Shown one piece after another: positions 1-64,000 of a stretch of DNA of 64,000 nt. The DNA comes from Paramecium tetraurelia. Its lineage: Eukaryota. The position numbers and the translations under genes are program-made. Under the pieces are notes generated by a model. That model made no database searches, was not told the DNA's origin, and saw nothing but the letters and a program-made list of their open reading frames with translations. The stretch lies in the NCBI GenBank assembly GCA_000165425.1, contig CT867994.1:62001-126000 (forward strand), in the 5' to 3' direction. Numbering within the stretch: the stretch's first letter is position 1; the number at the start of each line of letters is the position of its first letter.

Positions 1-1
1 A

Positions 2-2644
2 TGCCTTTCAACAGGATGTGGTCTTTCCTCTAGCAATTAGTGTATAAATTGCGGAGGATTAAGCACTTCAACCTGTTCTAACTATTTTGGATGCTATTTA
101 TCAGGTGGATTTTGTTATGCAAGTTTATTTAGGACTTAAACTGATTGTGTTTCACCATATGAATGGGTTGATTCAAAATGTTAAATTTAAGCTTGTTCTT
201 CATCAAAAAAATCAAATTGCATATGTGGAACATCTAGCTTAGTGGTTTGTGGCTCATCAGAAGGATGTAAGGATATTGCAGCCTCTACTGGAGTGTGTAA
301 ATAAAATTGTGCTTAAAATTTAAATTCAAATTCATGCTTGTGTGGAACAGACTAAGTAGAATGCCTAAGCTCTACATACTGTGTGGATATTGCTGCTACA
401 TCTGGATAATGTAAATAGGCTTGTTCAGTATCAACGGTTTCAGATTGTATATGTGGAACTTCAAGTAAATCTTATTGTGATTCAACTAAATAATGCTAGA
501 GTGATGCTTGTGTAACTTTAACAGTAAATTGTGCATCTGCTTTTGATGCCAGCTGTTCTTGCGGAAGTTCAACCAAATAAACTTGTACTTCAACTACTTT
601 TTGCGTTGATCCAACTGCATCATCTGGATCGTGTAAATAAGCTTGTTCAGTATCAACGGTTTCAGATTGTATATGTGGAACTTCAAGTAAATCCTATTGT
701 GACTCTACTAAATAATGTTAGAGTGGTGCTTGTGTAACTTTAACAGTAAATTGTGCATCTGCTTTTGATGCAAGCTGTTCTTGTGGAAGTTCAACAAAGT
801 AAAGTTGTACTTCAACAACCTTTTGTGTTGATCCGACTGCATCCTCTGGATAATGTAAATAGGCATGTTCAGGATCAACAGTGTCTGATTGTATATGTGG
901 AACCTCAAGTAAATCCTATTGTGATTCAACTAAATAATGCTAGAGTAATTCATGTGTATCTGTTGCGAATTGTTCTTCAATTAACTAAAATAACTGTTCA
1001 TGTGGGAGTTCATCAAAACAAAATTGTGGTTCAACTACTTATTGCAAAGATCCAACTGCAGCCAGTGGAGTTTGTGTTAATAAATGTTAAGGATCAACTG
1101 TAAATAATTGTATTTGTGGATCTTCAACAGTATCTTATTGCAGTTCAACATAAAGATGTGAAGATAATATGGCTAGTTCAGGTAATTGTTTGGATATATG
1201 TACTACTAATTTTTAAAGTAATTGTTCATGTGGTTAAAGTCAATTTAGTAATTGTAATAATTCTAAATATTGTGTGAATGCTTCTGCTTCTAATGGGTAA
1301 TGTTATGATAATTGTACAGATAGTGTTAGATCATCTTGCATTTGTGGAATTGCAACAAAATAAGTTTGTTCTAACTAACAAAAATGCCAAGATCCAACTT
1401 CTAATGATGGCAATTGTATTACTATACCAAATTGCATTAATAATTTTGATAACTCTTGTTTATGTGGTATAACTTAGGTTTCTTAGTGTTCTTAATCTAC
1501 TTATTGCATTAATGTATCTGATTCAACAGGAGTTTGCATATAAAATTGTAATCAAAATTTAAAGTCTAATTGTATTTGTGGTTCAGTTAATAAACTTATC
1601 TGTTCTAAAACTTAAGTATGTTAGAATCCTAATGATATGAATGGATATTGTATAGAAAAATGTGTTACGAATTTATAAACAAATTGCTAATGTGGTAACT
1701 CTGTTACTCCTTTTTGTGGTTCAAATGAACATTGCCATGATGTTTAATAACCTACAGGTAACTGTGTTAAATAATGTAATTTATTTGAAAACAATTGTGT
1801 TTGTGGAAAATCATATTATTCACAATGTTCATCTACCACATATTGTTCATCAAAATCAGAAGGAGTTTGTTTAGATTACTGTTCTTACTAATCTTCCAAT
1901 TGTATTTGTGGAAACAAAGTCAAATAGGTATGTTCAAATGAAGAAAAATGCGTTGATCCAAATTCAGATAATGGAATTTGTAATTAAGGAACTTGTACAT
2001 TATAATTTTAATCAAATTGTACTTGTGGTGTAAGTAATCAAGCCTATTGCAATAAGAATTAACATTGTTTAGATTAGACAGCACTCATTGGAGTATGTTA
2101 TGAAAAATGTAAGTAAAATTAAAATAACTGTTTGTGTGGAATAGATTCTATAGATATATGCCATGCTTCAACATATTGTATATTGCAATCTAAAGGTGTT
2201 TGTATGTCAGAATGCTCTTCAACTAATTATCAAAATTGTTTGATATTATCTGAAAACCAAGCTTGCCTTGATTAACTTGATTCTATCTATAATGATCTTA
2301 CTGCAAAATGCGTACCAACTTGCAAAGAAAATGGTTAAAATAATTGTTTTTGCGGTAGTAGGGAGAATGGTTTAGATGTAAAATTAATTTGTTAATCTGG
2401 CTTTGAATGCTAAAATCTTGGAACAAAATAAAGTGGTTGCTATGAGAAATGTACAACTAGCAAAATATCAAATTGTTATTGCGGATAAGAAAAGTCTCAA
2501 TATTGTAATCAAAATTAGACCTGTTTAGATGTGACTTAATAGGTAGGAACATGTAAATCAACTTTAACTATTTCAAATGCTGATTTTTCTACCAATCTAC
2601 AAATAGGGCTTTTTGCAATATTCTGCCTATTAACTATTATTTGA
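2..2644 (+). CDS. Cys-rich repeat surface protein, probably GPI-anchored (5' end lies outside the window)
   Basis: Frame 2 is open in code 6 from position 2 to TGA 2642-2644. About 20 modules of ~37-40 aa with CxCG...C...C...GxC; Ser/Thr/Cys-rich. The C-terminus ...ISNADFSTNLQIGLFAIFCLLTII* is a hydrophobic GPI-type signal. Confidence 0.85.
419..945 (+). repeat. Intragenic tandem repeat, 222-bp (74-aa) period, ~2.4 copies
   Basis: gc(t/a)tgttcag...gattgtatatgtggaac.tcaagtaaatc begins at 419, 641 and 863. Copies 1 and 2 are nearly identical. Confidence 0.9.
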
Positions 2645-4055
2645 AATTATATGACCATTATTGATGATATATAAATTATTAAAATATCTTTTTCAAATAG
2701 AATTCTTCGTTTATTAAATTTAGTTCACAAATCTCAATCTCTAACTAATAAATTTCTAAATCTTTTTTGTAAATATTAGTCCCTTTATTAATCTAACCTT
2801 ATTTGTAAAAAAAAAATTTATATTGTGTATATTTAAAAATATTTACCCTTTTTTTAATTGCTTTATAAAGATTATTGTTTATTTAAAGAATGATTTTGGT
2901 TGATCCTTATTCGATATCAAGGATTTTAGTTGGCTGAATAAAATAAGTTTTGGATAAATTGCACAATTTTTATTTCTTTATTGTTGAAATGACCAGAACT
3001 TTGTATAAATTTTAAAACAAATTCAATCTATAAAATTACTTTAATCCTCCAATTATAAAAGTGACTTTCAAATTAAAATAGAAGTAAAAATCTTCTGAAA
3101 AAAATAAGAAATTGTATGAAATAAAATTTAAATGGATAAGGCAAGTCAATGTAATGATGTGTTGTTTACTGATAGAAAAAGTACTTATTAGTTTATTCAG
3201 ATTAAGTAGAATAATAAATAATACTTTGCCTTAGTATTTCAAAATATGGCAATATATAAGTATATTTTTATATATATGATATAACGAGTTCGATTAATGG
3301 ATAATTTTTAATTAAGCAAACCTTACACAAGAGTACTGATGCATGAATTAAATATAAGAATAATATAATCATTGTTAAACTTAGTATATTAAGATAATTT
3401 ATAGTTTTTATTTTTTTAGATGTAATTATAATTAAGTTTTAAAGTTTAATATTGAATAATTAAAAATATATTATTCGTATATTTAAAGAGTATGATGTGG
3501 TACTAATCAAAATTCCTCTTGTAAAATTATTGTAATGGTTGTCCTAAATAAATCAATAAAAAGTACTAATGACACTATTTTCGATGGCTTGTTTTAGTTT
3601 GAGTTTTTATTTTTAATATTTTGTTCAAGTTATATATAATCCTATTTTTAAATTGAATAATTATTTAATTGAATCTCATTTATACAGAATTTTATTTTTA
3701 GAACAAAAAAAGTTGAAAATAAATATTTTCAAACAGGACTCTTTGTTGATTTTTTTATGTAAAAAATGATTTCTTCCAAAAGTAATATAAATTGATTGAA
3801 AATCTCTAACTATGTTGATTTCTAATTTATTATTTTATATATATTAGTGAGAGACAAGACAAAAATACATTAAGCTACGTCAGAATATTTAACAGTATAA
3901 ATTAACTTCTTTAAACAAGACTTCAATATTAATATGATCAGAAGTTATCAATTAATGAGTTAGGTTCATTCCCAGTACAGTATTTAAATATACTTATATG
4001 ATAATATTAAAGATTTGGGCATTTATTTTAATTATTTTTTTATTGTTCAGAGTCT

Positions 4056-6711
4056 ATGATCTAAATTTCCTCCCCAAGGAATGAATAAATTTCATTGTAC
4101 GTATTTATCATAATGAAGAAAAACAATCTCAGAAAAATCTAAAAAAAGCAAATTAAACTATCCATTTTAACCAAATGACAACAGCTCTGGCTTTGAAATA
4201 AACTCTTTGTCTTTTGATTAAAGCGAACTGGAATCACAAAAACCATCAAGGAATACTTTAAAGCAATTAAAAATATAATAGTCATAAATCAATTGTCATT
4301 CCATTAATACTACCAGAAAAAATTGTTATAATTCAGATATTGTGTAATAGGTGAAGGAGAGCGTTGTTTAAGAGGTATCTAAATAATTGGACAGCACATT
4401 TTTTTAGGAAAATGGCAATGTCACTTCTGAGATCTTGTAATAACTCTTGAATAAAAAGTTATCCGATGTGTAATTTGCAAAATAAAGAAATATTAGGAAA
4501 AAGATTTAATTAGATGAAAATTCGTTGTATAAATTAACTCAAGTATTAATCCTGCTTCTAATCGGAATCATGAGTCCAACTTGGTTGGTACTTGAGAACA
4601 CACCGTTTACAACATATGGATGCTTATTTTAAATAACTCTCCTTATATCTTTTATATTATTACATCTATTTCTAAAGAGTAAATCTATAGTATCTACCAA
4701 AGTCAAAACAAAAGATGTCTTGATGTACTTAGTTTAAAATCTCTGTTATGAGCTATTTATATTACTGTTATCAATCATCTTATTTTTAAGCGATTTATTA
4801 CAAATAAGTCAACTGGATGTACTAAATATAATTTAAACAATTGCTTGTATTATTTGTTTGGCTAAAAATATTTCATTATCAAATCAATCTAGGCAAGCAG
4901 GATTAAAGATATTATTAGGAAATTTGATTTTTTTCCATCTTTTAGAATGTTATAAACTTAGAATAACTAATCTCTAATCTCTTAACTTATAGACCTTCTG
5001 TAGGAAGTATATTTTGACTATAGTATAATTGAATTCATTTCAGGAAAGTGAAGATAACGTTAGTCTGGCTTTATTGGAAATAGCTTAGATAATCTTTAAA
5101 TACCTTTTGATCTCATAAGTCTTCATTTACCTCTTAAATTTATGGAACACTTATTTTAGTCTGGAATTTCTATTGGCTAACAAATATAAACAATATGAGA
5201 GATTGATGAGAGATTTAGATGTTGATTAATAAACATCCAAAACGATTTTGAAATAAACTAAGAGTTACGAATTAGAAGAAATCAAGTATTTATAGCTGTT
5301 TGATCACCTAATATCAAATCAACACTTCATTTTGTAATTGAAGCGACTGTTATTTTAATAATCATAATTATTTGAATAGTTTTCTGATAAAACTTAGGAG
5401 TAACTTATATAGATGATGGAATTGCATTTAATAAACCCACAACAGATTATTTCGAGTGATTCTCTGAATGAAGAAGAGTCAATTAATTTTTTAGTACATG
5501 GAACATTAGATGTAGGAATAAAAAATAAATAAAATTATAATTTCGAAAAAATCTAGGAATTAGAATAAGGTTTGCATTTTGGATAATTAACATTTTTTAC
5601 AGGTTAAAGGGATTGCCTTTCTTATAGAAGTAATCATTATACACTGTTATTCAAATTAAAAAGATAGAATATGTTAACTCATTTAGAAACTAATCTAGCT
5701 GATAAGGAGATACTCTCTATAATAATAAATTCAGTCATTAATAAATAAAATTATTCTTTATTGAAATTGTATTGCCAATGTTGTAATTCGAGTGATCATA
5801 CTCTTACAAGTTGTCCTTAGTTACACATATCTATTGATAAAAAGGATCTAATTTCTCAATTTCTATCACCAAAAAATCAAGACAGAATAAAATGTATTAT
5901 TTTCATATATTTAGATACAAGATAATAAATTAAGAAAAGGAATAATATGATAAAATTTAGGTGGCCTAAAAGCAATTTTTCATCTGATATTTCGAAGAAT
6001 TTATAAAGAAAGGAGAAGAATCCATAAATAGTGGAATGGAAGAGTTCAGCATTTAATATTGAAATTAATAGTATTTATATTTATTAAATCTCAATAGGTG
6101 ATATTCCTAAGGAATTTACAAGCGAGAAAATACTAGAACAGTAGATGGTATCGCATTAGTTAAATTCTATTAATAGTGAACGTTTAATATAAGAGTTTTA
6201 GAATGATACACATAAGAAAAGCAAAGGACTTACTAATTTAGATTAGAATTTCGAGCACAACTAAGTTAATGTAGGCTCATTGAATTTCGATGGTTAAGAC
6301 AATTATATATGTCCCTATTAATTTGTAATTTCAGAAAGCAAACCTTAATTGGAGGATTTTGATTCAAGCAATATGATTAACAATCTCAATAGCTACAAAT
6401 CTAAGCAGATGTCAGCCACGAATTAGAACTCACTGCAGCATCATTAATTTATATCATTAACTGGATAAGTATAATTCACATGTCATCTTTACTAGGTGAC
6501 TTCGGTATTAAACAACGAATTTTATAATCAATTTACGAATCTAAATATAGATAAATGGTGGAACTATGAGTATTTCGATGTAGAATACAATTTGTAGAGC
6601 ATAGTACAAAAGATAACTTAGGGGAAGGGAGATTAAAATGTAGTAAAGTAAACTTAAAACTACAATTTGATTATAAGAATAGATGAAAATATGATGATAT
6701 AGGAAGATTGA
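4056..6711 (+). CDS. Cation-channel-like protein with cyclic-nucleotide-binding-like domain and CCHC knuckle (start uncertain)
   Basis: Long code-6 frame after a 22-nt intron near 4097. Hydrophobic TM segments at 4540-5160, a CNBD-like segment (FLVHGTLDVG...GLHFGQLTFFTG), CQCCNSSDHTLTSC at 5773-5814, TGA at 6709-6711. Confidence 0.7.
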
Positions 6712-6814
6712 TTGATTTTCTTTTATGTCTAATCAATGGATATATATATGAATTGAGAATTATATGAAATATTAGAGAATGTTAACATCACAATTTTGTA
6801 CATACAGAAATAAA

Positions 6815-7751
6815 TCAATCTTTAAATTTGGAATTGAATTTTCTACGTGTCTATCCAGCTTTAGTTATTTTCTAAGATGAATAAGATACTATTATTACTT
6901 TCAAATCCATTTTAATTGATGCAATTTGTTATGACAATTGAACAACCAATGAGACTAGGTTTTGATAATCAGGACTTGTGGATAGATTAGTCATGACCTT
7001 AACACAGATTTTGCTTATATAAATATATGGATTCAGATTACCATGCTGGATCTCTGTCAACATCAGAGATATAAATGATATGAATAGACTTTTCATTAGC
7101 ATTAAGTAGTTTTATAATTTCAGGAGTACAAATTGATTGTGCAATTTCATCGTATTCTGTGAGGATTTAAAGAGAATTATCTAATTCTGGTATTGTCAGA
7201 GTCTCTAGATATATTTGATCAATATACATGACAGATATTCTTGAGATCCTCATATCCTTCCTGCTTGATTCTCTTGATCTGGTTTTATTTCACAATTCCA
7301 AAACAAATATACTATCTGAATTATGGTTGCACACCTATTTCTATAACCAATCTCTCTTTGGAGGGAAATACAAATTAATAGCCATAATAATTGAACAAGT
7401 TTTCTCTTCTGTGAAGCTGAGGGTTAATCATACTTATACATATAATCCAACTAAGCAAAACTTCAATGTCGGATGATTGGAAGCGTATAGTTTGTAAGTA
7501 TGAGGATTATCCTATTCATAGAGGATGTTCTATTCCTTATCACCAACATTTTTAAAATATTTCGATAGCTCAAGGCTGATTTGATTCATATGAATTTTAG
7601 CTAATCTTTTGTTTAACTTTGATCCTCTAATGTATTAGAAAGCAAAGATGGTGATAGTGACCATGAAGATCGTTTCATAGAAATAGAATTTATACCAAAA
7701 CAATGGATTAAGGTACATAACCAGTTTAAACATGAGTTATTCTGGTGTCAT
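6815..7751 (-). CDS. CCDC47/DUF1682-like ER membrane protein (PAT complex subunit-like)
   Basis: MTPEQLMF... with an N-terminal TM (ETIFMVTITIFAFQYIRGSKLNKRLA), then YKLYASNH and LHRRENLF motifs resembling CCDC47. Basic C-terminus (KAGQTRRKFNSKFKD*). Small introns. Confidence 0.6.
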
Positions 7752-7776
7752 ATTTGATATTTATTTATATAATAAA

Positions 7777-9111
7777 TCACTAGCACAAATAAAATTTATT
7801 ATTATTATAGTATGTCTTTTATCCTGAAGCTGAGCGAAATATTTTATCTTGAATTGAAAGGACATTTTCATCGTTTTAAACCTTCTGATTAATTTGAGTA
7901 TCAAAATCATACAACAAAATCTATTTGGCTCCTTGTTGCAATTCAGCCCATCTCAAAGAATCATACAAATTGAACATGGCCTCCTTGGCATCATAATTCT
8001 CTGATAAACTCTTATACTTGATTTCTACAATGATCACAAACAAGACATACCATCCAAATCAGCAATTCTATTTTTCAACTCTGAGCCAAAATCAATGATC
8101 ACTGATTCTTTTAAATCCAAATCAATCTATTGTCCTATAGTATTCGATTAGAAAGTAACAATAAATGAATTGATTCTGGCAGAATAATGCTTCAAAAATT
8201 AACCAGGTGCTTCCATTGAATTCTTACGTTCCAAAACATTCAATTCTTCCAACTCCTTCTCAATATCCTCCTCTGTTTCTTCTATCTGCATGTATTTGTT
8301 TTCATATTTAATTGCAAAGTGCTTCAATTTATCACTCTAACCAATCTTCTTCATTATGGTTTCCTTTGCCAAACTGCCTAATCTCAATATATGCAACTCA
8401 TTTCCCAAGGGCTTAATCACTGTACTCTCAATGCCATTGTCACTTCGACCAGCGTCAATGATGTGGACTCTTTGATCATAGAAATCGTTGAAGACATGAG
8501 CAGCACTTGTAGGTGATATGTGAGTAAAGAGATTTGCAGAAGGGGCAGCAACAGGAAGATTTGCCTTCTCTAGCAATTCCAGGGCCACTTTATGATTTGG
8601 AATCCTACGAGAATATTATCAATTCTAAACCTTATTCCTATTGATCCAGTGCCTGCTGATAAAATTTCAGTTGTCTCTAATTGAGTTGATCTGAATAACA
8701 TTAATCTTTTACTTCAAAACTATTGTGAAGGGTCCTGGCCAGAATAGTTCCGCAAAGGAATCCAAGAAATCTGGCTTATCTGTATAGATGTTGTTCTTAT
8801 CGTGCACATGTACAATGAGTGGATCACTCAATGGTCTTTTTTTGGCTTTGAAGATGTTCAATATAGCCTAGGCATTTTTAGCATTCGCCCCTAATCCATA
8901 CACGGTTTCGGTTGGAAATGCTACCAATTCGCCTTAATGGAGAAGTTAGGCTGAGATTATACAATTTGCTTATACCTGCTATATGTAATTCATCCAAGTG
9001 AATAATTCCGCAATGTAATTCTTTGTGGGGATCCAATTGGATCAAATCCTTGTATTTTGTAATGAATGAGTGCAATCTCTCTTTAGAATATAGTTGAGGG
9101 AAGTTTTCCAT
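7777..9111 (-). CDS. SUA5: Threonylcarbamoyl-AMP synthase Sua5 (YrdC + SUA5 domains)
   Basis: VAFPTETVYGLGANA, KKRPLSDPLIVHV, FWPGPFTIV, PVAAPSANLFTHISPTSAAHV, GIESTVI, APGQFLKHYSA; C-terminal SUA5 domain (AMFNLYDSLRWAE). Confidence 0.95.
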
Positions 9112-9318
9112 CGCTTAAATAATATAATTTAAAATAATTCTTACATATTTTTAATTTAAATTTCTATTCAAATTAGCATTGCATTATTATTAATCAAAGT
9201 TTCTGAGGATTTCCATATACAATTCAAGTCTGTTCTATTAAGATGATATCATCTCCAATCATTTTTCTACATATGAATCTTATACGTATATTCATTCAAT
9301 AAATTCTATATAATAAAT

Positions 9319-10743
9319 ATGCAAATTGACGAAACTAATGATACGGTAACACAGATGATTGATAACGATGTGCAATAATAGTAGAAGGAGGCAGAGAATA
9401 ACCAGCAAGACAATTAGCAAGAGGTTATTGAACAACAGAGTCTTGAATAATATTAGGAATCAAATGAAATTCTCCTGAAACAAATGGACGATGATGAACC
9501 TGTATCACAAATATATGATATAGATATTCATCCTAGTGAGCAACCCTTCGGAAGTTAAGTCTTCTTCGATGAATAAATTCCTCGTTTACACAGTGAAGGG
9601 CAAAGATGCCTTGGGAAATTTTGAAGTTCAGAGGAGATTCAATGAGTTCTACACATTGAGAGAATCATTATTGCAAATTTGGCCAGGTTTGTACATACCA
9701 CCCTTGCCAGATAAATTAGTAAATCCAACAGGGGATCAATTATTAGAGAGAGTCAGATTATTGAATATCTTTGTGATGAAGATGGCACAGATAAAGTATT
9801 TATATTATTCGGAGGAATTTGTGTAAGTATTTCTGAGATCATCATAAGCGGATGTTTGTAAAGTACAGCATATAATATATATCTAGTAAATTCAAAGTTT
9901 ACCTAAGCCTAACATCAGATCACAGATTGAGAAATTCAAGCATATTTTTGAGTTGGACTAAGTTCAAGAACCAGATGCCAATTCGATTAATAAGATTAAT
10001 CAGATGCAAAGGTTTTGTAAATAATCTCAACAATTGTTGATCAAATTATTTGATTAAGCCAAAGGATTGAGTGGAAGTAAAAGGTGTTTGAAGGAACTGT
10101 TCCATTCATTTTTCGGATATGGATTGCAGGAATTCGAATAACAAGTATTGCGACCTTGTTTAGAGAATGAGAAGCAACTCATTTTAACAAATCCTGATGC
10201 TTAGGAGTTGAAATCCACTTTGGATTATTTAGTAATTCAATGATGTATACTAATTTTAGAAAGACCAAAATCAGATATCTTTGGATAAAATTTAAGACTT
10301 GATATCAACAGAATAAAGGGATATGGAAGCATTTTTATAAGGCTTTTAATCGAGAGAATCATTGTTGCTCACAAAGTCAAAGGTCGAGAACAAGTTAAGA
10401 GATTAACAGGAACAATTAACAAAAGTGATGATTGCAAAAGGAGGCAGTTTTGGTAAAACCTAGGAGGAACAACGTTAGAAGATTGAATTACAGATAATTG
10501 AAGTATGCAATTATATTTATGTATAAGAGTTAAAACGATGTAGACTCGTACAAATATTATTATCAAATGGTAACCCATGTTTTGACAACCAAAGCCATTG
10601 ACAAGTTCAAGAAGGACAAACATGAATCATACAGGAGAATCGTTAGAGATTTAGCATAATTGGAAATAGAGAGCAATTAAGTTATGTAAGAGGTCTGGAC
10701 CAGAATTATAAGTCTGGCCGAGTCACTAAGAGTGAAGGAATGA
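9319..10743 (+). CDS. Sorting nexin (PX domain + helical/BAR-like C-terminus)
   Basis: PX motif FLVYTVKG...VQRRFNEFYTLRESLLQIWPGLYIPPLPDK; helical C-terminal half; three small introns; TGA at 10741-10743. Confidence 0.9.
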
Positions 10744-10794
10744 TGAGTAGTATTAAAATAATAATCAATCATCACCTAATCTCGAATATTATAG

Positions 10795-10802
10795 TAAAAA
10801 AA
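10795..10802 (-). terminator. RNA polymerase III terminator (T-run) downstream of the tRNA
   Basis: Run of 8 A on + (T8 on -) starting 2 nt past the discriminator base. Confidence 0.75.
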
Positions 10803-10803
10803 T

Positions 10804-10874
10804 CGTCCCACCGAGGAATTGAACCTCGAACTCGAGAGCCGGAATCTCACGTGTTACCTTTACACTAATAGGAC
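10804..10874 (-). tRNA. tRNA-Arg(CCG)
   Basis: Reverse complement folds as a cloverleaf: acceptor GTCCTAT/GTGGGAC, D-stem GTGT/ACAC, anticodon stem TGAGA/TCTCG with loop TT-CCG-GC, T-arm CGAGG-TTCAATT-CCTCG, discriminator G. Confidence 0.93.
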
Positions 10875-10935
10875 TTGCCTTGACAACAAAAGAATTATTG
10901 TTTATTAATAATAATAATAAATTATATAACACTAC

Positions 10936-11760
10936 TCAACTTAAAAACTTAGTTAAAATGTTGCTTCCATATTCAATGCATTGCAAATTTAGATCTTTAA
11001 TTTTCTGATAACTCTATTAAAACATCACTGGATGATCTAATTGATCTCTCAGACCTTCAATTACTTAATCTCTATTTTCATAGACAGTGGCATCAATATT
11101 CCTTATTACTTTGATTTCACTTTTTGGATTGAACTTAACATATTTTTATAGTTCTTTCTCAAATTCTAGTTTGCCTTAGGACAACAGAGAACAATGGAAG
11201 GCTGCTGATACTTCTAAGAATAAGGAATTGACCTTCTGTTTTTTCAATTCTGCTTGCATCAATTTCAAAGATTCCTTGTCTCCAGAATAGACCAATTAAT
11301 TTTAGGAATTGTATAAAGCAGGTTCGATAATCTGATTTTTCACCAAGACCTTCTATACGATTTGAGTGAAATCCTAGGTGCTTGCCACTGCCAACATACC
11401 CATTTATCTTCCTTTACTGCAATCTCTCATTATACAGCCTCTTTTGTATAGTAATTGGACAGTCTCCTATGGATCCAGATGACCTGCTATTGTCAAGGCT
11501 GCGTATTCTCCGACTGAATGTCCGATAGCGTATTATATTTCAGCATCAGGGATCTATTAATATCGAAGGTATGAACAGATGAAGATGGCTGGTTGTGTGA
11601 ATTCAGTTTAATTGAGAATTGCTTGAGGTCCTTCCTCAATGCATTTTTATAAGCCTGGCACATATTTAACTAGATTCAGATATTGATGAGAATCAAGAGA
11701 TGCATGCATACCCACTTTTTAGATGCCTTGGCCTGGAAAGAGATGCAAAATTCTTCTCAT
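10936..11760 (-). CDS. fabD: Malonyl-CoA:ACP transacylase (FabD/MCT1, mitochondrial FAS II type)
   Basis: LFPGQGIQKVGM, TEFTQPAIF, catalytic AIGHSVGEYAAL, VSAAFHCSL, LQGQFERSIRSSS. Intronless, 275 codons. Confidence 0.93.
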
Positions 11761-11777
11761 TAATTTTTAATAAACAA

Positions 11778-12092
11778 TCACAACAATTATTGTAATCCAC
11801 CAACTAGTCTAGTCAGATTCCTTTAACTAAATATATTTCTGTATTCCTCATTGTATTTTCGAGCAGTCTGAATTTTGGGGAGAGGAGCAGGTAGTTTATT
11901 GTAATCACTGATGGTTTTCCGTTGACGAACAAAACCCTCATGAGTAAGCGATGTGCTTTATTGCACCTTGTATTTTTGTGAAGGCTCTGAACTCAGCTCT
12001 TCCAATTTCACCTCATAATATGACACCCGAGGATCGATGGGTTGCGTTTTCAACCTAGGGGGTAATTTATATTTCAATTTATATCTATTCAT
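11778..12092 (-). CDS. Hypothetical 104-aa protein
   Basis: ATG 12092 to TGA 11778, 315 nt open in code 6 (MNRYKLKYKLPPQVENATHRSS...); higher GC than the flanks. Confidence 0.6.
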
Positions 12093-12205
12093 ATTTATAA
12101 TAATATATATTCTAATCTCTAAATTAAATATCTCTCTATATATTGATGTGAAGATATATTAAACCAAAAAATAGAACAATTAATCTTAAAATATATATAC
12201 GTAAG

Positions 12206-13681
<1,476 letters not shown>

Positions 13682-13833
13682 AAAAATATTATTAAAGTGA
13701 GAAGGCTAAAAATTTAGTTGAAATATTTGGTTTTTATTATAAAATTCCTCAGTATTATTATCCACCAATTATGATTGTTAATAATAGCAATAAACATTAG
13801 AGATTAAATAAATATAATTTTATATTATTAACA

Positions 13834-15603
13834 ATGTTTAGCAGTGAAAGTATGTAAGAGCATATTTTGTATGACAAAATCTATTAATACCTATGGGTTA
13901 AATCGGAAACTGCCAACCCTCCTGCCATTCTCATTCCTGACACTGTCATTCTTATTCGTTCTATGCCAATCTATTGGTATTACACAGACAAAGAAACTGG
14001 AGAAATCAAAAAGAAGATGAGAAAGAATGTCACCAAACAAAATATCAAGCAAACTTGGAATCAGCAAGTGGGCAGAGGTGGTGTTGTAGCATACCTTTTA
14101 CATTTTATGTATGCGTTGTTCCCTACTAATTTGCAAGTGATAACTTAGATCTCAATTACCCTCCAGAAAAGCTTCAAATCAGTGGCTAAATCCAAGTGAT
14201 ATACTTTGATGTTGAAGGATTCAATAAATTTATGGATGGGCACTTTGAATTGCCATTTGGTATTCTATAACAATTCATCGAACCAGCCGATGATCGCAAT
14301 TGTAAGCTAACAAATCATTATTTCATAGCCCAAATCCAAGCCTTCTGGAGTAAATCAGTCACTCTCTTCACCAAAAGAGTGTGCAAGAAATCTTTCACCA
14401 ATAAGTCCATGAACATCTACGAACGACATTGTACTTTCGAAGGACCTGAGTATTTCAGTGAAGCAAGTATCATTATCTCCTTCATAGTTCACTCAAGCTT
14501 AGGTGAAAGATTTCTAATCCCAAAGAATCTCTGAACAAATCGATAAAATGATCTCTCATCTAGATGCCATCTCCTATGGCAAACTGAATATTTCGCAAGG
14601 AACTTTCTATTTCAAAGTAGATAAAAAAGCTAGGTGCTGGTTCCTCTTTTGCGGTAATCTCAAATTTGAAGACGACAAACAACTTAAGAATCTACCCAAA
14701 GACCTATATACCTAGTCTCAAATCAAAGTATAATTCAATCCCATCATTAAAAGATTCCTAAATCAATTGATAATTTGATGTCAGTCTACAATTCAAGACC
14801 TCTGCAATTGAATAGGGAGCACAAATGTATCAGATGTGGTCAATTGGAAAAGGGATCAAACTTCGTGGAAGTCCCCTATCATTTCTTGATCGATTTACCT
14901 GAAAGTCCACTCCCTGTCGAACAGTGGCCTCTCGAAGTTAAGAAACAAGCCAAACAAGTCAAACTCAGTGGAGCCAACCAAGAAAAGGTGGCATATGTCA
15001 ACACAGTCTCTTAAATCCCCTTGACCTTTCAGAAAATACATGAACAATTAAACATCCAAAACTACAAAGAGTTCAAACAGTCTCAAGGATTCAAGTATAA
15101 AACAATAGCAGTTTGCTTAGATTGCTACTTCATCATGGGTATACAGATATGCACTATCTCTAGTTGAAAACCAAGAAAAAATTGCCATGCAAGAAGTCAC
15201 GAATAAAGAGAAGAGCAGTATGCCAAGAGTGAAATCTAAGCAATTTCAAAGAAAAGAACAGAGTCTTAATCAATTTCTCAACTCAACTCAATTGAGCAAA
15301 CAGATAAAATCTGTGAAGAACTTATAAATGAAGTAGGTGTGTTCAGAGACACCCACTCCTAAACAAAATACCATTCAAAAGTACGTTAGTCTTAGATTGA
15401 CTAATTGCAAATCAATCACTCCCATTAAATATTCTATTGAAGTGCCTTCTACGGCTGATTACTTGTCGAGGAAGACCAAATCTACATACTAAGATATGAG
15501 TTCGACCTACAAATTCAAGAATAGCAGGGATAACTACAATCAGTCATTGCAAGAAAGACAACAAAATAGATTGATAGAAATAAAAGATGAATAAGAATAA
15601 TGA
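13834..15603 (+). CDS. Uncharacterised protein, possible ATP-grasp-like core and split Zn-binding Cys pairs
   Basis: Multi-exon code-6 ORF with ILIPDTVIL, GILQQFIEP, QIQAFWS, CIRCG and VCLDCY; TGA at 15601-15603. Confidence 0.7.
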
Positions 15604-15639
15604 TATTTAATTTAGTGACTGTTATTTTATTAAAAAGGA

Positions 15640-16221
15640 ATGTTTATTTAAGCTTCCATTCCCAGAACTCGTTTCGCCATCACTCCAACCAATGTGAGGT
15701 ATGTTTGCTTGGATTCGACTCCCAACAGGTAGAAGTTAGATATGACACAAAGAATAGATGACAAATTACCAATAAGATAACCAAATGATCGTCCTCAGAT
15801 TCTCGTCAATTAGCACAAGGAGAATCTTACCAGGATTCCTGGCAATTCATTTTCCCTTAGTTCATCTTCAAAGGAACTCTAAATATAAATCCAAGAACTG
15901 ACCAAATAAAGAGACAGCATGCAATACACACTTTAAGAGGCTATTCGAAAAAGCAATCTTATGGAATAATAATTAGATGTACTCGATTCAATATTATACT
16001 AGCAATTGCAAAGCTAGAAAATTGAGCAGGCCATACAATTCTAAGTCAATATGGATCAATTTCAAGACCAAATTAATATTTTGACAAAGAAGTTGCAAGA
16101 CCTCATCAATGACAACAACTATCTGCAGGAACAGTACTAGAGCCAGTAGTTTTACATTGAGGAATTAGGATTCCAAGAAAACGACCAATTTAATATTACT
16201 CATAACTTTGGATAAATGTGA
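15640..16221 (+). CDS. Hypothetical coiled-coil protein
   Basis: ATG 15640 to TGA 16219-16221, open in code 6 (582 nt); Gln/Glu/Leu heptad-rich C-terminal half. Confidence 0.7.
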
Positions 16222-16256
16222 ATAGTAATTATTAGTTATATTTAATTTATTAATTA

Positions 16257-18803
16257 ATGTTTTCACAGTAATTAGATTAATCAAACTCTCAAAATTCTTC
16301 ATAATAATCATAGACCTTTTTGACAGTTCCTCGTCTCATTCAATAGGAATCTCCAGCTTATCTTATTGGAGCCCATAAATAAATAGATTTCGAAGATCCC
16401 AATTCATTGTAAAAAAGCGAACATAGGGAAAGTCTTGAAGAAGGCGATATTTTAGGATCGAAAATCTCCATCGAGAAACGTGAAATCAATAGGATTGATG
16501 AAGTCGAATAAAATTATAAATCATTAAAACTATTTCAAATCGAAATGTAAAATGTCAGCGGCAGGAAGCTCATGATAAATACCAGAAAAATTAGTGATCA
16601 AAGTGAAATTGGAATTCAAAAGCAAACTGAATAAATCAGAAAACCATCATCACCAACTATTAGAATCCAAGAGTGTCCCTTATATGAATAATTTACTGTG
16701 GCTAAATGGCCTAAAAGATGGTTCTACATCATTAAGTTTTTAAGTAAGTTGATGTCCGTTTAACCAAAAATCCTTAAACAATCTCATTTAATGCTAATTG
16801 ATGATAAGGCTTTTGTCATAAATCATAAGATATTTCTTTTTAACCCATTTTCTCCATTCATCGTTTGGAGTCGCTATATTATTCTAATATTATACATCTT
16901 GGGATTTGCACTTGTCTACTTAGAATTCGCTTTTGCTGCGACCAATAGTATCTTTATTATTTTTTGTATATTTATAATTTAATCAAGTTGGATTCACAAT
17001 TATAGAAACGCTGAGCAATTACTTTATAGGAGTTTACATCCAAGAACTTTACACAGAAAATAGATGGCAAATAGCAAAGTAATATTTAATCTATGACATT
17101 TTTCATATCATAATTTGTCTTCTTACACTCTTTTACTCATAATATTTCAGTAACTTTATTATTTATACTAGTCATATTTCTATTACTTAGAATATAAAGG
17201 TTATATGTTATTAAAACTAATATTTTGAATTACACGATTCCAATTTTGATAATACATGTAATTACAACGATTCATACAAAGTTCTTTGAAGATTAGTAAA
17301 TTTTAATAGATAATTAGATTCTTAGATGATAACTATCTATCTAAATATATAATTTCCTTACAATGGACAATATATTAGATCACAAATAGTGGCAATACCA
17401 TTGAAATTGAAGGTTCTGATTAGTCAATACAATTATAGATTTTATCTATTTTAACTACCATTTTTGGTTACCTTATTACAATCTATTTGATAACAAATGT
17501 GATTAATTTTGGAAAACAGTCTCATAAATACAAAGTGAGTGCTGAACTGAATGAGAATGTATAAAGATATCTTCATCGAGATAAAATTGAATTAATCAAC
17601 ATTCATGAATTCTAACAAGAATTGAAACAAGAACTACGAGAAGAACTCTTCATGCCATTATTGAATAAATTACCTTTTTCTAAATAATTTTTATAAAATC
17701 TATGTTAGAAACTCAAAAGTGATGTTTATTCAAATGGAACAATTTTGTAAATGTAAAATCAAATGATGGATAGATTAATATTTCTAATGAAAGGGAATGT
17801 GGCTTAATGTATAGGTAATAAAGTATTAGCCAATAATTAAATACCAATTCAATATTTTTATTGCCAGATGTAATGTCCAATTCAATTAAAATGTTTGAGT
17901 GAATCCTTGATAGCATACATAGATTTAAATGAATTTTTACAGTTGATTAAATTGTTTAATTCTGATTTTCAAAAGTATTGCATGTTGAAAGATAACTACA
18001 AGATTGCTTGTCATTGTTGTGGCTATAGAAATCACACTTTCCATCGATGCAATCACGTATTTTATGTACCAAATTTTAAAGAACTCATACTGTTAAACAA
18101 CACTTCTGAACCCAATAATAGAATGGGTTTTTGTAGAGACAATGGTAGAAATAGGATTAATGCTCTGATGAACAAAAATCTTATTTGTATCACCGCGATT
18201 AGTTTTGCCATAATCAATTAGATAGCTTTGGAAGTTGATTTAACAAATGAAGTAATGGGAAGATTCCAAGGAACTCTAAATAATTTTGAAGATTCTATAT
18301 TGAATGACTATTAGGAGGATAAGTCATCTCGGTAGTCAATGTAATAGAAAATTGGAACTTTTGATGTTCATAAAAGCTATAATTAGGGAGATAGTTATAG
18401 CAGTCAGACTTACTTTTAGAGCAGCATTCCAGTTTTGAAAGTGGAGGAGAGGGAAGCATCTCAGAATAGTCGGAGATATATACATAAACATGTGGATTAT
18501 AGTGCTACAAATAATTCGATTAAGGCGAATTTGGTTAAGTCATCGAATTCAAATGAATTGTAGGTCAAGCGAACTCAGAAGGTTAAAAAATCGAATTCAA
18601 GTTGTTCTTTAAACAAGAAATCGGGATTGGGAGGGTCAGGAATATCTTAAGTAGGTTCAATAATTCCATAATAGGATGTTTATGAGGACGATTTGGATCA
18701 AGTGTGCAATTATGAGTATTATTATCCTTCATATAATATCGAATATATAGCAAATGCTTTAAATCATAAATTAATGAGCAAATACCTGCAGTTTGTCAAT
18801 TGA
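16257..18803 (+). CDS. Cation-channel-like protein (EAG/CNG-like architecture) with CCHC knuckle
   Basis: LIDDKAF...FNPFSPFIVWSRY, TM helices, pore-helix-like YIISLQWTILLITNSG, C-linker (LNENVQRYL, LKQELREEL), CHCCGYRNHTFHRC at 18009-18050; TGA at 18801-18803. Confidence 0.75.
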
Positions 18804-18842
18804 TTATATAAATGTACTTTAACAGAAAATATAAATAATCAT

Positions 18843-19857
18843 ATGATTACAAAATTAAAACAATTGATTCAAGATAACACTGCTGGATAGACAAATAACC
18901 CAGTTCTGACAGCTTTGCGAGACTTGAAATTGAACAGCAATGACACTCAATTTACATAATAAGCAGAGATAAGCAAGAGATTAAAACATTTTTTTGCCAA
19001 TTAGCAATCAAAAGTAAATGAATAAACACTATGCAATAGACTTAGTTCTTAAAATAATTATTGGTAGTAGTGGGAGACTAATTGCAATAAGAGAACAATT
19101 TCTGGATTAAGTTAAAAATGCTTTTGTTAGTTCATATTATCATTAGTTCTTAAGTGGCTAGAGCTGAATTCTCAAAGATGATTATCAACACACGACTTAG
19201 CATAAACATCAAGAGTAAGGTTGACGTCGATAATGTATATGGCTAATTATGCCAATCCTATTATTGTTATATTTACAAATTGGCTGCTTAAACAACTTTA
19301 ATCAACGAAGAATTCAATAAACCTTAAGATGATCTAATGATCTACTTTACATTGTCGAATTAATGCTACATCGGGATGAATATGCAATCAGTGATTGAGA
19401 AAATCAATCAAGATCATGAACCCAATCCTGTGATGGCTCATTTAGTTAAGTTCTTATATTTTGACATTCAGGATATTTATATTTTTATACTTAAAGATGT
19501 TAAGTATCTAATCGAAAAGAATCCCACTCTGATAGGCAACAGACAACAACTATTAGAGTTGTATAAGGAAGTAAAATAAAACTACAAAATTAGTGCCAAT
19601 CCTTGTAATCCAAAATGCTGAGTTTTTACAAATTCAATAGATTCTTTCCTCATTTCAATCAGATCATGCCTCCCCATTCCATTCAGATCAAAGCCTCGGT
19701 TCTAAACGCAACTGTTGAAGAGAAACCTCTCATTAAACAGCCTTCTATCAAATCAGGCCCACACGAGGTCAGAGAACCGCTGTCTGTCAAAAATTCAGAT
19801 AGGAAATTTCAGGAATATAACAGACCCTTCTCCCCTAAATAGAAGATGAATTAATGA
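18843..19857 (+). CDS. Hypothetical helical protein, possibly ANTH/ENTH-like
   Basis: Multi-exon code-6 ORF, helical N-terminal ~270 aa and a Pro/Ser/Lys-rich tail. The family assignment is a weak visual resemblance only. Confidence 0.55.
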
Positions 19858-19893
19858 TCTTAAATTGCAATTTTAAAATACTCAAATTCCCTC

Positions 19894-20793
19894 ATGAATT
19901 AAAATAATTAATAACTAGTTCACTTATATCAACTATGGCCATCGAACAATAGATTCTTTTGTCGTGGTCGTTTGATGACTGGACCAAGTTCAGACAATAC
20001 CACCAATTTGATTACATGGTTATTGATACTCCTCATCGGTGCTCCATTTAATTTCTACATCTCCCCTCAGATTTGGATTGTCCTGCATCCCTCTCTACCA
20101 ATCATCTCATATGTCATGTACCTCAGCTGCGTGTTTTTCCTCTGCTTAACTTAGTTTACCGATCCAGTAACAACCACTTTCTATATTTAGGGTATCATAC
20201 CTAGGAAGGAAATCATTGAGAAAATGAAGGATGAGAATCTATTGCGACTCATACCAACTGAAGCTGATAATGCCGATTATCAAGTTAGAATTTGTGTCAC
20301 CTGTATGATTAAGAGGCCTCCTCGTTCAAATCATTGTGCAGAATGTGATAATTGTGTAGATGTATTTGATCATCATTGTCCGTTCGTTAACAATTGCATC
20401 GGAAAACGTAATTATGCATACTTCATTTCCTTCATATCGACACTTACTATGGCTGCCATTTCCTTTGGAATTGAATTCTTATCCTTCGTTATACTTATTG
20501 CTACAACTGATGAAAAAGTTCAGCAAATATTGATCATTGTTCTCATGATACCTTTTGGAATTTGCACGCTCCTAGTATTTGGGCTGCTTGTATTTCATAT
20601 CTTTCTCATGATCACTGGGAAAACTACTAAGGAACAACTCAAAAATTTGGAAAAAAAGAGTTCTACCAGTAGAAAATGCGAAAGAACCTAGAGTCTATTC
20701 AATTGTAGAACTATTGTCGAGAAATAATAATTTGATCAAATTAGATATGATTAAGATTTAATTAAAATCAACCCCATAGTCATTCCAGCTTGA
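19894..20793 (+). CDS. DHHC palmitoyl acyltransferase (Erf2/ZDHHC9-14-18 type)
   Basis: [75 protein letters not shown]. Confidence 0.95.
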
Positions 20794-21649
20794 TTATAAC
20801 TAATTATATATCTATCACATTCATATTATACTTTAATTATTCCAAATTCTGAAAATTAATGCTCATCATCAAATTAAAAAAATTAATTATTCTTTCTAAT
20901 TAGACGAAGTTATCACAAATTAGCATATCAACATTTTATCTATTGTTTTATTAATCTATTTGAATAAAACACAAAATAAGATAATTTATGATTAATATTT
21001 CATGATATATTGAATAATACTATTGAGCTTTTATTTTATTCTCTTCTATTAATTAGCAATATAATATATCTACTTATTAATTATTATAGAATGGCTTCTG
21101 ATTATTTCTAGATACTACAAGTTTATATGGTTAAAATAAAGCAGACTTAAAATGAATCATAAGAGCTTATTACATTTTATGTTATTAATATACTTCCTAC
21201 CATAAATGAATCCTTCATATTTATTTTATCTATTATAATAAATCATATTTTTAGTAAATTGCAGTGAATCATATCTTTACATAAGTTATTCATTTGAATT
21301 TAGCAAAAATATCTGATAACTTACTTTATTACATTCCAGTAATCTAGTATTCCTAAGATTAGGGTGAATTGCTTAACAAAAATGAATTTGTTAAACTCAT
21401 AATAGACAATAATTTGATTATCCAAAAGCAGTAAAAATATTTCAAATAAATAATCGAAATTTTGATAAAAAAATCCAAAGAGAAAGTTTTATCTTTCATT
21501 CAAGATTCAAACTATGAAACTTTAGTAAAAATTGCATTACTAACTAAAATAAATTAATTAGAATTATCACTTATAAAAATGAGATTATACTATTATATGA
21601 TTTTGAAAAAAAATCGTGTGTTTGTTCAATCATTAATATCATATTTTTA

Positions 21650-23046
21650 ATGCAATATTTACACCTTTTATTGGTGGCAATAGCTTGTAAGGAAATCTAA
21701 AATAAGAATTAATAATTCTTAACAGATGATGGATATGAAGATGATGATGATGACAATACAGTATCAATTTTCTTTCTCTTTGTTTTTGGGTTTTTTCTGA
21801 TAATTTTCTCAGCAGCTTTATTATGGTACAATGAAAGAAGGGAAGCAATAACCGAATATCGATTAGTCAATATGAGAGATATATGTAAACTTGGAGATTG
21901 TAATGAAATCAATCATTAATTGAATGGAGAACTAGTTCATATGCAAGGTAAAAGAATTGAGAATTTTGAATAGGACAAACAACTACAGATGTAATCATTG
22001 AAGATACTGAATTTGGAATAACTTTATCCTCTTGCATTAAATTAAAACGGCATGTTGAATAGCTTCAATTTGTCAGAATTGAGCATAAGCATAAAAAAAG
22101 TGCTACAACATATACATATGAATTAAAATGGAAGCCTGATATGGTGTGCAGCGCTGGATATCCCTCTGAATATTAAAATAAACCGTAGTTGTGGATAGTC
22201 AAATCTTAGGATTAACTAAATCCAGATGTACGTTTAGGAGCATTCACCTTATCTTAATCATTAAAGTAAGGGTGTTAGAACTTTTAATTTTTGGTTCCTG
22301 ATGATGCTTAATTATAAGCTGCAGCAAAATTATGTGGAAAAGAATTTCCTCATATGTATTTCTTTAATTTTAATAACCTAGAACAATTAATGAGCGTGAT
22401 CTTTATTTATAACAACATCCTTATCAAAAAACTGTCGGAGACTTAAGAGTTTGCTTTGAATATGTCTTATGTGGTAACGCAACAGTTGTTTCAAAATAAA
22501 TGAATAATACTTTTATTCCATTTGTAATATAAGATAAATGGCTATCTGAAAAGAGTGTCCATCCAGACGAAATGGATGAAGATGAGGGATGCTGTGGAGA
22601 TTGTTGTTAAAAGGTGGCTGAATTAGCAAAGGCAGCTGAAGAACCTTTAAAATAAATTGATTGGATAAGAGAAAAATAATGGTCTATGAAGAAGGTTTTC
22701 CTAATGGAACTTAGTAAAAATGCTGCTTTAACATATAAAACAAGATTCTTAGGCTATGTATTGATGGTATTCAATTATTTTAATAAACAAGGTAACGGGA
22801 CTACTATTCATGTTTTACCCAGTGATTTGGTTATTTTCACTATTGCCCTGGATTGGTCAGTTCACAGCCGCATTATTGTTTTTTATTTTCCTGGGAGTGA
22901 GCATGGTGATATCCTTACCAATTTGTTTACTTATTGCCCTGGTTGCTTGGATGAGATACCACATTATCTACACGATAATCAACTTCTTTGGACTAATACT
23001 AGTATTATACATAGTGTCCATGTTTGCTGGTGGCATTTATTATTGA
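21650..23046 (+). CDS. TMEM43/LUMA-like (DUF1625) membrane protein
   Basis: N-terminal TM ending LLWYNERREA, LNGELVHMQG, CIKLKRHVEQLQ, VGDLRVCF, C-terminal TM cluster (TYKTRFLGYVLM...LPWIG...ALVAWMRYH). Confidence 0.75.
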
Positions 23047-23215
23047 TGAAATTGAAATGAAATCAATAAAATTATTATTAGGTGCTGCTTGATTTATCTA
23101 AATTTCGAGTAGCACTTAAGATATTTTAAAATATCAATAACAATTTATTTAGTTTATATTTATTGATTGACTCAATTATTGATATTTATTTTTTTAATAT
23201 TATATTTTATCTTCA

Positions 23216-26200
23216 ATGGGTATCTGTTCTAATCGACAGAAAGAAAATTTACATACAGACTTTGATAACATTCCTTTGTTAACGAGAGGTGAACTTGGAT
23301 TTGATATAATTGTCGAAAATATAAAAGTAAAAATGGATGATATAGTATAATTTTCATTAATCATTTTAAGTAAAGTTGCAAAGTGAAAGTGATTATTTCG
23401 AATTATTCAACCTTTGAGACTGAAATTGAGACTGAAATTTCAGGATAATTTTATGTAATTTATTGATAAACTTTAGTTTAAACATATTCACAAGGTTTAA
23501 TTGAAAACTACTGAGGAATAACTAAAATAACAATTTGTTATTGTGGAACTTAAGAGTGACAAGGATGAGTAGATTTCATCGTTTAATCTGAACTTGTATT
23601 AGATCGCTACAGGTCCATTTCATTTTGATTACGAATTCTCTTAATAAGGAAATAAAAAACTCGGAAAAGTGAGTTTTGATTTTAGAATGGCACAAATTCT
23701 TATTGTTAGATTTATTCCAAAACTCATTGATTTCAACATGGAGGAACTCTTAAATAAACACGAGTATTGTTTCTAATTGAGGATGCTGACATCACAATTA
23801 CAATTTCATTCTGAATACTCACCTGTCTTTCAAAATCAATTATTCTATAAATCACAATAAATATAATCCAATAAATAAATATTATGGAAAGATTCAAAAG
23901 TTGAAATGGAAGTGGAAGTACCTTTAATTGAAATAACATCTTCCTCTATTCAAATTGCTTTGTGTCATATTACAAAGGATGGCAAAAAAGAAATAGAATG
24001 TGAGGCATACGTTAATTTAAATTACGCATTAAATTAAAAAGCTGAATGCGTAATTATTAACATATATTTTAGATTGTGGATAAGGGCATTAAATGTTATA
24101 AGATAGACTGGAAACAAAACAATAGAAGAGTATGGAACCATGGGGTCTTAGAAGGAGTGCTTAATTATCATCTAGAAATCATTCTGCCATTTCATCTAAA
24201 ATAGCAAATCGTTGGAGTTCGTACTGATAAAGGAGTATCCTAAGGAACTAGAGTGATCAATTAAGCCAAAGCAAGTATAAGGGAGATTCAACAATTAAGT
24301 TCTGCTGGATAAGGTTTATTAGATACTTAATACATTATTTTTAGTAAAGTAAATAAATTATTAATTGTTTTAATAGGCTGAGCCTGACTCAGAATTGATA
24401 CAATAATAGAATGATTTTATCATTCAGATCATTGAAAACTTAAAGTTAAGTCACAAACAATCTATGATCTGTTTTGAATACAAAACTCAATAGGATCTCT
24501 TTAATTCTTAAAAACTATTAATTGATTTAGCAATTAAATTATTGGAAACTGCAGATTAATAATAAGAGCTATTAAGGGAATAATACTATACAATACTTAA
24601 ATTAATATTGAATAGAGGAGAACTCAGTTTGGCTTAGCTAGGATTTTCGGATTAAACACAAAAAACAAATGACAAGTTAATAAAGTTCAAAATGGAAATT
24701 GGTTTAAATTATTAGATCTTTTTATAAAAAGGTTTATCAATAACATTAGAAAAGTTGAAATAAAGGTCATTGGCACAAAATGAAAGATTCTTTGTTGAAA
24801 ACTTCTTAGCAAATGCATATTTTAGAATACCAGAATTAAGAAATACAATAATTGTTAGTGTTTCAAGACCAAATGATGAATAAATTCCAGAATGGAGATC
24901 TTTAACTAAGTCAAGTGGAGGGATTTCTAATTAAGAATTTAATGATATTTTTGATTGGAATAAGCATTTTTATGAGTATCTAATGAAAGAACCTAAATAT
25001 TATGGCAATAATCATAAAATGAATGAAATTATCAATTAACCATTGTGGTAAAAACAATTAGGAAAAAGAGGAAGCGTTTTCTTTTTATTTATAAAAGAAT
25101 GGTGTGATTTGTTAAATACTTATATAGTTAATAGTAAAAATGTTCCATATCACTAATTACCTGGATATTTTCAACTGATAAAGGCATTTTTCTCAGAATT
25201 AAAGTCAAGAGAAATATGCAATTACCCAGAAGCACTTAAAATAGCTTTATGTTCTTTGCTTAAAAACACCAATTTGTTAAATACAATAATAATAATCTTA
25301 TTCAACAAAGTTAGTTTATACAACTCTGATGATGTAATTCATTGTTTAGATCTATTAAATAAATGTTTTTAAAAGATAAGCCAATTCAACTTATGTATGC
25401 CATCATTCTTGGATCAAAAATACTTTTTAAATGGAATTAAAGTTATCCTTACTTAGTGTGAGCACGCATAAAGCATAGCAAAATGCTTAGAATTGATCTA
25501 CACCAACTACATATTATTTCCAGGTATATTTTAATCAAAAATATCTTTAGTGGATCTCAAGAAAGAATTAACTGACATGATATTTGAAAACCTAGCAATC
25601 AAATTTTTCATTCATTGGTCTTATAACGTCAGATTAATATTTCGTTAGTTTTTGATTTATCGCATATTTCATTTGCATAAGCCTCTTAAAGATAGAGAAT
25701 TAAATGAAGAGTATAAAATTAAGTTATTTTAGAGATCTAATTGAAAAATATTAAGAGTAATTGAAACCAAAGAAATAACACAGTTATTTTGACTAAAGAA
25801 ACTCTTCCAAATAGATTATAGTATATATTATAATTAAACTAATAGTCTTAATATATTTACTTAAAGTACATTAGATTTATGTAACAAATAGAAGAAGGCA
25901 AACATTTATCCAAATTTAAATCAAGTCATTTTATATTGGTCACTCTTAATAGAGTTGAAGAACTAAAATACAAGCTTAAGAAGCTGTAGTCAAAAGTTTA
26001 GAATAGATAAAAAGATGATAGTTTTGTTTAACATTCTTTTAAAATTATCTCTAATGATTAACTTGATGATACAGCATTACCAATTCAAACAATAGAACAA
26101 AACTCAGAAAAACCTGTTTTCAATAAGGGGAGGTTGCCTTTATAAAAAATTACATTGACTGAAACTTAATTAAAATACTTGATTTAAGCCTGCTCAGAAT

Positions 26201-26402
26201 ATGATGATTCCATCCTATAATATTAAAAATGGAGATAAACTAACATTCCTGATAACTATAATACTTTAACAGAAGAACGTAAGTTATATTATAATCTTTA
26301 GAAATATTAACTGTAATCGAATCTTTCGTCGTACCTGTTGTGAGAATTCTAGAAATTTAAGATTAAAATGAAGGAAATCTTATACAGAGAGATGACTGGT
26401 GA
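23216..26402 (+). CDS. N-acylated protein with C2-like region and DUF1765-like helical C-terminus
   Basis: Starts MGICS; beta-rich C2-like segments (LNLYQIATGPFHFDYE, GKVSFD); helical region with FLANAYFRIPELR and FFIHWSYNVRLIF; multiple introns; TGA at 26400-26402. Confidence 0.7.
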
Positions 26403-26405
26403 TAT

Positions 26406-29400
26406 TCAAATGATTTAATTCAATATGTTCAACATATTAACAGTTTCCAAGAATCTGTGATCCTCAATATTCCATTTGTTTTTAGGTTTGTTCTGCAAAG
26501 CCAATATTTGTTACTTTATTTAGTCTATGTTTTTCCGTTCAAATTTGACAGATTTCTATTCTTAGCCGTTCTTCCCAGATACTTTTTAATCTACATGTTA
26601 TTATATCTTGCTATAAATCTATAAACAGTATTATTAAACAAATTCACACTTAGGGGGATCTACTAAGTTTGGTGAATGATTTTAATATAATTATATAAAT
26701 TGATGTATGCTCTTATTCTTTTTTACAGTGTTTACATTATATCTAAATTAAATACAATATTTTATACAGATTTTCAAATATGAATCTACAGTTTATGATT
26801 GATACTGTTTTACTCCAACTGCATTAAATTTTAATCGGAATGTAATGTTATTTATTTAAAAAATTATACTAGATATAAATGAGGACTGTTACATCAATAT
26901 ATTGTATAAACTTATTGGACTTAAAATTATTACATTGTCCTGTCATAAAGATTTTATTAGACTCTGATATAAATAATGTGCCTCTATAAGATGCTGATAT
27001 AGATAAGACATTTTCATTCATAGGACTGATTAGGCATTAAGGAGAATTATAACATTTTTTATGTAACCCTAACTATCCGTATTTATTATTTCCGACTCCA
27101 AAGCACTTTTTAAAAGTTTTTAGTACTGCATGTGTCTAACCACATTCTATCCAAATCACGTTTTCAATTTATGCTTAACTTGGTGTATTCCTATCCTGAG
27201 TTAATTTTCATATTTACATTGTAATCTCCCAAACCCAATTACCCATACTTATTAGAACCGACTGACCACAATTACCCCTTTGTAAGATAGAGGATAAAAT
27301 TATGTCCACAGGATATTTAATCAATTGGCTTTTTAAATTCTAAAGTACTATTTCTTAATGCTTAATTTGTTGAATATATAAAACTATCAATACTATTATC
27401 TTTATATCCAAACATGTGATTACTCTTAATATACATAGATGAATAATTAGAAGCCATATTTTGCTTAGCTTATTTCTCATCAAGGCTTAAACAATTCCAT
27501 TTATCATTTTAATAAATTGCTAAATTCTCACCTGATTAAAAATACTTTACATTGCTCTAAATTAATACATCATCAATCAATCCCCATTGATACACTTTGC
27601 CTACTGCATCAACCGCAAAGGTCTAGGTCTCAGAAACCTCCAAGAATTATATTGGTTTATTTTTATGAAAACATTATGACCAATATAAACTGTAATTTTA
27701 TAGCCAACCAAAGCAAACGTCTGTCAAATCAACCAAAAATTCTAGATTAAGAATTATTTAAAATATCCTAATCTTTTAATCATCAAACTATTAATTTAGT
27801 AATTTTTCGTAATCTAATAAATTTTTATTATTATTTTTTAAGAATTCATTGAGTTAGATTGTCTCCTTTTTCTCAAAGTTTAAAAATTCTTTATGTTTCA
27901 CTAAGGACTTAAGAATAATTGGTTTAAATTGTCTTTAAATAAATATAATTTAATTCTTGACCTTCAAGTAGTTTTTTCTAGTTTTTAACATTCTCCATTA
28001 ACTTTAAACCGATATGATCTTATTTAATTATTAGTTATAATATTTTTGACACAAATATTTCCTAATGTTTTTTTAGATAAAAATTGTTTTTTTTAATTTT
28101 ATGAATTCAATCATTTTTTGTTTGACTTGACTTATTATTTCATTATTTTAAGATCTAATTTTATTGCCTCTAAAAATCTTTTATAATTTAATTGCCATCA
28201 AATTTTCAACTTTAACCCATACTGAATCAATTACAGATCTCAAAATCGACCTTGCAAACATCTATTTCTTAAATGCCTGCTTTTATAAATATTTCCTCAC
28301 TGAGTATTAGATGAATTATATATCTTAAATCACATGATTCCATTATAAAATCGCCCCAGTTTTTGTTATAGCTTATTATAATTAAACGATAGCATTCATA
28401 ATCTTTATTTTTCTAATCTTGGGTTTTAATTTTTTTCTTAAAATGTATGAACGATAGTTTTTCTTCAATAATTTCTTGAAATTGATAAATTTGGTAACAC
28501 AATTGTCGTTGATAGTCTCAATTTTTAATTATTACTCCAATGTAAGAAAGAGCAGATTATTAGCACTAACAAGATGATCAATTTAATAAATCTTCTTTTA
28601 GCAATAGGATAACTTTTCTTATAAAGTAAATTAAGGAGGAACAAAATAGATTTAATTTATTGTATCTACAAAATCTTATACTTCATATCTATAAGGGTAG
28701 ATTTAATAATAATAATTTAGATAGTTTTGAATATTGTACTATTCTAGTTATTTGAGAATATCTTAATAATTTTAATTTTTCATTTGATGAACCATAATCT
28801 GATTACACTTTTCTTATTCCTCATTAATTTTGGTCATGTAATTCTGATATTATTCAATGTTGGTTTTATATTACACATTTAATGTTTGAGCATTTGAAGA
28901 AATTACTTAATCTTTTGAACTTTAAATGAATTCTGCAACTTTTGATAAAGATTCAAATTTATTTTATACTTTAAACTCAGCAACACTATAATTAATCTAG
29001 CCATATGAATGGTTGATTGTAAACAGTTGTGGATTCTATGGTTAAATTTTCATCTATTTAACATATGTTCTCTAAAGAGATTTAATCTTTTCGATAAGTT
29101 TCCCTTCCTCTGTATTAGTCAGAGTATGCTCCTCAATCATTCCAATTAAACCAACAGTCTTTTTATCAAAAAGCTCTATGATTTACAGATTTGTCGTTAG
29201 AGTAATTTGAGCAAATTGAATTTAGACTTCCTTCAAATCTCGTTCCCTTTCGATTTTAATTCGATTATAAAATTAGTAATTGAGTTTTTCAATGGAATAA
29301 TTTTCAATTAATGCTTCTAAGTTAGTTTGAATTGTATTGAATGAAGAATAAAACAATAAACTAATAAAGGTTTAAGTATCATTATTATTCACTTAGTTCG

Positions 29401-30307
29401 TATTAAAGGTGATCTGCCTGGCTAGATAATATAAGAAGGTAGAAATTTAATCTTTGATTATTTCCATTTCTTATTGATTCATTTATTATTCAATAAATTT
29501 GTTCCCCATTTTTCTCTTTTTGATAGTCAATTCTGTGCATAATGATTAAGCACCTAAATCAAGGTTGGATTCAATTTTATTGATTAATTCTGATTGCTGT
29601 TGGAGTTGATCGAATTTAATCATTTGAAGCAGTAATATAGAGGAGAATAATTTGGATAGAAGTTAGAAGGTTGAAATCTGATTAATTGATTTTAAAAGAT
29701 CCTATAAAATGTAATTGTTGTATTCTTCAATTTACTAAAAGGGATATTAATATTAAGTTTAGGTATTTGAATTGGTTATATAGTTATTATTTTCATTTGT
29801 AAGTTAATTATAAAATAAATTCAAAATAGGAAATTTAAAATTTTTAGCAAAAATTCGATTTGAAATATTAAAATATTTATACTGAAAACAGTTGTTATTA
29901 AAAATGGTAATTAAGTTGTTATCATTTGAATTAAATTTGAAAAGTTCATTCAAAATAATTAAACTCTATAATAATTTAGATTATTTATGATCGATTTATT
30001 CTATTAGATGATTAAATGAGAGAATATTTGAATTTGAAATTTGAAAGCAGTAACTTTCATTGCAATTAAATTAAAATTAAATGGCTGAATTGTTTACCAT
30101 TAGGAATAAGCAGTCGTTGATATTGACTGATTTGTTGTTTAGCAATTAGTGTATAATCTGATGTATGTTGGTGTTAGGTATGGTATTGTCAATGATTGAA
30201 TTGGTCAAAACAATTTAACCATCATCCAATTGGACCTTGTCTTTGGCTACAAGGATGCCAGGTTGATAATTGTCTTTGAGTTGAACAAGCACTTTTTAAT
30301 TAATCAT
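26406..30307 (-). CDS. Myosin-like protein: degenerate motor domain + IQ motifs + RCC1/ATS1-like tail
   Basis: Code-6 ORF from ATG 30307. Myosin-head homology blocks (KLFSSILLLQMIKF; ELTIKKRKMG; NLEALIENYSIEKLNYQF; NLQIIELFDKKTVGLIGMIEE; FTINHSYGQINYSV), IQ motifs (IKLQKIFRGNKIR), RCC1 repeats (WSVGSNKYGQLGLG; GVGNNKYGQLGL). Confidence 0.85.
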
Positions 30308-30344
30308 TAATTTTAATATCTTGAGCGATTAAATAAATTAAATT

Positions 30345-31572
30345 ATGAGTGCATTTTCGGAGGAACATAATAGGTAAAGGAATTTAAATATCATAATTTA
30401 AAGGGATAATTCAAATGAGCCCCCGAGGAAATAGGAGAACAACAAGAAAGTTCACGAGTATCCAGAGGATTGGCCTATGAATCCGTCGCCAAGATTTACT
30501 CCTATGCAATATTCGTAATTGTTTCCTCATATTCCTCCTCCCTTGGATCTTGAAAACAAAGGTATTTCGGGAATTTAATGAGGTTTCAATGACTATGATC
30601 CCTAGAAATATCTCAATAGCGACAAAAAGGGCTAAAGCAGCTATGCATTTCGAAAACATTCATTGGGAGAAGTTCCGCAAATTGATCATATGGACGACGA
30701 CCCACATCGAAACCCGTATGCTTTCGGCTACTATCCAATGAAATACCCTCCATAACCTATGATGATGAAATACCCCCCTGGTCAACAGTTTATGGTCTCA
30801 CCGTGGTATCCACCCAGACCTCCTTAATAAATGATGCCTCCTTATTGTTACTATCCTCCTATGTATGATGGTCTTCAATGTCAGAATACTGTTTCAAAGG
30901 AACTTCAATCTAAAGTCTTTCAATTAGTCTCGTATCAAAAGGTTTCTGATTTTCAGTGTAATTGCAAAAAAAGTAAATGCCTCAAACTTTATTGTGAGTG
31001 TTTTGCCAATAATGGGGTATGATATAACTTCCTAAATTTTTACAACAAGGTGTGTTCACAGAGTTGTAATTGCCAAGATTGTAAAAATAGAATAGATAAT
31101 CCTCAAGAGAGATCAAAAGCAATCGAAGAAGCCTTGTTAAGAAACACTGATGCTTTTGTGCAATGTTTTTCAACCAAGGGAGGTGCCCAATTTGTTCAAT
31201 AAGGTATGTTAATCTCTCATCTCAGATAAACCACTTAAAGAACCATCGAAGGACAACTCCAGTGTCATTCGGAAAGGATGTAATTGCAAAAAGTCTGGAT
31301 GCAAAAAAAAGTATTGTGAATGCTACAGTCAAAATATCAGATGCAATGAACTTTGTAAATGTGAACATTGTTTAAATAAGACTGATGCTGAAATATAGGC
31401 TCAACAAGATCTAGGGCAAGAGGATCACAATAATTTGAGCAAAGGCAATCAAAAATAAAAAAAAGTAAAATTGGAGAAACATGAGGAAAGAAGCGATTCT
31501 CCTTTTGTTCAATTGGAAATCAATCTAAAGAAGAGCAATTTACATAAGGTGAAGAAACAAGAGAATAATTGA
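30345..31572 (+). CDS. Tesmin/TSO1/LIN54-like CRC (CXC) domain transcription regulator
   Basis: [19 protein letters not shown]...[12 protein letters not shown] and [36 protein letters not shown], linked by [16 protein letters not shown]. Confidence 0.93.
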
Positions 31573-31624
31573 ACCTATATATAATTCATTAATAATTATT
31601 ATAAATATCATCAAGAGTTCAAAG

Positions 31625-33181
31625 TCAATATTTCATATGCTTTTCAGCATCGTATACTAAAATCCCTGTCAATCTTGAATTCATCAAAGTATTGAGATAT
31701 GCCTTAAGAATATAAGTTTACTATTTACCATGTTATCTATGATAATTAAATCGTCATCTTAATATGTTACTTGAAACAATATTTTGTATTGCTTCTTTTC
31801 ACAATAGACCTTGATATCGATCAACTCGAATTGGCTAGAATATTTGTTGATGTCACTCAATGAATAGATTCTTATATTCTGTTTGTACATATGATTTGGA
31901 TTATAGTAGATAAATCCTATATTAGAAATATTGTACTACTTGAAATTCAAACCAAATAGTCTAATATTAATGAGTATTCATACTTCCATCCATATTGCAA
32001 TGAGTACTAACTGTCTGCTCTTGTCTCCTCTTTGAATTCTCTATTATTCCAAGGGTCAATATCACTTAATTCACATCCAACATACTTTATCAATGGCTAC
32101 GAATTACAACCGACAAATCCAAGTCTTCCATTCAGAACCGTATTGATGTGTGAAATCATGACACTTTTATGCGATTGCATCTTTTTGATAATGAAGGATA
32201 ACACCAAATTTTAGTTTTACTGAGAAATTGATAAAAATTAGATCTAGATTAAATTATTAATTACATCATTTCCTATAGTTTATTTTATTTCGTTTAGAAA
32301 TCTCAGTAAATCTTGATTTGAATTCGTCAATTTCTTGTATTAAACAATTGATTGTGTGAACTCAATAGAAAAAATCTAAATGTGTTGAGTGGCCAAAATT
32401 ATTGGGAATAAACTTATATCAACAAACACTAATAAAATTGATCTAGTTGTTACATTTATTGTAATGCAATTATGTTGAATTTAGAGTATAATCATTCTAA
32501 AGAATTAATTCTAGTTTGCTAAATTTTATTGCTTCTCTAATTATATGAAAGATTCCATATTCATTTATATATTTTTCAGAGATTAATAAATTTTAGAGGA
32601 AACTATCCTATGATCTAGTTAATATATCCTTGAATTCATCTAAATGTTCAATAGTGAAATGATAATCATTAGTAACTCGGTATAACAAATCCAAATATTC
32701 CTTGTTTTCGTTCAGATGCAACAGAATCATAGTGTGTTCATTTATACTTTTCAAGCGTTTATATTTCGGATTGGTGTAGATTGTGTAACACACGTGACTA
32801 TCATCCTCTTCATACAGATCTTGCGAGATTTCTTTGCGTTATACTACTGTTCCACCCTTAACACTCATTGATGGATCTCTCATGTCGATAGTAAGTCTCT
32901 CAAGTTTAACAGATTGGTTTTCTACCTAATAAGGTCCTAATACTTAGTTCATTTTCAATGTATTTTGATATGATGGACATATCTCTACTTGAATAACGTT
33001 TCTTATTCAAATCGATTGAATTTTGAGCAACATCAATTTTAGTATATTTTTGTTCCTTGTTTTCTTCCTCCACTTCTAAAGAGTTTCTTTGTTTCTTATC
33101 CAACAGATTTTGGAAATCGTGTTAATTTTACACTGCTTAGGCAGGCTATTAAGGGTGCTGTTTAGCACAAGGGATTCCCAT
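31625..33181 (-). CDS. N-acylated protein with degenerate NEURL4/ART-like C-terminal domain
   Basis: Starts MGIPCAK; multi-exon code-6 ORF; C-terminal DIDPWNNREF...ETRADSQYSLQYGWKLFGLN and YKILFQV resemble the ART-like domain but lack YHG[ST]. Confidence 0.6.
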
Positions 33182-33269
33182 TAAATAATTAAAATTTATG
33201 CAAATATTTCATCTCTCCCTATATTACAATTACATCATAGGCAAATAAACTTAAAACTTAATAACAAAG

Positions 33270-34030
33270 TTATGACTTCTTTTATTAGTAATTCCATTAT
33301 AGAATCAAAATTTAAAACAAAATTTTCAAAAAGCACACAAAGCTTATGACATTAATCACATAGATTGTCATAATTGCATCCCTTCTTCATTGGAATGATC
33401 CCTCATCGATTCATAAACTAATATTGATGGCTTAATAAAAAATCCATTTCAATCTAAATTTATCGTATTTTTACTTGTTTTGAACAACTTTAACTCTATT
33501 TAGTGATAGATTAAATGCTAGTATTCAATTATTAACGTCAAGCACTCTCAATATATTACCTAAGTGCTCTTAATTTTCAAATATTAATATGATATTCTAA
33601 CTCCAAATGAATGATAAGAAGTAGGATCCAGATTTCAGATTTAATTAATTTATTTCATGAAGCTTTTTATCGTTTTTCTGATCATGATGATAATGATAAA
33701 TTGTTAAGGATAATCTTTTGACTAGACGATAAAATAACGATATTAGAAGAAGCAGCTTGTCAATTCAAAGTCATTGGCATAAAATTAGTATAAAACCCGA
33801 CTATTATAATAAGATCAAGATGATATGGTTGAACATTAACAAAAAATATAAAGTAGTGGAAACCTTGAAAATGAAGCAAATGAGAGGATGAAAGTTAAGA
33901 AAATTGTAAAAAAGAGAAGGATTATCCTTAAGCCTATACCAGCTCCAATGAATGAGAAAGAAGTATACAGAAAGAAAAGAAAGGTCCATTAAAAAATTAG
34001 AAAGTGCAAAAAAATCATAGAGGATTGAAA
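33270..34030 (+). pseudogene. Decayed coding segment (probable pseudogene)
   Basis: Coding-like stretches (e.g. ENEANERMKVKKIVKKRRIILKPIPAPMNEKEVYRKKRK) switch frames and are broken by TGA without usable GT..AG introns. Confidence 0.4.
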
Positions 34031-34499
34031 ATTCATAATCAATAAAACAGATTTCAAATGTTTTTTTCGTCTCACCTAGATATTATACTAACTATATTTC
34101 TTTATTATTTTAATGTCCTTGGTTATTCAGAATCAATTCATAGCAAAGCAGTTAAACCATCTCATAAGATTCATCAATTGAAGCGATTACTATTGATCTA
34201 AGAATAGTAATTATTTTAATATATAAAAGTCATAAAATTGATAATAAAATATTTCATTATAGCTTATAACACTTATTTAATTTAAATTAGATATATATTG
34301 AATTGTGTGACAGAATTAGATTTTATTATCTTCTCAAAACTAGGAGTAAATCAGATTATATATATAAATATGTTATATTCATTTAATTATTTAAAATTAT
34401 TCATTGTCCTCTATTCGCACAATTATTAAATTTGTAAGAATAATGATATTATATAAATTAAGCAAAGCATATATTTCTAATTATTCATAAGGAATATCT

Positions 34500-35590
34500 A
34501 AGTAGAATGAAATAGAAAAAAACTAATAAAATAGTTTGACTTGAGCTGAATAAATTATTAGGGTGGCAAATAAATAAATTCGAATTATTAAACAATAATA
34601 ACAATAGAATTACTATAATATTTCAAATAATTAGAAAATCCTTGGCTTCAAAAATTCAAAGAGAATAGATCAAATATGGATCCACATTAATTTAATTAAG
34701 AGTTAAAGTCCATATCTTGAAAATTATGGCAGATATTAGAAAAAATATAAATAATAGTAATATGACTTATTTCATTGTTAGAATCAAGTGCTTAACTACG
34801 ATGTGAATAAACTATATGTAAAAGTTACAAGTATTAGAAAATGAGTTAGAAATTAATGAGCAGTAAAGAATAGATATCTAAAAGAAATAGAATCTATTCT
34901 GTTATTAAATTATATTTAAAATGGACAAACTTTGAGATAATTAGTTTAGAAGAATGGTATTTTAAAATTAAATTCTAATGAAAAGGATATATTAAGAAGT
35001 AAATTAAAAGGAACAGTTTGAGACAAAATTGAATATCACATAATAAAAATAAATACAATTTCTAAAATGTAAAACTTGGCGTAAACATAAATTCCTGAAT
35101 AAGAATTCGGTAAGTTAAAGGTTGATTGTATATTGAAAATCCTGCATAAGTTATATAACCAGAGAATTAAATACAATCTGATGAGGAGTACAAAACATAA
35201 ACATTATACATTAACATAATTATAGAAGTTGAAATAGAATAGCTAAGAATCAAAATATAAGAAAAAAATCTTGATTAAATTTAGTTTGAATTACAAGATA
35301 CAAAAATTGATCTATCAAATTCTTTGGAAGAGTAAAAGTTAGAACTGATCAATCAATTTACTTATTTTTGAATGAAGAATTAACATATTAATAAAAGAGG
35401 ATTTGTTAAAATATCATTTTTTGAACTCAAAAATTAGTTCAATTTAAAAGCGAACTACAAACTCAGTAAAATATATATTAGGAGTTGAACATAAAGTAAG
35501 GAATGACTACTTATAGACTAGATGGAACCTTATGGGGAATAGATTGAGTTTTATATTAATATTCTAGATGAGTTAAAACAGTATTAAGTA
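34500..35590 (+). pseudogene. Decayed coiled-coil gene remnant (probable pseudogene)
   Basis: Long Q/E/K/L-rich stretches (YMQKLQVLENELEINEQQRIDIQKK) interrupted by in-frame TGA and frame changes; no clean start. Confidence 0.4.
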
Positions 35591-35665
35591 TTAATTGTGA
35601 TTAATCTTACAAATAGGTTTCAGAAAATTGAGAATTTATAATATAATTATTAATTTAACTAAACA

Positions 35666-38600
35666 ATGAGCATAAAAAAAATATCAATACGAAACCTATT
35701 GTCATACAAAGCAATCGATTTAGAGTTAGGAGGCAATTTAAATATATTTGTGGGTAAGAATGGCAGTGGAAAGTCTAATTTTGTGAATGCATTGCTATTT
35801 GCATTAACAGATAAGTTTGGGAGTTTTGACAGGAAGATGATTGAAAATGTATGTATTTATAAACGAAAATATATTAAAGAATCTTATTTCAGATGAATAG
35901 CTGCCAATTTAGGTTTCCATCACTTTAGACAATGCAAATTAGAGATTGCCTTACAGCACTGAGGAAGTGACCATAATGAGACAAATGACTACAAAGGATG
36001 AGTTCTTTTTGAATGGAAAAGCTGCTACAGTCTCTCAGTTTAGTAATTTACTGCAATGTATTAATCTCTCCCGCTAAAATTATTACAATATTGTCAGACA
36101 AGGTAAGATAAGTAAGATTTCTTAAATGCGTGATGTTGAAGTGTTTGAGCTTTTAGAAGAAGTGAGTGGTGTGGCATTGTATGAGGAAAAGAAGCAAGAG
36201 ACAATGAATAATATAAAGTAAGCTTAATAAGAGAAAGAGGAGATAGTTAAAATTTTGAATGAGTTGGGTGCTTAAATTAAATAGTTGCATGATGAGAAGG
36301 AGGCCTTTAATTAATTGAAGGACATTTAGAAACAAATTTAATTACATGAAGTTTAGCTTTCACTAATTTCAGCTAAAAGCTTTTAACATTAATTGTTGGA
36401 TCTAAACACAGAGCAAAGCAGATTGCATAATCAATTGCAAAGTCTGATGTAATAGTAATAGGATTACAGCAATGCTTAATTCAAGGCAAATAAGGAGATA
36501 GAATTGTTTGATTAGTTTTTTAATGAAAATAAATAGAAAATATAAGAATTTGAAAAGGAGGAGTAGAATATGTTAAAACAATATTCAGATTTATCCATTC
36601 AATTGAATGAAGTTAGGGAAAGATTACACGCTTTAAAGAGTGTCAACAAATCAGCTATTGAAGAGGAGTTCAAAACAACTGAATAAAATCTTGACAAGGA
36701 AATGCTGAAAATCTAAGAATAACAAGTCAAAGTGGATAAATAAATTCAATATTTTTAAATCCTGTAAACTGATGATCCAGTTAAATGTTTCAAAGATGAA
36801 ATGCAATCTCTTACAAAACAGCTAGAAGGGTATCAGAAAGAATTTAAGAATGTTGAATTCAAAGTATCTCAAATTAACAAGGATTTGAATTAATTGAAAT
36901 AATAGAAATAGAATCAAATTAATGTTGGAGAAGTATAAGGCAACATCAAAAAAACAGAGGATAATCTATTGCAATTGAGAAAAAAACTGGAGTCTACTCA
37001 ACTAGATAATATGGAATTGTAAAAAACTAAAACACATTAACAACAGAAGTTATGTAAACTTTAGAATGAATAAGATATTGAGTGTAATCAACTTGATAAA
37101 TAATTGAGAGATATCTTCACTGCATCTATTATTAAAATTATGGAGTTCGCTGAAGAAAAAGGGTTGACTGTTTATGGAGTGTTCGCTTAATTAATGAATG
37201 TCAAATAGAAAAGGTTATTGCCTCTCATAGAAACTGCCAGTGGTCCTCGTTTATTTAGTCTAATTGTACCAGATACATAAACTGCTAAATAAATTATTGA
37301 TTTTAATAAAGACTAATAAGGATCAGTCTTGAGAATATACCCTCTTGATTTAATAGATGATAGAGTAACTCAATTCGATGCTCCAAAAGATACTATCAAT
37401 TTGTAAGATCAAGTCACCTTAAATGGGGATTTCGGCAAAAAAAAGTCTTTGATTGCTAAGGTCATTGGAAAATGGATTGCTGTTAAGGATTATCAGACTG
37501 CCTTAGACATTTCATCAAAGCACGAGATCAACTGCATCACTTAGGATAATGAAGTAGTCTATGCAGATAGTTTCTTAACTAAGGTAGGAGCAACAAGAGT
37601 TTAATAAAGCAAGACTATTTCATTACAAAAAATATTAGCAATGCATTAAGAAATTAAGATGTTGACTAAGTAGGATTAAGAGATGGAACAATAGATGGAA
37701 GAGGATTAAAATAAATTATTAGAAATTTAAAGAGAAATACAAAACAGTAAGAATAACTTAAACAATTTAATCTAATAATTATAATCTTAAGATACATCTG
37801 CTATAGAGAAAAAACAAAGAGAACTGGACGCACTTGAATAACTTGCAAAATAATTGGATATTCCTATTTAAGACACAAGTAATAGGATCAAGGATATTCA
37901 ATAAAAATTAAAAAATCCAAAACAGATTAAGAAAGGATTGACTGATGATGATATTAATACCTTATAGTAGTTGGTAAAAGAGAAATAACAATTATCCTAA
38001 TAAATTACAACTTTGATGAATAAGAAGAATGAAATTAAGATGAAATAGTAAAAGAAGGTTGATGTAAATAAGATTCAATAATTGGAGTAATAATAATCTG
38101 AACTAAAGTAATAAACAGACTAATTGAATATGTAATTAAAAGGAAAGCAGAAGTATCACTAAGAAATAATCGAAGTTTAGAATGAAAACAAAAAGAATTT
38201 GGCTCAAGCCTTAAAAGAAAGAGATAATGCTAAGTTAGAAAAGAGTAAAATAGATTTAAAAATTGATTCTATAAAAAATCAACAGACTGAGTTTGAGATG
38301 CAAGCTCAATAGTGTGTCAATTAATTAGAAACCATCGAAAAGGATAAAAGGTTGATTGATGCGTTCAGTGAATTAGATGAGCAATAATCTAAAAACTAAA
38401 TCATTAAGAAGATTAAAGAACTTAAGACTAAATTTAACCATAAATTTACTCAAAAACATTAAAGTTTATTTGAAAAATTAAATGAAATTGAAACAAGATT
38501 CTCAGATTACTAATAGAAACTATAAAATCTAAAGTAAATTTAATAAGATTTTGATAATCTTTGTGAAATTATGGACAAGAAGGCAGAAAGTCTATTATAG

Positions 38601-39080
38601 GATTAATTGTATAAAAGATTTGCTGAATACTTTAGACATTACTTTTTATAAATTGTAACTACTGGAGATTGTCAAATTAAGTTGATTAAAGGTTTAAGGA
38701 AGAACAATAAGAAAAATTGGGGAATCGACATTAAAGTTTCATTCAAAAATAAGGAAGTTTAGAATTGGACATCATTTTCAAGTGGAGAGAAAACAATAGT
38801 TGCCTTTGTCATTCTAATATCCTTGTAAAAATGCGATCCAGCTCCATTTTACATTTTAGATGAATTCGATGCTGCTCTTGATGACAATTACAGAAATCAA
38901 GTAGCTCAAATTATCTTGAATTTGTCAAAAGAATCTCAATACATTATTATTACATTTAGACCTGAACTCATCAGCTTAACTAGTGATTTAGTAACATTTT
39001 ACAAAGTATCACATCATAATTAGTAAAGTTCAGTCATCAAAACAACATAATAAGAAGCAAAGAAAATTCTCAAAGCATGA
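35666..39080 (+). CDS. SMC3: Cohesin subunit SMC3-like
   Basis: Walker A GKNGSGKSN, Q-loop YNIVRQGKI, LLEEVSGVALYEEKK, coiled coils, hinge (VYGVFAQL), C-terminal QKCDPAPFYILDEFDAALD and QYIIITFRPELI typical of SMC3. Confidence 0.88.
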
Positions 39081-39373
39081 AACTTATAAATTCAATTTTA
39101 TCATATATATATCCTTTCAAATTTTCAATAGTCTTTTATTTATTATCATTTTCTTATCATAATTCTAAGTTATAAAATCATTTTTCTTAGTTTATGTATG
39201 TATTTTCTAAAGAATCTCTTTTTTTGCAATTGTATTCCTCCATCAAACAATTTTAAAAATAATTATTTGATAATCTTTTAGATCAACAATTATTGAGAAG
39301 AGAAAACTCCTAAACTTTTTGGTATATGTTTAATATAATATTTATATTTGACTATGTACTCAATTTTATTTTG

Positions 39374-40801
39374 TCATTGAGCTACAACCCAATTTTATAG
39401 CATTTCAATCTCTTCTTATATGTTTTTTCTTGCCTTTTCTTCGCTTCTTAGGTTGAATATTTTAGACTTTAAAAACTTTTATAGAACAGCAATTCTCCCT
39501 GATTTATAATCCTTATCTGGAAAGTGCGAATATTCCTTTCTTATATCATTAGCATAGACAGTATATGCATCAGACTCCAAAATAGACATATCAGCATCTA
39601 AAAATACCATCAAATCCTATAAATCATCTTCTGGTAGGAATGACACGTCAGTTTGATGACTTTTTGTTTGCAAGATAAAAGTTGATATAAGTTATGAATC
39701 TATATTGCAATCTTTAGCATATTATTAAAACAACAAGATACTTTTTTCTTCATTATCATTATTTCTAGGATAATAGATGGCATCGTGAAAGAAGGTTGCC
39801 AATTTTGCATTCTTCATATTTTTAGCTCCTTTTAATTATTATAACATATCATAAATGTGTCTTAAAGTGTGATAATACCTTTAAGGTTAGGAATAATAAT
39901 CAACTAGAATAGATTCAAACCAATATAGATTATCACTAACTGACAACCATTCAGATTTAAGTTCCAAATACTCTTATTCACTTAATCTATTTTTTTCTTA
40001 TATTTGTCCTCTAATTTATGAGGAAGATAGTTTAACATCTCCTTGATTATTCGAATTTTCTATAATGCCAATTATATATCCTTCTAATTCATTTAAGCCT
40101 CCCTCTTTCCTGAGGTTATTAATGTAGTCTAAAGAATTTTGAGTCTCTTGGGTGGCAATTAGTACTTCAAATTGTCCATTTTTTGTTGGTCCTGCAGGGT
40201 CGATTAATTCAGAGAAATTCAATTCAATATCAGGTCTGAAGAGCTAACAAAACTCTTTTACACATTTACAACGAGTCTCATAGGATTATAAGAAACCTGT
40301 TAATTTCTTTTTTTATAATAATACTTCTCCAGTTATTCCTATGGTCAAGTGTTCATTGACAGCCAACAAACTTAAACTTAAAAGTATTTTGTGTCCAATG
40401 TGTAAATGATCAAAAGTCCCACCATTAGCACCTCTTTTAAATTAATTTGCTAGTGGTCCTTCTTAAGAAAATTAGATTTTTTAAATTTATTGATTTTGTT
40501 TTGTTTGTATGTTTATTTCTTCTCCGTAATCTAAGTTGACTGTGAACTGGTATGTGTTTTTGAATTAAGTATTAAATAAATCAAAGATCACATTAAATTT
40601 AGTTGGATAATTTTGTGCTTTCTCATAAAGATGGAATAAAATGCGTTCATAAACTTTAAGATGCGTAATTGGTGTTCTTTTTAGATAAAGAATTATTTCT
40701 TCTTGATTAGTTTAAAGGTACTCTTCTAATTTCTGGTCTAGCATCTAAGTTCCTACAGAATCGAATGAACATACGATAAGTAATTTTTCGTGGTGTTTCA
40801 T
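39374..40801 (-). CDS. Phosphopantetheine adenylyltransferase (eukaryotic Cab4/COASY type) fused to an HD-family phosphohydrolase (COG4339-like)
   Basis: Single intronless 476-codon ORF: GGTFDHLHIGHK, LIDPAGPT, INNLRKEGGLNEL, KLSSSQIR; then YSQPQRYYHTLRHI, LATFFHDAIY, DNEEKS, FLDADMSIL, IRKEYSH, GRIAVL. Confidence 0.88.
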
Positions 40802-40808
40802 AATTAAA

Positions 40809-41376
40809 ATGAATAAAAATCAATCAGCACATTATATTACAAATAACTAATCGTATGGTGATGGTTGGCTATTACACAGTGGGTAACAATAAGTGGATAT
40901 GACATCATGTCCTGTACCTACCTACGCTGAAATAGTACGTCAAATGCAAGTGATGATTCTATTATTAACTAGATTAGGACTTTAGAAGAGCAGAGAAATT
41001 ACTCAAAAATAAACTGGTTGCTCAAACTATCGGACTTGAGTTGTCTTAACCCATTTCTGAAGAAGAAAAACAACGCAGGAAATTAGATAACAAGGTCCCT
41101 TCAAAGAAGTTTCATGTCACTGAATAGGAATACAAGGCTCCTCCTTAAGGAATTAATGTTGGTATAGATAAATGGTTGATAATAGGATTACCAATTTATG
41201 AGACATCTAATATGTAATATGGACAATTGAATCCAACTTCATTTGAGTTGATTGAGAAATATTATCCTAGAGATGCTCGATTCACTTAAGCCTTCTTGGG
41301 AGACACCTACAAATTTGATGGATTGAACACTAGCACTGGTTTCTCAAAAGTTCATAAGAAATTAGATGAATATTGA
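40809..41376 (+). CDS. Pierce/CFAP182-like (DUF4490) ciliary microtubule inner protein
   Basis: PIYETSNMQYG...YYPRDARFTQAFLGDTYKFDGLNT...SKVHKKLDEY*. The upstream in-frame segment from ATG 40809 carries a second YITNNQSYG motif. Alternative start at 40899. Confidence 0.7.
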
Positions 41377-41386
41377 CAATTAAAGA

Positions 41387-42577
41387 TCATATTTGCGATT
41401 GTTTTCTCAATTAATTCATTCTCCTAATGACGCTTTGTTTCCAATTTTTCATTTAGGTCACTTCTCCGAGTTTCGTTCTCTAAAAATCACTGATTTAAAT
41501 TCACAAAAAATAATACTTTTTAGTAGTAGAGACGTACTGATTCTGATATGTAGGAGTTTAAGAATAGGGAGCAGTTCTACAGATTGGATCAACAGGGAAT
41601 TTTGTGTAGACTTCTCGTTATTTATCGAAGAAGATACCAGAAGATTGAATTGGATTTCTATTTCAAAATAACGACAATATTACAATTTTGAATGATTGTT
41701 TTTACAATTAGCAGGCTGTTCTATTGATTAAGGCCATTGATATTCAGCTTTATAAAGAGTTTAACTAGACAGTGATAGTCCGCCAGTTGTCAAATGCTTA
41801 GATGCAGTTACCTTCTCTGGTCTGTAGTTTGTTTAGAAATCATAATGATTGGCCTAATCAACGTGATTGTTATACCTTATATGTTGTCAATGTTGCAAAT
41901 TGTAACTCACTTTTCTCATACTTTCTCCTCTCCAACCTTGGATTGTAGTCATTTTATGGATATGCAGAGAAGTGACTTTAATAACTTGTCTTCGAAAACT
42001 CTGAAGTTTGAGGAGACTTATAATCTTGGTAGATTGTATTTTTGATAATTTCTTATCTTTCTTTCTATTTGAGAGGAAAATCACGTCCATATTAACTTTA
42101 CCATTTGGTTGGCAATATAAATTTGTTCATGTTAAAATCTCCATGCATTTATTCCTGGAGATACAATCCCAGCAAATAATAGAAGTAATCTTTGTTGTCT
42201 TCGAGAAGTTACTCTACTGATGATCCTTACAACACTTCCTGAGGAATTATCTCAAGCCAAATTGGATCAGATGCAGGAATGTCAGGAAGTTGTTCATCAA
42301 ATAGAGATGTGTTTGTTTGACAACTAACTGAATTGCTTTACTGTGGAGTTGCTATCGGAGTTGGTGGATTGTGTTATGATTCAGATCTAGCTATTTGCTA
42401 CTTAGATTAAGGTTATTATAAGCTTTTCTATTATGTCAATGTTGCTATGTCTTCTATGCTACAAATGGAAAGAGCTTTATTTCTCTTCTTAAGCAATGTA
42501 GTTTTTCGAGAGAACTTAGGAGCGAGAAAAGATGAAGTTTTTGTTGACAACACCTATTTTATTTGATCAGATAACAT
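41387..42577 (-). CDS. Hypothetical protein with short T(S/I)YQ-type motifs
   Basis: ATG 42577 to TGA 41387 in code 6; Ser/Thr-rich; motifs TIYQDY and TSYQSHF; no recognised domain. Confidence 0.65.
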
Positions 42578-43019
42578 ATATTGTAATTATATAATATTTT
42601 ATTATGTCTACAGAGCGATCAATTATCACTAAATTATAATTAAAGTTCACTTTTCCATTTTAATGCAATGGTTATCTCGTTATTTTCCTATAATTGTAAT
42701 GATACATTATATTTAACATAATATTCCAATATAAATGGATCTACTCACTGAACATTTGATTATTGTTATTGTCTCTAATAGAATAGCTCATTCTCATCAA
42801 TCTAAATTTCAACTTAATATAGGTATTTACATATCTTTTTGTAAGATAATGTACTAAATTCACTGAACAAAATTTAATAATAATAAAAGAATCAAGAATT
42901 CTCTGATAAAGAAGGATTTATTATTGGAGACGAGTGAGAGAGAGTTCAATTTATAATGAAATAAAAGTCGAGAAATTAGTTATGTATTTGATGTGTATAA
43001 TTTCAATAGTAATTTACGT

Positions 43020-44000
43020 TCAATCAATTTTAATTTCCTTTTAGGATGATCCTATTTATAAGATTTTTTAATATTTTCTCCAAGTTTGTCTTTTGAGTCT
43101 CATGATTTTAGTTTTAATTTATCGAGATTCCTTATAGAAATTGTTGCATGTCTTATACAAGTCCTCAAATCTCTAAGCACTAGAATTGTTATTGTTTTCA
43201 GAATCCTAAAAGGACTTTAAGCCTGTAGATTTAAGAGTAATAAGATTGATTTTGTTATTGCTAATGAGTTTGGATTGCCTGGGCCTGTCTAATTTGTCTT
43301 CCACAGTAAATTCTTTAATAATGTGAATATTTTTATCTATAGGTTCAGTGTGGAATTTTTGAGATGCCTTCATATTTTGTTGGAATATAAATTATTTGAT
43401 TGAGTTGTTGCCTTGATATTTCAATTGACTATCAAATATTCTCCTCTAGATCATGTCTTTACGAAAGATCTCCTTCTCGTATTCTTCATTAATTTTATTT
43501 TTGTATTGTTGAGTAAATTCGTCTCCCTCTATTTCTATTGCCCTCAAATCTGTTATAGATTATCTGGTCTTTAGCATTTCTTGAAGTGGATCAGAAAGTA
43601 AATACAATTTGTCCTCTCTCGTTAGAGACTTACGACTATGAAAAAACGAGGAGTGATTATCGAGATTCGTCCTACTATACGGTTTTTCTGCAGTTGCAGG
43701 TTCCACCATTGATATTTGTTTGGTGTGTTGAGAACTTATTGACTTATACATTGAATTATGCTTCTATGGTAGTTTCCTCGAATCCATATCTGCCCCCTCT
43801 AATTTCAAACGATGATTGATAATGTCAACATAATCATTGACCATCTTCTGATTGTAGATCACTTTATCAGTTTTTCGAGGCGATATTCTTGGTTGAAGCA
43901 TAATATTTGTTTTATATTTGTGGTATGACTTCATATCTAATTTGATGGGCTTTTCATGAGAATCGAAGATGACTTAATGCTTGTAGTTTGTGGTTTTCAT
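43020..44000 (-). CDS. Hypothetical 326-aa protein
   Basis: ATG 44000 to TGA 43020, 981 nt open in code 6; includes ORF-track fragment 43560-43751. Confidence 0.7.
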
Positions 44001-44069
44001 TCCTATGCTTGAAATATAAATAAACTAATTTTAATATCACTCATCAAATCACAACTCATTTTTATTGTA

Positions 44070-44720
44070 AAAGACATTCTAATATATTTAGAAGTTCTCT
44101 CAATATATTCGAATCTCTGACCTGATCCAACAACCACCGAAAGAAATACTTCTAAACCCCCATAACTTCAGTCTCCTCTGATTTCTAATTAAAGGACAAT
44201 ATATCATAGTTTTTGTATCATTGAATCAATGTTTTAAAAAATTCTGTAATGTACTATACAGCCCTTAGTATTTCTGTTAATCTTATTTCATAGTTTAAGT
44301 TGGCATGTGAGAGTACTTTCATACCATTTCAATTTAGAAATAATACGCATTAAATATTAATTATAATCTGATATAAATTTGTATTCATAACATATTGTTG
44401 TTGGATAGTATAATTAATTATTAATTCTAATTTACACATGTAGAAAATATCAACAAATTGTTAATATCAATTATATTTTTAATTAGATTATAATTTTCTG
44501 CATTTTACAGTCCAAACATCAGAATGATCCATTTAATCAAATTTACTTAGATGAGACTACTAGATTGAGACTTATTAGACAAACTACAAAGGAATTATGC
44601 TCTGAACCTTCTTAATTTCTACAAATTGGTCGATTGATTATTTAATTGAGAAAGAAACCCTTCGATATAGCAAATAAATATCTATTTAATATAGCCCTGC
44701 AAATGTGTAAATTCTATAAT
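44070..44720 (-). pseudogene. Possible decayed RING-finger gene
   Basis: Minus-strand remnant GCIVHYRIFQKH*FNDTKTMIYCPLIR resembles a RING C-terminus (..C..WF....CPLCR) with TGA at the Trp position; other stops nearby. Confidence 0.3.
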
Positions 44721-44811
44721 TAAAACTCTATAAGTGTTAGTATCTTGAATTAATTCATTATATATACTTCAATACAAGAAGATATGTTTTTAATAATTAT
44801 ATTAATATACA

Positions 44812-45307
44812 ATGTCTTGGGATGCTTATGTATCAAATTTGACAGCCAATGGCGTACTTGAGTATGCTGCCATCATTGGAATAGACGGAAACATCTGGGC
44901 TAGCAATTTTGGTGTTGCTGCTCTCCCATCCTATTAAGCCGATGTCCCAGATGAGAAAAATCCAGACATCATAACCAAAGTGGCTTATGATGAAAAGACT
45001 ACTTTTGTTCACGCTCTTACTCACAAAGGAGAGCCAGGAAATGTTGCTGGAATTAGAATCAACAATCAAAAGTATTATTCAATTTCATTCGATGGAGAAT
45101 AAAAGTCTTGGTACTTAAAGAAGGTATTTCAAACATTCATTATCTTAGAATAAAGGTGGAGCTTGTGTTGCTTGGTCTAATACAGTTGCTGTCTTTGCTT
45201 CATTCTCCCAAACCATCAATGCTGAAAATGGAGCTCCTTAGAATGCTAGCGATTGCAACAAGCGAGTCTTAGATATGGCAAAGTACCTTGCTGATTCCGG
45301 ATATTGA
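44812..45307 (+). CDS. Profilin
   Basis: MSWDAYVSNL...AAIIGIDGNIWAS, GIRINNQKY, YLKK|NKGGACVA, C-terminal VLDMAKYLADSGY*; one intron near 45124-45148. Confidence 0.93.
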
Positions 45308-46559
45308 GTAGTTATGTTCACACAAACAATTATAAATACATTCCTACATACTTCATTCTCTTTCTAGAATTCACATTACGAAACGTGGCCATTTAAACCT
45401 TCCCAAAAACTCAACAATTCTTTCCACTCTCCAGTATGCTAGAGCTTTAAACAATCAAAAAGATAATCATTAAGAATCATATATATACATTCTGTTTAAA
45501 TCAGATATGTCACCTCATAATTATTTCATTCAAAGTCAATTGAATAACTTTTAACTCAATTCTATTTCTTCTTTAAAAAATTTAAGAATCAACAGAACCT
45601 AAGCTAGCAAGATTTTACAATTACGAAGTTAAAAACCTCTTGATCTTGCTTAATTTAAGTTAATTAACAATTTGATTGGATTAATTCTTAGCTGATGAGT
45701 CATCAAACAAAAACAATATAGTTTTTATGTAAATGTCATGAGTCTTTTATCTTATTCAAGTTTATTTGAGCTATGACTGATTATAATTAAATGGATAATT
45801 AAACTGGATATTATTTCTTAATAGAATCTATTGAAAGCATGATTTTATTTGATTAATTACTTTCTTACTTTCCAATTGATATTTCATATTTATAATACTC
45901 TTAATAAAAAGTTGAGATTAGCTACACACAACTTTTCTCAATGAAATATAATGTTTTAACTTTTACATTTTATCAAAAAATTGCAAAATTTATTAGCTAT
46001 TTTTCTATATGGAAGATTATAATGTTAAATGAATACTAATAATAAATTGTAATTCTAATAAATAATATTATAAAGAAAATTAATATTGGAACATAAGAAT
46101 TATAAAAAATATGTTAATTTATATATTAATTATAATATTAAATGCTTGATAATTGTTATTTTTCTATAAAGAATAAATAAAAAGATTGATCACTTCTCAA
46201 ATTTGTGTTATAATGCATCTACTTCTATTTAATTTATGTCCCTTTGCTTTTTTTAGTTTTAACTCATCTACTTTTTGAATAATTTAATACTGGCAAATTT
46301 ATCTAACAATATATATTAAGCAATTACTGATAATTAACATATAATCTGCTTAAAATTATGAATCTGAGTATTATAAGCTGCAATCTCTATGTAATAAGTC
46401 TTCAATTACAATGCCCGATGAATATTAGATTGGTATTTGAAACCTAGTATTTTTGAATAGATTGGCATTTAGTCAATACATTGCTATATTTGAAAACTTG
46501 TTAAAAGGTACGAATATAGTTAATAAATGTTGATGGATAATGCAAATATGAATGATAAA

Positions 46560-46953
46560 TCATTTGACTTCAACAATGTCTGCTCTAGTACTTTCAGCAA
46601 CAGCTGCAGCTTCAGCAATTACCTCAGCTGGGACGCCCATCTCTTTCAAAGTGTTTCCAAGATGATTAACGATGGTATCAAAGGCTGCGGAAGTAATTCC
46701 AAGTCCAGCATGGCCAGCCTTCATATCCTAGATAACATAAATATGAATTGATTACTTTTCCTGTATAATGATTTGGTCCTCCGAAGGCCATACCAAGGAA
46801 CTTTTATTGCATTTCTGTTTATTTCTTCATGTCTGTGTTTTTGAAATAGTGGCTGACAGATGGATCAGAGAGAACTTTTTCATAAAACTTGACGACTGCG
46901 GCATCAATGTTGGCTTATCCTCCTAATTTGTCAAAGACTGATTTATTTTGCAT
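46560..46953 (-). CDS. Truncated (2/2, group I) haemoglobin
   Basis: [33 protein letters not shown]...[41 protein letters not shown]; one 28-nt intron. Confidence 0.96.
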
Positions 46954-47067
46954 TGCTAAATTTAATTAATGATTAGAAAACAAAATGTGTTCGCTTAAAA
47001 ATAGCGAAATAAAATAAAATAAGATATTTTTGGATAACCAAAATTATTTATATAATTAATTTATATA

Positions 47068-48660
47068 TCACTATTCATCACATTATGTAAAATCATGTAT
47101 ATGAGTTGTATGTGACTTGCGAAGCACTGCATTTTACACTTTCAAGCATTTATTATCTGATTGCAACTCTATTGGAGCCATGGCAGTATTGAACAGACTT
47201 TTTCGAGCAGCACCCTTAATTTTCATCTCCTCAGTTGTATATCCTTCCTCTCCATCACTAGAACCTGCATAATGTCCTCTCTTTAAGAGAATGGTCCTTT
47301 ATTTCAATTTATTAGAATTCCTAGATGAAAGATGAGAGATGTTTTTATTTATAGTCAGATGTCTTAAACTTTTTCTCACAAAGGTTTCTGAAAACCAAGG
47401 ATGATTGAGAGCCTCATCAGGATGTGGTCTCATAGCTGGATCCTTTTGAAGCAATTACTAAATTAGATCTTTGGCTTCACTTGAGACTTCCTAAAAGATT
47501 TCTTCAGGGAACTCATATTTGGCCAATTTAATAGATTCAATTAGATCGTTCAAACTTAAAGATATTGAATCAAAATATATACTAGTCTGCATTGAATGGC
47601 AATTAACCAGACAACATTGAGTACAATATGCATCCAGCACTCCACATATCAACCATTTGACTAATAATAATTTGATTACTTTACTTGTATCCTTCCCCAG
47701 TGAAGATCTCTGGCGCTGAGAATGCCACAGTCCCTGTATAGGTCCACATCTCAATTTTCTCGGTGTCCTAAAGATTACCAAATTCCTTGTATGAATCGCT
47801 GAATTTACTAACATTAAAATCTGTGACCTTTATCAACTTCTTGTCTATGGAAATGATTAACTAGCATATTACCTGAGAGACAGAGGATATTATTAGGTTT
47901 CAAATCCCTATGACAAATCCCATTTCTATGCATGTATTCAATTGCACTTAGCAACTGTTTGAATAGTTCCTTTGCATCATGCTCGCTGTAATGTCCAGCC
48001 TCATTTATTACTTCGAACATTTCTTTCCCTTTTATGAGCTCCAATATCACGTAGGCTTGACTTTCAGATTAGAATCCATTATCAAAATCCAAAAACATTT
48101 TGTATGCTTTAACTATGTTGGCATGTGATAATTTTATCAATCTCTTAAACTCATTGATCATCTAATCATTTTCAAATAACATTTACATTCCTTATAATCT
48201 CATCATCTTAGGTAGCCACAATTTTTACTGCGAATTCTTGTCCTGTCTTCTTTTACACAACTCTCTTCACCAATCCCAAACATCCTTCACCCAGTCTTTC
48301 ATGCATCTCATATTCTTCAAAAAACTCCTTTGTATTTGGTACAATGTTTTCAACATCACTGGGTGTTATTTCAATGTCCAATTTCTTACCCAACTCAAAT
48401 AGTTGTTCCTCCCTTATCTAGAGAGGTTAGATGGGTTTGTTTATTATGGAGTTAAGTTAACCTAGGCTCAAAACCTATTATTTACATCTAAATTGCTATT
48501 TTATTCGATTCATATTGTTTTGAACTGATTCCTTCTGTTCCTCAGCCTAAGTCTTCACAAATGTAAAACGACCACTACATTTCCTATCCATCATTGATAA
48601 TCGTGGTGGGATTCTTAATGTATCTTATGGACTACGCTCCAGAACTCGATCGTCTTACAT
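47068..48660 (-). CDS. Ser/Thr protein kinase, CAMK group (DFN variant)
   Basis: LGEGCLGLV, FAVKIV, HRDLKPNN, TDFNVSKF, TYTGTVAFSAPE, MVDMWSAG; several introns. Confidence 0.93.
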
Positions 48661-49428
48661 TTAACTTGGTAATTATATAATATATGATTGTATTAGAATT
48701 GTATAATCAAATAAATCCTATTTTGGTTCGATCCTCCCAAGAAATTTCAAATTTAAACCAAAACAATATTTCCTTAATTTTTGCTATATGATCCATTAAA
48801 TATAATTATTAGGTTACTAAATTTATATACACATATATTATCCATCCTATTTCCTTAATTAAATAATTATTACATTTAAACTTAAATTTACATTTTCCTA
48901 ATTCATTATCTTTACAACTTAAATTTACAATTTTCTAATTTCCTTTCTTTTAGACCATAACTAATAAAACTAACTATTTATCATAGTTCAATCATATATG
49001 CTAATTAAATAACTATGATTTAATTTAGGTTTTAGGGTATCTTCTCAGTTTATATCTTTGTTAATACTCCTTTCTATTGTTATTTAATAATAATTTCTAA
49101 AAAATGAGATAGTTCTTATTTGATCTCAAATAAAGAATCATAGATTCAATGAAGTACTGTATTAAAAATTTGATTATATTATCATTACATATTTATTATT
49201 CTATTATTTTAACGACCTAAAGTACTTTGCTTTGATATTAATAGAATGTCTTAATGTAATTTTGCTTGGCTCGTTATTTCAATTATTGTAATGAATATAT
49301 AACATTTGAATTTATTAGAGAAATCAATGCAGGATTGAAGCATATACTAACTGTTTATATTTAGTGCTTTAAGTTTCATTTATATATATTTAATGAGTAA
49401 ATGCTAAACTTGATTAAGTAATAATAAA

Positions 49429-50505
49429 TCATCTCCTTTGTCCTTCAAACCACTCTCCTGAGATTTATTTGCCATTTTTATCGATGTAAATTCCTTCTCC
49501 ATGTTGCAATCCATTTTGCCATAATCCTTTATATATTCTACCATCAGACCAATAGAATTCTCCGTAACCATCCTTTTTGTTATCCTTATAACTCCCCTAA
49601 TGAAATAGAGAAGATACCTATATATTTCCTGCCATCCACCCAGGTCATCTCCCCTTGGCCGTTCATCTTGTTGTTCTGCCAATATCCTTCATATTTGCTG
49701 CCATCAGGCCAAACATAAACTCCTTAACCCTAGAATTGATTATTTCTAAATCCTCCTGCATAATTCGACCCATCACCCCACTTATAAATTCCATATCCTT
49801 CTTTCACTCCCATATAAAAGCTACCATCATAAACAGCAGAATTATCAGCCCATGTTTCCGTTCCTTATCCATGTCTGTTATCATCCTTCCAAAACCCTTC
49901 ATATTTAGACTTATCAGAATGCACATAAACTCCGTATCCATCATTTTTATCATTCTTCCATTCTCCTTAATAGTAATCCCCACTATTAACTATGAGTCTC
50001 CCGTGCCCATTAGCTTTATCATCGACCCAAAAGCCTTCATAAAGTGACCCATCAGGAAATATGTATTTCCCTCTGCCATTTCTTTGGTGACTTTTCCATT
50101 AGCCTACGTAAATACCGCCTTTGTCTAGGAATTAATAAGGGGGGAGAGTTTTAGCTCCAACCATAGTCGAACATTTGGAGTAATCGAAAGGACCTAATTG
50201 CAAGAGTACTTTTGAAACAGCATGATGAAAGATCTCAGGAACTTGCTCAATTGGGACAGCCACACTTTACAAAGGAGGGAAGGATTCTTCGACTTCTCTT
50301 TTCTGTCATGTTATCATTAACATATTACTTGTTTTCGAACTGAATGGCCTCGATATAAAGCTTAGATTTTAGTAGCACACATTTCTTGCACTTCTGGAAG
50401 ATTGCTTTTGATTTCGTAAGGTTTGGTTTCTACTGGTTGTTCGAATTCAAAACCACCTGTCTCCACAACTTAAGTTCTGTGAATTGTCTAGCACACAGTA
50501 CCCAT
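49429..50505 (-). CDS. MORN-repeat protein with IQ motif and N-acylation signal
   Basis: MGTVCQ..., [15 protein letters not shown], about 9 MORN repeats ([28 protein letters not shown]). Confidence 0.93.
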
Positions 50506-50542
50506 AAAATAATATGTTATAAAAATTAAATATAAGAAATTA

Positions 50543-51103
50543 TCATTTCTTTTTTCCCTTTACCCATTCTCCTTCAATGACCCTCCCACTGGGCTCTGTG
50601 AGTTATCCTTTCCCGTGCATCTTATTGTTCTTCCATTCTCCAACGTATTTTTATCTGTTGGGCCAAATTTACTCTCCCTTCCCATTTCTCTTATCATTTT
50701 CAAATTCACCTTAAATTAAAATCATATATCTCACCCTTATACGTCTTACCATCAGAAAAGAATTGCCCCTCTCCTTTCATAAACCCATCCACCCATTATC
50801 CTTTGTACCATTTGCCATTGCTCCAATAAAATTCGCCATAACCATTAAATGCATCATTCAAAAATTCCCCATCATAATAAGAATTATCACTCCATCTGTA
50901 AACACCTTTGCCACTTTTCACCCCATTCTCGAAGTGTCCTTCAAAGGATGATCCATTATCAAAAGAAATAGCTCCAACACCATGCTAAAATTGATCATCA
51001 TTCATACTGGTAATCCATCCTTCAGCTCTCCAGTATACACGCCTCCATCTGGGAATAAATACTAATCCCGAGGTACTTGACTACTTTAACAGCAAGAACC
51101 CAT
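50543..51103 (-). CDS. Small MORN-repeat protein with N-acylation signal
   Basis: MGSCCQ..., GGVYTGELKDGLP|HGVG, FEGHFENGVKSGKG, YVGEWKNNKMHGKG; two introns. Confidence 0.92.
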
Positions 51104-52187
51104 ATAACTTTAATTAATTTTATTTCAGTTGATATATTTCATTTTAAAGAGCAAATCTCCACCAATCGGAATTCCTCCTTTTATAAGATAACCTAAATCT
51201 TTTTGACCTTACTCTATTGTATTAAAAGATCATCACCCTTTATTATTATTGTTCTCTCCTTTATTACTTAAATGTAGTCATTCAGTTTATAACCTATCAA
51301 ATGTTTCTAACAATTTACATTATTAATTCTATTTTATTCATTTTCTTATTCTTATTTATCTGAAGATTTTTCTTTTTTAAGCCTTCCTCATGCTAGGAGT
51401 ACTATTTCTTTTATTTTTATTCAATTCAATTTAATTCAATAATCTAATCAATCTATCTTTATTTATTAATTCCAGTTAATAGAATCTATTTTGTACTTTA
51501 CCACTTATCTCTCAGAGACCATCTCCTCAATAATTTTAGGTTTTCAAAATAAGTTTCTAAACAATTAATAAATTTCCCATTCGAGCCAAAACTTGCAACA
51601 CTTCTTGTAAATCTTTGCATACTTATCAAAAAAAAATAATCTGTATCCAAATAAAATTCCCCTTATTTTACATTAATTAATTTCAATAATGAAAATTCGT
51701 TAACCATTTTACCATCCTGTAGTACAACAATTACAAGGTCCCACCTAATATGTTTCTTTTGCATCTCCAAGTCAAAGGTTTTCACAGGGATAACGACTTG
51801 CCTCTCCCACTTCTTAATAAATTGATTACCAAAGATTAAGAAATGCCTAGTCAATTTAACAAAGCGCTTATACCAATAAAATGAATGAGGAGACACCTTA
51901 GCACATGATCACAAAGAGACCTCATATCAAAATGCCTTAATAAGGAGTGTAGGTTTCTCAATCTCAATCATTTTCTTATAATCCTTAGATGATGGTAAGT
52001 CTAATCAAAGAGAATTAGGAGATAAAGGCTAAAATTAATGAGAAGGAGAAGTAACTCACTCTTTTACAATAAGAAATAGCTTTGTATGAAAAATAATGAT
52101 GATTATATAATTTTATAAATTAAATGTACTCAAAAACATATATATACATTAGAAAGTATTATAAATTTATATGTATCTTAGAATCAT

Positions 52188-54556
52188 TCATGAAATGGGT
52201 TTTTTAGAACTATCTAAGAGGCTATCGTCATTAAGAAAATCAAATCCATTCTTATCAAACTCCTCTTAATCGAATTGTGAATTAAATGTTTAAATAACCT
52301 CCTTATTAGTCAACATTTCTTATTTAAATGTTTCAAGATTGAATTTCAATTTCTCATTTTCCCATTAGAGAGCACCCAATTAGGCTTGCAATTGTAAAAC
52401 CTAGTCATTGTCTTAACTCTCTTAAATTTACTGAGTTAATTTTTAAATTTTGTTTTATAAATTCTAATTTTATTATTTTAGCTCTCTCTTTTCATCTTCC
52501 GATTACTTTAGATTCCCTTAAATTTTCAACTTTCTTTGAGGATGTGCTGATTAGAACAATTACAAAGGCACTTAACCAAACTCTGTCACTTAGATCTCTA
52601 GAGCCTACCTTTCAATATCAGTTTTGCATTTGTCCCAATTCACATTCTCTGCATAAGTGTAAGGATAGAATAAATTATCATTTTAAATTGCTTCATTTCC
52701 AGATGCCTTATTTCCAAAAATCAAATCAATCCACAAAGGGAGATTGGCTTGAACATATGGACTCTCCAAAGCAATCCTCATTTTGGCTAAGAAGTCTGGA
52801 GCATTATCTGCCCATGGAGGAATGACTGCATCATCAATCACCTCCCCATCTTATGTTATGCCCAATTCTAATTTATCACAATTAACTAAAAAGTCACTAT
52901 CCAATCCATAAAATCTTAGATATCAATAATCAAATACTCTGGTATAAGTTCTTTAGAATCAGCATGGAGATTGAGAGTGGTGAACCAAGTAGAATCGATG
53001 CCTCTGAATATTCTGTCAGTGGGTCCAAAGACTCCATTTTATAATTTAATTACAAATTCAGGGATTTTTCTGATCATATAGTAAACAACAGTTCCAGGAC
53101 TGGAATAATGTGTAGGGTATAGATAAGGTTTGGGATCTTACTTCTTATCCTTCAATTGATCTTTGTAGAATGCCTACACGATTATGATGATGAGATTACT
53201 TTATATTTTTAGAGTCTATGCTTATTGAGGGCACCCATGGGCTTAGACAGATCCCGAAAAAAAGTGGGAGAATTAACATTAAAGTCTTTCTCATTGTATT
53301 CAGCAATGACCCATGGGAATACTGGATAGGCAGAGAGGTCATTAAAGCTTCTATTGGCGAGAGTGTTTAAGGCCATCAAATAATCAAAATTAGACATGTT
53401 ACCATTAGTCCATTCTTCGGCGATTTTTTCTTTAGTCAAGGCTGAAAGACAATGCTTCGATGCTTTTTTCTGGAAGTATTTAAACACAGATTCTTACGTA
53501 GTTTGGTCATCAAAGACAAAAAGGTAGGATCTTTTTTTATTGTACATCCAGAATTCGATTCCATTGTTTTTAAACATATACCTATACTTGAGAAAATATT
53601 TGATATCAGTGAACATGAATTATAGGGTCTTGCCTGATGGTGAATTAATCAATGGGATGAATTGCAAGATTTCTTCTCTTTGAATACTGAATAATCCAAA
53701 GATTGATCCTTCAGGTTTGATAAGTTTGACTAATCATTTGAATACATACTTACCTTTATGAACGAATTCTATTTTGTGGCCTTCAGATCCAACATTTTGT
53801 TTGTGTTCTACTAGACTATCATTCAAGGTTTGTTGGATTGTTTGGTTAATGAATGTGAATTCGTCTTCCGCCTAATTGATTCCCTGGTACAATTTGAGGA
53901 ATCGGATAAGGATCTGTTTGGAATTGGATTTGGAGATAGTAAATAAAATGTTGTCGTCGCACTAAATAGAGAGAATTAGATATTGTTTTACAGTTTCGGT
54001 GATGTATGGACTAATGGGATTGCGATTAACGATGAACAGTTTGTCGACCTTTATGAAGAAGCAGTTGCATGAGAGTTATATAGTGTTCTTGCGGTTTCTA
54101 TTGTAAAGTTTATCTAAGAGTTCATTCGATTTCTAATTTAGTAATCAATAATAGTAGAAACTTATTCTCCCTTCTATTGATTTAAAATTGATGCTAAATC
54201 GAGTTGATCGATATCCTCCTGCATTAACTGAGGGCCCCAACGAATGCTGAGTAGAAGACCAAGTGATTTGGGTTCGAAATTTTTGATGACTTTCATAAAG
54301 AGCCCATTGCTGTACTTCATTTTCATTAGTGGCAACTACGATGATTTGGGCTCGAAAACCAATGAACGTGAACAGAGATGCAATTTGCCTCGAATTCTGA
54401 ATTTGGAATCGACATATACAAATTATGTTACTCATCGCTTCTTGCACTGGGTATTAGTGCCACTTTGAGGGAGAGGAAATATTACTCTTGTGTCTCCAGA
54501 TGCAGCAGATTGAAACTCTTGTTGGGCTTCTTGATTGAGTTGATGGAGGGGAACAT
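52188..54556 (-). CDS. FAN/NSMAF-like BEACH-domain protein (no WD40 tail)
   Basis: N-terminal SFNLLHLETQEQYF and RGKLHLCSRSLVFEP (FAN-like PH/GRAM), PH-BEACH (KYRYMFKNNGIEF), BEACH WTNGNMSNFDYLMALNTLANRSFNDLSAYPVFPWV, RDLSKPMGALN, THYSSPG, WIDLIFG, EFGQVPLQLF. Confidence 0.9.
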
Positions 54557-54718
54557 TTTAAATTAATTAATTGGTTAAATTATATGTGAATAGATGATGA
54601 TCATATTTGTATGTCATTCATTTGATGTGAATTCAGGAAAGCACTCAACTCTAAATTAGGTGTTGATATTGGCTAATTTATTGCTAAATATTTTTTAATA
54701 ATTATTATTCTAATAGCC

Positions 54719-57700
54719 ATGTCTAATGATTATGAAAAAAAGAGGTCTGCCCTAACAGTGTCCACAGCGTCTATCGATGCATATTCTGATGAGTTGAAAA
54801 GGATCGAAAACAAAAATGATGTACAACCCATGAAAGGATGGATGAAGAAGAAAAGCCCTGCTCTCCTCAAGGGTTGGCAAAAGCGTTACTTCATGCTCAT
54901 TGAGAACATGCAGGAAGGCCCCTGGAAATTGGTGTATTTTGATAATGATGTAAGTCAATAACTTGAATGTAGAAAACCGACACTAAGCCTAATGGTGCTT
55001 TTGATTTATCATCCATTACCTCCATCAATTAGATCTCCAAAAAAGAATTCACCATTTAATTCCCTGGCCGAAATCTAGAATTAAAAGTTAAAACTCCTGA
55101 ATTGTGTCAATAATGGATTGCCACTCTTAACGGTCTCAGAACAGCAACTTCCCCTCAGAGAACAAAGAGATAAGTCAGCATGGATTCAGTAGTTAAGATG
55201 GCAGATGAAAGTCCCACCAAGTGTATGAATTTTCTCATCTTGTAGTATAAAACCACAAGATTGTGGATACGTATACAGCCCAATAGGCACAAGTCTATAA
55301 GGAGAGGCAACGCAATTCTCTGCTCATCGACTTGTCCAAGGGAGATAAGAAGATTAAGGAGAAGCAAAACACCCAACAATTATCAAATGAGAAGATGCTT
55401 GAACTAATTGGTTTGAAAGAATTCATCAAAAATATGAATGAGCAATTTGTCTATCAAAGAATGATCTACGGCTATTTGGGTAAAAGAAGCAAAGGAAAAG
55501 TAAAGTACTTTTAAAAAAGATGGTTTATTCTTGTATCAGCCAAACCTTTGGTATTTATTATTTAGATTCCTAGTATTCAGATTACAATGATGAAAAGATA
55601 TTGCAGGAATCCCAACTACCCCCCTGGCTAGAATTAGATACTATTACTTATTTCAAACAGAAGGAAGAAGGGAAACCTCCAAAAGCTAAGGGTGACGTGA
55701 AAATGTTGGATTGCCAAGAAATTATAATCAAGAATATGTCCAAATCAAAGGAAAGTGGCTACACCTTCAAATTAAACATGGGAGACAGATTATATCATCT
55801 GATGGCTGATTCTGAATTAGAACGTACTAAGTGGCAAACTGCCTTGAGTGCATCTATCAGGATAACCAAAGAAATTAATAACCCTTTAAAAATTAAAATT
55901 AAAAAGAACATTGACCCCTTAATCCAATTATATGACGAAGAAACTCAATTGATAGCAAGAAGAGAAAAGATTAGACAGAAATTAGAGTAGGATATTGCAG
56001 CCATCTTGAAAGAGGAGGACGTTGATCTAAATAAGCTGATTAGTTAATTGACTGATTTGAGATAAGACATGTTGGAGTCGATGTAAGCAAGCATTGTGAA
56101 AGACCCCTAAAGAAAGGACATTGTAAAGGAATACACCGACATTTATCATGAAAAGATATGCGAAAGGATTACTAAGTTTTGGGATCAGAATTACATGAAA
56201 TTACAAGTACTATTTAATTCTAACTTTCATAGTCTCCAGAATTATTACTCATAGGATAATGGTTACATGATTATTTATTACAGATGAAGGATTTCTTTAA
56301 TGATGATCGCATTCTCTTGGGAGTTGGAGTGCTTCTGAACATCTATGTGAATCGATCTCTTGAAAGTATGGAATCAGTCATCTATTAAATAATTGAACAG
56401 GAAAGAATTCAAGAACCATTCTTGAATGATCAAGAATAACTAGTTACTTAAACTCCAGTTGATTTGTTCAAGATTATAAACGAAGGCTTCGATATGGCAT
56501 ATAAATTATGTTCATGCAAAGAAACTGTAATTAGATTCGGAGGTTTTGGCAAAGTTATCCTATAATAGTATTAAGGAGGGATTCAAGAAATCATTGATGA
56601 ATATTAACTCTCCGTTGCTAAGTTTGTTGCCATATGTAACAATACATTGGCTCTGCATGATAATACAAAACAATATTCAAAACGACTCTAATCTTTTGGC
56701 AATTTAAGTGATGAAGAGGTTGAAAAAGTATTTGATGGACAAAAAATCACTAAGAATTTTGTTTAAATTGCCAGCAATTGCAGAGAAAGAATCTTCATAT
56801 TTTATTTCAGTCGCGTTGGTACTCATTTTAAAAAGCCTTATCTCGAAATTAAGATCATAGACACTCTAAAATCCATAATAGAACCAGCCACAGAAGCTTT
56901 ATCACAATTGCACGACAGTTTTAGTAGAAAACTCTGGAAGTAACTCACTGATTCCATTATACTCTACTATTTTAATTAGTTCATTATTTCTTGCAGCAAG
57001 GCAAAAAAGGAATAATAAAATGAATTCATTAGAAAATTAGAAAATGATAAAGAAATCTTATACTAAGAACTAGAAACATTTATATTTGAGAAGTAATTAT
57101 AAGCAACTCTAAAGCCTTTTGATGATATGATATCATTCTTGAATGAAGAATCTCTAAGTATTTTAGACCCATGCAAAAGCTTAAGGTAGTATTTTGGTAG
57201 GGCATTTTCTGAAAAAACTATCAAGTCTATTATGACTCTAAGGTTTGATTTGGACAAGGAACAAAAGAAAGATACTATCGAAATCTGTAAGAATCTAATA
57301 GAGGATATCAACAAAACCTAACCTATCGAAGAAGACACTGTTAGAATAATGGATTTCTTGGGTTAAGAGGATGAAGAGTAAAATAGCACCCAAATGCAAT
57401 AGCAAGAACAAGTTTAGAGAAGAGCAGATATCCGATTAGATTTTAATGACAATGAAATTTAATCAGTATATATATCAATTAATATTGTAGATCCCTTAAC
57501 AGTAGTAAAAGCGAACTTCAATTGAAAAAGAAGAATTCATAGATGAGGGTTATTTATATAAGAAGAAACCGAAATCAAAGGCATGGGATTATAGATTTGT
57601 TAGAATTAGAAAAGGGTTTATGTATTGGTATATCAACTCAAATTCAAGAGAAGCATAGAACAAAATCAATCTTCAAAGTGTAGATGAGGTCATTCCCAAC

Positions 57701-58234
57701 CCTAAAAAGTCTACCAATTTTAAGATCTAGTTAGAAGATTCTAAGATATATAAGTTTAAAACACAAACTAAAGAAGAATGTGAATTGTGGATCAAAACTA
57801 TATTGAAAGAACAGAATCAAACTGAAGTGGCAATCATCACTCTAGAAGCTATTGTATTATTTGTTATAATGCTAGTAAATTGGAAACGGGAAATTGCCAA
57901 TCATCAAAGATTATGATGAAATAGCCAGGAAGGAAAGACAAAGATAGAAATAAGAAGAAAGAAAAAGGAAAAGAATTGAGAAAGAAAACGAGTAATATAT
58001 ATCACTTATAATATAGATTAAAAAAGAAATAAATGGAATTGAAATTGCTGTAATAGCAGTAATTGAAAGAATTAGGAGATAAGCCATAACCTCATTAAGT
58101 AGTAGATGTATTTGAATAACAAAGGAAATCGGTATAGAATTGATGCGACATATTATTAGGGTGATTCCTCCAAAAAAACTACTTCTTGTTGGACTTCATT
58201 TTTGATAGCTTTAGGAGTTGAAAGACCTAAATGA
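54719..58234 (+). CDS. Multi-PH-domain protein with central Sec6/EXOC3-like helical domain
   Basis: PH1 MKGWMKKKSPALLKGWQKRYF, PH2 IYGYLGKRSKGKVKYFQKRWF...ERTKWQTAL, helical core (TPVDLFKIINEGF, FVAICNN), PH3 EGYLYKKKPKSKAWDYRFV...ECELWIKTI. Confidence 0.8.
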
Positions 58235-58347
58235 TTATTATCATAACTATTGATAATAACTATTTTACATAAACTTAGAAATTATACTTTTTTATTTCTA
58301 TTATTTTGTCATTTAAATCACATTTTTATTTGATAATAAAATAAAAA

Positions 58348-59696
58348 ATGAATCCAATATATATATGCTAAGAACCTTAATGCAATCTACAAACTTATCA
58401 TTCTGATCACACTTGTTTCGATGTACACAATTTAGATTGCTATTACAATGAATTCTTTAGTTCTAATATCATTTTGGATCTTAACTTTTATATTTCTCAA
58501 ATATAACTACTCAAACGCAGCGAATTGATCACATAAAAACTATGTTCTATGATAAACTGTAGATTCAATAATAAGAATATAATTTATTGTATAATGAATA
58601 TCATAAGCACAATCCAAATTGGAAAGTATTAGCTTAGAAATTGGAAATGGGAGCAAATGGACTGAAATTAAAGATTGAGTGTGCAGAGATACTCTTTAAG
58701 ATTGGAAATCTATCGAAATTATGCTAAAATTTTTATAATCAAAATACAGGAACAAAAAAATCTGATATCAGACTGAAAATCAAAATCAATACTCCAACTT
58801 AATCCCAAACAATAGAAGAGGAAATCAAATCTATTGAAGTTAAGGCTAAATTGCAAGAAATAATTTCTGTTAGAAATGCATCAGAAAATACAATCATCTA
58901 ACTCGAATAAATATAATCAGATTCAGCTCTGATTTTATTTGAAAACAATTTGTTGCTTAATTTCAATTTAAAATCACAGTGCATTAGGTAAGAAATACAA
59001 TGCAAAAAATTTGATTACTTTGACAAAAAAGTTGTAATCTAAAATAATAATCTGCTTCAATTCTATCTCTTTGAGCCTACAAAGAAGATGCTTGTTGAAG
59101 TTAGAGATTTGTAAGTCTTAGATGCCATTTGGTTCAAGTTAAGATAATTTGATTTGATTTACCAAAGTTCTAATTTGCATTTTTATAAAAAATCACTCCA
59201 AATCAATGAAGAAGTTCAAATACTTTAATGGAATTCGAATATTAAGACGATTAATTTTATATTTCAAAATAAATTAGCCTTATTCTACCAAAAATCATTT
59301 AATGTCTATAGTCTTAATAATTTAACCTAAATCGAATGGCATTTAAATATCAATGAGAATATTTAAGAAATCAAATAGAATAGCAATGATTATTTAGTAT
59401 TGATTGGTATGACTCAGTTGTATATGGTATCAATTGAGAAGAAATCTATAGTGAAAAAATTCACCTTCGAACAACCAAATTGCTTGATCATTCCTAGTCC
59501 TGCAATTCCATACTTGTTCCTGATTGCAAATAGCGGAAGTGTCTATTAATCAAAAATCTATTTTCACAACACAAAATAAATATTATCTAATATTGTAAGT
59601 CAACACCCCACCGCTATTTTCATGGATGATCAAACTATATTGATAGGCGATGATTTGGGATTCCTCCAAAGATTTAAATACTCCTTAGGAGAATGA
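58348..59696 (+). CDS. Hypothetical protein: N-terminal Cys/His cluster, coiled coil, beta-propeller-like C-terminus
   Basis: MNPIYICQEPQCNLQTYHSDHTCFDVH..., coiled coil, beta-strand-rich end (TAIFMDDQTILIGDDLGFLQRF). Confidence 0.65.
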
Positions 59697-59748
59697 GCAA
59701 TTTTTATTTTATTCTTAAAATATAACATATTTAAAAATCGATTAAATT

Positions 59749-60821
59749 ATGTTTAATTTTCTTTCAATCAATTACAAATAGGATGACTTTGTAAAAGGTT
59801 TTTAGAAGGAATCTTAAACTATAAATACAGGTTTGTGGATAGAACACTATAAAATTAAGTCCGGAAAAGATTTTAGTCTAATTGCCCTATAATAGATAAG
59901 TAGATTATATTAATATTATTAGATAATTAGGACCTTGAGATAGGACTCTATAAAATTACATCACATTTTGATTTAGATAAAAAAATTTATTAAAAGTTTT
60001 GCAAATATGAAGGAAAATACCAATATTGTAAAATATCGAAAAAGTTGGAAGATTTTTTCTTAATAATTAACTCAAATTCAAGTTTAATTCATTTCAACAT
60101 TCCCAATAATGAAGAAATTGAGATTAAAGCCAGATAAGACTATCTATTTGAAGGATTAAAGCTTGCCAATAATTAGTCAATCATGATTTTACTTTCAAGA
60201 AGCAAAGTAAAAAAGGATATTCAAATAGAATTAAGAAGTATCTAGAATTCAAAAGTATTGTTGTAAGTCTATAGTTTATGTTCGGATTGGAACTTAGAAC
60301 GTCTCTCTCTTTAAAAGATAGATCTAAATAATATGATTTCAGTTACTATGGAGCAACATCTTATCCAGGATTATGTAATATTTATCAAACACATAATCAA
60401 TAAAAAGATAGTAAAGACTCAGATAATTAACACCTTTAATAATCATTTTGTTGATAGCAAAATTTATACATTACAAGGCGTAGATTGTATGTTCTCTTTC
60501 AATAGCTATTCTAAAGTGTTTAAATTGTAAATTATGAAGCATCAAAAAATATTGAGATAATTGAATATGAGGTTGTGTGAATTTTACCATGTTGTTGATA
60601 AGAGAATGATTGTACTATGTGAAAAAGTAGGACTTTCAAGATTTAGAATATTTCGATACGATATAAGAACAGGAAATTAATTTGATTTTTGTTAAAATGA
60701 TGATGTTATTAGTAATATTTAAAAGTTGAAGTTGGAAATGAATAAATTATCTCTATGTAAATATATTTGGTAACCAAAAAATTAAGTTTAAGATTCAATG
60801 ATTAATTTGCAGAAGAATTGA
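59749..60821 (+). CDS. Hypothetical protein (beta-strand rich)
   Basis: ATG 59749, mostly open code-6 frame with a probable short intron near 59899-59922, TGA at 60819-60821; no recognised domain. Confidence 0.55.
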
Positions 60822-60983
60822 TGAATAATAAAAATTGAATTTAAAATAAATTAATTTTAATGTAAATTCTTCTCGTCAATCAATGTGAGGTATTATCATG
60901 TATTAATAAATTTATATTCAAATCATTATTATAGATTGAGATATGATGTTACATGTATATTATAATAAATTTAAATAATTATT

Positions 60984-62588
60984 ATGCTCCAAAGTAACTC
61001 TTTAAAAGATAGACTGAAATGCAAAATAGAGTTTGATTAAGAGGAAGAGAAGCCAGAAATACCTAGTCTGAGTCTAGTAGATGATGTGATAAAATTTGAG
61101 GATAGATATGATATTTTATAAGTACTGGGTAATAATGTGATTTATCTTCAGGCGAGGGAGCACATGCCATAGTAAAATTGGCAAGGAGGAAAGAAACCAA
61201 TGAGTTGTATGCAGTGAAAATAACAAGAATGAATAATGAAGAAATATATAATAATGTGAAGAGAACATTTTATAATGCTCGCTGTTTGAGACATCAAAAC
61301 ATTATTCAGGAAATTGAATTATTTATAAATGAAAAATATTGCAGGGCATGTTTGGTTATGGAATATTGTCCATTTCCAACATTGTAATAAATCCTAATAG
61401 AGAGAGGAACTTTGAGAGAGGATGAAACTAGATAAATCATCAAGCAGCTATTAATCACTATCCAATACATTCACAATAAGGGAATTAGTCATAGAGACAT
61501 TAAACCTGATAATATTTTAGTAAATTTAGAGGGTGATTGCGAATTAAAATTACTCGATTTTGGAGTTTCAAGACGCTTTTTATCTAAAAATAATCACATC
61601 GAAATGCTAACCAAAACAGGCCACATCTATTACTCTGCTCCGGAAATTTATCATCAACCACACTACTCAAAAGAAATTGATATTTGGAGTATTGGAGTCG
61701 TTATGTTTTAATGTATGACAGGTCAATTGCCATTGCATGAAAATACAATGAGCGATTAAATTCAATTGTTAAAAACCCCAGAATTATGGAATTTTAAGAA
61801 TAAGGTCAAGGATGAATCCCTTAGTGCTTAAAATCTATTATTTAGACTTTTATCAGCAGATCCAAAAAAACGGATTACTCCAATTGACGCATTAACGCAT
61901 CCATTCATTGAAAAAAATCACATTTATACAACGTTGGCTATGTTGTCATCAACAAAGTTATTTGAGGACGATGATGGATTTGCAAATAAGTGCAAGTCGT
62001 TATAGACCAGTTTATCGATTAATCAGAAATAGAATCTGCATCGAGCATTAAAGACTTTGCATCTTGGAATAGAATATTAAGACATAGTTATAGAAGACTT
62101 AATTTAGGAACTTGGGAATATTCATGTAGTTTAAAAAAGGAATGGAGAACATTATTCAGGTCTGATTTAATTAATTAATTCTCTTAGTAATAGTTCTGGC
62201 AACAATCAAACAGAAGTCTAGAATAGTAGTGGACAATGCAATTTAGAGATAGGCTCTTCATAAAGCATATGTATTGAAATATCTTATTAAATTAGTATCA
62301 ACTGAAAATTATACTTAAGATTGTTTTGGAGATCTTTGTAATATGTAATCTAGTGTCGATCTTGGTATTACAGGAAATACAGGAAACAATATTCAAAATG
62401 AGGAGAAGAAGAAATAATCATCAATCAACTAATTTGCAAACGAAATAGGTAGCAAGATCGAATGCAGTATCGACATTAATTTGGTTGAGTAAGAATTTGG
62501 ATCAAACAATAAATAAAATCAATTTATTTCAAATCTAGATGTTTTGGGAATAAAAGAATGTAAAGAGGAAGTAGAAAATACAATATGA
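60984..62588 (+). CDS. Ser/Thr protein kinase, CAMK group
   Basis: LG|EGAHAIV, YAVKI, HRDIKPDN, LDFGVS, TKTGHIYYSAPE, IDIWSIG, KRITPIDALTHPFI; low-complexity C-terminus. Confidence 0.93.
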
Positions 62589-62601
62589 TATGATTTATAA
62601 T

Positions 62602-63370
62602 TCATTTTTTCTTCATTTCTTGGTTTGTTACTAAATTAATAATAAATTTGGATTTATACGTTAACGAAGAATTCAGAGAATATTTATTTCATCTAAACTC
62701 CTTCTCCAAATCTAGGAGAGATTATAGTGATTGGTTTATTCCTGGGACTGTTCTAATCCAAAGTATTCACAAACCCTTGTGATGAATTAGCCTATTTAAA
62801 TATTTTTATGCCATTTTTATTTTACTTTTTTGGTACCTTATCAAATTAAGTTTTCTTTGTCTAAATTTAAAAAATGATTATTACAGGTCTGTATTTTTTA
62901 CCAGAAGAGGGTGATAATATTGGATTTCTTGATTGTTAGCAAATTTTGGGTTTCTAATTCGTAGGGGGTGAGACTGATTTTTGGGTGATTTCTGTATGAT
63001 AGGTGCGAATAGATGATTTCCATTCTTTTTCAATTGATTCTCCTCTTGGTTAATACTTTTTCAAATGGAAATCATTTCTGTGCATCATAGTTTCGTAGTT
63101 TTATGGTCCTCTTGAGCTATGGATATTCCTTTTAGGATCACTGATAGTATCGATATAACTATAGATAGTTTTTTTGAGAGAAGTTTTGTGTTGAGATTGA
63201 TTTCCAATCAATGCATTGTTATTAACAAGAACTTTTTAATTCAATAGTTGTGAGCTATTTATTTTATGATGTCCTTTGATTGACTTGCTGGATTCTTAAG
63301 GTTAATGGTTGCAATAAACACTATCAGTGATGTGTTTCAAACCAGAAATGTGAAGTGAATACACTGACAT
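62602..63370 (-). CDS. Hypothetical basic, Ser/Thr-rich protein
   Basis: ATG 63370 (MSVYSLHISGLKH...) to TGA 62602 in code 6; low complexity. Confidence 0.6.
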
Positions 63371-63390
63371 ATAATTAATATAATAAGTGA

Positions 63391-64000
63391 ATGGATTTTA
63401 AAACTCGATTCTAAGGGAGAACTACTACGATGGATAAAAATGGTGTTATTGGGATAGTATCAAGGGCTTCATAGCCAATCAATAAGTAAAGCGAGGCACC
63501 CCTCATCACAACCAACGTGAATACGTATTAAAATCCTCCATCATACTATTTTCAGAAGTTCCAAAGGAATGCTCAGAAAGTGTTATAATCGGATACGGAT
63601 ATCGATTTAACACCCTCAACGAGATCTGATTATCCATCTTATAAATTTAGACATGACTTCCAAAAATTGAATATGGATGAATATGAGATTGTTGCAATTC
63701 CTAAAAAGGCTTTGGAAGGTGAGAAATATTCAATGACTCACTCCTTTGTTCCACTCATGAATAAGGGAATGGGTTACATGCCGAATTCAAATGTGGCTCA
63801 GAGTTAGCAGCTGATGAAAACTCACTCGAATAACAGCTATTCAAGATAGTTGAAGAATGCGAATCCAATTCAGAATGCAAATCCTTTTATTTAGGCAGGA
63901 TACGGAGCACTGAAACAAAAATAGTTATATTTACAGAATCTAAAAAAGTGATTTTGACTAAGACTATTTATTGTTATAAATATCAAAATAGTTATAAGTT
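63391..64000 (+). CDS. Hypothetical protein, 3' end outside the window
   Basis: ATG 63391 (MDFKTRFQGRTTTMDKNGVIGIVSR...), open in code 6 to the window end. Confidence 0.65.

What the first reader, a model, noticed from the sequence alone, without database searches (positions are those of the whole stretch)
26406..30307. Motor-dead pseudomyosin with IQ neck and RCC1/ATS1 tail, invisible in the ORF track
Seen: an intact ~1,270-aa code-6 ORF whose first ~660 aa track the myosin head block by block: KLFSSILLLQMIKF (~RILAAILHLGNIEF), ELTIKKRKMG...KDQISTFLY (~ALTTRTI..G...RDALAKALY), NLEALIENYSIEKLNYQF (~NSFEQLCINYANEKLQQFF), NLQIIELFDKKTVGLIGMIEE (~NQ.CIDLIEKKP.GILSLLDE) and FTINHSYGQINYSV (~FTIKHYAG.V.Y). 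The nucleotide motifs are gone. The P-loop position reads CFQISNSNILSF instead of GESGAGKT (~30020-30060), there is no NxNSSRFG switch I, and switch II reads LFYSSFN instead of LDIYGFE (~29340-29370). IQ motifs (~28160-28325) and RCC1 repeats (~26930-27650) follow. Established: myosin-IQ-RCC1/ATS1 is the architecture of alveolate class XIV myosins such as Toxoplasma MyoH. Inference: the ATPase is dead while the frame and architecture are retained, so it may act as a static tether or scaffold (cortical microtubule/basal-body link) or as a regulator of active paralogues.
Basis: partly seen in the sequence, partly recalled or inferred. Interest (0 to 1): 0.85.

Follow-up and report, generated by a model that had tools for sequence, protein, structure and literature searches.

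The report
Conserved motor-dead myosin relative in Paramecium
This Paramecium gene encodes a protein descended from a myosin motor that has lost everything needed to bind ATP yet is kept intact in three species, so it probably works as a passive adaptor rather than an engine.

Summary
The gene is real. It lies on the minus strand at 26406-30307, has four exons and encodes 1276 aa under code 6. It is Paramecium tetraurelia GSPATT00028843001, which UniRef already names "Myosin motor domain-containing protein".

Residues 190-640 are a true but very divergent myosin head. Pfam PF00063 scores 50.4 bits on the head alone, my own profile scores 94 bits against 1.8 for the best shuffle, and Toxoplasma MyoA in the PDB matches at 1e-9.

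Switch II reads LLFYSSF instead of LDIFGFE. No P-loop or switch I can be aligned, and residues 31-251 contain no glycine.

IQ motifs and an RCC1 propeller follow. Neck and tail align end to end with a canonical motor-IQ-RCC1 myosin.

Orthologues exist in P. octaurelia (94% identity) and P. sonneborni (74%) with almost no indels. The reading frame is far better preserved than neutral drift allows. The unrecognisable region 36-189 is the least diverged domain.

Stranded RNA-seq shows weak sense-strand transcription.

The dead-motor reading is supported. The tether or scaffold function is inference.

Degenerate myosins are already in print, so this is a new member of a known kind.

The parts
26406..30307 (-). 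Whole gene from ATG to TGA, 4 exons, 1276 aa under code 6. It is P. tetraurelia GSPATT00028843001 / XP_001425206.1 / A0BGZ1.
   Evidence: The spliced model is 94.4% identical to the P. octaurelia protein P0162 (one 1-aa indel) and 74.3% identical to the P. sonneborni protein P0005.
27218..30307 (-). Exon 1, 1030 codons: head, neck, linker and first RCC1 blades.
   Evidence: It is open under code 6 with 0 TGA, against 24-41 TGA in each of the other five frames. No GTA..TAG intron candidate of 3n length lies inside it: 4 candidates were found and none is a multiple of 3.
27196..27217 (-). Intron 1, 22 nt, GT..AG.
   Evidence: Its removal joins the frames and reproduces ...LGLGDYN|DRNTPSQ..., as in the P0162 and P0005 models. 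Too few RNA reads cross it to confirm the joint.
26893..27195 (-). Exon 2, residues 1031-1131: RCC1 blades.
26869..26892 (-). Intron 2, 24 nt, GTA..TAG, in frame and without a stop.
   Evidence: It is removed in the P. octaurelia model (YID|YHFLNK) and retained as coding in the P. sonneborni model. It is not confirmed by reads.
26768..26868 (-). Exon 3, residues 1132 to about 1165: last RCC1-like blade.
26743..26767 (-). Intron 3, 25 nt, GTA..TAG.
   Evidence: Its removal gives ...FENLYNVNTVKK..., matching both orthologue models.
26406..26742 (-). Exon 4: conserved C-terminal extension (about residues 1166-1276) plus the TGA stop.
   Evidence: It aligns with the C-terminus of the canonical motor-IQ-RCC1 myosin P0013. 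Pfam gives only sub-threshold matches, best E 0.027, all below the curated cut-offs.
30203..30307 (-). Residues 1-35: weak relic of the myosin N-terminal SH3-like subdomain.
   Evidence: The block profile scores 6.3 bits on residues 13-33, and 0 of 500 shuffles reach that.
29741..30202 (-). Residues 36-189: the region standing where the P-loop, switch I and first part of the upper 50K domain should be. It is unrecognisable but strongly conserved.
   Evidence: No block beats shuffles and Pfam finds no family. None of the 58 highly conserved canonical columns of profile positions 1-285 is aligned. There is no glycine and no GK[ST]. It is the least diverged domain, at 3.9% against P. octaurelia and 23.4% against P. 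sonneborni.
28388..29740 (-). Residues 190-640: the recognisable myosin head. It covers the second half of the upper 50K domain, the CM-loop region, degenerate switch II, relay, lower 50K helix-loop-helix, the SH1/SH2 region and the converter.
   Evidence: Pfam PF00063 gives E 1.5e-13 and 50.4 bits on residues 191-526, matching profile positions 229-578 of 679. My own profile covers positions 286-761 of 765 at 86 bits. hhalign gives 99.66% probability. PDB 6due matches at 9.6e-10. A further 166 library proteins match at E<=0.001, and all 17 that I scanned are canonical myosins.
29336..29362 (-). Residues 316-324: degenerate switch II, SLLFYSSFN against G(i)LDIFGFE.
   Evidence: In the alignment to the profile of 63 canonical heads, the invariant D, I, G and E are replaced by F/T, Y, S/Q and N. 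Only L and F are kept.
27908..28480 (-). Residues 610-800: lever or neck with about 5-6 IQ-like motifs.
   Evidence: Pfam IQ hits appear. The strict pattern IQxxxRxxxxR occurs at residues 666, 708, 767 and 790, with looser ones at 610-623. One at about residue 742 I read by eye from the sequence. The P. octaurelia neck (from residue 654) aligns with the IQ neck of P0013.
27653..27907 (-). Residues 801-885: linker before the propeller.
   Evidence: Residues 831-905 are 88% identical to P. sonneborni. The linker aligns with the equivalent stretch of P0013.
26768..27652 (-). Residues 886 to about 1165: RCC1-like beta-propeller, spanning introns 1 and 2.
   Evidence: Pfam WD40_RLD, RCC1 and RCC1_2 all hit. 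The orthologue profile matches PDB UVR8 at 1.3e-23 and RPGR at 4e-20, with the best stretch at residues 995-1118.

Best explanation
This is a selectively maintained, catalytically dead descendant of an RCC1-tailed myosin: a pseudomyosin.

SHOWN
- Residues 190-640 are homologous to the myosin head from the mid upper-50K domain to the converter.
- Switch II has lost its invariant D, I, G and E.
- The neck, RCC1 propeller and C-terminal extension are collinear with those of a myosin whose motor is intact.
- The whole protein, including the unrecognisable segment, is conserved in three Paramecium aurelia species.
- The gene is transcribed at a low level from the sense strand.

INFERRED
- Without a Walker-type loop or switches it cannot bind or hydrolyse ATP, so it cannot step.
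- It most likely acts as a passive adaptor.
- The RCC1 tail with its C-terminal extension would take it to the same partner as its motor-competent relatives. In Toxoplasma MyoH that kind of tail anchors the protein to microtubules of the conoid.
- The IQ neck would bind calmodulin-like light chains.
- The remaining head would offer a nucleotide-insensitive binding surface, most plausibly for actin. The CM-loop region (KKRKMGNKFIEQQM) and the lower-50K helix-loop-helix region (ELFDKK.VGLIG.IEEHT) are kept nearly invariant.
For: HEAD HOMOLOGY
- Pfam PF00063 scores 50.4 bits (cut-off 33.3) on residues 191-526 when the head alone is scanned.
- My profile of 63 canonical heads scores 86 bits on residues 190-633, matching positions 286-761 of 765.
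- The shuffle control gives 94.2 bits against a maximum of 1.8 in 300 shuffles.
- hhalign gives 99.66% probability and E 3.4e-25.
- PDB TgMyoA 6due matches at E 9.6e-10 over residues 242-471.
- 167 library proteins match at E<=0.001. All 17 non-orthologous ones that I scanned of the 150 listed carry strong Myosin_head hits.

DEAD MOTOR
- No regex match for the P-loop, switch I or switch II, while nearly all full-length hits have all three.
- None of 58 conserved canonical columns is aligned in profile positions 1-285, against 28 of 65 kept in positions 286-761.
- No glycine between residues 31 and 251, and no GK[ST].

DESCENT FROM A COMPLETE RCC1-TAIL MYOSIN
- BLASTP of P0162 residues 654-1261 against P0013 residues 856-1560 gives E 1e-23.
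- The C-terminal extension hits only P0013 below E 0.4 among the session's stored proteins (E 1.5e-5).
- P0013 has an intact motor plus IQ and RCC1 domains.

SELECTION
- 94.4% and 74.3% identity with one and two indel sites respectively.
- Gapless alignment over the first 1113 residues against P. sonneborni.
- 0 TGA in 1030 codons, against 24-41 in each of the other frames.
- Random substitution down to 74.3% identity gave a mean of 7.2 premature stops, and 0 of 200 runs stayed open.
- Residues 36-189 are the least diverged domain.

TRANSCRIPTION
- In three stranded oligo-dT runs, about 40 reads (estimated from bin depths) lie inside the gene. All have the orientation expected for a minus-strand RNA, and none has the other orientation between 26547 and 30303.

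PRECEDENTS
- Drosophila myosin-18 neither binds ATP nor has ATPase activity, but binds actin in an ATP-insensitive way (abstract of PMC3122231).
- T. cruzi MyHd lacks the P-loop and localises to the cytopharynx (passages of PMC7300353).
- The ATS1/RCC1 domains of MyoH are needed for its localisation at the conoid (passages of PMC4711953).
Against: - Nothing here tests binding to actin, light chains or any tail partner. All functional steps are inference.
- The loop-2 region is short and not lysine-rich in the alignment. By my recollection of myosin biochemistry, that would weaken the initial electrostatic contact with actin.
- About 65-95 residues are missing upstream of residue 190, and I suspect they include core beta-strands after switch I. 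The head may therefore not fold like a myosin at all. No structure could be predicted.
- Expression is very low in the three runs laid. In run X21 the read density is roughly 2% of the CXC-domain neighbour and 10% of the DUF1765 neighbour.
- No splice joint of this gene was seen in reads.
- Only three aurelia-complex species have an orthologue in the protein collections. No copy from the whole-genome duplication and no relative outside the complex was found. The gene may therefore be young and dispensable.
- dN/dS could not be computed because no orthologue DNA was available.
Confidence: 0.55

Rival explanations
1. Light-chain sink or regulator. The head is only a folded plug and does not bind actin. 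The protein acts through its 5-6 IQ motifs, by holding or titrating calmodulin-like light chains shared with active myosins at the site chosen by the RCC1 tail.
For: The IQ neck is retained and aligns with that of a canonical relative. In Toxoplasma, over-expressed MyoH neck-tail is toxic, and the authors attribute this to titration of light chains (passages of PMC4711953). The loop-2 region is short and not basic.
Against: This would not explain why the head is as conserved as the neck. Divergence from P. sonneborni is 27.7% for residues 190-640 and 23.4% for residues 36-189, against 31.9% for the neck. Low expression fits poorly with a stoichiometric sink.
Confidence: 0.2
2. Neofunctionalised head. 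[quoted passage not shown]
For: Residues 36-189 are the slowest-evolving domain. Windows 101-175 keep 20-23 of 25 residues between P. tetraurelia and P. sonneborni. The segment matches nothing known.
Against: High conservation may only reflect packing against the rest of the head. The composition is strongly N/I/F-rich, as in much of the proteome. No family, motif or structure supports a new function. An ESM Atlas lead still pointed to myosin-head clusters for residues 1-215, but at a score of only 0.83, which is weak.
Confidence: 0.15
3. Decaying or recently dead pseudogene that happens still to be open and leaky in transcription.
For: Expression is very low. No duplicate or distant orthologue was found. 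The motor motifs are destroyed.
Against: The frame is open in three species with one or two indel sites. There are 0 TGA in 1030 codons, against 24-41 in each of the other frames. 0 of 200 neutral simulations stayed open at the observed divergence. 85% of aligned positions are BLOSUM-positive. Divergence is even across domains.
Confidence: 0.05
4. Gene-model artefact. An exon or alternative start carrying an intact P-loop has been missed.
For: An in-frame ATG lies 87 nt upstream, at 30394. The deposited P. tetraurelia model is wrong at its 3' end.
Against: Reads of the divergently transcribed plus-strand neighbour end at about 30404, so only about 100 nt lie upstream. All three species' models start at the same MINQ. 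Exon 1 has no in-frame intron candidate. Run X3 contigs are collinear, without gaps, over 27468-27848, 28792-29289, 29396-29612 and 29652-29808. No frame of the window holds another copy. The alignment with P. sonneborni is gapless through the region.
Confidence: 0.02

Closest known systems
RCC1/ATS1-tailed alveolate myosins: Toxoplasma MyoH (class XIVc), the unclassified P. tetraurelia myosins with IQ and RCC1 tails, and the unnamed protein P0013 found here
   Same: The order of parts is the same: head, several IQ motifs, RCC1 propeller. Neck, linker, propeller and C-terminal extension align end to end with P0013 (E 1e-23). MyoH has 8 IQ motifs and 3 ATS1/RCC1 domains, and its tail is needed for conoid anchoring (passages of PMC4711953). 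[quoted passage not shown]
   Different: Those proteins have intact P-loop, switch I and switch II (P0013; MyoH is described as keeping ATPase and actin-binding activity). This one has none of the three and a head shortened at its N-terminal side. Its motor domain cannot be placed in class XIV or any other class.
Trypanosoma cruzi MyHd, the 'myosin H-derived' pseudomyosin
   Same: It is a myosin-head-containing protein that lacks the conserved P-loop, is predicted to be non-functional as a motor, and is still retained and targeted to a defined cytoskeletal structure, the cytopharynx (passages of PMC7300353).
   Different: It comes from a different lineage and a different parent myosin. The passages I read do not describe an RCC1 tail for it. 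I did not compare the sequences, because MyHd was not fetched.
Myosin-18 (Drosophila Myo18)
   Same: Its highly divergent motor domain neither binds ATP nor has ATPase activity, yet binds actin in an ATP-insensitive way, and it is proposed to be an actin tether (abstract of PMC3122231). This is the working model adopted here.
   Different: By my recollection (not checked here), Myo18 keeps a full-length, recognisable motor domain with altered motifs, and has PDZ and coiled-coil parts. Here the whole P-loop and switch I region is unrecognisable and shortened, and the tail is an RCC1 propeller.
Degenerate myosins noted in the myosin census of Kollmar and Muehlhausen 2017
   Same: [quoted passage not shown] P. 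tetraurelia is in that paper's species list (supplement 1).
   Different: No per-gene table was readable, so I cannot tell whether this gene was in their set or how it was classed.

Membership tests
Myosin superfamily (Pfam PF00063 Myosin_head) | Significant match to the motor-domain profile | tested here: met
   The head alone scores 50.4 bits and E 1.5e-13, above the 33.3-bit cut-off, but only over profile positions 229-578 of 679. Full-length proteins give no hit, which I attribute to HMMER's filters. Searches agree with the head-alone result.
Myosin superfamily (active motor) | P-loop GESGAGKT (Walker A) | tested here: not met
   No regex match. No GK[ST] and no glycine between residues 31 and 251. 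The block profile for this region has no match in the real sequence.
Myosin superfamily (active motor) | Switch I NxNSSRFGK | tested here: not met
   No regex match. The block profile scores -7.2, and 332 of 500 shuffles score as high or higher. A look-alike, PILNLFYNQLTNENNN, at residues 160-175 is not significant.
Myosin superfamily (active motor) | Switch II DIxGFE | tested here: not met
   It aligns as LLFYSSFN. The invariant D, I, G and E are all replaced in both P. tetraurelia and P. sonneborni.
Myosin superfamily (fold) | Relay helix, lower-50K strand (FxIxHYAGxVxY), SH1/SH2 region and converter (GYPxR) | tested here: met
   These elements align collinearly: NLEALIENYSIEKLNYQF, FTINHSYGQINY and QIYPYRYE. 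28 of 65 highly conserved columns are kept. This is at sequence level only. No 3-D model was obtained.
Myosin superfamily (function) | ATP hydrolysis and ATP-sensitive actin binding | not testable with these tools
   This needs biochemistry on purified protein.
Class XIV myosins | Motor domain groups with class XIV in a phylogeny | tested here: inconclusive
   In a FastTree of 66 sequences and 436 columns, the three orthologues sit on a stem of 2.94 substitutions per site, against a median root-to-tip depth of 1.44. The support values of the enclosing nodes are 0.06 and 0.17. No named ciliate myosins were in the set.
RCC1-tailed myosins (MyoH-like architecture) | IQ neck followed by an RCC1/ATS1 propeller, homologous to that of motor-competent members | tested here: met
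   Pfam IQ, RCC1, RCC1_2 and WD40_RLD all hit. PDB UVR8 matches at 1.3e-23. Neck and tail are collinear with P0013.
Pseudogene | Frame disruptions, or a neutral pattern of change | tested here: not met
   The frame is open in three species. 0 of 200 neutral simulations stayed open. dN/dS itself was not computed because no orthologue DNA was available.

The most novel reading that the evidence does not exclude
[quoted passage not shown] It may be a new ligand- or partner-binding module sitting where the nucleotide pocket was. In that case a factor other than ATP would set the state of the relay, converter and IQ lever. The protein would be a myosin-derived switch or sensor rather than a mere relic, anchored by its RCC1 tail to a ciliate cortical or microtubular structure.
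Probability: 0.12. Interest if true: 0.75.

Novelty: new member of a known kind. Interest (0 to 1): 0.4.

Why it matters
Motor proteins that have lost catalysis but are kept by selection show which non-enzymatic jobs a motor fold can do, such as tethering, scaffolding or regulating active paralogues.

This case is unusually clean. The whole ATP-binding half of the head is gone or rewritten, while the actin-facing, lever and tail parts are kept. A tail-homologous relative with an intact motor exists for comparison. By my recollection, Paramecium allows RNAi by feeding and GFP tagging.

The finding also has a practical use. The deposited P. tetraurelia model is truncated at its 3' end. A routine full-length Pfam scan also misses the myosin domain.

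The finding does not open a new category. Degenerate myosins and a P-loop-less pseudomyosin are already in print.

Tried and rejected
STRUCTURE PREDICTION. No model, superposition or fold search was done.

WHOLE GENOME. None is held for this window, so I made no genome-wide search for paralogues or for a copy from the whole-genome duplication.

ORTHOLOGUE DNA FOR dN/dS. Two metagenome scans found no relative.

PROTEIN SEARCHES. The search among shorter proteins found none. The tail-region search found only the two orthologue clusters plus three unrelated RCC1 proteins. Longer proteins were not searched.

ORGANISM NAMES OF HITS. Cluster look-ups of 20 hit proteins gave almost no organism names, so the source of P0013 is unknown.

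RNA RUNS. No RNA holder was listed by the run index. The evidence on expression comes only from the reads I laid.

EXPRESSION TABLES. This gene's identifier was absent from the supplements held as text for PMC3091696 (3 files searched, 2 scanned PDFs unreadable) and PMC5485702 (1 file). ParameciumDB expression data, which I could not see, may bear on stage-specific expression.

LITERATURE. None of the papers searched holds any of the 4 identifiers of this gene.

EARLIER FINDINGS OF THIS SCAN. Nothing was returned.

ESM ATLAS. On residues 1-215 it gave only weak myosin-head leads, score 0.83.

REJECTED IDEAS.
- A relic of the P-loop at CFQISNSNILSF. hhalign places that peptide opposite the helix before the P-loop, but with near-zero confidence.
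- A repeat or low-complexity artefact. No tandem repeats were found.
- A second copy in the window. None was found.


Full report
WHAT IS THERE

Under the ciliate code (table 6) the minus strand between 30307 and 26406 carries a gene of four exons.
- Exon 1 runs from the ATG at 30307 to 27218 (1030 codons).
- Introns of 22, 24 and 25 nt lie at 27217-27196, 26892-26869 and 26767-26743.
- The spliced product is 1276 aa and ends at the TGA at 26408-26406.

The frame contains 89 TAA/TAG codons in the long open stretch, so it is closed under the standard code.

The first 1113 residues are identical to a deposited Paramecium tetraurelia protein: CAK57808.1 / XP_001425206.1 / GSPATT00028843001 / UniProt A0BGZ1. 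UniRef names it "Myosin motor domain-containing protein". That deposited model has 1122 aa and ends early through a different 3' splice.

Orthologue models agree with my exon structure.
- P. octaurelia (P0162, 1275 aa) is 94.4% identical, with one 1-aa indel.
- P. sonneborni (P0005, 1285 aa) is 74.3% identical. Its indels lie only at the position of intron 2 and at one 2-aa site.
- Intron 2 is spliced out in the P. octaurelia model and kept as coding in the P. sonneborni model.

IS THE HEAD A MYOSIN HEAD?

Yes, but only from about residue 190 onward.

A Pfam scan of the full-length proteins gives no Myosin_head hit. The head alone (residues 1-640) gives PF00063 at 50.4 bits and E 1.5e-13, above the 33.3-bit cut-off. 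It covers residues 191-526, matching profile positions 229-578 of 679. The full-length miss is therefore a filter effect, not absence.

Other evidence agrees.
- phmmer against PDB sequences finds Toxoplasma myosin A (6due, E 9.6e-10, residues 242-471) and many other motor domains.
- phmmer against 1.84 billion representative proteins finds 167 proteins at E<=0.001. Their best stretches lie mostly within residues 190-650.
- The 17 non-orthologous hits I scanned, of the 150 listed, all carry Myosin_head at 375-807 bits.
- A regex scan shows that nearly all full-length hits have the canonical P-loop, switch I and switch II.
- A profile I built from 63 canonical heads aligns residues 190-633 to positions 286-761 of 765 at 86 bits.
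- The same segment scores 94.2 bits against a maximum of 1.8 for 300 shuffles.
- hhalign gives 99.66% probability and E 3.4e-25.

WHAT IS MISSING?

Switch II aligns as LLFYSSFN against LDIFGFE. The invariant D, I, G and E are replaced in both P. tetraurelia and P. sonneborni.

Upstream of residue 190 nothing canonical can be aligned.
- None of the 58 columns that are at least 80% conserved in profile positions 1-285 is matched. In positions 286-761, 28 of 65 are kept.
- Block profiles for the DDL-to-NPF region, the P-loop region, switch I, the sheet after switch I, and ERNYHIFYQ score no better than shuffles.
- The N-terminus alone gets 0.34% hhalign probability and no Pfam family.
- Only residues 13-33 keep a weak signal of the SH3-like N-terminal subdomain, which 0 of 500 shuffles reach.

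The sequence shows directly that there is no glycine between residues 31 and 251, and no GK[ST] or Walker-A pattern anywhere in the protein. The same holds in the other two species. Canonical heads have a median of 6.4% glycine over the equivalent span.

Length bookkeeping between the two anchors suggests that about 65-95 residues are missing relative to P0013.

hhalign puts that peptide opposite the helix before the P-loop, at near-zero confidence.

An ESM Atlas look-up of residues 1-215 returned myosin-head clusters, but at a score of 0.83, which is only a lead.

NECK AND TAIL

IQ-like motifs run from about residue 610 to 800.
- The strict pattern occurs at residues 666, 708, 767 and 790, with looser ones at 610-623. 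One at about residue 742 I read by eye.
- Pfam IQ hits appear.

An RCC1-like propeller follows at about residues 886-1165.
- Pfam WD40_RLD, RCC1 and RCC1_2 hit it.
- The orthologue profile matches PDB UVR8 at 1.3e-23 and RPGR at 4e-20, best over residues 995-1118.

The most informative comparison is with P0013. This is an unnamed 1569-aa protein with an intact motor (685 bits; P-loop, switch I and switch II all present), IQ motifs and an RCC1 tail.
- BLASTP aligns P. octaurelia residues 654-1261 collinearly with P0013 residues 856-1560 at E 1e-23.
- The alignment runs through the neck, the linker before the propeller, the blades and the C-terminal extension.
- That extension hits only P0013 below E 0.4 among the session's stored proteins, at E 1.5e-5.

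The gene is therefore derived from a complete myosin of this tail type.

Its motor domain cannot be placed in a class. In a FastTree of 66 sequences the three orthologues sit on a stem of 2.94 substitutions per site, against a median depth of 1.44, with node supports of 0.06 and 0.17. No named ciliate myosins were available for that tree.

IS IT ALIVE AS A GENE?

- The alignment with P. sonneborni is gapless over the first 1113 residues, with 63-88% identity in every domain.
- Residues 36-189, the part that no longer looks like a myosin, are the least diverged domain: 3.9% against P. octaurelia and 23.4% against P. sonneborni. Windows 101-175 keep 20-23 of 25 residues.
- Exon 1 has 0 TGA in 1030 codons, while the five other frames have 24-41 each.
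- In a simple neutral simulation I applied composition-weighted random point substitutions, without indels, until identity fell to 74.3%. The mean was 7.2 premature TGA, and 0 of 200 runs stayed open. At the P. octaurelia level, 23 of 200 stayed open.
- dN/dS itself could not be computed, because two metagenome scans gave no orthologue DNA.

EXPRESSION

Three stranded oligo-dT RNA-seq runs of the same species label were laid on 25000-31600.
- Inside the gene (26547-30303) all reads have the first mate on the plus strand. The plus-strand neighbours show the opposite orientation, so these reads come from a minus-strand RNA.
- From the bin depths I estimate about 11, 15 and 14 reads in X21, X22 and X23, biased to the 3' part.
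- In X21 the read density is roughly 2% of the CXC-domain neighbour at 30.4-31.6 kb and about 10% of the DUF1765 neighbour.
- Too few reads cross the introns to list a joint.
- Run X3 (Logan contigs, RNA by guess only) has gap-free collinear pieces at 27468-27848, 28792-28982, 28973-29289, 29396-29612 and 29652-29808. Their depth is 2.8-5.6, against 122-132 for the neighbour.

Transcription is therefore real but weak under those conditions. Stage-specific expression could not be checked.

DISTRIBUTION

- The protein collections hold only the three aurelia-complex orthologues.
- No shorter fragments were found.
- No other cluster scores below 1e-13 in the representative library.
- No second P. 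tetraurelia copy was found.
- Longer proteins were not searched, and the genome itself was not available.

HOW IT MOST LIKELY WORKS

Shown: the phosphate-binding loop and both switches are absent or destroyed, while the relay, lower 50K domain, converter, lever and a tail homologous to that of a competent motor are kept under constraint.

Inferred:
- The protein cannot bind or hydrolyse ATP, so it cannot move.
- It acts as a passive adaptor.
- The tail takes it to the partner used by its motor-competent relatives. For MyoH the ATS1/RCC1 domains are needed for anchoring at the conoid microtubules (passages of PMC4711953).
- The IQ neck carries calmodulin-like light chains.
- The head provides a nucleotide-insensitive contact, most plausibly with actin. 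The CM-loop region and the helix-loop-helix region are nearly invariant among the three species.

Precedent for this mode exists.
- Drosophila myosin-18 neither binds ATP nor hydrolyses it, yet binds actin in an ATP-insensitive way (abstract of PMC3122231).
- T. cruzi MyHd lacks the P-loop and still localises to the cytopharynx (passages of PMC7300353).

Points against the actin part of the model:
- The loop-2 region is short and not basic.
- Core strands after switch I may be lost.
- No 3-D model was obtained.

The rivals are a light-chain sink, a neofunctionalised N-terminal module, a decaying pseudogene and a mis-modelled gene. They are weighed in their own sections. The last two are largely excluded.

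NOVELTY

The gene is already annotated with a myosin name. P. tetraurelia myosins with IQ and RCC1 tails were catalogued in 2007 and left unclassified (section 20 of PMC2375034). [quoted passage not shown] None of the papers in the searched library mentions this gene's identifiers, and my search for the term pseudomyosin and three related phrases found 4 papers, 3 of them listed.

I therefore rate it a new, well-documented member of a known kind: a conserved motor-dead myosin. Two details may be worth a specialist's time. The rewritten nucleotide-binding half is the best-conserved part of the protein. And a relative with a homologous tail and an intact motor exists for comparison.

Noticed in passing
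window 26406-27217 (3' end of the gene): The deposited P. tetraurelia protein model (1122 aa) ends in ...MTGQFYTIY through a different 3' splice. It lacks about 160 C-terminal residues that both orthologue models and my spliced model share. This looks like an annotation error.
   Followed up: yes
window 26869-26892: A 24-nt GTA..TAG stretch, in frame and without a stop, is treated as an intron in the P. octaurelia model but as coding in the P. sonneborni model. Reads were too few to decide for P. tetraurelia.
   Followed up: partly
whole protein (method note): hmmscan of the full-length proteins misses PF00063 entirely, while the head alone scores 50.4 bits. My own search reported a very large composition-bias term of about 49 bits. 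Routine domain annotation of N/Q/I/K-rich ciliate proteins may lose divergent domains in this way.
   Followed up: partly
window about 30404-31600, plus strand: A divergently transcribed neighbour encodes a protein with two Tesmin/TSO1-like CXC domains (PF03638). It is well expressed. A 33-nt GT..AG intron at 31016-31048 is confirmed by reads and a contig, and 22 letters are left out at 31202 in a contig. Only about 100 nt separate its read ends from the pseudomyosin ATG.
   Followed up: partly
window 30602: C is read as T in 5 of 11, 16 of 25 and 17 of 26 RNA reads in the three runs. This could be an allele, reads from a paralogue, or a strain difference. No DNA run of the same strain was checked.
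   Followed up: no
window 24365-25741, plus strand, and 35841-39077, plus strand: The other neighbours are a DUF1765 (PF08578) protein and an SMC-family protein with SMC_N and hinge domains. Neither is related to the finding.
   Followed up: no
P0013 (unnamed protein, 1569 aa): This canonical motor-IQ-RCC1 myosin shares with the Paramecium protein a conserved C-terminal extension after the propeller, ending in a W..ED..F-like motif. It may define an undescribed tail module of RCC1-tailed myosins. Its organism is unknown.
   Followed up: partly

Follow-up and report, generated by a model that had tools for sequence, protein, structure and literature searches.

A phosphopantetheine adenylyltransferase fused to an HD-family hydrolase in Paramecium tetraurelia, with a possible role in coenzyme A repair

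What is a hydrolase of an uncharacterised family doing at the end of an enzyme of coenzyme A (CoA) synthesis? On the minus strand of a 64,000-nucleotide stretch of Paramecium tetraurelia DNA (the window; positions below are counted from its first letter), the original prediction recognised one intronless reading frame in which a phosphopantetheine adenylyltransferase (PPAT) is joined directly to an HD-family phosphohydrolase, and it read the fusion as a sign that the hydrolase works in CoA metabolism. The five steps of CoA synthesis are generally regarded as a closed pathway, and the recurrent attachment of an HD domain to it suggests CoA damage or salvage that has gone unrecognised.

One expressed reading frame joins PPAT and an HD domain

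The PPAT-HD fusion gene (P0001; 39374..40801, minus strand) is real, conserved, and expressed. It consists of a single 475-codon reading frame for a protein of 475 aa (an N-terminal domain, PPAT, and the HD domain), ends in a TGA stop at 39376-39374, and is open only in NCBI code 6, with 25 TAA/TAG codons read as glutamine, so that it is missing from the table 11 ORF list. In three stranded oligo-dT runs from one study, minus-strand RNA reads were present in every 100-nt bin from 39407 to 40820 (depth 0.17-8.8), no splice joint was listed within the ORF at a read length of 58 nt, and both flanking genes were transcribed from the opposite strand to the fusion gene. A spliced contig likewise crosses the ORF, and its only two gaps are the introns of the upstream gene, outside the ORF. 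Two separate transcripts would have undone the predicted fusion, and the continuous, unspliced RNA over the ORF speaks against them, with the continuity pieced together from 58-nt reads, none of which is a single molecule bridging the PPAT and HD domains.

The genome holds one paralogue (L002), which is also an intact fusion and shares 73% identity with P0001. The HD part is the most conserved between the two copies (84% identity, dN/dS 0.04, a rough ratio with dS near saturation), followed by the PPAT part (75%, dN/dS 0.17) and the N-terminal domain (66%, dN/dS 0.21), and the nearest relatives overall are Paramecium proteins, 80-85% identical over the C-terminal part. An artefact of mis-joined genes, or an intron that had been overlooked, was considered and ruled out by the single ORF, the intact paralogue, the orthologues in other Paramecium species, the jointless RNA, and the steady spacing from the PPAT motif to the HD motif (41-55 residues in 75 of 79 fusions).

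The fusion gene is closely flanked on its upstream side by a divergent gene (40821-41370, plus strand) for a PIERCE1/2 ciliary microtubule inner protein (Pfam PIRC1_2, E 4.8e-21), whose transcript starts at most about 20 nt from the fusion start codon and whose introns measure 28 nt (at 40950) and 24 nt (at 41161). At eight positions between 40916 and 41289, all in this upstream gene, about one third of the RNA reads differ from the DNA, and these reads probably stem from a closely related paralogue or a different strain. The DNA upstream of the paralogue L002 is very similar to that upstream of P0001. An SMC-family gene (35847-39080, plus strand; SMC_N and SMC_hinge) converges on the fusion gene from the other side.

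The protein up to residue 271 could be assigned with some detail. Residues 1-117 (40451..40801, minus strand) are modelled by AF2 as an alpha/beta domain, which by structure match is the counterpart of the N-terminal domain in animal COASY and fungal PPAT, and residues 118-271 (39989..40450, minus strand) form a PPAT domain of the eukaryotic/archaeal type by Pfam, NCBIfam, and a match to 3do8. The Pfam scan that had been proposed as a check returned CTP_transf_like over residues 127-264 (E 3.9e-7, 30.8 bits against a cut-off of 21), and the top NCBIfam model was PRK00777 for archaeal/eukaryotic PPAT (E 8.6e-26; 90.9 bits, under its cut-off of 104, which the relatives P0155 and P0282 pass). Both catalytic motifs were located in the translation where they had been predicted: the HxGH (HIGH) ATP-binding motif, H134-H137, occupies 40391..40402 within the string G-T-F-D-H-L-H-I-G-H at 40420-40391 (predicted at about 40391-40423), and the KxSS..R motif, the KMSKS equivalent, K257-R264, occupies 40010..40033, read as K-L-S-S-S-Q-I-R from 40033 to 40010 (predicted at about 40010-40035). 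The Archaeoglobus PPAT 3do8 was the top match in both sequence and fold, and residues 1-270 superposed on animal CoA synthase, over its N-terminal domain and PPAT, with a TM score of 0.85 (Atlas structure match). The two-domain AF2 model has a pLDDT of 92.5 and a pTM of 0.91, with a linker free of disorder, and in it the helix that follows the KxSS motif is continuous with helix one of the C-terminal domain.

Over residues 1-270 the protein therefore shares its N-domain and PPAT structure, with HxGH and KxSS intact, with animal COASY (N-domain, PPAT, and dephospho-CoA kinase, DPCK) and the fungal Cab4-type PPAT; unlike animal COASY, it ends in an HD hydrolase, and DPCK is a separate gene here. 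A search of the genome with P0001 returned no second type of PPAT-like gene, with two matches that are both fusions. The N-terminal part is best explained as this ciliate's PPAT, which would convert 4'-phosphopantetheine and ATP into dephospho-CoA.

Distribution of the fusion in eukaryotes, prokaryotes, and viruses

A two-domain profile run against 1.84 billion representatives (50%-identity clusters) gave 13,590 clusters at E <=1e-10 (PPAT-only matches included); of the 150 proteins listed, 147 were new, and both PPAT and HD are present in 93 of the new clusters. A deep-alignment protein search recovered only 16 proteins, P. bursaria among them. Among 30 proteins that were looked up, the fusion turned out to be present in the ciliates Blepharisma stoltei, Tetrahymena malaccensis, and Pseudocohnilembus persalinus and in the foraminiferan Nonionella stella, with a triple PPAT-DPCK-HD form in the diplonemid Namystynia and the zygnematophyte alga Spirogloea, and HD alone in the sponge Oscarella. 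A third triple protein carries a JGI 'Mesen1' identifier, which we read as Mesotaenium. Among the matches listed, 15 of 16 long-spacer proteins have a CoaE domain between PPAT and HD. One algal protein of 1219 aa (P0220) has an epimerase domain before PPAT-DPCK-HD, which is possibly a gene-model merge. The HD domain had been described as taking the place of dephospho-CoA kinase, and this holds for the P. tetraurelia genome, where the CoaE genes lie on other contigs and P0001 has no CoaE match, but it does not hold as a rule, since the 15 triple fusions suggest that HD accompanies the kinase rather than replacing it. Such three-domain forms change the picture of how eukaryotic CoA synthases evolved.

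Trees of the two domains agree for 84 eukaryotic-type fusions: the distance correlation was 0.44, against a maximum of 0.18 in 500 shuffles, and 14 of 17 strong HD splits were found again in the PPAT tree. The triple fusions cluster together (support 94), and P0001 groups with the oligohymenophorean ciliates P. bursaria, Tetrahymena, and Pseudocohnilembus (support 87-89). An HD tree of 249 rows (FastTree), from which domains of unsuitable length (too short or too long), near-duplicates, and roughly half the bacterial fusions had been excluded, separates the eukaryotic-type fusions from the prokaryotic rows, except for the reversed P0282, at a weak support of 84. The ciliate grouping and the congruent trees indicate that PPAT and HD were inherited together vertically over a long time, and a recent horizontal transfer into this lineage, which the HD phylogeny had been meant to test, finds no support. 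With the deep branches of the HD tree being weak, a single eukaryotic origin of the fusion is not proven.

The bacterial coaD-HD fusions and neighbours that the original prediction suggested looking for do exist. The retrieved proteins include 97 bacterial-type CoaD-HD fusions, with source names from Alphaproteobacteria, Paceibacterota, Pacearchaeota, and Aenigmarchaeota, and further domain orders were CoaD-HD-CoaE (P0015), CoaD-CoaE-HD (L109, L117), a reversed HD-PPAT of the archaeal type (P0282), and viral HD-CoaD (L142, L160). In all, at least seven architectures join the HD family to PPAT/CoaD, involving two different PPAT classes, and all 14 partner domains scanned matched PPAT/CoaD models ahead of NadD models. 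Judged from these architectures, the fusion of this family to PPAT/CoaD recurs independently in microbes and phages.

Co-occurrence points the same way in the microbial order of G001, comprising 201 small genomes, where 19 carry the HD family (match >100 bits) and coaD is fused or adjacent in 14 of these 19. Overall, coaD was found in 15 of the 19 carriers vs 42 of 182 non-carriers; without the seed genome and the unpublished G122, G133, and G183, three genomes that the 201-genome totals include and on which no claim rests, the figures were 14/17 vs 41/180 (Fisher p 1.5e-6, in a test that ignores relatedness among genomes). In G001 itself (L027), a bacterial-type coaD-coaE fusion directly precedes the HD gene, and CoaB was not found in this genome. 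Together, the seven or more architectures, the two PPAT classes, and a coaD co-occurrence far beyond chance in one order strongly support the Rosetta-stone inference of the original prediction.

Elsewhere the association is sparser. Among the 80 best GTDB loci, mostly from Actinomycetota and cyanobacteria, three have coaD no more than 4 kb away, which exceeds the roughly 0.1-0.3 expected by our own estimate from genome size. Of 69 viral loci, 8 have coaD at such a distance, and three of these 8 appear to be a single locus. No neighbour was conserved across phyla around the 80 stand-alone prokaryotic HD genes, and 8 of 11 scanned ORFs that recur beside such genes have Pfam families, all unrelated to CoA. 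The 20 GenBank phage records are all annotated as hypothetical or as a generic hydrolase, and a viral fold search gave three matches at E <=0.001, none informatively named. In other proteins (P0265, P0283, P0246, P0144, P0020, and P0012/P0021-P0028), the HD family is also fused to GNAT acetyltransferase, HAD hydrolase, RidA/YjgF, nucleoside 2-deoxyribosyltransferase, and WW domains. RidA and HAD are damage-control families.

The pairing of PPAT and HD is already visible in databases, as automatic labels: PANTHER names PTHR21174:SF0 'Phosphopantetheine adenylyltransferase' (in the available part of PMC11898892), and JGI labels some fusions with both PPAT and HD names. An existing characterisation would have counted against the prediction, and we found no description of the fusion or of an activity of the HD family in the literature covered, which was largely article texts from outside subscription journals. 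New here are the eukaryotic branch, the PPAT-DPCK-HD synthases of algae and a diplonemid, the congruence of the trees, and the tests with CoaB and carrier proteins.

The HD domain: conserved residues and fold

The C-terminal domain (aa 272-475; 39377..39988, minus strand) carries the conserved residues R308, H311, H315, H339-D340, N350-E351, T379, H382, D402, D404, E423, R436, and N460. Across 369 aligned domains, R308, H311, H315, H339, D340, E351, T379, D404, E423, R436, and N460 show 96-99% conservation, whether the member is fused or stands alone, and the metal ligands H315 (or H311), H339-D340, and D404 reach 98-99%; three of 18 triple-fusion rows are without several of these ligands. Because the ligands are so well kept and the HD part evolves at a dN/dS of 0.04 against 0.17 for PPAT, the domain looks active, and it is probably a working metal-dependent hydrolase.

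The C-terminal domain of P0001 itself has no Pfam family above cut-off (weak matches to G1_gp67_C and CofJ were disregarded as below it), but 26 of 69 aligned relatives match PF01966 HD weakly, HD folds match the model, and a profile search matched E. coli YedJ (E 1.2e-5) and BH2835 (E 4e-4), in both cases confined to the first 140 positions and leaving the conserved C-terminal helices (E423, R436, N460) outside. The features of the HD superfamily (the H...HD...D ligands and a helical HD fold) are present, with an H-x3-H...HD...D spacing like that of YpgQ (H25/H29/H58/D59/D124), and relatives are annotated by JGI as 'predicted metal-dependent HD superfamily phosphohydrolase'. The domain probably belongs to the IPR009218 / PTHR21174 family of HD phosphohydrolases, which, together with COG4339, we take to be its candidate home.

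The modelled domain (pLDDT 95) has a fold like that of class I phosphodiesterases (PDEs). In a structure search against 48,161 chains, ranks 1-16 were all class I cyclic-nucleotide PDEs, with PDE7A first (4pm0; Z 15.0, rmsd 4.0, 199 of 203 residues aligned), and 2pq7 (Z 12.8), YedJ (10.0), YpgQ (9.6), SpoT (8.6), and YqeK (8.2) followed, with YqeK, YpgQ, and YedJ aligning over fewer residues than the PDEs. What is shared with class I PDEs (PF00233; PDE7A, PDE9A, and PDE4) is the fold of the whole domain, at a Z of 13-15 that carries less meaning for helical folds, and the order of motifs, which a low-threshold profile alignment paired as YH..H/FHN..H, FHD/CHD, IL.T/IL.TD, D.D.S/HTSD, and IR.EY/V..EF (HD family/PDE). 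The differences are a length of about 200 vs about 320 residues, an identity of 13-18%, and an arginine where the glutamine switch is placed. Foldseek also puts PDEs first (best E 0.025), with nothing in the PDB at E <=0.001, and PF00233 matched neither P0001 nor appeared among the families shown for 69 members. A profile-profile proof of PDE homology failed, with an hhalign probability of 1.2% for a PDE alignment of 12 shallow sequences from this genome.

Two arginines bear on how this likeness is to be read. Class I PDEs carry a base-binding glutamine (PMC8177086, available portion), and by motif spacing the invariant R436 may occupy its place, followed by an aliphatic residue and not by Phe. 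The same portion of that source gives a conserved Arg ahead of the first His as a mark of HD phosphatases and not of PDEs, which the invariant R308 fits. The fold thus speaks for a phosphodiesterase and one arginine for a phosphatase. In the class I PDEs of this genome that reach far enough (among L091-L102), QE.xF lies near the invariant-glutamine position, where by spacing Glu may replace the glutamine.

A possible role in repair or salvage of phosphopantetheine

We propose that the rigidly fused HD hydrolase serves CoA metabolism by returning 4'-phosphopantetheine from a blocked or damaged form to PPAT, a reading whose activity, product, and substrate are all predicted and to which we give about an even chance of being right. 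The hydrolase would cleave a P-O bond in the blocked or damaged phosphopantetheine compound, and the freed 4'-phosphopantetheine would be handed back to PPAT as repair or salvage. The link to CoA metabolism is supported by the fused or adjacent partners, which represent the two steps downstream of 4'-phosphopantetheine. Replacement or bypass of the upstream pathway by HD finds no support: pantothenate kinase (PanK) and PPCDC are present in this genome, and in the order of G001 CoaB is equally frequent among coaD genomes with the HD gene (7/15) and without it (19/42). With PanK and PPCDC present and CoaB not depleted, repair fits better than sole supply. Although PanK, PPCDC, PPAT, and DPCK are all encoded here, PF04127 detected no PPCS, a result that a divergent eukaryotic enzyme could explain.

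The closest precedent is NadD-YqeK, in which a nicotinate-nucleotide adenylyltransferase, likewise a HIGH-motif cofactor enzyme, is fused to or clustered with an HD diphosphatase and for which a proofreading role has been proposed (PMC9426524, as far as available). It differs in pathway and in HD family: YqeK (8wmy) reached a Z of only 8.2 over 140 residues, the BH1327 profile gave E 0.76, and of the six-ligand YqeK motif H...HD...H...H...D the domain here has just one further conserved His (H382). The PPAT-HD pairing thus extends a known kind, a cofactor adenylyltransferase with an HD hydrolase, to an uncharacterised partner family. Some observations weigh against our proposal: most stand-alone HD members have no CoA link, and fusions to unrelated domains occur as well; and the kinship to PDEs is structural only, with YedJ best by sequence and R308 as an HD-phosphatase mark.

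Among the substrates that this proposal allows, our lead is pantetheine 2',4'-cyclic phosphate, which taken by itself is a tentative choice and probably wrong. Attack of the pantoyl 2'-OH on the pyrophosphate of CoA or dephospho-CoA yields this six-membered cyclic diester. Its ring opening at the secondary alcohol, mirroring the conversion of cAMP to 5'-AMP, would give exactly the substrate of PPAT. In its favour, it resembles cAMP in being a six-membered cyclic diester, offers no base for a glutamine switch, and entails no futile cycle. None of the papers found reports that cyclic phosphopantetheine arises by damage in cells; one shows that CoA rises in PANK2-null cells given a prodrug of cyclic phosphopantothenate type (PMC8861153, in its available part). 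By analogy with NadD-YqeK, dephospho-CoA analogues with the wrong nucleotide come next and seem slightly less likely again. Phosphopantetheinyl-serine or phosphopantetheinyl peptides from digested carrier proteins are possible, as are dephospho-CoA RNA caps, PPAT being described as capping RNA with dephospho-CoA in the accessible part of PMC10761072, and all would leave the same product.

Metabolite repair, named in the original prediction, is thus the best class of function, and the removal of pyrophosphate or hydrolysis of ApnA that it also named is possible and less favoured, given the Z of YqeK against the 15.0 of a class I PDE. In the broader form of that alternative, the HD domain would act like YqeK and YpgQ and clear away by-products that the adenylyltransferase makes from nucleotides (Ap4A/ApnN, PPi, or damaged NTPs), so that the PPAT reaction is driven forward or protected while pantetheine compounds are left untouched. 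NadD-YqeK is a pairing of this kind, with a YqeK that hydrolyses both Ap4A and 8-oxo-GTP (PMC9426524, same available text); the best sequence matches (YedJ and BH2835) and Arg308 agree with it, and a model for an archaeal PPAT/NTP-phosphatase fusion exists (PRK01170). We nevertheless consider it unlikely, as YqeK, YpgQ, and YedJ align less well than the PDEs, and a partner that was CoaD/PPAT in every scanned case and never NadD is too selective for a general nucleotide cleaner. The frequent triple fusions and operons with DPCK, and a PDE-like fold that suits a cyclic phosphate, would also agree with a hydrolase that serves the kinase step by repairing the ribose phosphate end of CoA (2',3'-cyclic CoA or 2'-phospho iso-CoA to CoA or dephospho-CoA). 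This seems quite improbable beside the two-domain fusions with PPAT (89 eukaryotic-type and 97 bacterial-type) vs a single DPCK-HD, a count biased by searches seeded with PPAT fusions; the lone DPCK-HD row clusters with the triple fusions and is likely to be a fragment.

The HD domain could also be a genuine cyclic-nucleotide phosphodiesterase of a minimal class I type, with a fusion that ties CoA synthesis to signalling or is incidental; this would account for the closest folds, the shared motif order of the low-threshold alignment, and the many HD members without a CoA neighbour. We hold it to be quite doubtful, with R436 and an aliphatic residue where, by motif spacing, glutamine and Phe are read in PDEs, with 72 PDEase_I matches already in this genome, and with repeated independent fusion to one enzyme not being expected of an unrelated signalling enzyme. 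AcpH is HD-like. An AcpH/PptH-like phosphodiesterase that takes phosphopantetheine off the holo-carrier proteins of the same cell, so that PPAT can recycle it, would release a product equal to the PPAT substrate, but a PF00550 carrier domain was found in only 3 of 14 genomes with coupled coaD and HD (counted by hand in incomplete genomes), and this reading is very unlikely. Nothing supports the remaining idea of the original prediction, a writer and eraser pair for protein adenylylation: beyond a loose architectural likeness to GlnD-type enzymes, the transferase is an ordinary PPAT and the sole PPAT-type gene found here, the partners in other genomes are CoaD and CoaE, and we consider the idea scarcely credible.

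Returning to repair of phosphopantetheine, its widest version is bolder and improbable as a whole. The HD family would be a missing, near-universal CoA repair enzyme, minimal and class-I-PDE-like, that opens cyclic 2',4'-phosphopantetheine, a dead-end product of CoA breakdown, to 4'-phosphopantetheine; and the early eukaryotic CoA synthase would have been a PPAT-DPCK-HD chain, surviving in diplonemids and zygnematophytes, with DPCK lost in ciliates and foraminifera and HD lost in animal COASY. Should the fold kinship be true, class I PDEs would have in this family a small relative that may act on a non-nucleotide cyclic phosphate. The repeated attachment of this large family to the step that follows 4'-phosphopantetheine, from eukaryotes and bacteria to archaea and phages, yields a short and testable list of substrates, and the intronless gene with its retained paralogue makes expression and knock-down easy in this ciliate.
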